64,000 nt of DNA from an uncultured Acidobacteriota bacterium (GTDB lineage Bacteria; Acidobacteriota; Terriglobia; UBA7540): positions 32,001-96,000 of the forward strand of contig CAWDSK010000002.1 of NCBI GenBank assembly GCA_963804995.1, in the 5' to 3' direction. This document shows positions 1 to 64,000 of the stretch, piece after piece. The notes beneath the pieces were generated by a model. That model worked only from the letters and a program-made list of their open reading frames with translations, ran no database searches and was not told the origin of the DNA. The number at the start of each line of letters is the position of its first letter. The first letter of the stretch is position 1. The position numbers and the translations under genes are program-made.

Positions 1-521
1 AGCTCCGTGAAACGGAAATAGAACTGGATGTTAAGTTCGTGATTCGTTGCGAAGGGCGGGAAGCCCGTGGCCACCAGGCACTCGCTGAGTTTCTCTATCC
101 GCGAAACCTGCAAGCGGTGCTCATTGAGATACGCGCCGGAGCCGCGCTCGGCTGTGTATAGGTCGTTGCGCGTGGGATCGTACACCACACCCGCAATCAC
201 CTCACCTCGGAAGGCGAGCCCGAGCGTGACGCAGAATACCGGGAAGCCATGCGCGAAGTTCGTCGTCCCGTCCAGGGGATCAACGTACCAGCAATAGTCG
301 GAAGACCCGGCCTGGCCACCGCCTTCTTCGGCCACGATGCCGTGGTCCGGAAAATTGCGGCGCAACCGTTCCACGATCAAGGCTTCGGACCGGCGGTCCG
401 CCACCGTCACCAGGTCTGACCGGCGCTTGTAAGTGATCTCCAGAGGCTGGGTGAAAAGCTCCGCCAGCAGCGCGCCTGATTCGCGCGCGATTTCAACCGC
501 CGTGCTGAGATAGTTCGGCAT
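1..521 (-). CDS. suhB: Inositol monophosphatase family protein (3' end outside window)
   Basis: Hand translation from ATG at 521: MPNYLSTAVEIARESG...DLVTVADRRSE...IVAEEG...WYVDPLDGTTNFAHGFP, the IMPase signature. Not in the ORF track because it runs off the window edge. Confidence 0.92.
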   Translation of the reverse strand, partial: MPNYLSTAVEIARESGALLAELFTQPLEITYKRRSDLVTVADRRSEALIVERLRRNFPDHGIVAEEGGGQAGSSDYCWYVDPLDGTTNFAHGFPVFCVTLGLAFRGEVIAGVVYDPTRNDLYTAERGSGAYLNEHRLQVSRIEKLSECLVATGFPPFATNHELNIQFYFRFTE

Positions 522-605
522 GATTTCCTGATATCCGAGGATTTAAATTCCGGCAGGTCGGGGCAAGTTCCTTGCATAACCCCGCGGACGTACTCCGCTC
601 CACAT

Positions 606-1301
606 CTATTTCCGGGGCTCCACCAAAATACGCGTTTGCCCTTCCCCTTCCGACCACACTGCGCCGTCAGCAAAATACTCTTTCTTCCAAATGGGCACGA
701 TCTGCTTGAGACGGTCGATGGCGAATTGGCAGGCCTCAAACGCGGCGCGCCGGTGCGCGGCCGTCACGATAATGGCCACACTGGTCTCACCGATTTCCAT
801 GCGGCCCAGGCGGTGAATCATCCCCACATGATCAATCGCGAACTTCTGCCTCGCTTCCTGCCCGATCTCTTCCATCCTACGAATCGCCAAGGGTTCATAA
901 CCTTCGTACTCAAGATAAAGCGTGGCGCGGCCGCGCGAGTGGTTGCGGACGATACCCTCAAAAACCACCACGGCGCCATCTTCCGGTGCCCGCAACGGAT
1001 GGGCAATGTCGGCAGCAGTAATGGGGTCACGCGTGATGCGGAAAAAATCCACCTCAGCCCCGCCGCTCACAGGCGGCATGAACGCTACCTCGTCACCCTC
1101 GCGCAAGGGCGTCTCACGTTTGACAATTTCCTGGTTAACCGCCACCAGCAAGGAATCGGCAAAGGGGGCAAGGCGCGGGAAACGAGTCTCGTACCGGCGC
1201 CACAGCGCATCAAGGCTCTCGCCTTCCGGAACCTCCACCAGCTCCTGGGCGAAGCCCGTCAAGTCGTGCGTGAGGCCGAAAAAAAGAACTTTGATCTTCA
1301 T
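606..1301 (-). CDS. moaDE: Fused molybdopterin synthase MoaD-MoaE (MoaX-type)
   Basis: N-terminal ubiquitin-like MoaD ending PPVSGG, followed by MoaE (GAVVVFEGIVRN, LEYEGY, HRLG, IDRLKQIVPIWKKE). Start placed at MKIKVLFF. Confidence 0.92.
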   Translation of the reverse strand: MKIKVLFFGLTHDLTGFAQELVEVPEGESLDALWRRYETRFPRLAPFADSLLVAVNQEIVKRETPLREGDEVAFMPPVSGGAEVDFFRITRDPITAADIAHPLRAPEDGAVVVFEGIVRNHSRGRATLYLEYEGYEPLAIRRMEEIGQEARQKFAIDHVGMIHRLGRMEIGETSVAIIVTAAHRRAAFEACQFAIDRLKQIVPIWKKEYFADGAVWSEGEGQTRILVEPRK

Positions 1302-1464
1302 TCTGGGTTCGAAGCCCCGTGCCGAGAGTTCCATTCACTCTCATAATCAGTATACACGCCGTGTGCCTGGATGGCATGGCGAAACCCGGCGCGATATCGG
1401 GTGTAGGGACAGGGCTCACCTTCCCATACGCGTGCGGGTCCTCTTCTAAGTTCAGAGAAGAGAG

Positions 1465-2367
1465 CTAATCTGTCTTCCCCAGCACATGACGCAAAGCTTC
1501 TTCGAGTTGTGGGAATTGGAACTCATAGCCCGTCGAGAGGAGTCGCGAGGGTTTCACGCGGGTACTGGCCAGAAGGAGTTCGTCCGCCATCTCTCCAAAC
1601 ATCAGGTGGGCCGCAAAGGTTGGCAGAGGAAAGATCGTGGGGCGCCACAAGACGCTCCCGAGGGTCTTGGTGAATTCCCGATTGGTTACGGGATGGGGCG
1701 CCACGGCATTCACCGGGCCACGCAAGGCGTCATCCAGGATAGCGTGCGAAATGGCTCCCAACACATCATCGATGGCGATCCAACTCATATACTGCCGGCC
1801 GCTCCCCACACGCCCACCGACGCCCAGCTTGAAAGGCAAGAGCATGGCGCCCAGGCCGCCGCCTGCCTTGCTGAGGACGAAACCAATGCGCAGATTCACG
1901 ACCCGAATGCCATTGCGTCGCGCGGGTTCAGTCGCGGCTTCCCAAGCCGTCGCTACTTCTGAAAGAAACAGCGAGCCCGCGGAACTCTCCTCGTCCATCA
2001 CTTTGCCACCACGGTCTCCGTAGTAACCGATCGCGGAAGCCGACACGAGCACCATGGGCCGGTCCCGCAAGTGCGCCAAGGATTCGCAGAGCAAACGCGT
2101 CCCCTTGGCGCGACTCTCCAGGATGCGAGCTTTCTTTTCGGGCGTCCATCGGCCGACAATGGATTCTCCGGCCAGGTGCACCACGGCGTCAAAATCTTCG
2201 AGTTCGTTCGCCTGGATGGTGCCCGCAGCGGGATCCCACGATATATGCCTGCCACTGGCACGTGACTGTGACCTGGTGAGGCAGACTATCTTGTGGCCCT
2301 CGGCTGTCAAAAAGGTAATCAGCGCTTGGCCGATTAATCCACTGGAACCTGTAAGGAGAATTCGCAT
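1465..2367 (-). CDS. TIGR01777/YfcH family NAD-dependent epimerase
   Basis: ILLTGSSGLIG, VVHLAGE, SASAIGYYG, GSGRQYMSWI, GPVNAVAP, FGEMADELLL motifs. Confidence 0.9.
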   Translation of the reverse strand: MRILLTGSSGLIGQALITFLTAEGHKIVCLTRSQSRASGRHISWDPAAGTIQANELEDFDAVVHLAGESIVGRWTPEKKARILESRAKGTRLLCESLAHLRDRPMVLVSASAIGYYGDRGGKVMDEESSAGSLFLSEVATAWEAATEPARRNGIRVVNLRIGFVLSKAGGGLGAMLLPFKLGVGGRVGSGRQYMSWIAIDDVLGAISHAILDDALRGPVNAVAPHPVTNREFTKTLGSVLWRPTIFPLPTFAAHLMFGEMADELLLASTRVKPSRLLSTGYEFQFPQLEEALRHVLGKTD

Positions 2368-2567
2368 CGGAGTGACCTCGAACTGGCCGGGGGAGAGCCG
2401 CGGCACATGATGGATGAGAAAGGCCTTCTCCCCATCTCAGCGTGAAGCGCATAATACCTCGTTAACCACCGGGACGCCGGCTTCAGCGTTCCGGTGAGTG
2501 TCGCGTTGTTTCGTACCCTAGTTGAGATGACGGGCTAAAGCCCTGCACTTCACCCCTGAGGCTCAAA

Positions 2568-2942
2568 GTGAGTCACGTCTTTATCGCCGGAAAAGATTGG
2601 CAGGCACGCGCTCTGCTTCGCGCTCAACTCCTCGAAGAAGGGTTCGAGGTCGAAGCCCACGAGACCGTGCTTGAGGCTTTGGCGGCGTTGGAAACCGCTC
2701 CCAGCCCACCGGACCTGTTCATCGCCGACATCTCGCAAAGTGACGATCCCTCTGCCGATGTCGAAGGGCTCCGGGCGTGGTCGCGAAAGCTTCCCATCTG
2801 GATCATCGCCAGTCGAACCTTCATCGTCGAAAAGGGTTTGCGTGGCCACGGATTTGAGGTGACCCTGCTGCGACCTGTGGACGTGAGTGAACTCGTGGAC
2901 CAGATCAAGCAGAGACTGGAGGAGAATTTGGAGATTGAATGA
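2568..2942 (+). CDS. Single-domain receiver-like (CheY-fold) protein, atypical
   Basis: Pattern ARALLRAQLLEEGFEV...PDLFIADI...LPIWIIAS...LLRPVDVSELVDQI; lacks the N-terminal acidic pair and has R in place of the conserved K. Confidence 0.65.
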   Translation: MSHVFIAGKDWQARALLRAQLLEEGFEVEAHETVLEALAALETAPSPPDLFIADISQSDDPSADVEGLRAWSRKLPIWIIASRTFIVEKGLRGHGFEVTLLRPVDVSELVDQIKQRLEENLEIE

Positions 2943-2974
2943 GGACAGCTTGGTAGGTCTTTTACCCGCCGCGC

Positions 2975-4141
2975 TCATACCGCCGGCTGCTGTTGGGTGA
3001 GGCAATGCAAGGTTCCTAATCCCCAAACTAAATCGACGGCGTGAATTCCCACCACGGGGCGATCAGCGAAAAGCTCAGCAAGTGTTCCCAAAGCGATGCG
3101 GTCCTGCGGGTCATTGAAAGTCGGAACCAGCACCGCGGCGTTGGAAATATAAAAGTTCGCATAGCTTGCGGGCAGCCGCTGGCCATCGAGGTAAACCGGT
3201 TCCGGCATGGGAAGCGGCACGACCTCGAGCTTCGAGCCGTCCTCGAGCCGCATGTCTACCAGGCGCTCTCGGTTTTCTTCCAGTGGCTCGTAGTTAAGGT
3301 CCCGCGGATTCTTCTCCTGGCAAAGGACTACGGTTCGCGGCCCCACAAATCGGCACAGGTCATCGACGTGCCCGTGCGTATCGTCTCCGGCAATTCCCTT
3401 ACCCAGCCACAGAATATTGGTCACGCCGAGATAATCGTGGAGCGCCGCTTCAATTTCCTTGCGGTTGAAGCCGGGATTGCGAACTTGAATGGCGGGATCC
3501 AGCAGGCATTCTTCGGTAGTCAGCAGTGTGCCGCGGCCGTTTACGTCAATACTGCCACCTTCCAAAACAAAATCGCGGCCATCGACTCTTACCTGGGACA
3601 AGGGTCGCTTGAGCGCGCGTGCGGCAACAACTGGGACACGGCAGTCCTTGTCCCAGTTCGGATACTTCGCCCAGCCCGTGAAACCGAACCGTACAACCGC
3701 GACATCATGTCGCGGGCTGTCCCGCTTTACGAAAAGCGGCCCGAAGTCACGCGTCCAGCCGCGATTGGTGGGAATACGGAAAAACTCCACACGCGCGGGA
3801 TCGACCCCGACGCGCTTCAGGATTCGTCGGGCCTTTTCCTCGTGCGCTTTGGAGTTGACCAGAATCCTGGCGACTTCGCCTTGCGTAATCTTGCGGACGA
3901 TTTCGCCGTACACCCAGGGGATGGGCGCGAACTTCTGCGGCCAGTCGGTGAGGTTATGCGGCCACCCGAGCCACGTGGCTTCATGCGGTTCCCACTCGGC
4001 GGGGAAGCGGTAGCCAAGTGCGGCGGGGGTCCTTTTGAGTTTTGGGTTCTGGGTACTGGGGGCTAGGGACTGGGGAAGGGCTCGACTCCGGTCCCCAGCA
4101 CCCAGCGCCCAATCCCCAGCACCTAATCTTTTCTTCGCCAC
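2975..4141 (-). CDS. aguA: Agmatine deiminase
   Basis: FPAEWEPHEATWLGWP, WTRDFGP, LEGGSIDVNG, DDTHGHVD, ASYANFY, GTLHCLTQQQP. Confidence 0.95.
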   Translation of the reverse strand: MAKKRLGAGDWALGAGDRSRALPQSLAPSTQNPKLKRTPAALGYRFPAEWEPHEATWLGWPHNLTDWPQKFAPIPWVYGEIVRKITQGEVARILVNSKAHEEKARRILKRVGVDPARVEFFRIPTNRGWTRDFGPLFVKRDSPRHDVAVVRFGFTGWAKYPNWDKDCRVPVVAARALKRPLSQVRVDGRDFVLEGGSIDVNGRGTLLTTEECLLDPAIQVRNPGFNRKEIEAALHDYLGVTNILWLGKGIAGDDTHGHVDDLCRFVGPRTVVLCQEKNPRDLNYEPLEENRERLVDMRLEDGSKLEVVPLPMPEPVYLDGQRLPASYANFYISNAAVLVPTFNDPQDRIALGTLAELFADRPVVGIHAVDLVWGLGTLHCLTQQQPAV

Positions 4142-5037
4142 GGCTCCTCGTTCAGAAAACGGTTGGTGATTCCGGCGTAGGCGTCGATGCGCCGGTCGCG
4201 GAGGAAGGGCCAGTTGCGCCGCACGTCCTCGATTCGCGCCAAGTCGATTTCAGCGAGCAGGGTTTCCTCGCGCTCCGCCGAAGCCTCCGCCAGTACAACG
4301 CCAAAGGGATCGCAGATGAACGTCGAGCCCCAGAACTCCAGGCCGGCGCTCGTGGCGGAGGTTTTTTCAAAGCCCACGCGATTGACCGCGGCAACGTACA
4401 CCCCGTTGGCGATGGCGTGGCTGCGTTGAATGGTTTGCCAGGCGTCGCGTTGGGAGGGCCCGAACTCATCCTTCTCCGCCGGATGCCAGCCAATGGCCGT
4501 GGGGTAGAACAAGAGGCTGGGGCCTTCCAGAGCCGCCAGGCGCGCGCCTTCCGGGTACCACTGATCCCAGCAGATCAGCGTCGCGATGCGGCCCACTTGC
4601 GTATCGAAAGCGTGAAATCCCAGGTCGCCGGGTGTGAAATAAAACTTTTCGTAGTAAGCCGGATCATCGGGAATATGCATCTTGCGGTAGAGGCCCACCA
4701 CCTCGCCGCTCGCATCGATTATCGCCGCGCTGTTGTGATAAACGCCGGCGGCACGGCGCTCGAAGAGGGGCGCCACGATGACAACGCCGCGGGCTTTGGC
4801 GATTTTCCCCAACGCTTCGGTGGTCGGACCGGGAACGGGCTCAGCCAAATCGAACAACGCCGCATCCTCGCGCTGGCAGAAGTACTGCGAGCGGAAAAGC
4901 TCCGGCAAACAGATTATCTCCGCACCGAAATGCGCCGCATCTTCGACTAGGGATACGGCTTTTTCGAGGTTCGCGTCCGGATTTTCGGTGCAAGACATCT
5001 GCACCAGTCCGGCCATGTACTTCAGCTTGGGTGGCAT
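4123..5037 (-). CDS. aguB: N-carbamoylputrescine amidase (carbon-nitrogen hydrolase)
   Basis: LPELF, YRKMHIPDDPAYYEKFYF, ICWDQWYPE, YPTAIGW; overlaps aguA. Confidence 0.92.
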   Translation of the reverse strand: MPPKLKYMAGLVQMSCTENPDANLEKAVSLVEDAAHFGAEIICLPELFRSQYFCQREDAALFDLAEPVPGPTTEALGKIAKARGVVIVAPLFERRAAGVYHNSAAIIDASGEVVGLYRKMHIPDDPAYYEKFYFTPGDLGFHAFDTQVGRIATLICWDQWYPEGARLAALEGPSLLFYPTAIGWHPAEKDEFGPSQRDAWQTIQRSHAIANGVYVAAVNRVGFEKTSATSAGLEFWGSTFICDPFGVVLAEASAEREETLLAEIDLARIEDVRRNWPFLRDRRIDAYAGITNRFLNEEPWRRKD

Positions 5038-5211
5038 CTGGATGAGACTACACAAGTCGTCTGGTTTTTGCCAAGATTTTCAAGCAGGCAAGGAGCGCAG
5101 CGCGGCAAGGGGGGGGCCGTGTGAGCACGTATCTTCTCGTTAATCCTGCGCGGGCGTAGGGTACTTCTACGTGTAGGCCGTAAAACGACCAAGTGGATTG
5201 TTCCACGACGT

Positions 5212-5295
5212 GTAGCGCGGACCTGTTTTGTAGGTCCGCGGTTCTTCCCCCCCCATGACAACGAAAAGCCGCGGACAAGAACAGGTCCGCGCTAC
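5212..5295. repeat. Inverted pair of GTAG-type REP palindromes
   Basis: GTAGCGCGGACCtgttttgtaGGTCCGCG ... CGCGGACaagaacagGTCCGCGCTAC; the same motif recurs at 11.3-11.6 kb and 60.5 kb. Confidence 0.75.
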
Positions 5296-5513
5296 CTTGC
5301 TTCCTACGACCCTGCCAGTAAGCTGCTCAGGGCTGACTACTAGGATCAGCCGCAGGTACCGGACGCATCGTTGATTTCTGCGATAACAGAGATAGAGGTG
5401 ACCCGCAGACATAACAGGGAGCGCTATGTCTGCGCCATTGAAGAAATCACTCTCTACGCTCGTATGTTTGCCGCCTTGGCCGCTGAGGTCCGTCACCGCA
5501 TCAATCGCCGCTT

Positions 5514-6131
5514 TCAGCGCCTCTCGAAGAACAGGTAATACTGATAGGGTAGAATGTCGAGCCGCTTGGTGAGGGTAAACCCCGCGTTGCTTAGCTCCGC
5601 GATGACTTCTTGGTCTGAGAGTTTCATGGAGGGCGGCGGCCCGATGGGCAGATCCTTCTTGTAGAACTCGATCACCACAACGCGACCGCCCGGCTTCATG
5701 GCTTTTACGAGCTTGGGATAGTACGCGGCCCGGTTTTCGATATGGTGCAGCACATCGCAGAAAAAGATTAGATCGACAGATTGCTCCGGCAGTCGCGGAT
5801 CGTCAGGCGCGGCCAGTACTACGGTGAGGTTCGGTGGGGCATTCTTTTGGGTGATGGCCAGCAATTCCTTGTCGATATCGACCGCGTAGACTTTGGCGGC
5901 GTGGTTGGCGAAGCGGCGCGCGAAATAGCCTGTGCCGGCGCCTATATCGGCGACGACATCCGTCGGTCTGAGACCCAGAGCCATCACGACCTCGTGCGGC
6001 TTCTGCCACTCGTCCCGAGAGGGGTCTTCCAGCACCTTGGCATACTCACCCGACGAGGGCGGGTGGTGCTGGTGGGGCACTTGCCCCAAGCCGACCGCTG
6101 CAAACATGAACACTAACGCGTAGAGCTTCAT
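5514..6131 (-). CDS. Class I SAM-dependent methyltransferase with signal peptide
   Basis: VADIGAGTGYF, VYAVDI, DVLHH, KPGGRVVVIEF; hydrophobic N-terminus. Confidence 0.88.
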   Translation of the reverse strand: MKLYALVFMFAAVGLGQVPHQHHPPSSGEYAKVLEDPSRDEWQKPHEVVMALGLRPTDVVADIGAGTGYFARRFANHAAKVYAVDIDKELLAITQKNAPPNLTVVLAAPDDPRLPEQSVDLIFFCDVLHHIENRAAYYPKLVKAMKPGGRVVVIEFYKKDLPIGPPPSMKLSDQEVIAELSNAGFTLTKRLDILPYQYYLFFERR

Positions 6132-6177
6132 AGCTTCCTCCGTGCTCGAGGGCCAGATGGCCGAAGGGTCGATTGCG

Positions 6178-7401
6178 TCACAGAAAGAAAATGCCTATAC
6201 CCGCCCCAACCAGCACAACCCACAACACATCGATTTTGAACCGCAGCGCCACGAATGCCCCAAGCGCCAGGAGAACCGACCGGGTGGTCCATGAGGCCGC
6301 GATGGCGAAGTGGGCCGTCACAGCGAGCAGCAACCCGACGAACGACGCCAGGATGCCACGTAGCGCCCGCCGGAAGACCACCGAGCGTTGCAGGTGGTCA
6401 AAGTAGGGAACTGTAATCAGCACCATCAGGAAAGATGGCGAGAAAATCGCGACGGTGGCCACGAGGGCGCCCAGCAACCCGGCCACCTGATACCCAACGA
6501 AAGTGGCAGTAATGACGATGGGCCCTGGCGTGACCTGCCCCAGAGCGATGCCATCCATGAATGTCTTGCTGTCAGTCCACTTCCGAACGTCCACGACCTG
6601 TTGGAGCATCACTGGGACCGACGCGAAGCCGCCACCGAAGGCAGAAAGGTCCACTTTGAGCATGACCAGCGCGAGGTTAAAAAGTAGACGATTCGCCACA
6701 AAGAGCATTGCGAGAGCAGTTCCACCTACAAGGACTGCCAACAGAACCAGCCGTACCACCCTTCGGCCGCCGGGTTCGCCGACATTGTGGACCGGTTTGA
6801 TGGGCAGGCTTGCGCCAACATAGAGGACAGTACTCACCGCCGCGGACCCGACAATCGCGAGGATGGGACTGCCGTGCAACATGAGGAAAGTGGCGGCTGC
6901 ACCCGCCAGGAGCAAGTCGCGCCAATTCTTTATCGAACTGCGTCCGAATGGCACGACCGCGTTGGCCATCAGCGCCACCACGACCACCTGCAACCCCCGA
7001 AAGGCGGCCGCCACCGTGTGGAGGTCGCGACTGACACCGTAGACGCTCGACAGGACCACCATCAGCACGAACGCTGGCAGGCCAAATCCCAGGAATGCCG
7101 CCAGCGCTCCGGCAATCCCTCGGGTGCGAAGACCGACATAAGCCGCCGTCTGCATGGCTGTGGCACCGGGAATCGACTGACACAAGGCCGTACCGTCCTC
7201 AAAACACTCTTGCGACAGCCAGTGCTTTTTCCCGACAGCCAAGTCGCGGATGTACGCCACCATTGCCGGCCCGCCGAAGGCCGTAAGGCCCAGGCGCTGG
7301 AACGCCAAGAAGAGCGAGCATAGTGAAACCTGATGCGCAGATTCATCACGGTATTCCCCTTCCGCCGCCATTGCCGTCGCCTTCGTGTGATCATCTGCCA
7401 T
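6178..7401 (-). CDS. chrA: Chromate efflux transporter (two CHR domains)
   Basis: LTAFGGP, CQSIPGA, SAFGGG, GQVTPGP repeated CHR motifs. Confidence 0.92.
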   Translation of the reverse strand: MADDHTKATAMAAEGEYRDESAHQVSLCSLFLAFQRLGLTAFGGPAMVAYIRDLAVGKKHWLSQECFEDGTALCQSIPGATAMQTAAYVGLRTRGIAGALAAFLGFGLPAFVLMVVLSSVYGVSRDLHTVAAAFRGLQVVVVALMANAVVPFGRSSIKNWRDLLLAGAAATFLMLHGSPILAIVGSAAVSTVLYVGASLPIKPVHNVGEPGGRRVVRLVLLAVLVGGTALAMLFVANRLLFNLALVMLKVDLSAFGGGFASVPVMLQQVVDVRKWTDSKTFMDGIALGQVTPGPIVITATFVGYQVAGLLGALVATVAIFSPSFLMVLITVPYFDHLQRSVVFRRALRGILASFVGLLLAVTAHFAIAASWTTRSVLLALGAFVALRFKIDVLWVVLVGAGIGIFFL

Positions 7402-7990
7402 GCCGCGCGTCCTTGGTCGTGTCGAGAAGGAGTTCCGTTTGGCCTCTTGGACGCAATCGATTATACAGCCGCTCGGTCACTCTAGATCACCTGTGACGCC
7501 ATAGGGTTTACCGATTCCCCGTCACTTGGCCGTCGCCTTGTCGGAAACTGGCCGCTGCCGTGTATACGTGACTCCTCAATAAGGAATTGGACCTGCCTCG
7601 TCTCCTTGAGTTTACGAACGCCGCGTTGCGGTTCAAATTACACTGACACACGAAATCTGTAGCGCCTGCTCTAGAGTTTTTTGCCGCATCCCTGAGACTC
7701 TCAAGACCTGGCTCCCCTCAGACTGATGATTTCGGCGCCATTTTATCCCGGTGCTGACACGCCATCTGCTCACGGACACCCGCTCCTCTGGGCGACGGAG
7801 GATTTCAAAATTCGGTGCTTGACTTTGTTTACTGTTGCGGTATAATCTTAATCGTACTGTGCGGTCCGGCTCAGCAGGAAGGCTCGGAGAGGGCGAGGCA
7901 GGGCCGGGCAATTGGGCAGGAAGGGAGTTATGTAGCCGCGGCGACACGAGGATTTCGCAGCGCCTTTATGTCCGACCATAACATCTTTTC

Positions 7991-8074
7991 TCCCAAAGCT
8001 GAGAACATACTGAAAACAAAGGGCGGGGAAAGACAATTTTCGTTTCCCAAAGCCGAGAACATCCTGAAAACAAA
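7991..8074. repeat. 30-bp direct repeat, two copies
   Basis: tcccaaagcYgagaacatMctgaaaacaaa at 7991-8020 and 8045-8074. Confidence 0.8.
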
Positions 8075-8324
8075 CCCACTTACCAGGCCTACCAAAAACG
8101 GGATATCGACCTGACAACATGTCCTACAGAAAAAGACCTCCTTCCTCGTCCCGGGCCCACCGCTAAGCCGCTGTCAACTATCTAACTGGGCTACATTGGT
8201 TCGCCCCGCCGGAGCGGGTTCTCACCTCGGCGCCACTCCCGTTATCCCGCCGGAGAGGGGGGAGACGCTCAGGCCCCGGGCGAAGACTGGACAAGATCCT
8301 GCCCCTCACGCGCCAACGTACGTC

Positions 8325-8483
8325 CGCCGCGCCAGCGGCTTAGTTCAAGTCGCCTTGCCGGAAAAGTGTTCAAAGCCCCTAAAAGTGGTAGCGCAGTCGA
8401 ATCTCAGATTACCCGGCGAAAGTCCCCTTATCTTTACCGACAAATCCGGAGGGGCAATCCGAAGTCTTGGCCGAGCGAGGGCG
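8325..8483. repeat. Diverged ~160-bp direct repeat, copy 1 (partner ~10802-10962)
   Basis: Shared core aaagtggtagcgcWgtcRaatcYcagRttaccc...aatccgaagt; the copies flank the porin gene. Confidence 0.75.
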
Positions 8484-8562
8484 TTAGCGAAAACTATCTG
8501 AAGATTCTGGTGCAGCCGGTTTCGTAGGCTGGTGCAGGTCTGCTCATCGGGTGGTGAAGTAA

Positions 8563-8694
8563 CCCCTCACCCGCCTGCGGGCCGAAGCCGAAGTGGTTTG
8601 CGGCTCCCAGGCGTCCCTTCGGTGGGCGTAGGCCCGTCCCGCCCCGACTGATGACAACGCCGGCGGCGGTCCACCCTCTCCCCTCGGAGAGGGC
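8563..8694. repeat. CCCCTCACCC...CCACCCTCTCCC palindromic repeat family member
   Basis: Same end motifs as 29397-29465 (inverted), 61715-61843 and 63246-63367. Confidence 0.7.
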
Positions 8695-9004
8695 TATGAT
8701 TTCAATTTCTTTCCCGCTCCCAAGCCTGGCCGGAAGACAATCCTTGGGGAGCCCCGGATCGCTAAAAGGCGAACGTCGGCGCTTGCCCGTTGCAAATTTG
8801 CGGTACAATGCCCGGCTCTCTTCCGGGGACTCTGGGTGGCCTGCTTCTGACAGAGTCTCCCTGTGTAATTGATTCCATTTTTTTGCGCCCCATTGAGAAG
8901 CAGCTAACCCAACCCGCGCGGGGCGGCGGTGTACCAGTCCGCAGGCAGAGGATGCAAACCGGAATGATTAGGAGCAATTACCCTAGGGCCATAAGGAGAT
9001 TTAA

Positions 9005-10759
9005 ATGGAATGCGAAAGTTATCTTCATTCAGCTAAGCAATACATCCTGATGATAATTGTGATGGTCGGCACGGCCTTGCCCTCATCTCTTTGGGGCAAA
9101 GATCCCAATGACGTTTCAAAATCCCCCACGGAGAAAACCAGCCCGGCTCCCAGCAACCAACCGAGCGATGAAACGTCAACTTTGAAAGAGCAGCTCGCAC
9201 GGCAGCAGGCCCGGATCGAGCAATTGGAGCGGACACTAGAGACGGTGACGCGACGGCTGGATCAGCTCGTGGGCACCGAGCGGGCCTCCAGCCCCACGCC
9301 ACCTGAGCAGCACCCGGTGGCCAGCACTACCCCGATCGCACCAGTCGAGGTTCTTCGGGCCAAGGAAGGCAGCACGGGGGACCTGGTAGCGTCTGCCGTT
9401 GCTCCACCTGTAATTTCCCCCGCGCCGGTTCGTCCTCAGGCTGAGGCGAGCAAACCCAAGTCCTCTCCCCTATCGTTTCAAATCGGCGATGCGGAGTTTA
9501 CGCCGGGAGGTTTCATGGACTTCACCACGGTCTTCCGGTCCACGAACCTGGGCAGCGGCGTGGCCACGGCCTTCGGCAGCATACCCTACAGCGTCATCGG
9601 GGGAGTGCCAAACCCCGCGGGGCGCATGACGGAGATTCGGTCCCTGGCTCAGAACTCACGAATCAGCCTGAAGATGACTTCCATGGTGGCCGGGTTCAGC
9701 GTCACGGGCTACGTCGAGTCGGACTTTGCCGGCAACAATCCCAGTAGCCTCTTCGTGACCAGCAACTCCAGCACCCTGCGCTTGCGTCATTACTGGGCGC
9801 AATTGGTGCGGGGCAAGTTTGAGTTGCTGGGCGGTCAGGCTTGGACCCTCATGACTCCCGGCCGCACAGGTATTTCCCCGGTGTCCACCGACCTCTTCAT
9901 CTCACAGGTCCAGGATTCGAATTATCAATTAGGCATTACCTGGGGGCGTCAAAGTCAGTTGCGCATGGTCTACCACCCGAGCAAACAATGGGCCATGGCA
10001 CTTTCGATTGAGAATCCCAACCAATACCTGAGCACGGGCGTGGTGCTTCCCAATTCGAGCTTCAACAGCCAGTTTGACATGGCCGGCAATCAGACCACCA
10101 CCCCCAACCTGCGCCCGGACTTCGTTACGAAAGTGGCCTATGACCCGACCTTCAGCGGCAGGCACATGCACGCCGAGCTGGGTGGGATCGTGCGATCGTT
10201 TAGGACCTTCAATCAGGGCAATAATACCTCATCGACGATTACGGGAGGTGGCGTTACGGCCGGCGTGAACATCGAACTGACTAGGGACTTTCGCCTGGTC
10301 GCGAGTGGCCTCTACAGCTCTGGCGGTGGACGGTACATGCTGGGCCTCGGCCCGGATGTTATCGTAAAGCCGGACGGAACGCTGTCTGGCGTACATTCCG
10401 GGGCCGGCGTCACTGGCTTCGAATACCAGGTGAATCCCCAGATCCTGCTCTTCGGGTATTACGGCGGGGCTTACTTCCAACGCAACACGGGCTATACCCT
10501 CGACGCTAAGGGGAATAAGGTCTGGGTCGGGTTCGGCGCGCCCACTACTACCACGACTGAGCTCAATGCGAATCGGGCGGTCCAGGAACCTACTTTCGGA
10601 ATTACCCGCACCTTCTGGAAGAATCCCAGGTATGGATCCTTCCTCTGGGTCAATCAATACTCGTATGTCACCAGGGCTCCGTGGATCGTCCCGTCGGGAT
10701 CGGGAAAGAATGCGCACCTGGGCGTCGTCTATACGGACCTCCGGTACGTGTTGCCCTAA
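9005..10759 (+). CDS. Outer-membrane porin-like protein with N-terminal coiled coil (DcaP-like)
   Basis: Signal peptide, coiled coil LKEQLARQQARIEQLE, Pro-rich linker, beta-barrel motifs QNSRISL, GYVESDF, LRLRHYW, GGQAWTL, C-terminal DLRYVLP. True start may be near 9050. Confidence 0.75.
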   Translation: MECESYLHSAKQYILMIIVMVGTALPSSLWGKDPNDVSKSPTEKTSPAPSNQPSDETSTLKEQLARQQARIEQLERTLETVTRRLDQLVGTERASSPTPPEQHPVASTTPIAPVEVLRAKEGSTGDLVASAVAPPVISPAPVRPQAEASKPKSSPLSFQIGDAEFTPGGFMDFTTVFRSTNLGSGVATAFGSIPYSVIGGVPNPAGRMTEIRSLAQNSRISLKMTSMVAGFSVTGYVESDFAGNNPSSLFVTSNSSTLRLRHYWAQLVRGKFELLGGQAWTLMTPGRTGISPVSTDLFISQVQDSNYQLGITWGRQSQLRMVYHPSKQWAMALSIENPNQYLSTGVVLPNSSFNSQFDMAGNQTTTPNLRPDFVTKVAYDPTFSGRHMHAELGGIVRSFRTFNQGNNTSSTITGGGVTAGVNIELTRDFRLVASGLYSSGGGRYMLGLGPDVIVKPDGTLSGVHSGAGVTGFEYQVNPQILLFGYYGGAYFQRNTGYTLDAKGNKVWVGFGAPTTTTTELNANRAVQEPTFGITRTFWKNPRYGSFLWVNQYSYVTRAPWIVPSGSGKNAHLGVVYTDLRYVLP

Positions 10760-10801
10760 GCGTTGGCCACAGGGGGAAGTGGAGATCGGAGGCGGAGCGG
10801 C

Positions 10802-10962
10802 CGCTGCGCCAAGGACTTCGTTCCCGTCGGCTTACCAGGAAGGTGATCGAACCCCCTGAAAGTGGTAGCGCTGTCAAATCCCAGGTTACCCGCTGAAAGT
10901 CTCCCTATGTTTACGGACGCATCCGCAGGGGGAATCCGAAGTTCTGGGCGAACGATGGCGGA
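10802..10962. repeat. Diverged ~160-bp direct repeat, copy 2
   Basis: Aligns essentially gap-free with 8325-8483 by eye. Confidence 0.75.
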
Positions 10963-11277
10963 CGCCCTCAGTAAATATTGCGGCGTTACTTGAGACCCAT
11001 CTCGCGCTGCAGGCGACAAGCGCGTCTTACCTCAGGAGGGCGGGAACTCTTTGCAGTCCAGGCGGCTCCGGGCGCGAGCGCGGCCGCGCCCAACGCGGCC
11101 GCAACAACGAATTCACGACGCTTCATTCAGTGTACCTCCAGCGGGAACTAGGTAATCGGCGGCACTGGGCTCAATGGTAACACAATGTCCATAGGGGTTC
11201 GATGCGGACGGCATGGCGAGATGGGGGCCAGGCGGCTGACTTGAAGGCGCGCTCCCGCTGGTGAAAGCCCCGGCAGC

Positions 11278-11579
11278 GGTCCGCGCTACACTTGCGGGGA
11301 TGCGAAGCGAGAACCTGACGAAGACCCGCGGACCTGGTGTGTAGCGCGGTCCCCCGACTTTGGGGTCCGCGGCACTTCGTTTGAAACAACCGCAACCCCC
11401 AATACGGGCGGCCGCTTCCCCACGATGCATTTGATGAATTGGCACAGGAAGAACCGCGGACCTCAACCACGGAGGTCCGCGCTACAACTGCAACCCTTGC
11501 GGGGATGCGAAGCGAGAACCTGACGAAGAACCGCGGGCCTGTTTTGTAGCGCGGTCCCCCGACTTTGGGGTCCGCGGCG
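11278..11579. repeat. REP/REPIN (BIME-like) mosaic
   Basis: Several GTAGCGCGG(A/T)CC...GGTCCGCG(CTAC) palindromes; ~83-bp direct repeat at 11291-11373 and 11497-11579. Confidence 0.8.
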
Positions 11580-11609
11580 CGGCCTCAACCAGACATCAAG
11601 GGAAAAGGG

Positions 11610-13460
11610 TCAAGGAGCAGACATTCCCCCGACACAACGAAAGCCACTAATGTGGCAATGGTCACCTGGACTGACCCCGACGCGGTTCGATGCACGGACA
11701 ACCCTGGGAACTAGGTACCAGGACCCTCCACGCACAACGCGAGAGTGCCCACTCTCCGGTCCTGTGGGGTCTTGCAACGGGCTACTTTGGTAATAATTCT
11801 TGTCAAACTTATCGTTCACCCATTCCCAAACACTCCCCAGCATATCGTACAGCCCGAATCCGTTTGCTCGCTTCTGACCCACCGCGTGTATTAATTCCCC
11901 CCCACTGTTCTTGTCGTCCCAAGCAACCTCATCGATTGGCCCGTATCGTGCCTCAGTGCTCCCGGCGCGTGCGGCATATTCCCACTCCGCCTCCGTAGGC
12001 AGCCGCCCTCCTGCCCAACCGCAATAAGCTTGGGCGTCGTCCCATCTGACATCGACTACCGCCATCTGCTCGTGGCTCCAACCCCGATCAAACCAAGGAG
12101 CCTTGGGCATAGTTTTTCCTGTCGTAGCTGCAAAGCGTTTGTATGCCCCAACAGTCACTGGCGTCTGCCCCAGCCAAAAACCCTTCGTGATGGTCACCTG
12201 ATGCGGCGGTTTCTCGTCATCGTAACATTCGGTGTCTCCCGGCGAGCAGCCCATCATGAAAGTGCCGGTCGGTATCCAGACATACTTCAGTCCGTCCTTC
12301 GGGTTAATTCGCGTTGTGTCCGCCAGAGTCGTAGGTTTTGGAACTTCCACCGGAGGCGTTTCGATGTTGACTAACGCGGCCTCAATCGTGCTTGCCTGAC
12401 CCGCGACGACCGTGACGCTCTGCCGGAATTCTTTCTTTCCCGGTGCTGTTATGCGCAGCTCATGCGACCCTGTTATGACCTGGGGGACACTTAGTTGCCC
12501 CCTCGCATTCGTCATGCCGCGCTCGGAATTGTCGAGGAAAACTACCGCACCCGGGGAAGTTTGAACCACGACAGTTCCGGCAGCGTCTGTCAGCACTGCA
12601 TTCACCCTGAATTGCTCACCCGCCAGAACCTGAATGCTTTTCTGGTACTCATTCTTGCCGGGAGCGGAAACCCGCAACTCATGCGAACCTGCGGCGACGT
12701 CAGGGATAGATAACTGTCCGCTGGCGTCTGTCGTGCCTCGGCTGGAACCATCAAGGGATACCGCAGCGCCGGTCGAAGTCAGAACTACCACAATTCCAGC
12801 AAGGTCCTCCAACCGCGCTTCAAGCCTGGAAGTTTGAGGCGGCACCAACGATATCTTCTGCTCAAAATCTCCTTTGCCTTTGAGGGATACCTTCACTGTA
12901 TGGGTGCCGGGTTTTGACTTTATTCCGAACTCCCCTTGTGCGTTGGCGTGCCCTTTTGATTCCCCATCGATAAGAACTTCGGCGTTGGGCGAAGTCATCA
13001 CTAGCAACTCTGCTCTTACCGCAGCACCAGCATCTCTCAAAGCGGCCAAAAGCACTTCTTCTCCGCCCGCCACGTGCAAGGTCTGGAGGTACTCATCGTC
13101 CGGAACAAAATCGATGCCGCGTTGCTGCACCAGCGCCGCCGCCCGCTGGCTGGGCACGTGCCCTGCCACCAGTTCCAGCACCTGGTCGCGGCTAAGGGGC
13201 TTGGGCCGGACGGTGCGCAGCGCCTGGATGACTGTCTCCTGTGCCCCTGCCTTGTGCAGTGCCTGGAGGTAATCGTCCGTCAGGTCGAAGTCAATGCCGA
13301 GTTGCCTGACCTTATCTGCCAGTTCCGCGCTATCCATGCCGGCCTTAACCAGTTCCATCACCTGGTTCTTATTCAGAGGCTTTGCGGCCTCCTGGGGGCG
13401 AGCCGGCAGCCCCGAGGCGGTGAGAAGCAGGAGGAAGGCGGTCAAGAATTTGAGTTTCAT
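11610..13460 (-). CDS. Secreted protein: tandem N-terminal helical domain + 3 PEGA domains + FGE-sulfatase (SUMF1) domain
   Basis: Signal peptide; PEGA-like repeats (SPNAEVLIDG, TGAAVSLDG, SPGAVVFLDN); FMMGCS, RLPTEAEWEYAARAG, GLYDMLGSVWEW, RVVRGGSW, GFRC. Confidence 0.9.
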   Translation of the reverse strand: MKLKFLTAFLLLLTASGLPARPQEAAKPLNKNQVMELVKAGMDSAELADKVRQLGIDFDLTDDYLQALHKAGAQETVIQALRTVRPKPLSRDQVLELVAGHVPSQRAAALVQQRGIDFVPDDEYLQTLHVAGGEEVLLAALRDAGAAVRAELLVMTSPNAEVLIDGESKGHANAQGEFGIKSKPGTHTVKVSLKGKGDFEQKISLVPPQTSRLEARLEDLAGIVVVLTSTGAAVSLDGSSRGTTDASGQLSIPDVAAGSHELRVSAPGKNEYQKSIQVLAGEQFRVNAVLTDAAGTVVVQTSPGAVVFLDNSERGMTNARGQLSVPQVITGSHELRITAPGKKEFRQSVTVVAGQASTIEAALVNIETPPVEVPKPTTLADTTRINPKDGLKYVWIPTGTFMMGCSPGDTECYDDEKPPHQVTITKGFWLGQTPVTVGAYKRFAATTGKTMPKAPWFDRGWSHEQMAVVDVRWDDAQAYCGWAGGRLPTEAEWEYAARAGSTEARYGPIDEVAWDDKNSGGELIHAVGQKRANGFGLYDMLGSVWEWVNDKFDKNYYQSSPLQDPTGPESGHSRVVRGGSWYLVPRVVRASNRVGVSPGDHCHISGFRCVGGMSAP

Positions 13461-13604
13461 AAGGTCCCCTCAGGGCGGATTTGGCGCAAAGCCGCCTATT
13501 GTACGCCTGCGCATCCCAGAGTGCCACACTATCAAATCCCCTCTTAGGGGGATAGAATCTGCCCATAGATTTTTCTCAGTCCGCCGCAGCCTTGCGAGGT
13601 CGCA

Positions 13605-15197
13605 ATGAGGTACCGAAGAACGCTGACCCTTTTCATGTTGACGATAGGGCTGATTTTTACCCTGTCAGCCTGGGCGCATCAGAAGCCTTTTACGCAGGAG
13701 GAGGTCAGCAACATGGTACGCGCCGGGCTGGGAGATGATTCGGGCGCGAAGCTGATCGAGCAGCGCGGGATTGATTTTGCGCCGGTGGAGGACTTTCTCC
13801 AAACCCTCAAGGCCGCAGGCGCGAGCGAGGCATTTCTTCAGGCACTGCGCGCGGCCAAGCCGCCCGAGCCCGTGAGCGCGAAGAAACCGCTAAACCAGGT
13901 GCAGGTCTTCGCCTTACTCGCCGGGCAGGTGCCGAGCCACCGCGTGGCGATGCTGGTGAACGAGCGCGGCGTCGACTTCGAGCCGCAGCAAGACTATCTG
14001 GACGAAGTCCGTCTAGGCGGTGGTGACGACGAATTAATCACCGCGCTGAAGACCGCCAAGGTGACGAAGCCCGCGACCGTTGATCCGGCGGCGGCGGCGC
14101 GACAGGCTCAGGTTCGGCAACACGCAGCGCGTGGAACGGAGCTCAAAAGGAAATTGCAGTATGTGGAGGCTGAAGCGGAATATCGCGAGGCATTGCAGCT
14201 CGACTCTCAAAACGCCGACCTTTACGTAAGCCTGGCTATTGTCCTGATTGAGCAGAAGAAGTGGGACGATGCCGCGTCGGCAGCACGCGAGGCCGTGCGC
14301 CTGAACCCGAATAATGATACGGCGCACGGCAACCTCGGTGTCGCACTCGGGAGGAAGGGCGACGTGGATGGGGAGATCGTGGAGTATCGCGAAGCCCTGC
14401 GCCTGAACCCGAATAATGAAACGGTGCACGAAAACCTCGGCCGTGCGCTTTGGCATAAGGGCGATTGGGAGGGGGCGGCCGCCGAAGATCGTCAAGCACT
14501 ACTCATTAACCCCGGGAGCGAATCTGCACATTACGATCTTGGGGTGACGCTTAGAAGCAAGGGCGATTGGGACGGGGCGATCGCGGAGTTCCGTGAGGCG
14601 CTACGCTTGAACCCGAAGACGGACCCACGCGGGTTGAATGAAAAAGCACACGAAAATCTTGGCTTCGCACTCTATCACAGCGGAGACCTTGATGGCGCGA
14701 TCACGGAATACCGTGAGGTACTACGCCTGAACCCCAAGAATGAGGCGGCGCACATCAACCTGGCCCACGCACTCGGGAACAAGGGCGACTGGGATGGACA
14801 AATCACTGAAGAACGTGAAGCGCTGCGCTTGAACCCAGAGGATTCGAACGAGCACGTCGGCCTCGGCGTTGCACTCGGACAGAAGGGCGACTGGGATGGA
14901 GAGATCGCTGAAGAACGCGAAGCGCTGCGCTTGAACCCCAATAATGCCCTCGCGCATGTCAACCTCGCCGTCGCGCTCGAAACCAAGGGCGATCTTGACG
15001 GTGCGATTGCGCAATTCCGCGAAGCGCTGCGCTTGAACCCCAATAATGCCTTCGCGCACAACGGCCTGGGCTTCCTACTGGAGAGGAAGGGCGACCGGCA
15101 GGGAGCTCTCCAGGAATATCGCTCGGCTACCACGCTCGTCCCCAAGAACGCGATCTTTAAGCAGAATTACGAGCGCCTGTTGCAGCAGATGAACTAA
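13605..15197 (+). CDS. Secreted TPR protein with tandem N-terminal helical domain
   Basis: Signal peptide ending AWA; about 10 34-aa repeats AH.NLG.AL..KGD.DG.I.E.REALRLNP. Confidence 0.92.
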   Translation: MRYRRTLTLFMLTIGLIFTLSAWAHQKPFTQEEVSNMVRAGLGDDSGAKLIEQRGIDFAPVEDFLQTLKAAGASEAFLQALRAAKPPEPVSAKKPLNQVQVFALLAGQVPSHRVAMLVNERGVDFEPQQDYLDEVRLGGGDDELITALKTAKVTKPATVDPAAAARQAQVRQHAARGTELKRKLQYVEAEAEYREALQLDSQNADLYVSLAIVLIEQKKWDDAASAAREAVRLNPNNDTAHGNLGVALGRKGDVDGEIVEYREALRLNPNNETVHENLGRALWHKGDWEGAAAEDRQALLINPGSESAHYDLGVTLRSKGDWDGAIAEFREALRLNPKTDPRGLNEKAHENLGFALYHSGDLDGAITEYREVLRLNPKNEAAHINLAHALGNKGDWDGQITEEREALRLNPEDSNEHVGLGVALGQKGDWDGEIAEEREALRLNPNNALAHVNLAVALETKGDLDGAIAQFREALRLNPNNAFAHNGLGFLLERKGDRQGALQEYRSATTLVPKNAIFKQNYERLLQQMN

Positions 15198-15370
15198 TGA
15201 GGAACAGGGGGCCACGCTCTGGCAGGGGCATTGTCCTCCGAAACCGCCGCCCCGAGAGTTAGTCGCTGCAACGTTGCAGCCCGCATATATACGTTGTGAC
15301 GGGAAGATGAGAGACAAAGGCCCACGAGGCCCCACCAATCGGTGATTTTCGGCAGGCTGGCGCCTGACCC

Positions 15371-17056
15371 TTACGCTTTGTTCAGAACAAGCTCGTGCAC
15401 CTCGTTGTATCCCTTGTAGCGCAGGCGGTACTTATAGCTGCCGGATGCGTATTTTGACGTGTTCCATGCCGCCATGTGGTACCCGGCTTCACAGACGGTG
15501 TTGGAGATCACTTCCAGGTTGTTGCCGCTTGGATCGAGGATCTCTACGAGCACCCATCCTGTTTCCGGGACGCTGAACTCGATGGCCAATTGCGGATTGT
15601 TGGCGTTGGGATAGTGCTGGTTCAGCACGCGCGTCGTGGGCTTGGCGGGAATGCTGAGTTTCTTCTCGCTCACCTTGGTGTAATCGAACGGCTCGTTGCA
15701 GAGATGCCACAGCGGCTCTTTCCCGCGCTGCTGGAGGTAGAAGCTCCGCAACGGCGTGCGGGTGAAGCTCGTGAGCGGACGACGGACCGCCACCCCATCC
15801 TGCCACTCATACACAGGAATATTCATCGGATTCATCACGCCGAGCTTGCCCCGCTCCATCGCAATGTGGAACAACCCGAAATTCCCGGGCTCATGACCGC
15901 CCAGCCAATGGCCCACGATATCGACGAGGTAGGGGTTTTTGCCGAAGATGACGATGTTCGCCATGTAGTCCCAGGCTCTGCCCTGGTAGTTGTTCTCGTT
16001 GCCGAAGGGATTCGGCCCCCAGTTGAAGTCGCCGTCACGCCCGTAGATGCCCTCGATAATATGCAGCCCCATGGGGGACGCGGCATGATTGTCGATAGTC
16101 CGCTGCGCCCACAATTCCATGCACAGGGCCGTGTAAAAATACTGCTCATTTTCATCGCCCTCGACGCGCGGGAAATCCGGAGTATCCCAGCGGGGAATCG
16201 TCCGGGTGTGCCGCTTGAAGTTCGCTTCCACGACTTCACGAACTTTAGGATCGATACACTCCTTATTAATTACGTTCTCAAGCTTCTGCATCGCCTCGAT
16301 ATCGGGCCAGTTGCCGCAGTATTGCTGAAAGGGTGCAGCATGGCTACCCTGCCAGTTCTTGGAGGCGAGGGTCAAACCCATTTCGTGAGCCTTGAATTTC
16401 GCCACATTCAGGTTCCAGGAATCCCGCGCATTGAAGGGCCAAAGGTAAGGGACCTGGGTACTCACCACGCCGCCGGGAACCTCTTTCCAGACAAAGGCCT
16501 CGGCATCCTTCGCATCATCATGTGTGGCAATGGTGTTTTTTACCGGGGCCACCGTTGCACCCACCCGCTGGCCCATCGCCACGTATCCGCGGGGTTCGAT
16601 CACGTCGCCCCCATTGGCATCGCGCGTGTGCATCCTGCGGCCCGCCACGCCCAGTTCCTTCAAGGATTCGAACAGACCCTCGACAAAGAACACGTCGGTG
16701 GCAATGCCCATCGTGTCCTCCAGGGTGAATCCTCTTTTTTTATCGACGGCGTCGTGCGCGGTGAGATTCGGCTTGGCGGCGATGTTGTGGGTCACCGGAA
16801 TGCCGGTGGGGTCCATGGGAACGAATACCGTGCGTCCCAAATCGAGTCCGACCCGCTTGCACGCGGCAGAATTCGTCTTGTAATCCACATGCGTCCGCAG
16901 GATGAAGACCGCTTCCGGGTGCTGCTCCACAAACGGATGCACACCAAAATATCCGGACGGTTTCGACGCGGTGGTAAAAATGGGAGCCCGGCCGATGATG
17001 CCCAGGCTTCCACATAGCAAGGATGAAGACTTAAGAAAATCCCTTCGACCAAACAT
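15371..17056 (-). CDS. Tat-exported DUF362-like protein with C-terminal FlgD-Ig/T9SS-CTD-like domain
   Basis: GRRDFLK twin-arginine motif; [23 protein letters not shown]-terminus [11 protein letters not shown]...[15 protein letters not shown]. Confidence 0.75.
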
Positions 17057-17174
17057 AGCGATCCTTCCTTTCCAAGGTTACGTCACTCCTCTGGGCGCCA
17101 TGCGATGACTCTGGGGCGTCCCGCTCCGGCGGCACGGTGGCGGCAGTGCCCATCGCTACGCCCGGGCTGGTCAG

Positions 17175-17306
17175 GTGTTCTTCCGGCAGGAATTTCAAGG
17201 CGACGTTGCGCTTGAGCTTTGTGCCCGCGGCCTTGTACACTACGCCCGTGCCACGCCCACGGGGTTTCTCCAGGATGCGGTAGTGCAGAACGATCGTACC
17301 GATCAT
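17175..17306 (-). pseudogene. N-terminal remnant of a Hanks-type Ser/Thr kinase
   Basis: [43 protein letters not shown] matches subdomains I-II only, with a degenerate Gly loop; similarity then stops. Confidence 0.8.
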
Positions 17307-17471
17307 AAGGAGGGACCCACCTTGGAGGTGCATCTTAGGCCGCAGCCACGGGCAAGTCAATGCACAACTACGCAGGGGGTGCGCGACATAAATGTAACGC
17401 TCTGGGCTGGCTCTTTTTTTGTCGCTTATATCCTAACGTATATGATACGTTAGGATAGAGGAGGCCTTAAC

Positions 17472-17877
17472 ATGCCCCAATCCCTTGACGTTCCTGGAGA
17501 ACCAACGGGCGGAGTTGATCCGCCAGATCGCCCAACTGGGTGACCTCCGCAGTGGTTCGATCACCAGCATTACCGCCCGCTGCGGCAAGTCCAACTGTCA
17601 CTGTCATCAGCCCCATCATCCCGGCCACGGCCCTAACTTCCGGCTCACTTACAAGGTGCAGGGCCGGACCGTCAGCGAAACCTTCCCCAGCCCTGCCGCC
17701 CGGCACCAGGCGGAACGACAGATTGCCGAGTTCCGCAGGTTTCAACAACTGCGCCGGGCCTTCGTGGAGGTGAACGAAAAAATCTGCCGTCAGCGCCCCC
17801 TCCCCCAGGAGGCCGAAGCGGCGGAGCAGGAAAAAAAACGGCGGAAGCCATTCAGCGGGAAGTGGCGCGAGAAGTAG
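17472..17877 (+). pseudogene. IS orfA (DUF6788-like Zn-binding), frameshifted by an extra T at 17491/17492
   Basis: Near-identical to intact 19319-19723 (LRSGSI...RCGKSNCHC...HGP) but reads gacgTTcctg versus gacgTcctg; a TTG at 17485 could rescue the frame. Confidence 0.8.
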
Positions 17878-19190
17878 AGTCCCTGCTGGCGGTGATCTTT
17901 GCTGGGCGGCGCAAGTCCGGGACGCTGGATTTGGAAGCCGTCGAGATGGCCACACGCGCGGCCTTGCACCGGGCGGGGGCGGCGGTGCTGGAGGAGTTGC
18001 TGGCCGCCCCGGACGAGTGCCCTCGCCAAGTTCCCTGCGGCTGTGGTCAGGGGGCACCCTACCGCGGCAGGCGTCGGAAGCAACTGCTGACCGTGCTGGG
18101 GCGGGTCGAGACCGAGCGTCCCTATTACGTTTGTCCGGCCTGTCACCGGGGACAGAGTCCCCGCGATCAGGAACTGGATGTGGAGGGCACGGAATATTCT
18201 CCTGGGGTGCGACGGATGATGGCGGTGGTGGGCAGCGAAACCTCCTTTGCGCTCGGTCGAGAACAACTGCAACTGCTGGCCGGGTTGGAGGTGACCACCA
18301 AGGCCGTGGAACGGCAGGCAGAGGCTCTGGGCGCCGAGATTGCTGCCCAGGAACAAGCCTCGATCCAGCAAGGCCTGCAACGGAACTTGCCGCAGGTGAG
18401 GGGACCGGAAATTCCGGTACTCTATGTGGAGATGGATGGGACGGGAGTACCGGTGGTGAGTTCGGAAACCGAGGGTCGAGCGGGGAAACAGAGCGAGCAA
18501 GCGCGCCCGCGGGAAGTGAAATTAGGTTGTGTCTTCGCCCAGACGACACGGGATGCCCGGGGCCGACCGGCGCGCGAAGAAGGCTCCACCACCTACACGG
18601 GAGGCATCGAAACGGCCGAGGTTTTTGGGCGGCGCATCTACCTCGAAGCATATCGTCGGGGCTGGAACCGGGCCCAAAAGAAAGTGGTGATCGGCGATGG
18701 TGCTCCTTGGATTTGGAACCTCACCGCCGAGCACTTTCCGGGAGCCATTCAGATTGTGGATCTTTATCATGCCCGACAGCACTTATGGGAGCTGTCGGGC
18801 CAGCTCTGGCCCACCGACGAGCGCCACCGCCGAAGGTGGACCAGAAAACGGGAGGAGAAGTTGGAGAGCGGGCGGATCGAATCCCTAGTGCGCGATTTGC
18901 GCTCGCTGTTCCCAGCCACGCCCGAAGCCGCCGAACTCTTGCGCCACGCGGCAGATTATTTTACCGTCAACGCCCAACGGATGCGCTATCCGACCTTTCG
19001 GCGTCAGCATCTGTTCGTAGGTTCCGGGGTTGTCGAAGCCGGCTGCAAAACCCTCATCGGCACTCGGCTGAAGCGCTCCGGTATGTTCTGGAGGGTCCGC
19101 GGGGCCAATGCCATCATCGCCCTTCGCTGCCATCGCTTGAGCGGCAAATTCGAGGATTACTGGGAGAACCGTCGCCCCCGCGCGGCCTGA
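17862..19190 (+). CDS. ISKra4-family (Mutator-like DDE) transposase, orfB
   Basis: CGCG...YYVCPACH Zn motif, YVEMDGTGVP, REVKLG, IGDGAPWIW, VDLYHARQHL, RMRY, GSGVVEAGCK, RLKRSGMFW. Confidence 0.92.
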   Translation: MAREVESLLAVIFAGRRKSGTLDLEAVEMATRAALHRAGAAVLEELLAAPDECPRQVPCGCGQGAPYRGRRRKQLLTVLGRVETERPYYVCPACHRGQSPRDQELDVEGTEYSPGVRRMMAVVGSETSFALGREQLQLLAGLEVTTKAVERQAEALGAEIAAQEQASIQQGLQRNLPQVRGPEIPVLYVEMDGTGVPVVSSETEGRAGKQSEQARPREVKLGCVFAQTTRDARGRPAREEGSTTYTGGIETAEVFGRRIYLEAYRRGWNRAQKKVVIGDGAPWIWNLTAEHFPGAIQIVDLYHARQHLWELSGQLWPTDERHRRRWTRKREEKLESGRIESLVRDLRSLFPATPEAAELLRHAADYFTVNAQRMRYPTFRRQHLFVGSGVVEAGCKTLIGTRLKRSGMFWRVRGANAIIALRCHRLSGKFEDYWENRRPRAA

Positions 19191-19318
19191 CCCACACAGA
19201 TTTGTCGCACACCCCTACGCAGGGGGTGCGCGACATAAATGTAACGCTCTGGGCTGGCTCTTTTTTTGTCGCTTATATCCTAACGTATATGATACGTTAG
19301 GATAGAGGAGGCCTTAAC

Positions 19319-19723
19319 ATGCCCCAATCCCTTGACGTCCTGGAGAACCAACGGGCGGAGTTGATCCGCCAGATCGCCCAACTGGGTGACCTCCGCAGTG
19401 GTTCGATCACCAGCATTACCGCCCGCTGCGGCAAGTCCAACTGTCACTGTCATCAGCCCCATCATCCCGGCCACGGCCCTAACTTCCGGCTCACTTACAA
19501 GGTGCAGGGCCGGACCGTCAGCGAAACCTTCCCCAGCCCTGCCGCCCGGCACCAGGCGGAACGACAGATTGCCGAGTTCCGCAGGTTTCAACAACTGCGC
19601 CGGGCCTTCGTGGAGGTGAACGAAAAAATCTGCCGTCAGCGCCCCCTCCCCCAGGAGGCCGAAGCGGCGGAGCAGGAAAAAAAACGGCGGAAGCCATTCA
19701 GCGGGAAGTGGCGCGAGAAGTAG
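19319..19723 (+). CDS. IS orfA (DUF6788-like), intact
   Basis: RBS GAGGAGG then ATG; CGKSNCHC motif; ends across an A8 tract overlapping orfB. Confidence 0.85.
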   Translation: MPQSLDVLENQRAELIRQIAQLGDLRSGSITSITARCGKSNCHCHQPHHPGHGPNFRLTYKVQGRTVSETFPSPAARHQAERQIAEFRRFQQLRRAFVEVNEKICRQRPLPQEAEAAEQEKKRRKPFSGKWREK

Positions 19724-21036
19724 AGTCCCTGCTGGCGGTGATCTTTGCTGGGCGGCGCAAGTCCGGGACGCTGGATTTGGAAGCCGTCGAGATGGCCACA
19801 CGCGCGGCCATGCACCGGGCGGGGGCGGCGGTGCTGGAGGAGTTGCTGGCCGCCCCGGACGAGTGCCCTCGCCAAGTTCCCTGCGGCTGTGGTCGGGGGG
19901 CCCCCTACCGCGGCAGGCGTCGGAAGCAACTGCTGACCGTGCTGGGGCGGGTTGAGACCGAGCGTCCCTATTACGTTTGTCCGGCCTGTCACCGGGGACA
20001 GAGTCCCCGCGATCAGGAACTGGATGTGGAGGGCACGGAATATTCTCCTGGGGTGCGACGGATGATGGCGGTGGTGGGCAGCGAAACCTCCTTTGCGCTC
20101 GGTTGAGAACAACTGCAACTGCTGGCCGGGTTGGAGGTGACCACCAAGGCCGTGGAACGGCAGGCAGAGGCTCTGGGCGCCGAGATTGCTGCCCAGGAAC
20201 AAGCCTCGATCCAGCAAGGCCTGCAACGGAACTTGCCGCAGGTGAGGGGACCGGAAATTCCGGTACTCTATGTGGAGATGGATGGGACGGGAGTACCGGT
20301 GGTGAGTTCGGAAACCGAGGGTCGAGCGGGGAAACAGAGCGAGCAAGCGCGCCCGCGGGAAGTGAAATTAGGTTGTGTCTTCGCCCAGACGACACGGGAT
20401 GCCCGGGGCCGACCGGCGCGCGAAGAAGGCTCCACCACCTACACGGGAGGCATCGAAACGGCCGAGGTTTTTGGGCGACGCATCTACCTCGAAGCATATC
20501 GTCGGGGCTGGAACCGGGCCCAAAAGAAAGTGGTGATCGGCGATGGTGCTCCTTGGATTTGGAACCTCACCGCCGAGCACTTTCCGGGAGCCATTCAGAT
20601 TGTGGATCTTTATCATGCCCGACAGCACTTATGGGAGCTGTCGGGCCAGCTCTGGCCCACCGACGAGCGCCACCGCCGAAGGTGGACCAGAAAACGGGAG
20701 GAGAAGTTGGAGAGCGGGCGGATCGAATCCCTAGTGCGCGATTTGCGCTCGCTGTTCCCAGCCACGCCCGAAGCCGCCGAACTCTTGCGCCACGCGGCAG
20801 ATTATTTTACCGTCAACGCCCAACGGATGCGCTATCCGACCTTTCGGCGTCAGCATCTGTTCGTAGGTTCCGGGGTCGTCGAAGCCGGCTGCAAAACCCT
20901 CATCGGCACTCGGCTGAAGCGCTCCGGTATGTTCTGGAGGGTCCGCGGGGCCAATGCCATCATCGCCCTTCGCTGCCATCGCTTGAGCGGCAAATTCGAG
21001 GATTACTGGGAGAACCGTCGCCCCCGCGCGGCCTGA
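19708..21036 (+). pseudogene. ISKra4 transposase with nonsense mutation
   Basis: CGA (Arg, copy 1) is TGA at 20104-20106. Confidence 0.88.
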
Positions 21037-21146
21037 CCCACACAGATTTGTCGCACACCCCTACGCAGGGAAGTTCATTCGGCCGAGGAGCAGGTAACCC
21101 GGAGTCTGTGCCATTTGCGGTATTGCGAGAATAAGAATGATTCGGT

Positions 21147-21435
21147 CGTAGGGTCGCGGCTCCACCGTGCCGCGCTTGCTTCGAGACTCTGAGGTGGGAC
21201 TACAGTAAGTTGGCGTGGGAGGGGGAGGCGGGAAATCTGCCCGTCCGGCTTGACGAGAGGTGAGGCGATCAGCCTCGGCGAGGGGCGAAGAGGTCAGGTC
21301 AGCATCGCCTGCGCGCCTACTCTACCGTTGCAGGCCGCGACTTTTTGTCATGGTGCGACATGTCCCACATGTTGCTCTCCGCGGGGCATAGCGCGCCAGG
21401 TCCCACTTAATTCCCCACCTTCCCCCGTTTTGCAC
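21147..21435 (+). repeat. Dispersed repeat containing degenerate group II intron domains V-VI (copy A)
   Basis: GCGGGAAATCTGCCCGTCCGGCTTGACGAG...CCTACTCTAC (ends 21325), then a tail shared with 56500-56614. Confidence 0.65.
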
Positions 21436-21504
21436 CCTGAGGTTTCGTCAACGACCCCGCGGCGGTTCACCTTCCCCCCTCGGGCGAGCGGCAGTGAATT
21501 CAAG

Positions 21505-22902
21505 TCAACCTTTCCTCAGCCGCGGAGTGCTGCGCGTCAGCTCCACTCCCGATCCCACGAGACGTTCATGATCCCACTGCGTGGTGGGTTCAAAGTAGCC
21601 GGTTCCGGGCATCAGGTGTTGTCTCACCATGTCTTCGTTGAGGGTGATGCCAAGCCCCGGTTTGTCCGGCACGGTGATCCAGCCATGATTGACAATCGGC
21701 TTCTCCACGCCCTCCACCATATCGCTCCACCAGGGCACATCGAGCGAATGGTTTTCAAGCGCCAGGAAGTTCAGCGTGGACGCGGCGCAGTGCACGTTGG
21801 CCATGCAGCTCACGGGCGTCCCGGCAAAGTGCATGGCCATGGGCACCGCGTATTCCCACGCCATGTCCCCGATTTTCTTGGTCTCAAGGATGCCACCCGA
21901 AGTGGCCAGATCAGGATGAATCTTACTGACGGCACGATTCGCACAGAGAACCTGGAAGCCCTCCTTGAGGTAAATATCCTCGCCCGTCAGAATGGGCGTG
22001 GGACTCTGGTCGGAGATCTGTTTCAGCAGGTCGGTTAACTCCCAGGGAATCACGTCTTCGATCCAGGAAAGGTTGTACTTCTCGTACGCCTTGCCGAGGC
22101 GAATGATCGACTTCACGCCGAGGTGGCCCAGGTGATCCATGGAAAGTGGAATCTCCATGCCCACGGCATCGCGCACCGCGGCAACATACTCTTCGAGCAG
22201 CGCGATGCCCTTGTCCGTGACTTCCATCGCGAGGAGAGGATGTGGCACCTCCTCCTTCTCCCATTCGCTCAGGCCGGAGCGCATGGTCACGGTGCCGGGC
22301 TTGTCCGCCACCATTTCGACTCCCAAATCCATTTTGAGCCAAGTAAGGCCCATGACGTCTTTGCGCTCCTTCATTCTCTGGGCATAGATTTTGGGGTCAT
22401 TGGACTCCGTAGTATCTGCGTAGACGCGGATCTTGTCGCGGACCTTGCCGCCCATCATGACGTAGACGGGCACGTTGTAAACCTTGCCCGCAATATCCCA
22501 TAGGGCCATCTCAACGCCGCACACGCCGCCCGCCTGGCGCGCCGGTCCGCCGAATTGCTTGATCTTGCGGAAGATTCGATCCACCTGAAGAGGGTTCTCG
22601 CCGAGGAGCCGGTTTTTCAGCATCAGCGCATAAGTGGCACTGGCGCCATCGCGGACCTCGCCGAGTCCGTACACTCCCTGATTGGTGTCGATGCGAATGA
22701 TGGGGCAAGGGCCAGGCCCGGGCTTCACCACCGTCGCCACTCGCAGGTCCGTGATCTTCAGGGTTGAAGGGCTGGAATTCGTGTTGACGCCTTTGGGGTA
22801 GGCCTCCATCGGCTCGCCGCCGAGGAGCGCGCCCCCCAACGCGGCCGCAGAGCCTTTCAATATTCCGCGACGGTTCATCAGGTAGGGATCGGATTTATTC
22901 AT
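21505..22902 (-). CDS. Mandelate racemase/muconate lactonizing (enolase superfamily) enzyme with Tat-like signal
   Basis: NRRGILKG; GLGEVRDG, EMALWDIAGK, LKMDLG, WIED, TGED, HPDLATSGG, PDKPGLG. Confidence 0.9.
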   Translation of the reverse strand: MNKSDPYLMNRRGILKGSAAALGGALLGGEPMEAYPKGVNTNSSPSTLKITDLRVATVVKPGPGPCPIIRIDTNQGVYGLGEVRDGASATYALMLKNRLLGENPLQVDRIFRKIKQFGGPARQAGGVCGVEMALWDIAGKVYNVPVYVMMGGKVRDKIRVYADTTESNDPKIYAQRMKERKDVMGLTWLKMDLGVEMVADKPGTVTMRSGLSEWEKEEVPHPLLAMEVTDKGIALLEEYVAAVRDAVGMEIPLSMDHLGHLGVKSIIRLGKAYEKYNLSWIEDVIPWELTDLLKQISDQSPTPILTGEDIYLKEGFQVLCANRAVSKIHPDLATSGGILETKKIGDMAWEYAVPMAMHFAGTPVSCMANVHCAASTLNFLALENHSLDVPWWSDMVEGVEKPIVNHGWITVPDKPGLGITLNEDMVRQHLMPGTGYFEPTTQWDHERLVGSGVELTRSTPRLRKG

Positions 22903-22944
22903 CGTAGTCTCGCCTCCATATATTGAGAATCAGTCCCAGGGCGC

Positions 22945-23847
22945 TTACTCTTCCGGCATCCGCATTTTCAGGCCTTTCTCTTCCAGCCATTTGTTGAACT
23001 CCTGAATCATCGGCTTCGTCCACTTGCGATCGATCTGGCCGGGCGTGTACTTGCCCTCGCGCAGCATCTGGTGCCCCCACTCATCCACACGATGGGTCAT
23101 TTGCGCTTTGTCGATGACCTCCTGGGCGAGTTGGGGAGGGATGAAGGTAATTCCCTCCGGATCGCTCACGACTACGTCGCCGGGCAGCACCATGACATGG
23201 CCGATGCGGATGGGCACATTGATACCCATCAGCGTAGTGTCGCGCAAGGCGGAGGGATCGAAGTCACGGACGAAGACGTGCATGCCTTTGATTTCGGAAA
23301 TGCCCGTGAAATCCCGCACCGCGCCATCCACCACCAGCCCGTTGTGACTCATCGTGTAGATGGCGGTGGAGAGGTTGTCACCGGCATACGTCCCGTCCTT
23401 GATTTTCCCGAAGAGGTCCACCACCAGCACGTCACCGGGCGAGAGCATGTCAATCGGCCAGGAGTTCTGGGCCCCGACACGCCCCTCTGCCTTGCCCCTT
23501 TCGTCAATGATGGAGTTCACGTCGGGCCTCTGGGGCATGAAGACGGCCGTAAACACGCGGCCTACCATCCGCCCTCCCGGATTAATCTCGCGCCAGCCGC
23601 CTTCGAACTGATTTTTGAAGCCATGCCTCTGCAACGTTCCCCAGGCTTCCTCGGCATCCACATCCTTCAGCCCCTCGAGGATGGAGTCGGGTGCTTTCGG
23701 ACGACCGTCGGGAAATCGTTCTCCCTTCCACTCGCGTGTCAGGGCTATGCGCTGTTCGTTTGTGAACATGCCCAGTTGCGGAAATGCTGTCTTGGCAAAC
23801 GAGAAGACCAAAGCTACCACCAACGTGACTCGAATCCTCGCAGTCAT
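22945..23847 (-). CDS. RraA/HMG-aldolase family protein with signal peptide
   Basis: PGDVLVVD, GDNLS, VVDGAVRD, NVPIRIG, PGDVVVSD.EGITFIP. Confidence 0.88.
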   Translation of the reverse strand: MTARIRVTLVVALVFSFAKTAFPQLGMFTNEQRIALTREWKGERFPDGRPKAPDSILEGLKDVDAEEAWGTLQRHGFKNQFEGGWREINPGGRMVGRVFTAVFMPQRPDVNSIIDERGKAEGRVGAQNSWPIDMLSPGDVLVVDLFGKIKDGTYAGDNLSTAIYTMSHNGLVVDGAVRDFTGISEIKGMHVFVRDFDPSALRDTTLMGINVPIRIGHVMVLPGDVVVSDPEGITFIPPQLAQEVIDKAQMTHRVDEWGHQMLREGKYTPGQIDRKWTKPMIQEFNKWLEEKGLKMRMPEE

Positions 23848-23902
23848 ATTTCCTCTCCTTATAGATAGAACTTAAGATGGATTAAAACCGAAGCCCGACT
23901 AA

Positions 23903-24811
23903 GAGCTTATCCGTAAATAATAATCGTCTGTCGCCAGCAGATCATGGCCGCGGCTAAGGTTAGTAGGGCGACGTAGCTTTCCTCGGTCTTTTCAAAGCTC
24001 ACCAACACCTTACGGTATCGGTTGAGCCAGGAATGGGTCCGCTCGACCACCCAGCGGCGCGCCTTGTAACCGGGGACGAGGCGCTTTGCTTTCATCTCTT
24101 CTCGCCGTTGCTTGATATGCGGCCGGTAGTGGCGGTTCGTGGCCGCTTGCCGAGCGGGGGATCCCTTGTAACCCGCATCGGCGCAGAGGTGCTGGGGCTT
24201 TCTCGGTCTCGGCGCCGGTCGCGCTCTCACCACCTGGTCGAGGGTGGTGGCCAGCAGCTTCACATCATGGACGTTGGCTCCGCTGACGGCGAGCGACAGT
24301 GGGACGCCACGCCCGTCGACTAACAAACTTCGCTTGCGCCCATTTTTTTCCCCAATCCGTGGGATTCGGTCCCACACACGCCAAGGCCAGAGGGGCTTTC
24401 ACCAAGGCCCCGTCGATGCTTTGCCAGTCCCAGGCAATGCCCTCCAGATCATCGTACTCAGCCAGCCCCGACCGCCACAGCGCCAGAAAGAAACCCGCCC
24501 GCTGCCACTGTTGAAAATGCTTGTGGATCGCGCTCGCGCTGCCGAATTCCTTGGGCAAGGCCCTCCACTGACACCCCGTGCGTAGCACATACACAATGGC
24601 CGAGAAGATCCGGCGCGCCGGCATCGGCTTCCTCCCACCCCCCGGCTTCCGCCTATACTTTCGGCCTTTCGACCGCTGTCGAACGGGAATCAGCGGTTCG
24701 ACTTTCACCCAAAACTCGTCGGATACTTCCCAAGATTTTATCTGCGGCATCTTGGGTCATAATCATGCATCAAATTGTAGCAGGCTTCAACTATTATTTA
24801 CGGATAAGCTC
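23903..24811 (-). mobile_element. IS5-family element (IS427-like, two ORFs)
   Basis: Perfect 20-bp TIRs GAGCTTATCCGTAAATAATA; TAA duplicated at 23900-23902 and 24812-24814. Confidence 0.93.
23907..24750 (-). CDS. IS5 transposase, orfA/orfB joined by a -1 frameshift
   Basis: orfA YVLRTGCQWRALP...SIDG; orfB GRKRSLLVDGRGVPL, ADAGY, RWVVERTHSWL; A7 slippery run (T7 at 24343-24349). Confidence 0.9.
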
Positions 24812-25010
24812 TAAGCCTATCACAAATTGAAATCAGCTTGAACGGGCATCCGAGCCTGCCAGGGAACAAAGTTCCCCAGAACAAAGTTCCCCACCGCGCG
24901 CGAAGGCCAAAACTCTGTTATTCTGCGAAGCTTCGAGGCGCCCTCTGGGGAGGCCATCGAGGGTCGTGCTGAAACGCGGAACGCCAACAACTCCACATAA
25001 AGGTCATGCC

Positions 25011-25424
25011 ATGAAATCCCATACGGAATATCTGTGGTTTAACACCAAGAAGCATCGCGAGTTCATCAACATTACGGATGAGGTGGAACAAGCACTCGCC
25101 AAATCGCAAGTCAAAGAGGGCCTGATCCTCGTCTCGGCCATGCACATCACGGCGGGCGTCTACGTGAACGACGCGGAAGACGGCCTGATTGCCGACATTG
25201 ACGAGTGGCTCGAAAAACTGGCGCCCTTCCGCGCCGACTACCGCCATCACCACACGGGTGAGACCAACGGCGACTCCCACCTGAAAAACCTGCTGGTCGG
25301 GCATCAGGTTATCCTGCCAGTCACCAACGGCAAGCTTGATTTCGGCCCTTGGCAGCAGGTTTATTACGCTGAGTTCGACGGCCAACGGCGCAAAAAAGTG
25401 TTGGTTAAGATTATCGGGGAGTGA
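25011..25424 (+). CDS. yjbQ: YjbQ/UPF0047 family protein
   Basis: [27 protein letters not shown]. Confidence 0.9.
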
Positions 25425-26437
25425 GATTCCGCATGCCGCCCATTATCGAAGTCCAGGATCTGACGAAGGAGTTCCGAACCTTCCGACGGCGCGAAGGCGT
25501 CCTGGGAGCCGTGCAGAACCTGTTCGTTCGGGAATACGTGACGGTGCACGCGGTCGACCACGTGAGCTTCTCCATTGAGCCCGGCGAGATGGTGGGTTAC
25601 ATTGGGGCCAATGGGGCAGGCAAATCCACGACCATTAAGGTGCTGACCGGCATCCTGGTCCCAAGCGGCGGCCGTGTCGTCTCCAATGGCTTCGTTCCTT
25701 ACCGCGAGCGCCGCCAGTACACGAAACATATCGGCGTCGTCTTTGGCCAGCGCACCCAGCTCTGGTGGGACATCGCGGTCGTGGAGTCCTTCAAGCTGCT
25801 CAAGGAGATTTACGAAATCCCCGAAAGCGATTTTCGCCGGCGGCTGGATTTGTTCGGCGAGATGCTGAACCTGAAGGAATACCTGCACACGCCGGTGCGC
25901 AAGCTGAGTCTGGGTGAGCGCATGCGCTGCGATCTGGCGGCTTCCCTGCTGCACAATCCTCCCGTGCTCTTCTTGGACGAGCCGACTATCGGCCTCGACG
26001 TCGTGGCCAAGGAGCGCATCCGCGAGTTCCTGAAGGAGGTCAACCGTACCGAGGGCACCACCGTGCTGCTGACCACGCACGACCTCTCCGACATTGAAGA
26101 GCTGTCGCGGCGCATCATCATTATCGACAAGGGCCATATCCTGTTCGACGGCGACCTGCCCGCCATGAAGAAGCGCCTGGCAAAATACACCCAGGTAAAG
26201 TTCTTCCTGAAGGACCGCTCGCAGGTTGCGCGCCTGGATCAGGTCCAAACCAACGGCATCCTCTGTGAGCGCCTTGACGAGCTCACCTACTTCATCCGCT
26301 TTGATCGCGACCGGATCTCCACTGCCGAGGTGATTCGGCAGATTGTCAACACGCTGGAAGTGCGCGACATCTTCATCGAAGAGGAACCCATTGAAGAAAT
26401 CGTCAAGCGCATCTACCTGAGCGGCGAGGTGGCCTGA
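25421..26437 (+). CDS. ABC transporter ATP-binding protein (ABC-2 type)
   Basis: [35 protein letters not shown]. Confidence 0.93.
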
Positions 26438-27294
26438 TGCCGGCCGCCACTATTGCCAGTTCGCCCGGAAGTGGACAGGCCCCCGCCTTCCGCTGGAAGC
26501 GCCTGCGCGTTTACCTGGAGTTCAGCCGTGTGGGCTTTGTGAACGCCCTCGCTTACCGGTTGCGCTACTTTACGGGAATTGTTACATATTTCATATACGT
26601 ATCCGTATATTACTTTATTTGGAAAGCTATTTACGAGCACAGCGCCGCGATTGAGGGGTTTGACTTCCCGCACCTGTTGACCTACATCGGCGTGGGCTGG
26701 ATCATCCGCTCCTTCTACTTCAACACCATTGACCAGGAAATTGCCTATCAAGTCATCGAAGGCCGCCTGGCGATGGACCTCATCAAGCCCGTTAACCTTC
26801 AGGGGATGTATCTGGCGCGCGCCGCGGGGGAGTCCGTCTTCCGCCTCGGCATGCTCACCGTGCCGACGGCTGTCGTGCTGTTTCTGGTCTACCCCCTGAA
26901 GGGGCCCGCGAGCCCCGGACACGCCTGCGCATTTCTGGTCAGCGTGATTTTGAGTTTTCTGATCGTGGCCGCCGTCAACTTTGCTGTGGGAACCTTCGCG
27001 TTGCGCCTGCAATCCATCCTCGGCCTCCTGCGCGCCAAGTTCTTCCTGTTGGAACTGTTTTCGGGACTTTTGTTGCCCATTTCTTTCTTCCCGGCCATCT
27101 TTCAAAAGATTTTTGCCGTGCTACCCTTTCAATACATCAGCTACATCCCCATGTTGATATACTTGGGCAAACTTCAGGGCGCGGATCTCGTTCGCGCCCT
27201 TGCCCTACAGGTATTCTGGGTAGCAATCCTGCTGGCCACCGGCGACGGGATGTGGAGATGGTCAAGCAAGAAGGTTACCATCCAGGGTGGCTAG
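26437..27294 (+). CDS. ABC-2 family permease (DUF990-like)
   Basis: About six TM segments, LAYR, G.LAMDLIKP, LPFQYI, C-terminal IQGG. Confidence 0.88.
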   Translation: MPAATIASSPGSGQAPAFRWKRLRVYLEFSRVGFVNALAYRLRYFTGIVTYFIYVSVYYFIWKAIYEHSAAIEGFDFPHLLTYIGVGWIIRSFYFNTIDQEIAYQVIEGRLAMDLIKPVNLQGMYLARAAGESVFRLGMLTVPTAVVLFLVYPLKGPASPGHACAFLVSVILSFLIVAAVNFAVGTFALRLQSILGLLRAKFFLLELFSGLLLPISFFPAIFQKIFAVLPFQYISYIPMLIYLGKLQGADLVRALALQVFWVAILLATGDGMWRWSSKKVTIQGG

Positions 27295-27421
27295 CGGACA
27301 GCAAGCGATATAGAATGGGCGGGGGAATGTGAAAACTTGGTGGGCGGTAACATCCAATTCTTGACCATGGTCACAGAGCGTACCCTGGTCGTTGGGGACC
27401 GTAGAGTAGGAGAGTGAAGAC

Positions 27422-28567
27422 ATGCGACGGCAAATTCTGATGGCGCTATTACTTGCGGTGGCATTAACCCCCGCATTGAAAGCCGATGAGGCGCACCCCA
27501 TTTTACCCCTGGGGGCTCAAGCGCCGGACTTCTGTTTGCCCGGCATCGACAACAAGACCCATTGCCTGAAGGACTATGCCTCAAGCAACGTCCTGGCGAT
27601 CATCTTCACTTGCAACCACTGCCCAACCGCGCAGCTTTATGAGGATCGTATCAAGAAGTTGGTCGCCGATTACCAGGGCCGCGGCGTGGCCTTTGTGGCG
27701 ATCGAACCCAACATTCCTCTGGCTGTACGGCTTAACGAAATGGGGTATACCGATGTGGGTGATTCGTTCGAGGATATGAAGATTCGTGCCGCTTACCGGC
27801 ACTTCAACTTCCCCTATCTTTACGATGGCGAGACGCAAGGCGTGACGCGCGCCTACGGTCCCAGCGCTACCCCGCACGTCTTCATCTTTGATTCGGAACG
27901 CAAGCTTCGCTACGAGGGGCGTATTGACAATAATCCGCGTGAGCAATTCGTTAAGCAAAAGGACACGCGCAACGCCCTGGACGCATTGCTGGCGGGCAAA
28001 CCCGTGCCCGTCGCGAAGACCCCTTCCTTCGGCTGCTCGACCAAGTGGGCCTCCAAGGAGGAGGGCCGCAAGGCGGAAATGGATGCCATCAAGCAAGAAC
28101 CTGTGACGCTGAAGCTCGCGAGCGCCGACGACCTCAAAGCGCTGCGCAAGAATCCCACGGGCAAGCTTCTGCTGGTGGATTTTTGGGCGACCTGGTGCGG
28201 GCCCTGCGTGAAAGCGCTTCCGGAATTTCAAACCATGTACCGCATGTATCGCCACCGGAAATTTGACGTCATCACGGTCAGCGCCAACTATCCTGACGCC
28301 AAGGCTGGGGTGACCGAGGCCCTGGAGCAAGAACACGCCTCCACCACTAACCTGCTTTTCGGGTCGATGGATATCTATTCGCTGATGGCGGCTTTTGATC
28401 CCGAGTGGAATGGCGCGCTGCCGTACACCGTGCTGATCGAGCCCGACGGCGCGGTCATTTACCGGCACCAGGGTGATGTTGATCCCTTGGAGATTCGCCG
28501 CCTGATTCAGGCCAACCTGCCGGACGACAACTACGTTGGCACCCAGGCGCATTGGCAAGCCCGGTGA
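27422..28567 (+). CDS. Secreted double redoxin/thioredoxin-fold protein
   Basis: Signal peptide; APDFCLPG, TCNHCPTA, GCSTKW; second domain DFWATWCGPC. Confidence 0.88.
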   Translation: MRRQILMALLLAVALTPALKADEAHPILPLGAQAPDFCLPGIDNKTHCLKDYASSNVLAIIFTCNHCPTAQLYEDRIKKLVADYQGRGVAFVAIEPNIPLAVRLNEMGYTDVGDSFEDMKIRAAYRHFNFPYLYDGETQGVTRAYGPSATPHVFIFDSERKLRYEGRIDNNPREQFVKQKDTRNALDALLAGKPVPVAKTPSFGCSTKWASKEEGRKAEMDAIKQEPVTLKLASADDLKALRKNPTGKLLLVDFWATWCGPCVKALPEFQTMYRMYRHRKFDVITVSANYPDAKAGVTEALEQEHASTTNLLFGSMDIYSLMAAFDPEWNGALPYTVLIEPDGAVIYRHQGDVDPLEIRRLIQANLPDDNYVGTQAHWQAR

Positions 28568-29364
28568 GTTCTGTCAAACGACACCTTCGGCTCTTCTTTC
28601 TCTACTTCGCCCAGTACGCGAAAGTGCGCATGGCGTACAAGGCGGACTTCATTATCGCCTTCTTCTCCTCCATGGCGGCCACGGTGCTGGGGTTTGGCTT
28701 CGTGCTGGTGCTGTTCTCCAAGATTCCGCGCTTGCAGGACTGGTCCTTCAACGAAGTGATGTTCCTCTACGGCTTCTCGCTTCTCCCGTTGGGTTTCTTC
28801 AACGTAGTGAGCTGGAATCTCTACGAGTTCGGAGAGCTTTACATCATCGAGGGCCGATTCGACCGAGTCCTGTTGCGGCCCGTCGACACACTGTTCCAAG
28901 TCGTCTTTGAGAAGTTCCGCCTGGAGTCACTCCAAGAGGTCCTGACTGGCCTGGTGGTAGTGGCCATCTGCATTCGCCGATTGCATCTCAGCTTGGGCGC
29001 CGGGGATTACCTTTGGTTCGTGCTCATGGTCGGGTGCGGAGCTGTCATCTATATGGCGGTGTTCTTGATCCTGACGGCGGTCTCCTTCTGGTTTGAAGAC
29101 CGCGTGGGAATTGTCCCGCCGGTTTTCAATATGCTCAATTTTGGCCGCTATCCCCTGACTATTTACAACGTTTTTATCCAATTCCTGCTGAGTTGGATCA
29201 TTCCCTTTGGGTTTGCCTCTTTCTACCCCACCACCCATTTCTTGGGACGGAATTCTTTTGCGACGTACTTCCATCTGGTACCCGGTGTTGCCCTAGGTTT
29301 CTCTGTACTGGCGATTGTAGTGTGGAACCGCGGGGTGGCGAATTACAGCAGCACGGGGACGTAA
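28552..29364 (+). CDS. ABC-2 family permease (DUF990-like)
   Basis: MAYKADF, G.FDRVLLRP, RYPLTIY, C-terminal YSSTG. Confidence 0.88.
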   Translation: MASPVSSVKRHLRLFFLYFAQYAKVRMAYKADFIIAFFSSMAATVLGFGFVLVLFSKIPRLQDWSFNEVMFLYGFSLLPLGFFNVVSWNLYEFGELYIIEGRFDRVLLRPVDTLFQVVFEKFRLESLQEVLTGLVVVAICIRRLHLSLGAGDYLWFVLMVGCGAVIYMAVFLILTAVSFWFEDRVGIVPPVFNMLNFGRYPLTIYNVFIQFLLSWIIPFGFASFYPTTHFLGRNSFATYFHLVPGVALGFSVLAIVVWNRGVANYSSTGT

Positions 29365-29396
29365 GCGGGTTTACGAGCAACAAATCCGATTCATAG

Positions 29397-29465
29397 CCCT
29401 CTCCGAGGGGTCGCAGATCCGCCGCGGCGGGAGAGGGTGCCCGACGTAGGAGGGCGGGTGAGGGG
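29397..29465. repeat. CCCTCTCC/GGGAGAGGG...GGGTGAGGGG palindromic repeat
   Basis: Same family as 8563-8694; lies between convergent genes. Confidence 0.65.
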
Positions 29466-29505
29466 TCACTTCACTGCGCCGGCTGATACCTGAGGTCACA
29501 TCGAC

Positions 29506-30612
29506 TTAAAGCTTCAGCACCTCGTCGTATACCTTGAGCGTCTCTTGAGCAGTACGCCGCCAGGAAAATTCCTGGACTCGCTTCAGCCCTTTGTCCACCA
29601 TGGCGGCGCGCACCTCGGCGTCTTCGACGACTCGCTTCACTTTCCCGGCGATATCCTCAGGCTCGGCAGGATTCACGTACAGGGCTGCGTCGCCACCCAC
29701 TTCCGGAAGTGCGGAGGTGTTCGCAGCCACCACCGGCAGGCCATTTGCCATGGCCTCCAGCACTGGAAGACCAAAGCCCTCCTCAAGCGATGGAAAAAGG
29801 AAAACATCCGCAGCTTGATAGAAAGCCGGCAGCATTTGCGCCTCAACGTGCCCGAAAAGCGCCACACGCGAGTGCAGGCCGTGCTGGCGGATGTACTCGT
29901 GGATGGCTTCGCTTCCATGGCCGTTGCCCCCCACGAGCACAAGCTTGTAGGTTTCAGGCAACGTCTTGAGAGCTTTCAAAACATTGATGATGTTTTTCCG
30001 GGTCTGCAAGACACCCACGTTCAGGATCATGGTCTGCCCGGGACCTACCAGGCGGTCTCGCTCGCGGCGGCGCTCCTCCAGGTTCATTATTCGTGCTGGC
30101 AACTCAACCCCTTCGGCGACTACCCGAATCTTTTCCCGTGCGATTCCCACTTGCAGGACCAGTTGCTCCCCAGTGTAAGTCGATGGAGTGATGATGCGCG
30201 CCGCACGGTGAGCTGCCTGGATCAACAGCGCGGCAAATTTCCGCTGAAACTCCGGCGTCGAATAATCGCGTCCCGTGACCGGGAAAAGGTCGTGGATCGT
30301 TACGATCTCTTTCTTGAAATGGAAGGCAGGAGGCCGCTGCGCCAGGCTGTGAAACAGCTCGGCCTGCCAGGGCAGCCAGAACGTCAACGGTTCCTGAAAT
30401 AGTCGAACGGCAAAGGTGGGCCCGGCCTCTCCGACGCTCCGCGTGCGGAGGAACTGTCGCCGCCGGCTCCAACGCGAGAGCCGGTAACAGATCAAAAATC
30501 GATGCTGAGTATCGAGCTCCGCAAGTGTCTCGACGAGCTTTCGGGAGTAGACAGCGATGCCGGAGGGCTGCGGGTCTACGGTGTAGGTTGCATCCAGCGC
30601 GATTGTCGCCAT
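29506..30612 (-). CDS. Glycosyltransferase family 4 (GT-B)
   Basis: TIHDL, RKNI, FPSLEEGFGLPVLEAMANGLPV, LPEVGGDA. Confidence 0.92.
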   Translation of the reverse strand: MATIALDATYTVDPQPSGIAVYSRKLVETLAELDTQHRFLICYRLSRWSRRRQFLRTRSVGEAGPTFAVRLFQEPLTFWLPWQAELFHSLAQRPPAFHFKKEIVTIHDLFPVTGRDYSTPEFQRKFAALLIQAAHRAARIITPSTYTGEQLVLQVGIAREKIRVVAEGVELPARIMNLEERRRERDRLVGPGQTMILNVGVLQTRKNIINVLKALKTLPETYKLVLVGGNGHGSEAIHEYIRQHGLHSRVALFGHVEAQMLPAFYQAADVFLFPSLEEGFGLPVLEAMANGLPVVAANTSALPEVGGDAALYVNPAEPEDIAGKVKRVVEDAEVRAAMVDKGLKRVQEFSWRRTAQETLKVYDEVLKL

Positions 30613-30834
30613 CGTTAGGATGACCTCTGGGGTTCAAGCTCTGGAAGTCGCCAATGAATCCTAGCGTGAAAACGCCGCGATGTCGAACCTCGATCGTTAA
30701 GCGAACGAGCCCACGTCGATTTGAAATTCATTTCCCAACCACGCCGGTTCTTCACAGCTTGCGGCTATTCTTACCTCTGTGTTAACTTCGTAGGTTTAAG
30801 GGTTCGAAGGATTTCCGGGTGAGCAGAGGTAAGG

Positions 30835-31395
30835 ATGATTCTTACCCTAGCGGGGCGCGCGCCGCGCATCGCCACGACGGCCTATATCGCCCCCAGCGCC
30901 GATGTCATCGGTAACGTCGAAATCGGCGAGAGCTCTAGTGTGTGGTTCCAATGCGTACTCCGCGGGGATATTGAGCCCATCCGTATCGGTGCGAACAGTA
31001 ATATCCAGGACGGGAGCGTTGTCCATACTCGGAAGGGCGCGCCGGTAGTCGTGGGAGATTGGGTCACCGTCGGTCATCGCGTGGTGCTGCACGGGTGCAC
31101 GGTTGAGAATCACTGTTTGATCGGAATGGGTGCGGTGGTGCTCAATCATGTGCATGTGGGTGAAGGCTCGATTGTAGCTGCCGGCGCCGTGGTGGCTGAG
31201 AAGACGGTGATCCCACCGCACAGTCTCTACATGGGCGTGCCCGCCAAGCGCCGGCGCGGGTTGGCCAAGACCGAACAAGTTTTTATTGATATGCATGCTG
31301 TTAACTATTTGCGGCACTCAGGTAACTATCTGACGAATGCGGCTGAGGTGCTCCCGGCTGACCCGGACGGCCCAAGAAAGCCAGGGAATTCTTAG
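30835..31395 (+). CDS. Gamma-carbonic anhydrase family protein (YrdA-like)
   Basis: Hexapeptide repeats, LRGD, NIQDG.VVH, VGH.VVLHGC, GVPAK. Confidence 0.92.
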   Translation: MILTLAGRAPRIATTAYIAPSADVIGNVEIGESSSVWFQCVLRGDIEPIRIGANSNIQDGSVVHTRKGAPVVVGDWVTVGHRVVLHGCTVENHCLIGMGAVVLNHVHVGEGSIVAAGAVVAEKTVIPPHSLYMGVPAKRRRGLAKTEQVFIDMHAVNYLRHSGNYLTNAAEVLPADPDGPRKPGNS

Positions 31396-31426
31396 GTCTA
31401 CACTGTAAGCTGCAGTTATCAACCCC

Positions 31427-32698
31427 ATGTCAAACAGGGTCGAACCAATCCGTTCTGTGAAGGGGACGCGCGACCTCATGCCCCCCGACACCCATCTCTG
31501 GCAGCAGGTTGAGGCCGAGGCCCATCGGGTGTTTGCCGCGTATCACTACGGCGAAATCCGTACGCCAATCTTGGAAGAGACGGCGCTCTTCGCGCGGGGC
31601 GTGGGAACTGACACGGACATTGTTATGAAGGAGATGTACACCTTCCGTGACCGCGACGAGGAAACGCTTACGCTGCGCCCGGAAGCCACGGCTTCCGTGG
31701 TACGCGCCTACATCGAGCATACCCTCTATAACCAAGGTGGGATTCACAAGCTTTACTACCTTGGTCCCATGTTCCGCCGCGAGCGCCCGCAGAAGGGACG
31801 CTACCGCCAGTTCTACCAGATCGGCGCGGAGGTTCTGGGATCCCAAAACCCGCTCGTTGACGTTGAGGTTCTGGAGATGCTCGTCCTGTTCCTGGAGCGC
31901 GTGGGCATTCGCGAGTATCAACTCCTGCTCAATTCCGTGGGCTGCCCCAAGTGCCGCGCCGCGTACCTGGACGTGTTGCGGCAGGCGCTCCAAGAGGTTA
32001 AGGGCACGATGTGCGCGGATTGCCAACGGCGCGCCGACTCGAATCCGCTCCGGGTGCTCAACTGCAAAGTCGAGGCGGACCAACCCATCATCGAGAAGCT
32101 ACCCAAGATCATCGACCATCTCGATGCGGATTGCCGCGCGCATTTCGACCGCGTCACGAGTGAACTAGAGGTGCGTGGACTCGCCTACCAACTCTCGCCG
32201 CGCCTCGTGCGGGGGCTTGACTACTACACCCGCACGACGTTTGAAATTACCAGCGGGGCTCTGGGGGCGCAGAACGCGGTGGTCGGAGGCGGCCGCTACG
32301 ACGGGCTTTCTGAGATGTTGGGCGGTCCGCCCACGCCAGGCATCGGTTTTTCGATTGGCCAGGACCGTTTGATTCTGGCCGTGCAGGCGGCTGCCACGCT
32401 CAAGCCTGCGACCGCGCTGGCAGCTTACGTTGTTTGGATGGGCGATGCCGCGCTCGGCGTTGCCGCGCGCCTGGTCCGGGAATTACGCGTGCAGGGTGTG
32501 AGCACGGAGATCGATTACGACCCCATAAAGATCAAGAAGGCCATGGGAGTCGCCAACAAACTCCAGGCCCGCTTCGCGATCATTATTGGCGACGGCGAGC
32601 TCTTGAGCGGCAAGTACCAAGTGAAGGATATGGCAAGCGGAGAGCAAACGGAGCTGGAGCCCGGCGCTATTGCAGAGTATGTAAGGCAGAAATGCTGA
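31427..32698 (+). CDS. hisS: Histidine--tRNA ligase
   Basis: LRPEAT, FRRERPQKGRYRQFYQ, LVRGLDYY, GGGRYDGL. Confidence 0.97.
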   Translation: MSNRVEPIRSVKGTRDLMPPDTHLWQQVEAEAHRVFAAYHYGEIRTPILEETALFARGVGTDTDIVMKEMYTFRDRDEETLTLRPEATASVVRAYIEHTLYNQGGIHKLYYLGPMFRRERPQKGRYRQFYQIGAEVLGSQNPLVDVEVLEMLVLFLERVGIREYQLLLNSVGCPKCRAAYLDVLRQALQEVKGTMCADCQRRADSNPLRVLNCKVEADQPIIEKLPKIIDHLDADCRAHFDRVTSELEVRGLAYQLSPRLVRGLDYYTRTTFEITSGALGAQNAVVGGGRYDGLSEMLGGPPTPGIGFSIGQDRLILAVQAAATLKPATALAAYVVWMGDAALGVAARLVRELRVQGVSTEIDYDPIKIKKAMGVANKLQARFAIIIGDGELLSGKYQVKDMASGEQTELEPGAIAEYVRQKC

Positions 32699-32787
32699 AT
32701 TATGAATTCTGAAAATAAGAGTTGCAGTCCAGGTCGCATGATGAGCTCTGTTCTTAATTCATAATTCAGAATTCATAATTCGTAATT
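32697..32787. repeat. Inverted heptamer arrays (GAATTAT/ATAATTC type)
   Basis: gaattat gaattct ... taattc ataattc agaattc ataattc gtaattc. Confidence 0.7.
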
Positions 32788-32796
32788 CCCTTTACG

Positions 32797-34590
32797 GTGG
32801 TGAGTGTGAAATTAGACCTGCTTGGTGATCGGCAAAGAACGCATTACTGCGGCGAGATTCGCAAGGCCCACGCGGGCCAGACTGTTTTCCTGGCGGGCTG
32901 GGTGGACGTCCGGCGCGACCTCGGCAACCTGATTTTTCTCGATCTGCGCGACCACACGGGCCGGGCCCAGATCGTGTGCAATCCCTCGGTGAGCACGGAG
33001 GTGCACGACCGGGCGGAGGAAGTGCGCCCTGAATATGTCGTCGGCGTAGAGGGGGAAGTGGTCGTGCGGGCGGCAGACACGGTCAACCCTCAGCTCGCGA
33101 CCGGCGAAGTGGAAGTCATGGCGCACCGTCTGCTGGTATTGAATGAGGCAAAGACGCCGCCCTTCCCGATCGAGGATGAGACGAAAACCAGCGAAGAGAC
33201 TCGCCTGCGTTATCGCTATCTCGATCTGCGCCGCGGCCGCATGCAACGCAACTTGCGCCTGCGCCATCAGGCGAGCCAAGTGGTGCGCGCGCACTTTGGC
33301 GACCACGGCTTCCAGGAAATCGAAACCCCTTTCATGACCCGCTCCACACCGGAGGGCGCGCGGGACTACCTGGTCCCCAGTCGCCTCCACCACGGTTACT
33401 TTTACGCGCTGCCGCAATCGCCCCAACTTTTCAAACAGATTCTGATGATTGGCGGATTCGACCGCTATTACCAGATCGTGCGCTGCTTCCGCGATGAAGA
33501 CTTGCGCGCCGACCGGCAGCCGGAATTCACCCAAATCGATATCGAAATGGCGTTCCCGCAACGCGATGTGTTGTTCGACATCATCGAACGCCTGATGGAA
33601 AAGCTCTTCGCGATGGTGGACGTCAAAGTGAAACGGCCCTTCCGCCGCATGGCGTATGACGAGGCGATGGAGAAGTACGGCTCTGACAAACCGCACCTGG
33701 GTACGGCGCTCGAATGGAAACGCGTCAGCCTCGCGCCCGAAGCGGCCAACACCGTGCATGTCACCCAGCCGCTCAAGGCCATGCGCGTGCCGGGGTGGGG
33801 TGATGCTTCCCGCAGTCAGCTCAACAAATTGCAGGAAACGGCCAAATCCCTGGGCGCGGATTGGTTTTCCTACATCAAGGTGGCCAGCTCAGGGGCGCAG
33901 TCGCCGCTCACTAAAGCGCTGGGCGAACCCTCTGTGGCGGCGCTCGCAGCATCGCTCGAAGCCCAGCCTGGCGATTTGGTTCTGCTGCTGGGTATCAAGT
34001 CGGCGGCCGGCCGGGGCGCGTTGCAGATGCTCGATTCTGCCTCAGGTGAATTGCGCCTAGATATCGCCCGCAAGCTCAACCTGCTCAAAGGCAGCGCCTG
34101 GAATTTTCTCTGGGTGGTGGATTTCCCGATGTTCGATTACGACGAAAAGGGAAATCGCTTTGCGGCCATGCACCATCCCTTCACGTCGCCGCGCGAAGAG
34201 GATTTGGAAAAGCTGGAAACTGATCCCGGGACGGTAAAAGCCCGCGCGTACGACTTGGTACTGAACGGCTCGGAGATCGGCGGTGGCTCGATTCGTATTC
34301 ATCGCCAGGATATCCAGCGCCGCGTTTTTAGCGTTCTGGGTCTGACTGAGGAGCAGGCGCGGGAGCGTTTCGGATTCTTCCTAGAGGCCCTCGAATACGG
34401 CACGCCACCCCACGGTGGTATCGCGCTCGGATGGGATCGCATCAATGCCCTGATGGCAGGAGAGTCCAACATCCGCGAGGTGATTGCCTTCCCCAAAACC
34501 GCCAGCGCCGTGGATCTGATGTGCGACTCGCCGGCCGGTGTGGACCAAGAGCAACTTGATGAACTGGGGCTGGAGATTAAAAAGGATTGA
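32797..34590 (+). CDS. aspS: Aspartate--tRNA ligase
   Basis: RTHYCG, STPEGARDYLVPSR, LPQSPQLFKQ, FRDEDLRADRQPEFTQ, PPHGGIA. Confidence 0.97.
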   Translation: MVSVKLDLLGDRQRTHYCGEIRKAHAGQTVFLAGWVDVRRDLGNLIFLDLRDHTGRAQIVCNPSVSTEVHDRAEEVRPEYVVGVEGEVVVRAADTVNPQLATGEVEVMAHRLLVLNEAKTPPFPIEDETKTSEETRLRYRYLDLRRGRMQRNLRLRHQASQVVRAHFGDHGFQEIETPFMTRSTPEGARDYLVPSRLHHGYFYALPQSPQLFKQILMIGGFDRYYQIVRCFRDEDLRADRQPEFTQIDIEMAFPQRDVLFDIIERLMEKLFAMVDVKVKRPFRRMAYDEAMEKYGSDKPHLGTALEWKRVSLAPEAANTVHVTQPLKAMRVPGWGDASRSQLNKLQETAKSLGADWFSYIKVASSGAQSPLTKALGEPSVAALAASLEAQPGDLVLLLGIKSAAGRGALQMLDSASGELRLDIARKLNLLKGSAWNFLWVVDFPMFDYDEKGNRFAAMHHPFTSPREEDLEKLETDPGTVKARAYDLVLNGSEIGGGSIRIHRQDIQRRVFSVLGLTEEQARERFGFFLEALEYGTPPHGGIALGWDRINALMAGESNIREVIAFPKTASAVDLMCDSPAGVDQEQLDELGLEIKKD

Positions 34591-34685
34591 CGATTGTCGA
34601 TTGATGATTGTTGATCGAAAGCACGCCTTCCAGGGCAGAAATGAAGAATCGGCAATCGACATTCGTCAATCGTCAATCGACAATC
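34585..34685. repeat. Inverted heptamer arrays (GATTGNC/AATCGNC type)
   Basis: gattgac gattgtc gattgat gattgtt ... aatcggc aatcgac attcgtc aatcgtc aatcgac; same family at 49671-49817. Confidence 0.75.
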
Positions 34686-34689
34686 CCAT

Positions 34690-36636
34690 ATGTCCATTAT
34701 CCGCATCCTTCCTGAAGCAGTCGCCAATAAAATCGCCGCTGGCGAGGTGGTGGAGCGCCCTGCGTCGGTGGTGAAGGAGTTGCTTGAGAACTCGCTTGAT
34801 GCGAGCGCGCGCCGCGCGGAAATTTCCGTGGAGGGCGGGGGCAAGCGCCTGATCCGCATCGTCGATGACGGGCAAGGGATGACTCACGACAACGCGCTGC
34901 TGGCCTTTGAGCGCCACGCAACGAGCAAGATTCGCACTGCGGAAGATCTGTTTGAGATTTCGACGCTGGGATTCCGCGGCGAAGCTTTGCCCTCGATTGC
35001 CGCGGTCTCGCGGCTGGTGCTTGAAACCCGGCACGCGTCAGAAAGTTTCGGGACACGCGTGGAATTCGCGGGGGGCAAGCTGCGCGACGTGAAAGAGGTG
35101 GCGTGGCCACAGGGATCGAGCCTGGAGGTGCGCGACCTGTTCTACAACACTCCGGCGCGCCGCAAATTCCTGAAGTCTGAGTCCACTGAACTCGGCCACA
35201 TCGCCACGTTGGTCACTCACTACGCCCTGGCTCACCCCGAAAAAGGATTCCGCCTGAGCTCCCTTACCAATCAAATCCTCAATGTCACGCCGGTCGCGAG
35301 CCATCGCGAGCGCCTGTATCAGGTGATGGGCGGGCAAACCCTGGAGCAGCTTTTGGAAATGGCGCCGGTGGAGCGCCGGATTCTAACCCAGCCCCTGCCG
35401 GGAATGGACGAAGAAGACGAATCCGCCGGGGAAGCGCCTCTCATCCGCGTCCATGGTTTTGTTTCCCGGCCGGAGGTACAGAAGCTCAACCGCAACAATG
35501 TTTATTTCTTTGTAAACAGGCGGCTGGTGCGCGATCGCCTGATTTTGCACGCCATCACGGAGGCTTATCGAAACATTCTGCCGGCCGGCGTTTTCCCCGT
35601 GGCCCTCATTTTCCTTGAGCTTCCCCCTACGGAAGTGGATGTGAACGTCCACCCCTCGAAGATTGAGGTGCGCTTTCGTCATGGGAATTTCATGCACGAC
35701 CTGGTGCGCGACTCGATTCGGCAGACGCTACTCGCGACCCGCCCCGTCGCCTCGTTCCCAACTTCAAGGTCCCCGATGCCCGCGGGTCTGGCCGTGGAAG
35801 CGGCGGACGTCGCCGAAAAGCTGGCGGAAGAGCCGCCCCTCATGCAAGGAACGATGGCGCCGGCCGCCGGGGGCCGGCCTCCCGCGCGGCGGCCGGGAGG
35901 GGATTTTCATCTTTCCGCCCCTCGTGCCCAGCCCTATGCGCCGCGGCTGCCACTTGATTCCGCGCTTGCACCGTACATGCCGGTGACGCCCTCCGCGCCC
36001 CTGCCTTTCGAGTCGGCGCCAGGGGACGCAGCTCCCAGCCTAACGCCGCGCGAGTTGCCCCTCGATCTCCAACCACTGGGGCAGGTGCAGGAAAGTTTCA
36101 TCGTTGCGGTCAATTCCGAGGGCCTTTGGATTGTCGACCAGCACGCCGCGCACGAGCGCGTGCTCTTCGACTACCACGTGCGGCGGCGGCAGGAAAAGAA
36201 AGTCGAAGTGCAGCGCCTGCTCATGCCCATCATCGTGGAGCTGAAGCCTGAGCAGCAGGTGACCTATCAGGGCATTGCTGATGAGCTGATCGCCAATGGT
36301 TTCGAAGTCGAGCCCTTTGGCCAGCGCACCGTGGCCATCAAGACGGCGCCCGCAGATATTCCCACTGAGGAAGTCGAACAACTGATGATCGAAATCCTGG
36401 ATGGAGCGAGCCAGGAGGGAGCGGCGATTTCCTTGGAGGTTCTGCGGTCCAGGATTGCGGCTTCAATTTCCTGCCACGCCGCCATCAAGGTGAACATGGC
36501 GCTTGAGCGCGGCAAGATGGATTGGCTATTGCAGGCGCTGGGCCGCACCGACTGTCCGATGACCTGCCCGCACGGCCGGCCCACTGTGCTGCGGTACGGG
36601 ACGAAGGATTTGATGAAGGCGTTCAAGCGAATTTAG
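34690..36636 (+). CDS. mutL: DNA mismatch repair endonuclease MutL
   Basis: IAAGEVVERPASVVKELLENSLDA, GFRGEAL, DVNVHP, DQHAAHER, CPHGRP. Confidence 0.97.
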   Translation: MSIIRILPEAVANKIAAGEVVERPASVVKELLENSLDASARRAEISVEGGGKRLIRIVDDGQGMTHDNALLAFERHATSKIRTAEDLFEISTLGFRGEALPSIAAVSRLVLETRHASESFGTRVEFAGGKLRDVKEVAWPQGSSLEVRDLFYNTPARRKFLKSESTELGHIATLVTHYALAHPEKGFRLSSLTNQILNVTPVASHRERLYQVMGGQTLEQLLEMAPVERRILTQPLPGMDEEDESAGEAPLIRVHGFVSRPEVQKLNRNNVYFFVNRRLVRDRLILHAITEAYRNILPAGVFPVALIFLELPPTEVDVNVHPSKIEVRFRHGNFMHDLVRDSIRQTLLATRPVASFPTSRSPMPAGLAVEAADVAEKLAEEPPLMQGTMAPAAGGRPPARRPGGDFHLSAPRAQPYAPRLPLDSALAPYMPVTPSAPLPFESAPGDAAPSLTPRELPLDLQPLGQVQESFIVAVNSEGLWIVDQHAAHERVLFDYHVRRRQEKKVEVQRLLMPIIVELKPEQQVTYQGIADELIANGFEVEPFGQRTVAIKTAPADIPTEEVEQLMIEILDGASQEGAAISLEVLRSRIAASISCHAAIKVNMALERGKMDWLLQALGRTDCPMTCPHGRPTVLRYGTKDLMKAFKRI

Positions 36637-36785
36637 CTATTAGCTTTCAGCTATCAGCGTTCAGCTGTCAGATTAGGCAAGTATTCGTTGTCCGTGGTCT
36701 GCGGCCGGGTATTGCCGAAGAGCCAAAATCGAGGCGGGTTTCGAATATCGATTTTCGCAACCCGGACAAGCGACGATTCTGATCC

Positions 36786-36914
36786 ATGACTCGCCCCCTG
36801 GTCATCACCATTGACGGCCCCGCCGGAGCGGGCAAGAGCACGGTGGCGCTGACTCGGAGCAAGAACGCGGACCGCGCCTGCTTGTCGCTGCACGGACCGA
36901 TGGCAGTAGGCTGA
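36786..36914 (+). pseudogene. cmk: N-terminal fragment of cytidylate kinase
   Basis: Hand translation MTRPLVITIDGPAGAGKSTVA, then unrelated sequence and TGA after 42 aa. Confidence 0.7.
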
Positions 36915-37291
36915 TGGGAGTTGCTGGAATGGGAGCACTGTCGAACCAATCCGACTGGAACTGGCCTGAGGCGCTGGACGCGTTGACTGCCGCGCCGCAG
37001 TATCACCTGCTGCTTTTCGAGAATGAACAGGTGCGCGTGCTCGATACCAGGGTTCCGCCGGGACACACGGTTCCGGCCCATACGCATCGCTGGCCAAGCG
37101 TTCCGTACATCATGAGTTGGAGTGATTTCGTGCGCCGCGACGGTGAAGGAAACATTGTCATGGACAGTCGCGGACTGGCGAAGGTTCCCCCGGAGAGCGC
37201 CCTCTGGTCAGGGCCGCTTCCACCGCATTCGCTTGAAAATGTGGGCGAAGCAGAGCTCCGCGCGATCAGTGTGGAGCTGAAGAAGCCCTGA
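36914..37291 (+). CDS. Cupin-like small protein
   Basis: [30 protein letters not shown]; start probably 36929. Confidence 0.8.
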
Positions 37292-37429
37292 TTCCCGGGA
37301 CGTTGCCTTGAGCTGGGATAGGGTCGCTCCTTTGGAGCTCAGGACAACAACAGATGACTCAGGGCGACAGCGTTGGAGCGCGTCTCAACAGCCTGACAAC
37401 CCCGAACCCCTGATCCCTAATCCCGGCTC

Positions 37430-38779
37430 TTACGGCCTTCCGCCGGGACCGCCACCGTTGCTCATCGAGGAGAGAAATTCCTGGTTGGACTTGCTCTTGG
37501 CCAGCTTGTCGATGATGAGTTCCATCGATTCCACGGGCGAGAGCGGGTTCAGAACTTTGCGCAGGACCCATATGCGGTTTAACTCGTCGCGGGGCACCAG
37601 CAATTCTTCCTTGCGTGTGCCGGACTTGTTGAGGTCAATGGCGGGGAAGACGCGCTTATCGACCAGCTTGCGGTCGAGGTGGACTTCCATGTTGCCTGTG
37701 CCTTTGAACTCTTCAAAGATTACGTCGTCCATGCGGCTACCAGTATCGATGAGGGCGGTGGCGATGATAGTGAGGCTGCCGCCTTCCTCGATGTTGCGGG
37801 CCGCGCCGAAAAAGCGCTTCGGTCGTTGGAGAGCGTTTGAGTCAACGCCGCCCGAGAGCACTTTGCCGGACGGTGGCACTACAGTGTTGTACGCGCGCGC
37901 CAGGCGGGTGATCGAATCGAGCAAGATCACCACGTCACGCTTGTGCTCGACCAAGCGCTTGGCCTTTTCGAGCACCATTTCCGCCACCTGCACGTGCCGG
38001 GCGGCGGGCTCGTCAAAGGTCGAGCTGATAACCTCACCCTTGACGGTGCGCTGCATGTCGGTAACTTCTTCGGGCCGCTCGTCGATGAGGAGCACGATCA
38101 GCGTGATCTCCGGGTGATTGGCGGTCACGGAGTTGGCAAGGGATTGCAGCAGCATGGTCTTGCCGGTACGTGGCGGCGAGACAATGAGGCCGCGCTGGCC
38201 TTTGCCGACCGGGGTGAGCAGGTCGAGCACGCGCGCCGAGATGTTGTCCTTGATCGTCTCGAGATGAATGCGCTCCTGCGGGTACAGGGGCGTGAGGTTG
38301 TCAAAGAAAATCTTGTTGCGGGACTCGTCCGGGGGTTCAAAGTTGATGGCTTCAACCTTGATGAGCGCAAAATAGCGCTCGCCCTCTTTGGGCGGACGGA
38401 TCTGGCCCGAGATGGTGTCGCCGGTGCGTAAATCAAACTTGCGGATCTGCGAGGGCGAGACGTAGATGTCGTCTGGGCCCGGCAGGTAGTTGTAGTCCGG
38501 GGCGCGGAGGAATCCGAAGCCGTCGGGCAAGCACTCCAGCACACCTTCGGAGAAGATCAGGCCGTTCTTCTCGGTCTGCGCCTGGAGGATCTTGAAGATC
38601 AACTCCTGTTTGCGCAGGCCGGTGGCCCCCACCACGGCCAGGTCTTTCGCGACCTGAGTCAGCGTGGTGATGTTCATCTCCTTGAGCTTGCCGATGTCGA
38701 GGACTTCACCCTCCTTCAGGTCCTCGATTCTTTCTTCTTGAACTTCGTCCGTCTTTACTTCTTGTTTCTTTGCAGGCAT
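37430..38779 (-). CDS. rho: Transcription termination factor Rho
   Basis: [46 protein letters not shown]. Confidence 0.98.
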
Positions 38780-39089
38780 AACTTTTCTCTCAGTTTCGTT
38801 GAAATTTCCGGTCGCAGGACCGTTCGGTTAGTTGTTCAGGCTCTACTGCCAAGTCGCTCGCGGAATCGATCCTCAGAAGTGACGGATTACTGAGATAGCA
38901 AGGCAGTCTTAAAAGGTGCGGCAAGATACGTCGTAAGTAATAGCAAAACTTTGCAGAGTTGATTGTCAGAGATTTAAAACTGGCGCCCTAACGCGAAACG
39001 TGCAGAGCCCATAATCCAATTGCATGGATGCACCTCGGGTCTGATTGGTTTCAAATCCTCCCTTAATAAACAATCTTCCCTGGAACTGT

Positions 39090-41520
39090 CTAGTTGGTCA
39101 TGGGTTCCCGGCCCAAATCTTGAGAGGGAGTATCGATCGTGGACGGGGTCCCCTCTCCGGCAATGAGGAGAGGGCGAGGTTCGAGCTTGGTTTCGAGCGC
39201 AATATCAAGCACTTCGTCCATACTCTCCACAGAACGAATCGTCAACTCTTGCTGGATGTTCACTGGAATGTCCGTCAAGTCTTTCTCGTTGTCGCGGGGC
39301 AGGATAACCGTGCGACTGCCTGCCCGGTGCGCCGCAAGCAGCTTTTCTTTGACCCCACCAATCGGCAGAACCTTGCCGCGCAGAGTGATCTCACCCGTCA
39401 TCGCTACGTCGCGCCTTACGGCAATCTTGGTCAGCGCGCTGATCAATGCCGTGGCCAGCGTGATGCCCGCCGAGGGGCCGTCCTTCGGAATGGCGCCCTC
39501 CGGGATATGGATGTGAACATCGATGTGACGGTAGAAATCGGGGTCCAATCCCAGTAGGGCAGCCCGGGACCGCACGTAAGTCATGGCGGCTTGGGCTGAT
39601 TCTTGCATCACGTCGCCTAGTTTGCCGGTGAGCAGGAGCTTGCCTTTGCCCTGCATCAGGGTCGCTTCGATGTTCAGGATTTGGCCGCCCACTTCCGTCC
39701 AAGCCAAGCCTGTCGCTAAACCCACCTCATTCTTCTCTTCGGCCTTAGTGTCGCGGAACTTGATGACGCCAAGGTATTCCTTGAGGTCGTCCGGACCCAC
39801 TGTGACCTGAAGGTTCCGGCCCTCCTTCACAACTTTGCGGGCCACTTTGCGGCAGACGTTGGCTATTTCGCGCTCGAGGTTGCGAACCCCTGCTTCCCGG
39901 GTGTAATGCCGGATGATGTGAACAATCCCCTCGTCCGGAAGTGTGAGATTTTCTTCCTTCAGGCCGGCAGCCTCGCGCTGCTTTTTGACCAGGAAGCGCT
40001 TGGCGATTTCAAGCTTTTCAGGTTCCGTATAGCCTTCCAGCCGCAGGATTTCCATCCGGTCCTGAAGGGGTTGGGGGATGGTGTGCACGACATTGGCGGT
40101 GGTGATGAAAAACACCTTGGAGAGGTCATACTCAACATCGAGATAATGATCCATGAAGGTGTTATTCTGCTCAGGATCAAGGACCTCCAGCAGCGCCGCG
40201 GAGGGATCGCCACGGAAATCCATGCTCATTTTATCCACTTCATCCAACAGGAAAACAGGGTTTACGGTGCCCGACTTCTTCATCATCTGGATGATTTGGC
40301 CGGGCAGCGCGCCGATGTAAGTACGCCGGTGGCCGCGGATTTCGGCCTCATCTCGGACGCCCCCTAAGGATAGTCGGACGAACTTCCGACCTGTAGCTCT
40401 GGCAATTGACCTGCCAAGAGATGTTTTGCCGACACCTGGGGGGCCCACAAAACAGAGGATCGACCCGCGAGGGTTCTTGACGAGTTGACGCACAGCCAGG
40501 AATTCCAGGATGCGTTCCTTAATCTTCTCCAATCCGTAGTGGTCCTCTTCCAACACCTTTTGGGCGCGGGTAATGTCGCGGATTTCCTTGGATTTCTTCT
40601 TCCAAGGCACGGCCAGCAGCCAATCGAGATAATTGCGCAACGGTGGATTCCGCAGACATGGGCGGCATCATTTCCAGGCGCTTCAACTCTGCCATGGCAT
40701 GCTCCAGCGCATCCTTGGTCATGCCCGCGGTTTCAATTTTCTTCTTTAGCTCATCGATCTCGCTCTTCTCGTTTCGGCCCAATTCCTTCTGGATGGCCTT
40801 GATCTTTTCGTTCAGATAATACTCGCGCTGGGCGCGTTCCATTTGACGCTTCACGCGACCCTGGATCGTGCGGTCCACATTCAGTTTTTCTATCTCGATT
40901 TCCAGGATGTCCGCCAGGCGGGTCAGGCGGTCGACCGGGTCAAAGATCTCAAGCAGTTCCTGCTTTTCCTCGATGCTGACATTCAGATTGGCGGCGATAG
41001 TGTCGGTGAACTTGCCGATTTCGTCCACTTTCACAGCCGCAATCATTGTCTCGTAATTCAGGCTTTGCGAGAGCTTGACATACTGCTCGAAAAGCGAAGT
41101 GGAGCGCTGCACCAGTTGTTCCAGGCTAGGTGTAGTGACCGTCCGGAATTGCTTGGTCTGGACGCTGACCCGGAAGTGGCCTTCCTCGTTCGAAATCTTC
41201 AAAACCTTGGCGCGCTCCGCACCCTCCACTAAGACCTTGATGTTGCCATCGGGCAGCTTCAGGCTCTGAACGATATTGGCAATGGTCCCCACTTGGAAGA
41301 TTTCATTCGGCTTGGGATCATCCACGGCGGCGTCGTGCTGCGTGGCGAGAAAAATCTTCTTTTCGCCCGCCAGTGCTTCCTCAAGGGCCCGAATGGAGCT
41401 TTCGCGTCCCACCACGAAAGGAGTCATCATGTGCGGGAAGATGACCACGTCGCGGATGGGCATCATTGGTAACGTGCGAGTTTCGTTCTTTTCACGGCCA
41501 GAAAACATAGGGGAATCCAT
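39090..41520 (-). CDS. lon: Lon protease, split by an apparent frameshift near 40638
   Basis: N-domain (40519-41520) and AAA+/protease part (39090-40640: [17 protein letters not shown]) lie in different frames; junction ACC GTT G CGC AAT TAT. Confidence 0.93.
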
Positions 41521-42788
41521 TAACCTGCCTTCTCGAGGAATGTGGAGCTGAAGTTGATCTCGTGGTTCTTGACCATTTCTTCGGTCACGACGAAGTCTCG
41601 GAGTTTGCGCTGGCTGGGAAGGTGATACATCAAGTCAAGCATCAAGTCTTCCAGAATCATACGCAGCCCGCGCGCGCCCACCTTCCTTTCAAGCGCCTGG
41701 GCGGCGATGGTGGAGAGGCTTCCCTCCGTGAACCGCAATTTAACGTTTTCGAATTCAAAGAGCCGCTGGTATTGCCGGACCAGGGCATTTTTGGGTTGAG
41801 TAAGAATCTCCACAAGCGCCGCCTGGTCCAAGTCACTCAGGACACTCACCACGGGCAAGCGGCCCACAAACTCCGGGATCAGTCCGTAGTGGATCAGGTC
41901 CGTCGGCTGCACTTGCTCCAGAATCTCGATGTCGCGTCGGTTGTAAGTCACCGGCGTCGCCTGACTCTCGCCATGAAAGCCTATGGTCTTCTTGCCCATG
42001 CGGTGTTCAATGACCTTTTCCAGCCCCACGAAAGCCCCACCGCAAATAAACAGGATGTTGGTCGTGTCCACCGGGGTGCATTCCTGGTGGGGGTGTTTGC
42101 GGCCACCCTGCGGCGGAACGTTGGCCACGGTACCTTCCAGAATCTTGAGCAGTGCCTGCTGCACGCCCTCGCCCGAAACGTCGCGGGTGATGGAGGGGTT
42201 TTCATCTTTCTTCGAAATCTTATCGATCTCGTCGATGTAGATGATGCCCTGTTGGGCCCGCTGCACGTCGCCGCCGGCGCTTTGCAGGAGCTTCAGGATA
42301 ATATTCTCCACGTCCTCGCCGACGTATCCTGCCTCCGTGAGTGTGGTGGCGTCAGCGATGGCAAACGGCACTTCCAACACACGCGCCAACGTCTGCGCCA
42401 GAAGCGTTTTTCCCGTGCCTGTCGGCCCAATCAGGAGAATGTTGGATTTTGTCAACTCAACGTCGCTGCGGATTCGCGTCAGGATGTTCCGTTTGTAGTG
42501 GTTGTAAACCGCCACAGCAAGTTTCTTCTTGGCCTTTTCCTGTCCCACTACGTACTGATCGAGGAAGGTCTTGACCTCGGTGGGTCGCGGCAATTTAGTT
42601 TGCGTCGAGGGCAGGCGGTCGCCACGGTCTTCTTCCAAGATAGAATTACAAACCGCCACGCACTCGTCGCAAATGTACGCCTGCGGATGCTCCCCCGGCG
42701 AAGAGATAAGCTTCGTCACGGCATCCTGAGGCTTCTGACAGAACGAGCATCGAAGCGCTTCCTCGGAACCAGGGCGTTTCAAAGTCAT
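41520..42788 (-). CDS. clpX: ATP-dependent Clp protease ATPase ClpX
   Basis: CSFC...ICDEC Zn finger, [24 protein letters not shown] loop. Confidence 0.97.
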
Positions 42789-42797
42789 CTCCGTGGA

Positions 42798-43403
42798 TCA
42801 CTTGTGCTTGTAAATGATTTCATCGATGATGCCGTATTCGTGCGCCTGCTGGGCGCTCATCCAGAAATCGCGCTCCACATCGCGTTCAATCTTTTCTATT
42901 GGCTGATTGGAATGCTTGGCCATGATTTCGTTTAGGCTGGCACGAATTCGTAGAATTTCGCGGGCGTGGATATCAATGTCGGTGGCCTGCCCAGAGAGTC
43001 CCCCAATCGTGGGCTGATGAATTAAGACGCGAGCGTTGGGGAGGCCATAACGCTTGCCGGGCGTGCCCGCCGCGAGCAGCAGGGCAGCGATACTGGCAGC
43101 CTGGCCGATACAGATCGTGGCCACGTCGGGGCGAATAAACTGCATGGTGTCGTAAATGGCCATGCCCGCCGTAACCACACCTCCCGGGGAATTGATGTAA
43201 AGGGAAACGTCTTTCTCTGGATCCTCGGCTTCCAGGAAGAGTAGTTGGGCCGTCACTAAATTAGCAACGTTATCATCAATCGGCGTTCCGATAAATATGA
43301 TGTTATCTCGCAGAAGGCGGGAGTAAATGTCGTAGGCACGTTCGCCGCGGTTGGTCTGCTCGACCACCATGGGGATCAACGTCATATTGGGCTGATTACT
43401 CAT
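42798..43403 (-). CDS. clpP: Clp protease proteolytic subunit
   Basis: [24 protein letters not shown]. Confidence 0.97.
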
Positions 43404-43442
43404 GGTCTCTATTTGCGGACTCCTTTAACCCGAGCCGACAAC

Positions 43443-44717
43443 TCACACATTTTTCCGAGTGATTTTCGCGTTGCGGTATATGAAGTCCAGCGCTTTTTGA
43501 TTGCGGCGAGTAGACTTCAGTGTATCCAGCTTTCCTTCTTGTGTCAAGCGTGTCTTTAACTCCGCAGCGGTTATGCGGCGCTCCTGCGCGAGTTCCCGAA
43601 TCAAATCATCCACTTCCTCTTCCGCCAGCTCAATCTTTTCCGCCTCAGCCACCCGGGTGAGGATCAAGGCTACTCGTACTTCCTTTTCGGCATCAGGTTT
43701 GGCATCCTCTCGAACCTTGCGCCAATCCACCTGGGTTTCTCGCGGGTCGATCCCCTGGGAAATCAATTGCGTAAGCGTCCGCTCCATCTTGCGGTCCAGC
43801 TGCGTCTCAACCAGCGCCTCCGGCACAGGAAAATCATGCGCCTCCAGAAGTTTTTCTGCCAGCTTCTGCTTGCTGGTCATTTCCACCTGGCGTGCCGCCC
43901 GCTCTGTCAAGCCATGGCGCAGCTTAGTGCGCAACTCCTCCAGCGTCGCAAACTCGCTAACTGACTTGGCGAGCTCATCGTCAGCCGGGGGAACCACTTT
44001 CCTTTTGATGCTTTGGATCTCCACTCGGTAACTCAGGGTTTTCCCTGCCAGGGATTTTTGGGGGTAATCTTCCGGGTAACTCGCTTGGATTTCCCGGACC
44101 TCACCCGCCTTGGTGCCCTGCAGGTTTTCCGTGAAAGCAGCCACGGTTTGCTTACTGCCCAGGTGAACCACAGCGTCTCGGGCTTCCACTGGCGGACTTT
44201 GGGGTGAGTTCACGTCACGCCCATGGTAATTAACCGTGACATAATCATCGTCTTCGGCAGGACGGTCCATTACCACTTCGAAGGTGGCAGCCTGCTCGCG
44301 TAACTCCTCAACGGCTTTTTCCAAGTCGGCATCCGTAACGCTCGCCTTCTCCTCTTCGACTTCCAGTTCCTTGTAGGGCTTCAGCTCAAAATCCGGAAAG
44401 ATCTCAAAGATGGCTTTGCAGGTCAGGGGCTGGTCGTTTTCAAACTTCAAATCGTCGAAACGGGGCTCGCCCACGATCGCCCACTTCTGATCTTTCACGG
44501 CGTTTGTAAAAAACCGCGGAACCAGGTGTTGAACTACCTCACTGCGAATGTCGTCGCGAAAGTGCTCGCGAACTAGCTGGGTAGGCGCGCGCCCGGGGCG
44601 AAAACCGGGGATGCGTGCCCGCTTGGCGATCTGTGCAGCTACCGAATCCGTTTCGCGCTGCACCACGTCTACGGGAATCTCAATAGCGAGTTCTTTTTTG
44701 CAGGTTGTGGCTTCCAC
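43443..44717 (-). CDS. tig: Trigger factor
   Basis: IPGFRPGRAP ribosome-binding motif, FKBP-like middle domain, upstream of clpP. Confidence 0.95.
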   Translation of the reverse strand: MEATTCKKELAIEIPVDVVQRETDSVAAQIAKRARIPGFRPGRAPTQLVREHFRDDIRSEVVQHLVPRFFTNAVKDQKWAIVGEPRFDDLKFENDQPLTCKAIFEIFPDFELKPYKELEVEEEKASVTDADLEKAVEELREQAATFEVVMDRPAEDDDYVTVNYHGRDVNSPQSPPVEARDAVVHLGSKQTVAAFTENLQGTKAGEVREIQASYPEDYPQKSLAGKTLSYRVEIQSIKRKVVPPADDELAKSVSEFATLEELRTKLRHGLTERAARQVEMTSKQKLAEKLLEAHDFPVPEALVETQLDRKMERTLTQLISQGIDPRETQVDWRKVREDAKPDAEKEVRVALILTRVAEAEKIELAEEEVDDLIRELAQERRITAAELKTRLTQEGKLDTLKSTRRNQKALDFIYRNAKITRKNV

Positions 44718-44962
44718 AATGCCTCAAAGGTTGATTAATCAAGGAGGTAAAATGCGGACGGCAGGGTTGGTACAGCACTAGCAATTCCGCTATGGTACCC
44801 CGAGTCCCACCTGGTAGGCGTCCGAGCCTCCTCAGACCCGAACTTCCTAAGTATAGCACACACCCTCACCCTGTCAACGTCCGCTGAACCTCCGACCCCA
44901 CCCGACAGTCCGAAGGTGCCAAACGGCTGCCTGGGTCCCCCTAAGACATTTTTCATACCCCC

Positions 44963-44990
44963 TTGACATTTCGAGAATTGAGTTTAGAGT
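44963..44990 (+). promoter_or_regulatory. Putative sigma70 promoter
   Basis: TTGACA-16nt-TAGAGT. Confidence 0.5.
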
Positions 44991-45167
44991 GTAGACAGGC
45001 ATAGTAGCCAGTTTCGCCGCGTTATCGGCCAAGTAGGATTGCGGGGCGCACGGCTGCAGCGGGCAGTTCGAGTCGCCACGCCCCCTATCGTAACCGATCA
45101 CCCGGCCTGTATCCCTTCCAATGGTCTGCCTCCACGCCCGAGGAAGTGGGCGCGAAAGGAGGTCGCC

Positions 45168-45311
45168 GTGTTCCAGATGATTAACGAGGCTGCATCGGAG
45201 CCCCAAGACCGCAAGACTTTCTTCGTCAAGATTGGTATGTTTCTTGTGGCCTTAGCTGCGCTGGGCGGTGTAGTTTATTTCTTTGGGTTCGTTTCTTACG
45301 CGAATCATTAA
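45168..45311 (+). CDS. Small single-TM protein (47 aa)
   Basis: RBS AAGGAGGT, GTG start, MFQMINEAASEPQDRKTFFVKIGMFLVALAALGGVVYFFGFVSYANH. Confidence 0.65.
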   Translation: MFQMINEAASEPQDRKTFFVKIGMFLVALAALGGVVYFFGFVSYANH

Positions 45312-46627
45312 GGTGGGGCGAGGGGAAACTGCTCTTCCACGAAGCGTAATGCCTCGGGGCGGGAGTGAATGCGCCCCTCCAACTGGGCATCCTCCACGGC
45401 TTGGAGGATTCTTTTGAAAATCGGGCCGGGATTATACCCCTGTGCGATCAAGTCGTTGCCGCTTACCAACGGTAGCGGCTTGATCTGTTCCTGCGGCGTT
45501 TCCGCCAGCATCTTCCGCGCCATTTCATAGTTCGTCAAATCGCCGTGACTAGCCAAGCAATCCAGCCGGTGGAGTTCCAGGTGTTCCGGGAATCCCTCCA
45601 TGCGCAAGAAACGAAGCTGGGTGGAGCGTTTCATACGGGGAAAATCCTTGAAGCGCAGATGGTGGCGCACGAGTTCCACCACTCGCTCCGCATCGCACGC
45701 CGAAAGCCGCATTCGTCCGCAGATCTCCTCAGCCATTTTCGCGCCCACTTCCACATGATTGTCAAATCGGATGCGCTCGCGGATAGCAAAAGTGGGTGGC
45801 TTGCCAACGTCGTGTAGCAACACGCCCAGCGCCAGCGTGGGGGTTGGGTGACGCAACTCCTCAAGCATCATCAGGGTGTGAATCCATACGTCGCCCTCGG
45901 GGTGAAATTCCGGCGGCTGCTCAACACCTTGCAGGCGCTTAATCTCCGGCAATACCTGTTCCAGTAACCCCGATTCATCCATCAGTTCGAACCCGCGCCG
46001 CGCTGGTCCTTCCGTAAGCAACTTCACGATCTCGTCGCGCACGCGCTCAGCGCTCACCCCGCGGATCTGGGCCGCTAACCGGCGAATTGCCGCCAGCACT
46101 GTGGGATCGATCTTGAGGTTAAAGCGTGCAGTAAAACGCACGGCGCGCAACATCCGCAAGTGGTCTTCGTTGAAGCGCTCCAGCGGGTCGCCAATTGTCC
46201 GCAGGCGGCGCGCGCGGATGTCTGCCTGCCCGCCCACAAAATCCAATACTTGTTCACTTGCCGGATCGTAGAGCAGGCCGTTGATCGTGAAGTCGCGTCG
46301 GCGCACGTCCTCCTGCGGGGTCTGGGAGTAGCGGACCTCGCGCGGGTGCCGCCCGTCTGCGTAAAGACCGTCGCTGCGAAACGTCGCCACCTCAACGTTG
46401 CCCGCCTCGCGCGGCACAATCACCACTCCGAACTGCGCGCCCACGGTGAGCGCGTCAGGATAAAGCTTCAGCACTTGGGGGGGCGTCGCGTCGGTGGCCA
46501 CGTCATAATCTTTGGGTTCGAGGCCCATCACCATGTCGCGCACACACCCGCCCACCAGGTAGGCCTGAAACCCTTCGGACCTGAGACGGCGCACAATCTC
46601 AGTGGCGACTTCACGCTTGGTATCCAT
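45308..46627 (-). CDS. cca: CCA tRNA nucleotidyltransferase / poly(A) polymerase family with HD domain
   Basis: LVGGCVRD, DYDVAT, RRDFTINGL, EDHLRMLRAVRF, FHPEGDVWIHT, LLHDVGK. Confidence 0.92.
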   Translation of the reverse strand: MDTKREVATEIVRRLRSEGFQAYLVGGCVRDMVMGLEPKDYDVATDATPPQVLKLYPDALTVGAQFGVVIVPREAGNVEVATFRSDGLYADGRHPREVRYSQTPQEDVRRRDFTINGLLYDPASEQVLDFVGGQADIRARRLRTIGDPLERFNEDHLRMLRAVRFTARFNLKIDPTVLAAIRRLAAQIRGVSAERVRDEIVKLLTEGPARRGFELMDESGLLEQVLPEIKRLQGVEQPPEFHPEGDVWIHTLMMLEELRHPTPTLALGVLLHDVGKPPTFAIRERIRFDNHVEVGAKMAEEICGRMRLSACDAERVVELVRHHLRFKDFPRMKRSTQLRFLRMEGFPEHLELHRLDCLASHGDLTNYEMARKMLAETPQEQIKPLPLVSGNDLIAQGYNPGPIFKRILQAVEDAQLEGRIHSRPEALRFVEEQFPLAPP

Positions 46628-46739
46628 CAGGCCTATTACATCCGAGGATGGGCGTCTCTGCAAGTGTTCTGGCAATGGCCGCGGTGGAATTTACTCGGGT
46701 GAGAGGGAGGTTGGCTACCCGCGGTGTGATAACCCGAGG

Positions 46740-47306
46740 CTAACGTGACTGCAGCGCCTCTTCGATGCTGCGCAGCATAAAAACATCTTCCTGGTTATAA
46801 GCCAGCACCTCGTTCTTTAATTGCTCTTCTTGCGTGGCTTCGTATTTCTTCCAGGTTTCGTCTGCCCACTTGCCATCTTTGCCCGGAAGCTTGCGCTTTA
46901 GTCCCAGGCTCTGCTCAACCACCTTCTGCCCTCCCCAGAATCCTTTACGCCAGCACTCGGGGCACAGGTCAACGTGCTTGAACTCTTCGTCCAGCACTAC
47001 TCCGAGTTGTGCTGCGATGACGGGGAAATCGAATCCGGTGTAACCCTTCACTTTATCGGGAATCGACCGCCCATTGTAAGTCACCAGCCGATCTACTCCC
47101 TTGAGCACCAGCATCAAATTGGCCTTCGTCGCATCTTTCCCCACAAGCTGGATGAAGGAGTCGTTCCCACCTTCCAGAATCCGCACACCGATAACCGTGA
47201 TCTGGTGGTGCTTGCAGTCCTTGAACAGCCGCTGGTCGGTGAACTTACCCACGTAGCGTGTTTCGATATCAAGGTAAGCGGTTTTCATGTCTGCTCCCAG
47301 ACTCAT
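46740..47306 (-). CDS. RNase H-like (DEDD, YprB-type) exonuclease domain protein
   Basis: YLDIET, LVTYNG, FDFPVI, HVDL, LAYNQEDV. Confidence 0.8.
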   Translation of the reverse strand: MSLGADMKTAYLDIETRYVGKFTDQRLFKDCKHHQITVIGVRILEGGNDSFIQLVGKDATKANLMLVLKGVDRLVTYNGRSIPDKVKGYTGFDFPVIAAQLGVVLDEEFKHVDLCPECWRKGFWGGQKVVEQSLGLKRKLPGKDGKWADETWKKYEATQEEQLKNEVLAYNQEDVFMLRSIEEALQSR

Positions 47307-47354
47307 TCCAGTCTACTCCCCTCGGACGCCGCGGCGACAGAGGATGGAGTGGCT

Positions 47355-48563
47355 TTACTCGCGCCCCAGGAACTCACGCCTCTTGCGGGTTTTCGCCTGC
47401 TGGCCTGACTCAACGGAGCGCGCCAGTTGCACGGCATCAAATCCGAACTTTTCCCGAACTTTGTCAGCGGCCTTAAGCACTTTGTCAAGCTTCTCATGCT
47501 GTGCGGCATCGATCAGGCTGCGCTGAAAAGCGGCGCGCCCCAGGTTTGACGATCGCACCCCCACCAGGCGAATCTTCTGCTTGCCGTTCCAGGCATTCTC
47601 AAACAGCCGCAGCACGCTGGCAAAAATGACGGAGTCAAGGTTGGTGGGTTCATCCAGAGTCAGGTCGCGAGTCAGGGTTTTGAATGGGGCGAAACGCAGC
47701 TTCAATCCCACGGTGCGCGCGAAGAGGCGGTGATCGCGCAGGCGGCGGCCCACGAGTTGTGCGAGATAGGAAAGCGTACGCTCAACTTCCTCCGGGTTGT
47801 CGATATCCGTGTCGAAGGTGGTCTCGTGGGAGATTGACTTCGGCTCCTCTTCGTACTGGTAGGCTTCGATATCCAGGCCGCAGGACTTGGTGTAAAGCCA
47901 ATCGCCGAATTTCCCAAAGCGCTCGCGGAGTTTGTCGCGCCCCATCTGCTGCAAGTCGCCAATGGTGACGATGCCAAGCGAGCGGAGTTCCGGCTCCGTG
48001 ACTTTTCCGATTCCCGGCATGCGACGGATGGGCAGAGGGGCCAGGAACGCCGCCTCGCAACCGGGCAGCACATAAAGCAAGCCGTGGGGCTTCGCCTGAT
48101 CCGACGCGATTTTGGAAACCAGGTGCAACGTCGAAAGGCCAATCGAGCAATTCAGGTCGGTTCGTTCCTTAATGGTGCGAATCAAGCGGTCGGCACCTCG
48201 AAACGCCGAACCGTGCAGGCGCTCGCACCCGGTCAAATCGAGGTAAGCTTCATCAATCGAAACCATTTCGACAACGGGAGTGAACTCTTCGAATATTATG
48301 TGGATCTTCCGCGAATACTCCCCGTACTTCCGGTGCTGACCGCGCAGAAAAATGGCATGCGGGCAGAGCTGCTTGGCAGTGCGAATCGGCATGGCGGAAT
48401 GCACACCAAACTTGCGCGCCTCGTAGCTTGCGGCCGCCACCACACCGCGCCCGTCGGGGTCAGCCCCCACAATGACAGCGTTACCTTTGAGGGAGGGATC
48501 TTCCAGTTCCTCAACGGAAACGAAAAACGCATCCATGTCGACGTGCAAGATTTGGCGCAACAT
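47355..48563 (-). CDS. dinB: DNA polymerase IV
   Basis: ILHVDMDAFF, AASYEARKFG, SIDEAYLD, KIASD.AKPHG, KSISHETTF. Confidence 0.96.
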   Translation of the reverse strand: MLRQILHVDMDAFFVSVEELEDPSLKGNAVIVGADPDGRGVVAAASYEARKFGVHSAMPIRTAKQLCPHAIFLRGQHRKYGEYSRKIHIIFEEFTPVVEMVSIDEAYLDLTGCERLHGSAFRGADRLIRTIKERTDLNCSIGLSTLHLVSKIASDQAKPHGLLYVLPGCEAAFLAPLPIRRMPGIGKVTEPELRSLGIVTIGDLQQMGRDKLRERFGKFGDWLYTKSCGLDIEAYQYEEEPKSISHETTFDTDIDNPEEVERTLSYLAQLVGRRLRDHRLFARTVGLKLRFAPFKTLTRDLTLDEPTNLDSVIFASVLRLFENAWNGKQKIRLVGVRSSNLGRAAFQRSLIDAAQHEKLDKVLKAADKVREKFGFDAVQLARSVESGQQAKTRKRREFLGRE

Positions 48564-48790
48564 CGTCCGTAGTCCGTTGTCAGTAGTCCGTTGCTCGTAG
48601 CCGGTGGTCCGCTCAGATTACCACTCCCAAGGGGAGAAGGCTTCAATAGATAAAGACGAGAATTGGATAAGCGTCCTCACCGGGGGAGAATCCATGATTA
48701 GGGTCGATACTCGTTACCCACATAATCCCAATGAACAGCGGGATGGGCGCAAAAAAAAGGAGTGCTTGGCTACTGACAACGGACCACTGA

Positions 48791-49672
48791 CTACGGACGC
48801 CCTTTCCTCGCGCTCACGACGCGCGGGATTCCCGCCAGATCGGGCACCACTTCGATTTCGTCCCATTCGCCGCACAGTAGCGCCAGCACGCGGTCGCGCA
48901 TATTGTAGCCAATCTCGACAACTATGTATCCGCCCGGCTTGAGCGCCTGGAGCGCCTGGGGAAACAAGCGCGCATAAATCTCCTCCCCGCGCTCGAGGTC
49001 GCCACCCCAGGCGAGGCGTGGCTCAAACTCCCGCACTTCGCGCTGCACCATGTCCACTTCGTGCTTGCCGACGTAAGGAGGATTTGAAACCACGAAGTCG
49101 AATGTCCCGGCAAAGTCCGGCTCAAGCAGCCGCCCCAGCAGATCGCTTTCCAGGAACTTGACGCGCTCCGGCAACTTCAGTCGCACGGCGTTGCGCGAAG
49201 CCACCACCAGTGCGGGGCGCGAGATATCGGCGCCGAACAGAATCGCGCGGGAGAATTCAGAAGCGAGCGCCAGCGCCACGCATCCTGAGCCCGTGCCCAC
49301 ATCCACGATGCGCAGGCGCGCGTCCTTGGCGTGGGCCTGCCGGCGCGCCAGCTCGAGCACACGCTCGACTGTGTGTTCGGTCTCCGGCCGCGGGATCAAC
49401 ACGTCCGGCGTCACCTCAAAATCCAATCCCCAGAATTCCTGATGCCCTGTGATGTACTGCGTAGGCCTGCCCGTGGCGCGTTCCGCGATCAATTGGGAAT
49501 AGCGTTCTAGGACCTCGGGAGGCACCTCCTCCTCCGGGTGGGCGTGGAGGTAGGCACGGTCGCATGCCAAGACGTGCATCAGCAGCAGCTCTGCGGCAAG
49601 CTGCGATGAAGGCACCTGATGGGAGAGAAGGGTCTGGAGTCCTTGCCGAAGTGTGGCGCGGAGTGGAGGCAT
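48791..49672 (-). CDS. prmC: Release factor glutamine methyltransferase
   Basis: VLIPRPETE, DVGTGSG, VSNPPY; downstream of prfA. Confidence 0.96.
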   Translation of the reverse strand: MPPLRATLRQGLQTLLSHQVPSSQLAAELLLMHVLACDRAYLHAHPEEEVPPEVLERYSQLIAERATGRPTQYITGHQEFWGLDFEVTPDVLIPRPETEHTVERVLELARRQAHAKDARLRIVDVGTGSGCVALALASEFSRAILFGADISRPALVVASRNAVRLKLPERVKFLESDLLGRLLEPDFAGTFDFVVSNPPYVGKHEVDMVQREVREFEPRLAWGGDLERGEEIYARLFPQALQALKPGGYIVVEIGYNMRDRVLALLCGEWDEIEVVPDLAGIPRVVSARKGRP

Positions 49673-49818
49673 TGTCGATTGCCGATTTTCGATTGTCGAT
49701 TGACGATGGCGCCAGAGGAACCTTCAGTCTTCGGTTCTCAGTTTCAATGAGAGGCGTTTACTGACTACAGAGGACTGACGACTTCCCATCGATAATCGGC
49801 AATCGACAATCGGCAATT

Positions 49819-50940
49819 CTATCCGGCGAGCGCGGCGGGCGGCTGGTCCTCCTTGGGTTCCCGCGTGGCTGGTCGCTTCAGCTTCTCAGCCTGATAGTGG
49901 GCAATAAGCGCTTCGATGATGTCGTCGATTTTGCCGTCGATGACCCGGTCGAGCTGATGAAGCGTCAAACCGATGCGATGATCCGTGACGCGATTCTGGG
50001 GGAAATTATAAGTCCGGATTTTCTCGCTGCGGTCGCCCGTGCCGATCATCGAGCGGCGCTCCTCGGTGATCTGCTTCTGTTGCTGCTGGAGCTCCAATTC
50101 GTAGAGCCGCGAGCGCAGGACGCGCAACCCCTTGGCGCGGTTCTTGATCTGCGATTTCTCGTCCTGGCAGGAGACGATTGTCCCGGTCGGCAAGTGCGTG
50201 ATGCGTACGGCGGAATACGTAGTGTTCACCGACTGCCCGCCCGGCCCCGAGGAGCAGAACGTATCAATGCGAAGGTCTTTGGGATCGATCTGGATATCCA
50301 CTTCGTCCGCTTCGGGGAGCACGGCCACGGTGATGGCGGAGGTGTGAATGCGTCCTTGCTGCTCCGTTGCCGGAACGCGCTGCACGCGGTGCACGCCGCT
50401 TTCGTACTTGAGCTTGCTGTAAACCTTCTGGCCTTCGACGAGAGCGATGACTTCCTTCAGTCCCCCGACCGCCGACAGGCTGGTGGAGAGCACTTCCACC
50501 CGCCAGCGTTGCGTCTCGGCGTAGCGGGTGTACATGCGGAAGATTTCCTGCGCGAAGAGGGTGGCCTCATCACCGCCCGTGCCGGCGCGGATTTCCAGTA
50601 CTACGTTCTTCTCGTCATTGGGATCTCTGGGCATCAGCAGGATGTTGAGTTCCTGTTCCACCGTCTCCTGGCGCTTTTCGAGTTCCAGCAGCTCCTCGTG
50701 GGCCATCGCTTTCATCTCGGGGTCGGAGGAAGATTCTTCCACCAGAGTTTTGGTGTCCTTGACCGCCTTGTGGACTGTCTTCCACTCCCGGAATTTCTCG
50801 ACAACCTCGGTGAGGTCCGCGCGCGCCTTGGCGGTCTTCTGGTAGACGGAGGGATCCGCCAACACCTCGGCCTTGCCGAGCTGCTCCGTCAGCCCCTCGT
50901 ACTGTGCTTCGATTTCCGCCAGCTTGTCCAAATAATGCAT
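49819..50940 (-). CDS. prfA: Peptide chain release factor 1
   Basis: [16 protein letters not shown] (PxT motif), [15 protein letters not shown]. Confidence 0.97.
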
Positions 50941-51036
50941 GGCGAGTCAGTCGTCCTCTTCTATTAGTCCTTGCGGGACGAAACTCGAATCTCGCAATGG
51001 GTTTCGAATTCCGCTTTGCGATGACGGCCAGCGTCC

Positions 51037-52050
51037 CTAAGCGACCACCAGCTCGCCGCCACGATTCTGCTCAAGCGCCATCGCTGTTTCGAGGGCCTTG
51101 ATAGCCGTTTCAAGCTGACTGTCATCCGGCTCACGAGTCGTGACCCGCTGTAGCCACAGGCCCGGCTGCGATGCCCAATCCCATAGCTTGCCTTTGGAGC
51201 GCGCCGCAAAGCGGATGAACTCATAGGAAACGCCGGCGATTACCGGCAGCAGAACAATTCGCCCCAGGAATCGCAGCGCGAAGGAATGAAAAGGCAGGAA
51301 CATGTAAAGCACCATGGCGATGAACATCACGACCAGAAGAAAACTCGTTCCGCAGCGGGGATGGAAACGCGTGCAGGCGCGCGCCGCCGCCACGTCAATC
51401 GGGCCGCGTTTTTCAAAAGCCCACACCACCTTGTGCTCGGCGCCGTGGTACTCAAATACCCGCTGGATTTCCTTCCACTGCGCGATGAGGACAAGGAAAA
51501 CCAGGAACAACGCGATTCGAATCGTTCCGTCAATCAGGTTGAAAGTCACGTTGTTGTCAGTGCGCGGATAGTGGTGCGTTACCACCGTGGCCAGATACAG
51601 GGGAACGAGTTTGTAAAGGACGATGAAAAAAACCAGCGAGAACGCGATATTGAGCGCCAGTATCCAGCCGCTCAGCTCAGTTTTCTTTTCCGGTTTGGTC
51701 TCAGCGGAATTTGCTGCTTCCGGGTTCTCCAGTGCCTGCTCAGCGGAGTAGCGCAAGGCGCGAATCCCCAGCACCATCGCCTGGCCCAGTACCCCCAATC
51801 CCCGAAGTACGGGGTACTTCAACCAGGGGTGCTTATCCGACGGGCGGTCCAGGTATTCCTGCGTCACGGCCAGCGAACCACTGGGCTGCCGCACCGCCAC
51901 AGCGTAGGAATGCGGCGAGCGCATCATCACCCCTTCGATGACCGCTTGGCCCCCCATCAGAACCTCTTCCGGCGCCTGGAGGAGTGGGAGCGCCATCAGC
52001 CGCAGAACCTGACGCGCCGTCGCTTTAAAGTCGGTTAATATGGAAATCAT
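51037..52050 (-). CDS. DUF1385 (YqhQ) membrane protein
   Basis: GGQAVIEGVMMR, YHGAEHK, HPRCGTSF, TTREPD. Confidence 0.93.
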   Translation of the reverse strand: MISILTDFKATARQVLRLMALPLLQAPEEVLMGGQAVIEGVMMRSPHSYAVAVRQPSGSLAVTQEYLDRPSDKHPWLKYPVLRGLGVLGQAMVLGIRALRYSAEQALENPEAANSAETKPEKKTELSGWILALNIAFSLVFFIVLYKLVPLYLATVVTHHYPRTDNNVTFNLIDGTIRIALFLVFLVLIAQWKEIQRVFEYHGAEHKVVWAFEKRGPIDVAAARACTRFHPRCGTSFLLVVMFIAMVLYMFLPFHSFALRFLGRIVLLPVIAGVSYEFIRFAARSKGKLWDWASQPGLWLQRVTTREPDDSQLETAIKALETAMALEQNRGGELVVA

Positions 52051-52156
52051 TAACAATTCGTCTCGCCCGGCCCCGGGGCTTCACACCTCGCCAGTCATTT
52101 CGTGGATGTAACCCCTATTTCTGAAGGTTACGGGAAGCACACCAAGCCCATACGCC

Positions 52157-52185
52157 AGAATAACTACAATTCCCAGGGGTGTCAA
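52157..52185 (-). promoter_or_regulatory. Putative sigma70 promoter of DUF1385-prfA-prmC
   Basis: Minus strand TTGACA-17nt-TATTCT. Confidence 0.6.
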
Positions 52186-52371
52186 ATCACGGGCGCCTGA
52201 TCAGGACGCCCCAGCTAGGGCGCGCCACCCCTAAACAATTTGGCCTGCTCCCCGCCATCAAAAGTGGTCTTTTTGGGGGCCCTGTGGTACAAAAGTGAGA
52301 GTGGGTTGGTTCGGGCTTCTTCACCGGCGGCTTTGGACGCGACAAACTCCATTTACCTAGGACCTTGACGG

Positions 52372-53637
52372 ATGCCGAGGATTCGAAAAGACGTTCTTCC
52401 CAACGGGCTCACGGTTCTCACCGAGTCCATGCCAGCAGTCCGCTCGGTTTCCATCGGCATCTGGTTACGCACGGGCTCACGTCAAGAGAGCATTGAGGAA
52501 AACGGCGTCTCGCATTTCATTGAGCACATGCTTTTCAAGGGGACGAAGAACCGCAGCGCGGAGCAGATCGCGCGCGCCGCGGACTCCATTGGCGGCCAAC
52601 TGGATGCCTTCACCGCCAAGGAGACCACGGGCTTTTCGGTCAAGGTCCTGGATGAGCACCTGCCGCGGGCCTTTGCCATTCTCGCCGACCTGGTGAAAAA
52701 CCCGCTTTTCGAGCCCGCGCACATCACCAATGAATGCCGGGTCATCCGGGAAGAAATCAAGATGGTCGAGGATACACCCGACAACCTGGTGCACGAGATC
52801 TTTACGCAAACTTATTGGCGCGGGCATGCGCTGGGCCGTCCGATTCTGGGCACGCGCCACACCGTGGGCAGCTTCGATCGCAAACAACTGGTCAGCTATT
52901 TTCGCCGGCACTACACGCCCAACAACATGTTGATTGCGGCGGCCGGTCATCTCCGGCATGGTCAGGTGGTGGACCTGATCGCAAAAGAATTTGGTGATCA
53001 GCCGGCGGGCCCTCGCGTCAAGGGCGGCCCCGTCCCCGTGCCGCATCCGCACATTCAGGTGCGGCACAAGAAAGATCTCGAGCAGGTGCATCTTTGCCTG
53101 GGGGCCCCCTCCTATCCCCAGCCGCATAAGAACCGGTACCCCTCTTACATCCTGAATTCCGTGCTGGGCGGCGGCATGAGCTCGCGCTTGTTTCAGAATA
53201 TCCGCGAGAAGCGCGGGTTGGCTTACGCCGTCTTTTCCAGCCTGAGCAGTTTTCACGATGCGGGATGCCTGAGTGTTTATGCGGGCACGGCCACCGACAA
53301 AGCACGCAAGGTCATCGACCTGGTATTGGCGGAATTCTGCGAACTGAAAGCCAATCCCATCAGTGTGGAAGAGTTGCAACGCGCCAAGGACTACCTGAAA
53401 GGCAGCCTGCTGCTGAGCCTCGAGTCGTCCACCAGCCGCATGGGAAACGTGGCCCGGCAGGAAATGTACTTCGGCCATTACACCACTCAGGACGAGATCG
53501 CCCGCCGCGTGGACGCTGTCACTGCCGAGCAAGTGCTGGCAGTGGCGCGGGAGTTCTTTCATCCCGACCGCCTGGCCATCACTGTGCTCGGGCCGCTCAA
53601 CGGCTTCAAGCTCTCGCGCGCCGACCTCGCCTGCTGA
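52372..53637 (+). CDS. M16 family zinc peptidase
   Basis: HFIEHMLFKGT (inverted HxxEH), LGGGMSSRLFQ.IREKRGLAY. Confidence 0.94.
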   Translation: MPRIRKDVLPNGLTVLTESMPAVRSVSIGIWLRTGSRQESIEENGVSHFIEHMLFKGTKNRSAEQIARAADSIGGQLDAFTAKETTGFSVKVLDEHLPRAFAILADLVKNPLFEPAHITNECRVIREEIKMVEDTPDNLVHEIFTQTYWRGHALGRPILGTRHTVGSFDRKQLVSYFRRHYTPNNMLIAAAGHLRHGQVVDLIAKEFGDQPAGPRVKGGPVPVPHPHIQVRHKKDLEQVHLCLGAPSYPQPHKNRYPSYILNSVLGGGMSSRLFQNIREKRGLAYAVFSSLSSFHDAGCLSVYAGTATDKARKVIDLVLAEFCELKANPISVEELQRAKDYLKGSLLLSLESSTSRMGNVARQEMYFGHYTTQDEIARRVDAVTAEQVLAVAREFFHPDRLAITVLGPLNGFKLSRADLAC

Positions 53638-53768
53638 AACAACCCCCCCGCTGTTGGTCGCACCACGGCCCCAAATTGCTGTCCAGAAACCAGGGTGATA
53701 AACTGGAATTGCCGGGGATATGGCCCTGCCATCTCTCGGGCGGCCCAAAATCAATTCGAGGTGTAAAC

Positions 53769-54302
53769 ATGCGGAGCAAACTACTGGCGTCTGCGATCCT
53801 TGGGGTATTGTTTGCCCTTTGCGCCCAGGCCCAACGGGAAGCGACCCCGCAAGCGGTGGAGCGCATTGTGAGGGAAGTGCGGCACGAAATCTTGCTGCTT
53901 CCTTACTATGGTGTCTTCGACAACATCACGTATTCGGTTTCCGGTTACAACGTGACCTTGATGGGGCGGGTTACGAACCCGACGCTCAAGCAGGACGCAG
54001 GAAACGTCGTGAAGCATATCGAGGGCGTGGAGAAAGTGGATAACCAGATCGAAGTCCTCCCCCCCTCGCCCATGGATGATGGCCTGCGCCTGAAGCTCTA
54101 TCGTTCCATCTATGGTTTCGGCCCACTCGAAAAGTACGCCATGCCTGTCATCAAGCCCATCCGGATTATCGTGAAGAACGGCAATGTCACACTCGAAGGC
54201 GTAGTGGATAACGAGACCGACAAGAACCTGGCCAATGTCCGGGCCAACACTGTTTCCGGCATCTTCTCAGTCACCAACAATTTGAAGGTGGTCAAACGGT
54301 AG
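53769..54302 (+). CDS. Dual BON-domain protein
   Basis: Signal peptide MRSKLLASAIL; VTLMGRV...GVEKVDNQIEV; NGNVTLEGVV...VTNNLKV. Confidence 0.9.
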   Translation: MRSKLLASAILGVLFALCAQAQREATPQAVERIVREVRHEILLLPYYGVFDNITYSVSGYNVTLMGRVTNPTLKQDAGNVVKHIEGVEKVDNQIEVLPPSPMDDGLRLKLYRSIYGFGPLEKYAMPVIKPIRIIVKNGNVTLEGVVDNETDKNLANVRANTVSGIFSVTNNLKVVKR

Positions 54303-54536
54303 TTAGGATCCATAACCTACGGGCCAGCGTCCATCGCGTTTGTCGCAAGGTATGCGGTAGCCGCGGGTTCACCCTGCCACACTCTGGGAGTTACACGTGT
54401 GCCCGTCAATCCGACATGGAACTAATGCTTCTCTCCATGAATGAACCAAGGAACGTGTGAGTCGGGGAGTTGATGCCGGACAGGCGTCTCATGTGCGTCA
54501 TGGCACGGCCTGCACGATCGGCGCGCCGGACCCCTC

Positions 54537-55265
54537 TTAACTCTTTTTGAAGAGCCCTTTGAGGCGGCCCATAAGTCCTGACTGCGGATCATCGCTGGCG
54601 GGCGCAGGAGCGCGCGGGGGAGGGACTGGGGGCAGGGGCGTGGGATACTTCGGGTCCGCCGCCACGGCATTCTGTGCAGGTTTGGGCCGTAGAGGCGGTG
54701 GCGTGGGCGCCGCTGGATTCTTAACCAGTGCCGGGTCAGGGTCAGGCGGCGGTGGGTCCACAGTAGCGGCAGGCTGGAGCTTGGGCGATTGAGTGCCGGG
54801 TGGCGCAGCGTCCGCCACGGGAGCGCCGCACACATCGCAAAAGTCCCCCGCCAAATCCAAGGGACTTCTACAAAAACGACAGAGCACCACTCCCGGCTGG
54901 GTGGAGCGCTTCTCAAAGGAAGCCTTCAACAATTCCTCGTCGATCTCCACCAAGTCACGGCCCAGGCTGGGGCGCGGACGTTCAAGCGGTGCTCCCGTGC
55001 GAGGAGCAATCACTGGAGAGGGAGAGATTCTCAGGGCGATTGTGGATTGCGGCGTCGGTCGTGGGCGGCGCACTGGCTCAACCGGCGGGGCAACCGCTGC
55101 GGGCGCGGGAGGTGGGGCAGAAGGCGCTGGTGCGGTGCTGAGCGGAGTGCTGGCGTTCGTGGCATTAATCTCCACGGAGCCGACATCTGCTATGGGTGTG
55201 CCGCACTGGAGGCAGAAACGCATCCCCTCCGGAACAGCCGCGTGACACTGGGCACAAGTTGTCAT
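54537..55265 (-). CDS. Zinc-ribbon, proline-rich hypothetical protein
   Basis: CAQC...CLQC and CRFC...CDVC double zinc ribbons separated by Pro-rich linkers. Confidence 0.75.
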   Translation of the reverse strand: MTTCAQCHAAVPEGMRFCLQCGTPIADVGSVEINATNASTPLSTAPAPSAPPPAPAAVAPPVEPVRRPRPTPQSTIALRISPSPVIAPRTGAPLERPRPSLGRDLVEIDEELLKASFEKRSTQPGVVLCRFCRSPLDLAGDFCDVCGAPVADAAPPGTQSPKLQPAATVDPPPPDPDPALVKNPAAPTPPPLRPKPAQNAVAADPKYPTPLPPVPPPRAPAPASDDPQSGLMGRLKGLFKKS

Positions 55266-55423
55266 ACGTCCCGTCTCGAAGCGAAGCCGGAAATCGATCT
55301 CCACTCCCTTTGGGGCATCTTATTACAGCCGACGCGACTTCTCAAGCACCGTTCGCGCTTCGGCTTGACACCCGATTGATAATCGACTGCAGGCTCAAGC
55401 TTGTAATTTCCTGGGAGGCACAG

Positions 55424-56449
55424 ATGGCGGCTTCTGATCGAGTTGGGTACGCGGTGGTTGGGTTGGGGCATTTTGCCGAGGGCGTGGTACTTCCTGGCTT
55501 CCGGAAGAGCCGCAAAGCCAAGCTGGTGGCGCTGGTGAGCGGCGATGAACGGAAGGCGCGGCGGCTGGCGAAGAAATTCGGCCCCAGCGACTGCTACTCC
55601 TATGACGACTACGCGCTCTGCCTGAACCATCCGGAGGTGGAGGCCGTTTACATTGCCACCCCCAACAGCACGCACCTGGGTTTTACCGTGCAGGCGGCGG
55701 CCGCCGGCAGGCACGTGCTCTGCGAGAAGCCCATGGCCAATGATCTGGCGGAATGCCAGCAGATGATTGACGCCTGCCGCTCGAACCACGTGCGGCTGAT
55801 GGTTGCCTATCGCAAGCATTTTGAGCCTGCCGCGCTTGACCTGAAGATGCTGGTGGAGAGCGGAAAACTTGGCCGGCTGAAGATCATTCACTCGGTGTTC
55901 TCAACCTACCTGCGACCCGGGCCGAAGATCCCGAGCTGGCACTTTGAACGGCAGCGGGCGGGTGGTGGAGCGCTGCTGGACGTTGGAATCTACTGCATCA
56001 ACACGGTGCGCTGGGTGACAGGCCAGGAACCGCTGGAAGCCGCGGCTTACCAGTGGACCGTCGATCCCGGAGTCTTCCGCGAAGTGGATGAGAATCTGGC
56101 GTTCCGGCTCAATTTTCCGGACGGCCTGGTGATGCAGGGAACGGCAAGCTGGGGCGCAGCGAAGGCGTCGTTCCTGCATGTCATCGGCGAGAATGGCTGG
56201 GCCAACCTCGACCCCGCCTTCATCCGCAATGAGTCGCGGCGCCTCTGTGGGCGCATTGGCGGGCGATGGTTCGAGAAGAAGTACAAGGTCATGAACGAAG
56301 TGGCGCATGAACTTGACGCCTTTGCGGATTGCGTGCGCCACAACCGCGAGCCGGAACCGAACGGGGCCCAGGGTCTCCGCGATGTGGCGGTGATACAGGC
56401 CATTTACCAGGCGGCACGCGAAGGTCGTCCGGTGGCGATTAAGGCATGA
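55424..56449 (+). CDS. Gfo/Idh/MocA family oxidoreductase
   Basis: VGYAVVGLG, VYIATPN..H, HVLCEKPMA, GGGALLDVGIY. Confidence 0.92.
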   Translation: MAASDRVGYAVVGLGHFAEGVVLPGFRKSRKAKLVALVSGDERKARRLAKKFGPSDCYSYDDYALCLNHPEVEAVYIATPNSTHLGFTVQAAAAGRHVLCEKPMANDLAECQQMIDACRSNHVRLMVAYRKHFEPAALDLKMLVESGKLGRLKIIHSVFSTYLRPGPKIPSWHFERQRAGGGALLDVGIYCINTVRWVTGQEPLEAAAYQWTVDPGVFREVDENLAFRLNFPDGLVMQGTASWGAAKASFLHVIGENGWANLDPAFIRNESRRLCGRIGGRWFEKKYKVMNEVAHELDAFADCVRHNREPEPNGAQGLRDVAVIQAIYQAAREGRPVAIKA

Positions 56450-56499
56450 CGAGATCCTGAGCGGAAGTTTAGCGCGGCGGAACCGCACGTCAAAAATCA

Positions 56500-56752
56500 T
56501 AGGAAGAAAACGCATGAAGTTGGGAAATTAAGTGGGACCTCGCTCGCTATGCCCCGCGGAGAGCAACATGTGGGACAGTCCCACTTCTTTACAAACAGTC
56601 GCGGGCCTACATAAGTAGAGTGGGACAACAGGCGGGGCTCGGCCCGACCTCCCCGCTCCCCGGCCGGCCGGACATGCAGATTTCCCACCGCCGGGCTTCA
56701 CGTCAACTCTCTTAAGACATCCGAGTCTCGCAGCAGGTGGCGGCGCACTACG
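56500..56752 (-). repeat. Dispersed repeat containing degenerate group II intron domains V-VI (copy B)
   Basis: Minus strand GTTGACGTGAAGCCCGGCGGTGGGAAATCTGCATGTCCGG...CCCACTCTAC (ends 56615), then tail TGTCCCACATGTTGCTCTCCGCGGGGCATAGCG shared with copy A. Confidence 0.65.
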
Positions 56753-57323
56753 CTAGAAATTCTCCAGGATGGCGGTGACAAGAGTGCGGGCAAGGTCACG
56801 CGAGAGACGTTCGAGGGCGGGCTTGTCTTCCTCAAAAAGCGCGGAGGGAGATTCGTTTACCTGGTACTGCTCACGAAAGATGTAGTTGTTGTTGGAATAC
56901 AGGACCTTATGCGAGTGCAGATCCTCCAGCCGCACGTTGGCCGTAACCTGAATCTGCAAGGAGGTGGCACGGCCGGTGTTGAGGTCAAAGGTGAGGACGC
57001 CGGAGCGCACATCCTTGACCGTACCCTTCAATACGGCGTCGGCGCCTTCAGGATTGGGCGTGACTTGAAAGTGCGTGCGCTCCAGGAGCTCGCGGGTGAC
57101 GGCAGCGGTGAGCTGCTGCTCGATCCGGAAAGTGGCGGTTTCGTTCTTGAAGGCGGGCACGGCGATGGTCTTGACGTTCGGGCGGGATGAGGTCCCCCCG
57201 GCCGGCTACGTGGTAACCGCAGGCGGACAGGAATAACAGCAGCCAGGAGACGGTAAACAGCAGACCGCGCTGGCTCCTCGAAGAAGTCAAGGGAGTTGTG
57301 GCGGTGGTCAGTTTGGAATTCAT
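56753..57323 (-). CDS. lptE: LptE family lipoprotein, apparent frameshift near 57180
   Basis: Lipobox LSAC-GYHVAGRG in one frame; VKTIAVPAFKNET...ADAVLKG...LARTLVTAILENF in another. Confidence 0.82.
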
Positions 57324-57340
57324 AATTCTATAATGTCAGC

Positions 57341-57431
57341 ACCACCCCGGCGCGCGGCCCCGATCATCAATTTGGAAAGAACGCGCTATCGGGGCTCGGC
57401 GCGCCACCCCTCCTCATCTGAGGAGGGGAGT
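57341..57431. repeat. Palindromic intergenic element (CCCCTCCTCA/TGAGGAGGGG)
   Basis: ggcgcgc...cccgat...atcgggg...cgcgcc stem followed by the hairpin cccctcctcatctgaggagggg. Confidence 0.55.
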
Positions 57432-57447
57432 ATTTTCACGACAGCTC

Positions 57448-58522
57448 TCAAGCCCGTGGCCCAGCCCGCAAAGTGGCCGCAATTTCAACGGCATTGCTGG
57501 CGGCGAGGTGGAGGTTATCCGCCACCGCCCAAATCCACAGCCCGGTTGGATGCGCGGAGTCGCTCGAAACGCTGTCTACCAGGATATCGTTTGAGCCCGT
57601 GGCCTCGACGGGGGTAGGAGGTTCCTGTGCCGGCCGCCGCACGCGCACCCGCTCACCCCCGAGCGCCGCGGCGGCAGCCTCCGGGGCAACGGGCGCGGCG
57701 GTCTCTACGTAGAGCGATACACCGACGGAATAGAAAATCGGGGCCTGGACCAGGCGCAAGGCAGGCCGCGGGACGCGCTCGCCCAGATAGTCATGCAACT
57801 GGACGCGCAGGCGAGCTTCGAGTGCGGCCATTTCACCCGTGGCCGCGCGCCCCAGGCGCGATAGCACGTTGAAGGCGAGCTGCGTGCCAAAAACCTGGTG
57901 CGGAGTTTTTTGAAAGCTCAGCAAGCCCACCGCCTGCTTCTGGAGCTCTTCGATTCCCCGCGAGCCGGATTCCGACGCTGAAATGAATACCTGGGCCACC
58001 GCGGTCTTAAGCGGAAAGCGCGCCGCAAGACGAAGCAGCAGGCTGCTGATCACGATCACGGCAGGATGTGGGGAAACGTGCAGCAGCGGAAGGGCGGATT
58101 CCAGCCCCTTGACCGGGAAGCGGCGGTCGAGGAACGGCACGCTCACCAGGCTCTCGAACGGGCGGGGCAAGCGGTTCCGCGGCACTTCCGCCCAGGCCTT
58201 CGCCCACCAGATCGATCACCGTGCAGCGTGCCTCAGCGCGATGCTCCTGCCAGGAGCGCAGAAAGGCCGGCACTTGACGCTGGCGGGCCGCCAGGAAGGC
58301 AAAATCCAATTCCGCCTCGCTCACCTCTGCGTCCTCGACAGCAGCCTGGAAGCCGGCGCGCAGATCGATGATGGGGAGTTCAGGCTCGCCCTCTTCGGTG
58401 TCAAGGGTGACCAGTCGGGAGATGGGGAACTTCTCGTCCTCGAGGACAGTCACCAGTTCCTTGCCGAGCAGAGAGGAGGCGCCTACCACCGCCACCCGGT
58501 ACCCTTCTTTCCCAGGTTTCAT
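57448..58522 (-). CDS. Aspartate-semialdehyde dehydrogenase-like (USG-type) protein, apparent frameshift near 58190
   Basis: YRVAVVGASSLLGKEL N-terminus; SPHP, QLAFN, WAVADNL..AASNAVEIA C-terminus in a different frame. Confidence 0.8.
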
Positions 58523-59430
58523 GCGGCATGAACCTCTTCAGGCGCCGGCGGATGGGGACGGAACTTGGAGATAATCCGCAGGACGATCCCCGACAGCCCG
58601 TAGGTAAGGGCCATGGTAAGCAGGACGGGCTCGGAGAAAAGTGCAATGCCCACAACGATGAGGCCGATGAAGATGATGGCCAGGTGAGAACGGCGCCTTT
58701 GCAGGTTGACCGTCTTGAAAGTGTAATAGCGCATGCGGCTGACCATCAGGAAAGCCAGAACGCTGACCACCAGCAGCCAGCCCACCGCGATTTCCCAGAC
58801 GCTCAACGGCGTTTTTTGCCAATGCACGATGGCGGCCACCACGCCCGCGGCGGCGGGAATAGGCATGCCGACAAAGAAGCGGCGATCGGAGTTGGGCTTG
58901 GCGGTATCGATGTTGAAGCGGGCCAGGCGCGCCGCTCCGCAGATCACGTAAGCGAAGGTGGTGATCCAGGCGACTTGCCGCAAATGCAAAAGCAGTGGCC
59001 CGCCGGCATTTTCCATCACCCCGCGCACCCCCCAGACGTAGGCCAGAAAGGCGGGGGCCACGCCGAAAGCGATGACGTCAGCCAGCGAATCGAATTCGCG
59101 TCCGAAGGGCGAAGCGGTGTTGGTAAGGCGAGCGATGCGGCCATCCAGACTGTCAAAAAGAATCGCCAAGCCGATGGCCCGGGCCGCGTTGTCAAACAGC
59201 AAGCGGGCGCTGTCCATGGCCGCCTGGGCCTGGTCAGGCCCGAAAGTGCCAGCCAGTTGCTGCCCGGCGCGCAGGGTGGAGATGATGGCGTAGTAGCCGC
59301 AGACGAGTGTTCCTACGGTGAAAAGGCTGGGGAGAACGTAGATGCCGCGACGTAATCCGCGGCGCTTATTCGCTAGTTGTGGTTCCAAGGATGCTGCTCC
59401 CTGCCCACACGCGGTCCCCGACCTTGACAC
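58519..59430 (-). CDS. pssA: CDP-diacylglycerol--serine O-phosphatidyltransferase
   Basis: LPSLFT, FDSLDGRIAR...FGREFDSLADVIAFGVAPA, RLARFN, FVGMPIP; true start probably near 59390. Confidence 0.93.
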   Translation of the reverse strand: MSRSGTACGQGAASLEPQLANKRRGLRRGIYVLPSLFTVGTLVCGYYAIISTLRAGQQLAGTFGPDQAQAAMDSARLLFDNAARAIGLAILFDSLDGRIARLTNTASPFGREFDSLADVIAFGVAPAFLAYVWGVRGVMENAGGPLLLHLRQVAWITTFAYVICGAARLARFNIDTAKPNSDRRFFVGMPIPAAAGVVAAIVHWQKTPLSVWEIAVGWLLVVSVLAFLMVSRMRYYTFKTVNLQRRRSHLAIIFIGLIVVGIALFSEPVLLTMALTYGLSGIVLRIISKFRPHPPAPEEVHAA

Positions 59431-60004
59431 GCCACTGGACCGTGGGGGCTACCAGCACGTCAACGCGTGAACCGAACTTAATCATTCCCACGCGCTCGCC
59501 GCGCTCGAGCGTATCGCCCAAGCGTTTCCAGAATACGATACGGCGGGCCAACAAGCCAGCGATTTGCTTGACCACGACCTCACCTTGCTTGCCTTGGAGG
59601 GTGAAAATGTTTTGCTCGTTCTCGACCGAAGCCAGGTCCTGGGAAGCCACCCGGAACGAGCCTTTCTTGTAACTCACCGCTTGGATGACGCCGGCAATGG
59701 GAGCACGGTTCACGTGGACGTCCAGGGGCGACATGAAGATGCTCAACCGCCGCACCGGCCGGCCCTCAAATTCTTCCTCGGCAAGTTGCACCACCCGCCC
59801 ATCCGCGGGAGAAATGAGGGCATGCTCCTCCTGGGGAATGGAGCGCTCCGGGTCACGGAAAAAGTTTAGAACCAGGAAGGCAAGAACCAGAAAGAAGATG
59901 GAGAGGAGAAGAAGAAATAGGCTCCGCTGGCGAAGCCAGAATCCCATCAGGCCGCCAGCAATCAACACCAAGGGCAGACCGTACCAGTAACCTTCCTTGA
60001 TCAT
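59366..60004 (-). CDS. psd: Phosphatidylserine decarboxylase
   Basis: FFRDPER, SPADG, IFMSPLDVHVNRAP, QIAGLLARRI, IKFGSRVD. Confidence 0.94.
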   Translation of the reverse strand: MIKEGYWYGLPLVLIAGGLMGFWLRQRSLFLLLLSIFFLVLAFLVLNFFRDPERSIPQEEHALISPADGRVVQLAEEEFEGRPVRRLSIFMSPLDVHVNRAPIAGVIQAVSYKKGSFRVASQDLASVENEQNIFTLQGKQGEVVVKQIAGLLARRIVFWKRLGDTLERGERVGMIKFGSRVDVLVAPTVQWRVKVGDRVWAGSSILGTTTSE

Positions 60005-60139
60005 GGAGCGTCACGTGTTGGCCCAGCGCCACCCGGCACGCTTCGGGAGAGCCTGACGCTAACTACACCTGTCAGGCATCCTCTGGTGTCGCCGGGCAAT
60101 TCGTCCCGAACTCCTGAGCCCACGCCGGTCCCAATACGT

Positions 60140-60367
60140 CTAGTGGACAAGCTGAGCTTGCCGGACCAACGACTCCATCTGATCTTTCACGCGCAGCTTC
60201 AGCTTCTTGAGGCGCACTTCCTCTATCTGCTCTTCTTCAGAGAGATGGTTTTTGGTGGCCAATTGGTCAAGTTGGGAAGCGTATTGGGCGTGTTCGTCGC
60301 GGAGACGTCGATACAGTTCGTTGTTGGCCATCAAATGATCCCGGACGGCCTCGGTAGGGGTGCTCAC
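60140..60367 (-). CDS. DUF465/YdcH family coiled-coil protein
   Basis: RBS AGGAGG, GTG start; YRRLRDEH...RLKKLKLRVKDQM. Confidence 0.8.
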   Translation of the reverse strand: MSTPTEAVRDHLMANNELYRRLRDEHAQYASQLDQLATKNHLSEEEQIEEVRLKKLKLRVKDQMESLVRQAQLVH

Positions 60368-60449
60368 GAGCGTGTCACCTCCTGGCTGTAATAAATGCGT
60401 AACAAAGGTAGCACAGGGCAAGGGGAGGTTCAAGGTAGAAAGGGGGATC

Positions 60450-60856
60450 ACCGCCGAGGCGCGGAGACGCAGAGAAGGAAGGTAGCGCGGACCCCCGTGG
60501 TTGGGGTCCGCGGTTCTTCGTTTGGAATAGTCGCAAATGGTGGTAACGGAGAGCCGCGCTGAGCCTGCATAAACTTGATTGCACGGAGGAAGAGCCGAAC
60601 GAGCAAAAGTATCTCGCGCAGAGACGCAGAGGCGCAGAGAAAACAAATCAGTTATTTGCTTAAAATCTCTGCGCCTCAGCGGCTCTGCGCGAGATTATCT
60701 ATTTTTTTCACAGTTCTTCGTTAGGAATAGCCGCAGAGGGTGGTATCGGAGAGCCGCGCTGAGCCTGCATAAACTTGATTGCACGGAGGAAGAGCCGCAG
60801 ACCTCAAAAGCGGAGGTCTGCGCTGCGTTTCCTCTGCGCCTCCGCGTCTCTGCGGT
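60450..60856. repeat. Nested repeat cluster: REPIN-like element with duplicated spacer plus GAGACGCAGAG palindromes
   Basis: GTAGCGCGGACCCC...GGGGTCCGCG at 60482; ~85-bp direct repeat 60513-60597 / 60713-60797; ctcgcgcagagacgcagaggcgcagag / ctctgcgcctcagcggctctgcgcgag inverted pair. Confidence 0.75.
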
Positions 60857-60888
60857 GACGAACAATGATGATTGTGTTTAGGGAAGCG

Positions 60889-61620
60889 TCAGCTTAGCTT
60901 ATTCCCCGCGTGCAGGCCGCACTCTTTCTTGGTGGCTTCTTCCCACCACCAGCGGCCTTCGCGTTCGTGCTGGCCCGGCAGAACGGCTCGCGTGCAGGGT
61001 TCGCACCCGATGGAAATGAAGCCGCGCTCATGCAAGGGATTGAAGGGAACGTTGTTTTCCCGAATGTAGTCCCAAACTTGCTTCGAGCTCCAATTGGCCA
61101 GGGGGTTAAACTTCACCAGGTCCCGTTCCGGGGTCGCGAACGTGGGGTCAGCTTGTACGACGGGGACAACGGCGCGCGTCGACGGACTCTGGTCGCGGCG
61201 CTGCCCGGTGACCCAGGCGTCCATGGTGCCCAGCGCCCGTCGCAGCGGCTCCACCTTGCGAATGCCGCAGCACTCCTGGTGCCCGTCCTTATAGAACGAG
61301 AAGAGGCCTTTCTCGCGCACCAGCTTTTCCACCGCTTCCGGCCGCGGGAAGAAAACCTCGATGGGCAGGTTGTAGTGCTCACGCACCCGGTCGAGGAAGC
61401 GCAGCGTTTCCGTGTGCAGGCGCCCGGTGTCGAGTGAAAAAACGCGGAACTTTCCTCCCAGCTTCGCGGCCAAATCCACCAGCACCACATCTTCCGCGCC
61501 GCTGAAACTGATGCCGATCTGGGGAGAGAACATTTCAAACGCCAGCGCCAGGATCTCCCGCGGATGTCGCTGGGCGTAGGTTTCGGCCAGTTCGGCCCAA
61601 TTTGCAACTTCAGTCTGCAT
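60889..61620 (-). CDS. cysH: Phosphoadenylyl-/adenylyl-sulfate reductase
   Basis: [49 protein letters not shown]...CxxC indicates the Fe-S APS-reductase type. Confidence 0.95.
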
Positions 61621-61672
61621 GGTTGTTTTCCTTTTCGAGTTATAAGTGAAGGTAGGAGACAGGAGCGAGGAG

Positions 61673-61883
61673 CTAGTGTGGTGTCCCGGTTAATATTTGA
61701 CAAGGCTGTCCGACCCCCTCACCCCCCAGCCCCTCTCCCCCAAAGGGGCGAGGGGAGAGTTAATTTTCTTGCCCTCGCCCCTTTGGGGGAGAGGGTGGCT
61801 GGCCGAGGCGTTCTCATCAGCCGAGGCCAGACGGGTGAGGGGGTTCTACCCATTGTCAACTCTAACTCGGGACACTACACTAG
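61673..61883. mobile_element. MITE with CTAG-bounded terminal inverted repeats (complete copy)
   Basis: CTAGTGTGGTGTCCCG ... CGGGACACTACACTAG; internal CCCTCTCCC palindromes; no convincing ORF. Confidence 0.8.
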
Positions 61884-62024
61884 GAGTTAGAAGGGTTGTG
61901 GGCAGATTGTGGAGGCATTCAGCTTGCCAACTCCTAACTCCTCACTTCTAGCTCCTTACTCCTGCCTTCTGAGTTCTGACTCCTAACTTCTAGCTCCTAG
62001 CTCTTCACTCCTAGCTCCTGCAGC

Positions 62025-62795
62025 TTATCCCACCAGCAGGCGCGCTCCCAAAGAAAAATAGAGAACACTAAAGAGCCAACTGAAATAGCGCTCCGGAATG
62101 ATGCGGGTCAGGCGGCTCCCCAAAACGACGCCGGGGAGTGACCCCGCCGCCACGCGCAGGAACAGGTGGCTATCAAAATGCCCCAGCCACACGTGCATCG
62201 TTCCCGCCAGCGCCATGGTGGCGAGACCATAGAGAATGTCCGTGCCAACCAACTCGCCCAGCGGGTAAGGCGTGAGCAACAACAGGAAGACCATCAGCAG
62301 GCTGCCGCTGCCAATCGAGGTGAGCGCCACTAGAAATCCCACCAGCGCCCCAGCCAGGACCAGTTTGATGCCGGCAGAGCGGGAAGGCGCATCCACCCAA
62401 ATCTTGGGCGGCTTGATCTTCCCCAACCGCACCAGCGGCAGCACGAAGGCCACAATGAAAAGCGTGACGCCGAGCACACTCCGCAGCACATGATCGAGTT
62501 GGCCGACTCCAAGGTGAGCCTTCAGGTAGTGAATCAGCAGCATTCCGCCCACGGTCCCCGGTACGGTGCCCGCAATCAGGAAAGTCGCGAGTCTCCAGCG
62601 AACTTGCCCGAGCCGGCGGTGCTCAAACACACCCACGAGCTTGGTGAAGGCGCCGTTGACAATGTCCGTGCCGATGATGGTGACCGCGGAATATGGGGTC
62701 AGCACCATCAACAAGGGAGTCAGCAGCACGCCGCCGCCGGTGCCCGTCATTCCGATCAGTGTCCCCGTGATAAAGCCGATGATGGTAATGAACAT
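62025..62795 (-). CDS. TSUP (TauE/SafE) family sulfur-compound transporter
   Basis: GMTGTGGGVLLTP, IGTD, LTSIGSGSL, LVGTD; about 8 TM segments; upstream of cysH. Confidence 0.9.
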   Translation of the reverse strand: MFITIIGFITGTLIGMTGTGGGVLLTPLLMVLTPYSAVTIIGTDIVNGAFTKLVGVFEHRRLGQVRWRLATFLIAGTVPGTVGGMLLIHYLKAHLGVGQLDHVLRSVLGVTLFIVAFVLPLVRLGKIKPPKIWVDAPSRSAGIKLVLAGALVGFLVALTSIGSGSLLMVFLLLLTPYPLGELVGTDILYGLATMALAGTMHVWLGHFDSHLFLRVAAGSLPGVVLGSRLTRIIPERYFSWLFSVLYFSLGARLLVG

Positions 62796-62867
62796 AAGCC
62801 GTTACCGCCGATTGTTCCCGCTGCTTCCCGCCCTGCAAGCTGACTGACTCTCGCCAGAAGGCCACCC

Positions 62868-62910
62868 AAAAACAAAAACGCCCGCTGGCGTTATCTCCGT
62901 CAGCGGGCGT
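62868..62910 (-). terminator. Intrinsic terminator of the attenuator (3:4 helix)
   Basis: Minus strand ACGCCCGCTGACG-GAGATAA-CGCCAGCGGGCGT followed by TTTTGTTTTT. Confidence 0.85.
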
Positions 62911-62947
62911 CTCAGATTAGGAACTGTTTGAGTGGGTCTTACAAGTC

Positions 62948-63043
62948 CTACTTCTCTGAGGTGACAACGCCGCTGCCGGATGGGGTACAACAACACATCC
63001 GCCGGGCGCCCTGGGTCCTCATCGAGTTGGAACTTGTAGCCAT
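62948..63043 (-). CDS. Cys-rich leader peptide (31 aa) MATSSNSMRTQGARRMCCCTPSGSGVVTSEK
   Basis: Hand translation; TGT TGT TGT run; sits between the promoter and the terminator upstream of the sulfur-assimilation genes. Confidence 0.78.
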   Translation of the reverse strand: MATSSNSMRTQGARRMCCCTPSGSGVVTSEK

Positions 63044-63054
63044 TAAGAAAGCAG

Positions 63055-63083
63055 ACGATACCATGGCCACGACACTCTGTCAA
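63055..63083 (-). promoter_or_regulatory. Sigma70 promoter of the leader-TSUP-cysH unit
   Basis: Minus strand TTGACA-17nt-TATCGT with TGG extended -10; -10 ends 11 nt before the leader ATG. Confidence 0.7.
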
Positions 63084-63205
63084 TACGCCTGGATGAAATT
63101 TTTGATGCATGGTTGTTATTAGCATGATAGGGGTCATTATGTTGGTGCCCGTGCGGTGCTGGCGCGGTTCGGCTAACCATTGTCAAGTAAAGAGCAGACG
63201 CACCC

Positions 63206-63367
63206 CTAGTGTGGTGTCCCGTGCTAGAGTTGACAATGGGTAGAACCCCCTCACCCGTCTGGCCTCGGCTGATGAGAACGCCTCGGCCAGCCACCCTCTC
63301 CCCCAAAGGGGCGAGGGCAAGAGAATTAACTCTCCCCTCGCCCCTTTGGGGGAGAGGGGCTGGGGGG
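63206..63367. mobile_element. MITE, second copy (inverted), interrupted by an IS4-family element
   Basis: Begins CTAGTGTGGTGTCCCG; near-identical reverse complement of ~61722-61883; breaks off after GGGGGG at 63367. Confidence 0.8.
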
Positions 63368-64000
63368 CATAGGCGCTAGAATAGCTCATTCGATGCTCCT
63401 AGGCGAAGTTGTTGCGCGTGGAGGAGGCGGTTCATAAGGAGCGAGAGCGGGTGCCGGAATTTTTCTCGATCGTAGATTCGTTTTCGAGGTGCCTCGGTTA
63501 AAGCCTGACGCGCCAGGGGCCAGCGATGTTGTTTAACCCGCAAGGAGAAGGTCCCGTAAATGGCCAGGATCAAATCCAAATGGTGCAGATGCACCCATCG
63601 CCACAGGCTAAGCCGCGACGCTCCGGCAGCGGGGAACTCCCCAGGGGGAAATAGAAACGGCCTCCTCATGCAAACACTGAATCAGGGCCACCTCAATCAA
63701 CTTGGCCAGACAGTAGGTGCGCACCAAGCCGGGGTCGAAGGCGCGGAGCTGATCAAAATGCAAGAGGCCTTTGCAGCGTTTAAAGAACAGCTCAATCTGC
63801 CAGCGGATGCGGTAGAGTTCCAGGACCACGTCGTCACTGGCGAGGGCTTCCGGCAAAGTGGTCAGCACACAGAAATAGCCGGCCAGACGCAAGGCGGTGG
63901 CCTGCGGGGTGCGGCCTTTTTTGGCGGCATTGCGGCGCAAGCGCTGACGGCTGCGGTGGGCTGCTTCGCTGGGCAGAGGGCGAATCAGCAGTCGCACCGG
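63368..64000 (-). mobile_element. IS4-family (IS186-like) element, right part
   Basis: Transposase YREK motif LYRIRWQIELFFKRCKGLL (ORF 63608-63997, 5' end outside window); element end reads CATAGGCGCTAG. Confidence 0.85.

Follow-up and report, generated by a model that had tools for sequence, protein, structure and literature searches.

A candidate cysteine attenuator in front of tauE–cysH

Which signal decides whether RNA polymerase reads into the tauE and cysH genes of this uncultured Acidobacteriota bacterium? We addressed this question in a window of 64,000 nucleotides, which is the whole stretch of DNA that was analysed, and in which a first-pass annotation had read the region upstream of the two genes as trp/his-type attenuation with stalling at Cys codons under cysteine limitation. 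Four lines of evidence agree with such attenuation in response to the supply of Cys-tRNA, namely conservation, an intact frame, gene context and footprint-constrained folding, and we predict, with a probability of roughly 85%, that the tauE–cysH leader is a classical ribosome-mediated transcription attenuator that senses charged tRNA-Cys. Judged from sequence and folding models, the leader shows four features that define classical attenuators with a leader peptide: a short ORF, located between promoter and first gene, with consecutive codons for the end product (present in the sequence), an intrinsic terminator past the ORF and before the first gene (sequence and folding), an antiterminator that shares the 5' arm of the terminator (folding, pairing in an alignment of relatives and a joint swap of three strands in one relative), and a fitting spacing, whereby a ribosome at the control codons would free region 2 and a ribosome further on would cover it, provided that no pairs span the ribosome. 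The features are listed in Table 1.

Table 1. Features of the tauE–cysH locus, with positions numbered from the first letter of the window.
Feature	Position	Strand	Details
Predicted sigma70-type promoter	63055..63083	-	TTGACA 63083-63078, 17 nt, TATCGT 63060-63055, TG extension; start site expected near 63048
Leader ORF, 31 codons, without SD	62948..63043	-	ATG 63043, TAG 62950-62948, peptide MATSSNSMRTQGARRMCCCTPSGSGVVTSEK
Met codon and three UGU Cys control codons	62987..62998	-	TGT-TGT-TGT 62995-62987; also one protector strand (region 1)
1:2 protector (fold-back of the whole ORF)	62939..63040	-	about -41 kcal/mol; includes GGATG/CATCC and TACAAGT/ACTTGTA
Region 2, switch strand	62955..62975	-	CAGCGGCGT 62975-62967 and CTCAGA 62960-62955
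Region 3	62901..62916	-	TCTGAG 62916-62911 and terminator 5' arm ACGCCCGCTG; pairs either with region 2, as antiterminator, or with region 4
Region 4 (terminator 3' arm) and U tract	62868..62887	-	arms 62910-62901 / 62887-62878, U tract to 62868
tauE/TSUP-family membrane protein, 256 aa	62025..62795	-	PF01925, E 2e-42
Palindromic repeat element, 211 bp, 16-bp inverted ends	61673..61883	.	inserted between tauE and cysH
cysH, APS reductase type, 243 aa	60889..61620	-	TIGR02055 270 bits (cut-off 235)

The promoter, the 31-aa ORF with its three consecutive TGT codons and the terminator with its U tract were all found where the first-pass annotation had placed them. The promoter matches the consensus at 10 of 12 positions and carries a TG extension; promoter-like sites are scarce in the surrounding region, with two between 60000 and 64000 compared to 0.9 in shuffled sequences. 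Within the ORF, Met is codon 16 and the Cys control codons are codons 17–19, and region 2 begins 11 nt past the last of them. Three codons beyond the TAG of the window lies an in-frame TAA (62941-62939), which ends the 34-aa ORF of most relatives. The leader as a whole is folded more stably than each of 200 shuffles (z = -3.66), and the terminator hairpin amounts to about -22 kcal/mol. A covariance scan of 61400-64000 against Rfam gave 19 weak matches, none of which reached the gathering score and none of which lay over the leader; the matches of microRNA-like, frameshift-element and sRNA type fell on the palindromic repeat, below the gathering score, and were rejected.

Downstream, tauE starts 72 nt past the U tract, and no promoter-like site was found between the terminator and tauE of the window. 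The TSUP transporter and the APS/PAPS reductase that had been named as the controlled genes were both recovered, whereby cysH passes the cut-off for APS reductases and misses that for PAPS reductases (TIGR02057, 146 against 254). From its sequence, the TauE/TSUP protein is likely to take up sulfate or sulfite.

The surroundings of the two genes are rich in repeats. The 211-bp palindromic element is not part of the attenuator. The gap between tauE and cysH that contains it measures 408 nt in the window compared to 39–274 nt in relatives, and the element may affect co-transcription of cysH. A second copy, from 63206 to about 63370, lies upstream of the promoter and is interrupted by an insertion sequence, and the element has about 44 matches of nearly full length in the genome, along with 66 end motifs. 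The stretch 63396-64000 is the end of this DDE transposase insertion sequence (PF01609), which sits inside the repeat element and has six near-identical copies in the genome. Low-complexity purine repeats occupy 61890-62020 (minus strand) past tauE, and further repeated palindromic stretches are found past cysH (60440-60880).

Conservation of the leader at tauE loci

Loci of relatives were collected by a TauE protein search with no filter on leader sequence, which gave matches in 40 of 61 genomes and 30 loci including the window. Promoter, an ATG–Cys-run–stop frame and terminator all lie upstream of tauE in 25 of these 30 loci, and cysH follows 3' of tauE in 26 of them. Thus, the alignment of relatives that had been called for did return both the Cys-run ORF and the terminator. 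The remaining five loci comprise one whose Cys run is truncated by the end of the contig (L022), one with a frameshifted tauE (L030) and one with tauE behind a sat-like gene (L024), the latter two having a covariance-model match upstream (at a distance of about 1.2 kb in L024), as well as two more distant tauE copies (L023 and L025; 55–57% identical) that are located inside other operons. Since the genomes with tauE loci are kin, these counts overstate independence.

The frame of the leader is open in all 25 loci over 31–41 codons (34 aa in 15 of them), and indels between start and stop keep it, while the two shifted frames contain stops in 25 and 23 of the 25 loci. The Cys codons of these leaders are TGT in 93 cases and TGC in 6, compared to 27% TGT in the long ORFs of the genome. 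Among the 15 leaders of 34 codons, the non-consensus fractions by codon position are 0.067, 0.124 and 0.076, that is, there is no third-position excess, which points to a constraint on the RNA; on these sequences, the leader peptide itself is likely to be without function. The stretch between terminator and tauE is not conserved and varies from 27 nt (in L013) to 185 nt.

The ATG at 63043 had been described as near-leaderless. Its position and the missing SD are borne out, and an SD-like motif occurs in only 2 of the 25 leaders, but strict leaderlessness fits the relatives less well: the distance between the -10 hexamer and the ATG is 11 nt in the window, 15–17 nt in 16 loci out of the 21 at genus level (11–17 nt in all 21) and 19–33 nt in the four remaining loci, giving a range of 11–33 nt over the 25. 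About 6 nt were counted in the other Terriglobia leaders L042, L055 and L165. On the sequence evidence, the start of this leader is SD-less, probably with a short UTR and thus probably not strictly leaderless. Taken together, the leader is conserved at the sequence level ahead of sulfur genes, here and across many related Acidobacteria.

Competing helices and the position of the ribosome

Base pairing was analysed on two alignments. Alignment A1 contains 24 of the 25 leader loci (L006 was left out as a near-copy of L003), and alignment A2 contains 46 of 64 prepared references, with near-duplicates left out by hand. As A2 misaligns region 2, 2:3 pairs were counted on A1 only, and partner bases derived from a fold were not used as covariation evidence because they pair by construction.

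Two structures came out of RNAalifold on the 24 leaders, the terminator and a protector made by the entire ORF folding back on itself. In the latter, the UGU codons are joined to the CAGCGG strand largely through G-U pairs, in a helix that is 98–100% paired. Over the full protector, which was derived from the same alignment, pairing amounts to 93.5%, a value that none of 500 shuffles reaches, and 14 cells have changes on both sides. The simpler 1:2 hairpin suggested earlier, GGATG (63000-62996) and CATCC (62982-62978) on the minus strand enclosing the Cys codons, is present, contributes -4.6 kcal/mol as five pairs on its own and is paired in 82% of cells when extended to eight pairs; the conserved protector, however, is the whole-ORF fold-back of -41 kcal/mol in the window, of which this hairpin is one part.

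The postulated 2:3 antiterminator was returned by the constrained MFE, where region 2 (CAGCGGCGT and CTCAGA) pairs with 62910-62901, with one bulged C, and with TCTGAG (62916-62911). Both helices are conserved in A1, with 93.4% of cells paired, four cells changed on both sides and 1 of 500 shuffles scoring as high. Changes on both sides thus occur in the protector and in the 2:3 helices, but the core six-pair CAGCGG/CCGCTG helix shows one-sided changes only. In L028, regions 2, 3 and 4 are swapped together, with CAGTGG, CCACTG and CAGTGG replacing CAGCGG, CCGCTG and CAGCGG. Past the Cys run, a complement of the terminator arm is retained at constant spacing. In the window alone, the antiterminator score was reached by 2 of 20 shuffles and is not significant by itself; support for the antiterminator comes from conservation.

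Folding with and without a ribosome was carried out with a switch model in which folding is limited to the RNA 3' of the ribosome, as it stands before synthesis of region 4. This restriction was adopted after folding with pairs across the ribosome had given no switch; when such spanning pairs are allowed, the switch disappears in the window (0.6–0.87 at codons 22–32). With 3'-only folding, the probability that the terminator arm of the window is held upstream is 0.89 at the first two Cys codons, 0.00–0.04 five codons past the run, and 0.24 with the ribosome at the stop or with none. With footprints of 6, 9 and 12 nt, this probability is at least 0.7 at the first Cys codon in 25 of 25 loci. With the ribosome at the stop, 23 of the 25 loci (23–24 across the three footprints) have a value under 0.5; the medians over the 25 loci are 0.98 at the first Cys codon and 0.10 at the stop. 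When no ribosome is present, the probability is below 0.5 in 21 of 25 loci, while the other four still fold as antiterminator. The predicted switch holds only if spanning pairs are barred. The E. coli leaders thrL, trpL and pheL gave the same switch profile in this model. The hisL control was not switched off at its stop (0.7), which marks the folding model as crude.

When the full-length RNA of the window is folded at equilibrium, the terminator is the prevailing structure wherever the ribosome is placed (0.79–1.00). Its lead at the Cys codons is 8–13 kcal/mol, and the corresponding values for the controls are 5–8 (thrL), 5–6 (trpL), 3–11 (pheL) and 19–24 kcal/mol (hisL). Read-through would thus have to rest on a kinetic trap, as it does for the E. 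coli controls in the model.

Gene context of similar leaders

A DNA-only pattern consisting of a Cys-codon run, a spacer and terminator arms, which is blind to genes, was run against 185,579 GTDB genomes and matched 98 places, 80 of which were examined with their flanks. Downstream genes of all 80 were assigned through tblastn searches based on 13 reference proteins. Because the pattern fixes codon use and terminator sequence, neither was counted on this set. In 57 of the 80 distinct matches, and in 50 of the 52 that are titled as Acidobacteriota, a same-strand sulfur gene follows downstream at no more than 1.6 kb. The first sulfur gene of the 57 is tauE in 18 cases, sat in 12, a sulfite reductase gene in 10, cysD in 6, cysH in 4 and a cystathionine lyase gene in 3, as well as cysI, cysG, a rhodanese gene and cysK in one case each. 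In the switch model, the switch falls 1–6 codons past the Cys run in 53 of the 57 sulfur-linked matches versus 6 of the 23 others. Several matches lacked a short ORF, a switch or a sulfur gene and were rejected as chance matches, including L040, L041, L044, L054, L060, L075, L076, L078, L082, L088, L104, L105, L107–L110 and L112.

A covariance model built from 46 leaders gave matches at an E-value of 0.01 or better in 58 of 151 class-level genomes and in 42 of 61 relatives. From 30 class-level loci, 26 were inspected, with the four others repeating earlier loci and some of the 26 also having been seen before. Among these 26 are 23 leaders with a Cys run, for the most part ahead of tauE, sulfite reductase, sat or cysH/cysD, two His-run leaders before hisI and one match that was not called; weaker matches of the model may be His leaders or plain terminators. 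The leaders of other families can be aligned only at the Cys run and the arms, and their peptides have little in common but the Cys run. Among the 51 sulfur-linked leaders with an ATG start, an internal Met adjoins a Cys codon in 32 and is absent there in 19.

Outside the Acidobacteriota, seven matches are sulfur-linked, namely L050 and L071 (Fodinibius salsisoli) from Balneolaceae, L074, L079, L086 and L091 from Clostridia, and L118 from Limnocylindrales. The Balneolaceae leaders (L050, L071 and also L106) are rich in both Cys and Met and stand before cysI or rhodanese-cysI. The clostridial ones (those named and L068) have 21–24 codons with a run of three Cys codons, a promoter, an SD-like site and a terminator; four of the five are followed by genes for cystathionine lyase or cysK-like genes, and the fifth lies at the end of its contig. 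In Bacillota, T-boxes are the usual means of controlling such genes. Some leaders stand before genes of other kinds. A close copy of the tauE-type leader (L093:4001-4124, minus strand) is followed by the gene for an outer-membrane barrel protein of 1083 aa that contains a carboxypeptidase-like domain and might serve to take up a sulfur source. Further Cys leaders precede a beta-carbonic anhydrase (L158), a sulfide:quinone reductase-like flavoprotein that scores below the family cut-off (L172) and, in Ignavibacterium, a DUF4395 protein (L072). On one Terriglobia contig, two almost identical Cys leaders stand at a distance of 3.7 kb from each other, one before sulfite reductase and the other before cysH (L083/L113).

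Other leaders in the same genome

In the 7.55-Mb genome of the window, 5 of 103 short ORFs with a run of three Cys codons or more have a terminator-like hairpin within 110 nt past the stop, and runs of three Cys codons with a sigma70-like promoter 20–100 nt ahead occur at three places. Only two sites pass both filters, namely the tauE leader and a leader in front of a sulfite-reductase gene. The remaining matches with Cys run and hairpin are C6:258974, C6:906936 and C5:1082614; the first was rejected, as was the second, which lies inside a coding region. A BLAST search of the tauE leader against its own genome returned itself and 12 short chance matches, and nothing else.

The second Cys leader (C3:307580-307780, plus strand) has 25 codons with Met-Cys-Cys-Cys and its own promoter and terminator, precedes a 751-aa nitrite/sulfite-reductase-like gene and shows the same switch profile as the leader of the window, with which it has its layout in common while the sequences are unrelated. 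A His-codon leader with a similar terminator (C2:749970-750160, minus strand) stands before hisI-hisG-hisD-hisC, with gene names read from translations, and His leaders before his genes are also present in relatives (L171, L173). By its sequence, C2:749970-750160 is a classical his attenuator in Terriglobia. The genome contains one SAM-I riboswitch (C6:1949217-1949323, minus strand), which is located before threonine-synthase-like and O-acetylhomoserine sulfhydrylase-like genes (names again from translations), and no T-box was found in the genome, which is 92% complete. There is also no Cys-codon run in the 445 nt upstream of its cysS; the cysS matches at C5:179739-181242 (plus strand) are split over two frames that change near 180507, which may reflect an error of assembly.

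Proposed mechanism and alternative explanations

From the elements, their conservation and the gene context, all of which are observed, we infer that the leader is translated, that it terminates transcription and that it responds to cysteine. The sigma70 promoter would give a transcript that starts about 5 nt before the SD-less AUG. When cysteine is plentiful, the ribosome would either move on across region 2 or come off the RNA, whereupon, in the latter case, the ORF would fold back and the UGU codons would pair with region 2; region 3 would then be free, and the conserved 3:4 terminator is predicted to stop RNA polymerase near 62870. When cysteine is scarce, the ribosome would pause at codons 17–19, covering region 1 and freeing region 2, which could pair with region 3 while region 4 is still to be synthesised, so that transcription would continue into tauE–cysH, given the kinetic trap. 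The Met codon ahead of the Cys run might, speculatively, add sensing of methionine.

It might be that the leader ORF encodes a small Cys-rich peptide that binds metal or sulfur, with a constitutive terminator behind it, and that tauE–cysH are transcribed from elsewhere or by leaky read-through. Within the genus, ORF length and sequence are indeed conserved, and the terminator does win at equilibrium. We nevertheless consider such a peptide very improbable, as third-position changes are not in excess, peptides of other families resemble each other in little but the Cys run, and UGU is used 93 to 6; moreover, no promoter-like site separates the terminator from tauE, the gap there goes down to 27 nt, and the complement of the terminator arm keeps its distance past the run. 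A similarly slight chance, if anything a smaller one, is given to a ribosome-independent switch, that is, a riboswitch or an RNA-binding protein that controls the terminator in response to a sulfur metabolite, with an incidental ORF. The high nucleotide conservation across the leader within the genus, the long conserved stem and the use of a SAM-I riboswitch elsewhere in the genome would suit it. Yet no Rfam match reaches the gathering score, the UGY run varies in length by whole codons in frame with start and stop, His codons replace Cys codons before his genes while the layout is unchanged, and leaders of other families are unalignable apart from run and arms.

Stalling at the Cys codons could also act mainly on translation of tauE or on RNA stability, as in mycobacterial polycysteine sORFs, the terminator then being secondary. 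The sole tested mechanism for a Cys uORF that we found in the literature is translational (bioRxiv 10.1101/834739, as far as the accessible part of this source goes), and SD-less starts are common to the mycobacterial sORFs and the tauE leader. Here, however, the tauE start is 72 nt past the U tract behind a stretch that is not conserved, and the complementarity that is conserved is to the terminator arm, which makes us regard a mainly translational effect as hardly probable. More weight is due to the proposal that the attenuator reads methionine and cysteine jointly, or a general slowing of translation, more than cysteine alone. It would explain the internal Met that adjoins a Cys codon in many leaders, and the switch model allows antitermination at pauses from about codon 11 to codon 19. 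On the other hand, the window has one Met versus three Cys codons, the adjacent Met is lacking in 19 of 51 leaders, and the AUG is possibly kept for the GGAUG/CAUCC pairing; we hold joint sensing to be unlikely. An attenuator that senses charged tRNA-Cys thus remains our preferred reading.

Significance and comparison with known systems

Terriglobia are an abundant soil group, and to our knowledge, their gene regulation is barely known. The locus provides a complete candidate of about 220 bp with promoter, control codons, protector, antiterminator and terminator, and in Terriglobia, such leaders are found repeatedly, ahead of genes for most of the steps by which sulfate is taken up and reduced. 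The mechanism of attenuation itself is textbook, and the Cys leader can be used for finding new sulfur-acquisition genes. As a tentative wider view, to which we give somewhat less than even odds, terminator-based Cys attenuation as predicted here might be a main means by which Terriglobia control the assimilation of sulfur, and look-alikes of it might exist in Balneolaceae, Clostridia and Chloroflexota; the UGU codons might double as a wobble-paired strand that holds the switch; and the leaders before the barrel transporter, the beta-carbonic anhydrase, the sulfide:quinone reductase-like protein and DUF4395 might mark unrecognised routes of sulfur acquisition, e.g., the scavenging of carbonyl sulfide or sulfide.

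In the literature, which was searched mostly outside subscription papers, we found neither a description of this Cys attenuator in Acidobacteria nor a tested case of cysteine control by a terminator switch with a leader peptide. The accessible part of PMC2965389 assigns a known function to almost none of the predicted Acidobacteria attenuators, that of PMC13236596 cites only translational control for cysteine genes, and cysteine is not mentioned in what is accessible of the main texts of PMC4833913 and PMC11109978. Poly-Cys leader ORFs had been taken to be described mainly in Actinobacteria. Cases from Actinobacteria are indeed known, with no conserved terminator hairpins according to the accessible part of the report (Seliverstov et al., 2005; PMC1262725), but the accessible part of a later study also has a case from Rhodobacterales, uORFC-8-2, a two-Cys uORF with a terminator before cysS that was predicted and for which ribosome-mediated attenuation was proposed (Brewer et al., 2021; PMC8632094). 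As far as these sources go, the cysteine attenuator is not the first of its kind, since a Cys-codon uORF with a terminator was predicted earlier for cysS of Rhodobacterales (PMC8632094).

With uORFC-8-2 as it appears in the available portion of PMC8632094, the tauE leader has in common tandem Cys codons in a uORF, a stem that holds the Cys codons and a U-tailed terminator. In that portion, uORFC-8-2 is alphaproteobacterial, has two Cys codons that are mostly UGC, is found only upstream of cysS and has no named antiterminator, whereas the tauE-type leaders have at least three Cys codons, almost all UGU, a defined 2:3 helix and many sulfur-assimilation genes behind them, and belong to Acidobacteriota. 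The two are set apart by description, and an assignment of the window leader to uORFC-8-2 was rejected, as it lies upstream of tauE–cysH with three UGU codons and not of cysS with two Cys codons that are mostly UGC.

Among the mycobacterial polycysteine sORFs, which exert translational control, the tested locus acts by hiding the SD, and termination was shown not to be involved there, according to the accessible part of Canestrari et al. (bioRxiv 10.1101/834739), where uORF attenuation for cysteine is stated to be previously undescribed. On that partial view, the mycobacterial sORFs resemble the tauE leader in a Cys run within an SD-less or leaderless first ORF, in their cysteine or sulfur genes, in several loci per genome and in base-paired Cys codons, and differ from it in that the tauE leader has a conserved terminator and its partners of the Cys tract, as predicted from folds of the leader, lie within the leader. 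T-box and SAM-I (S-box) elements likewise bring about conditional intrinsic termination before sulfur genes, but unlike the tauE leader as proposed, they need no translation, and neither model matches the leader. With the trpL, thrL, pheL and hisL leaders of E. coli, the tauE leader has in common a short ORF with a run of end-product codons, the 1:2, 2:3 and 3:4 helices, an intrinsic terminator and a biosynthetic operon. In contrast to these, the tauE leader is predicted to sense cysteine ahead of genes for sulfur uptake and reduction, its ORF is longer (31–41 codons) with the run in the middle and the stop 12–18 codons later, its start is SD-less, and its protector is a fold-back of the whole ORF.
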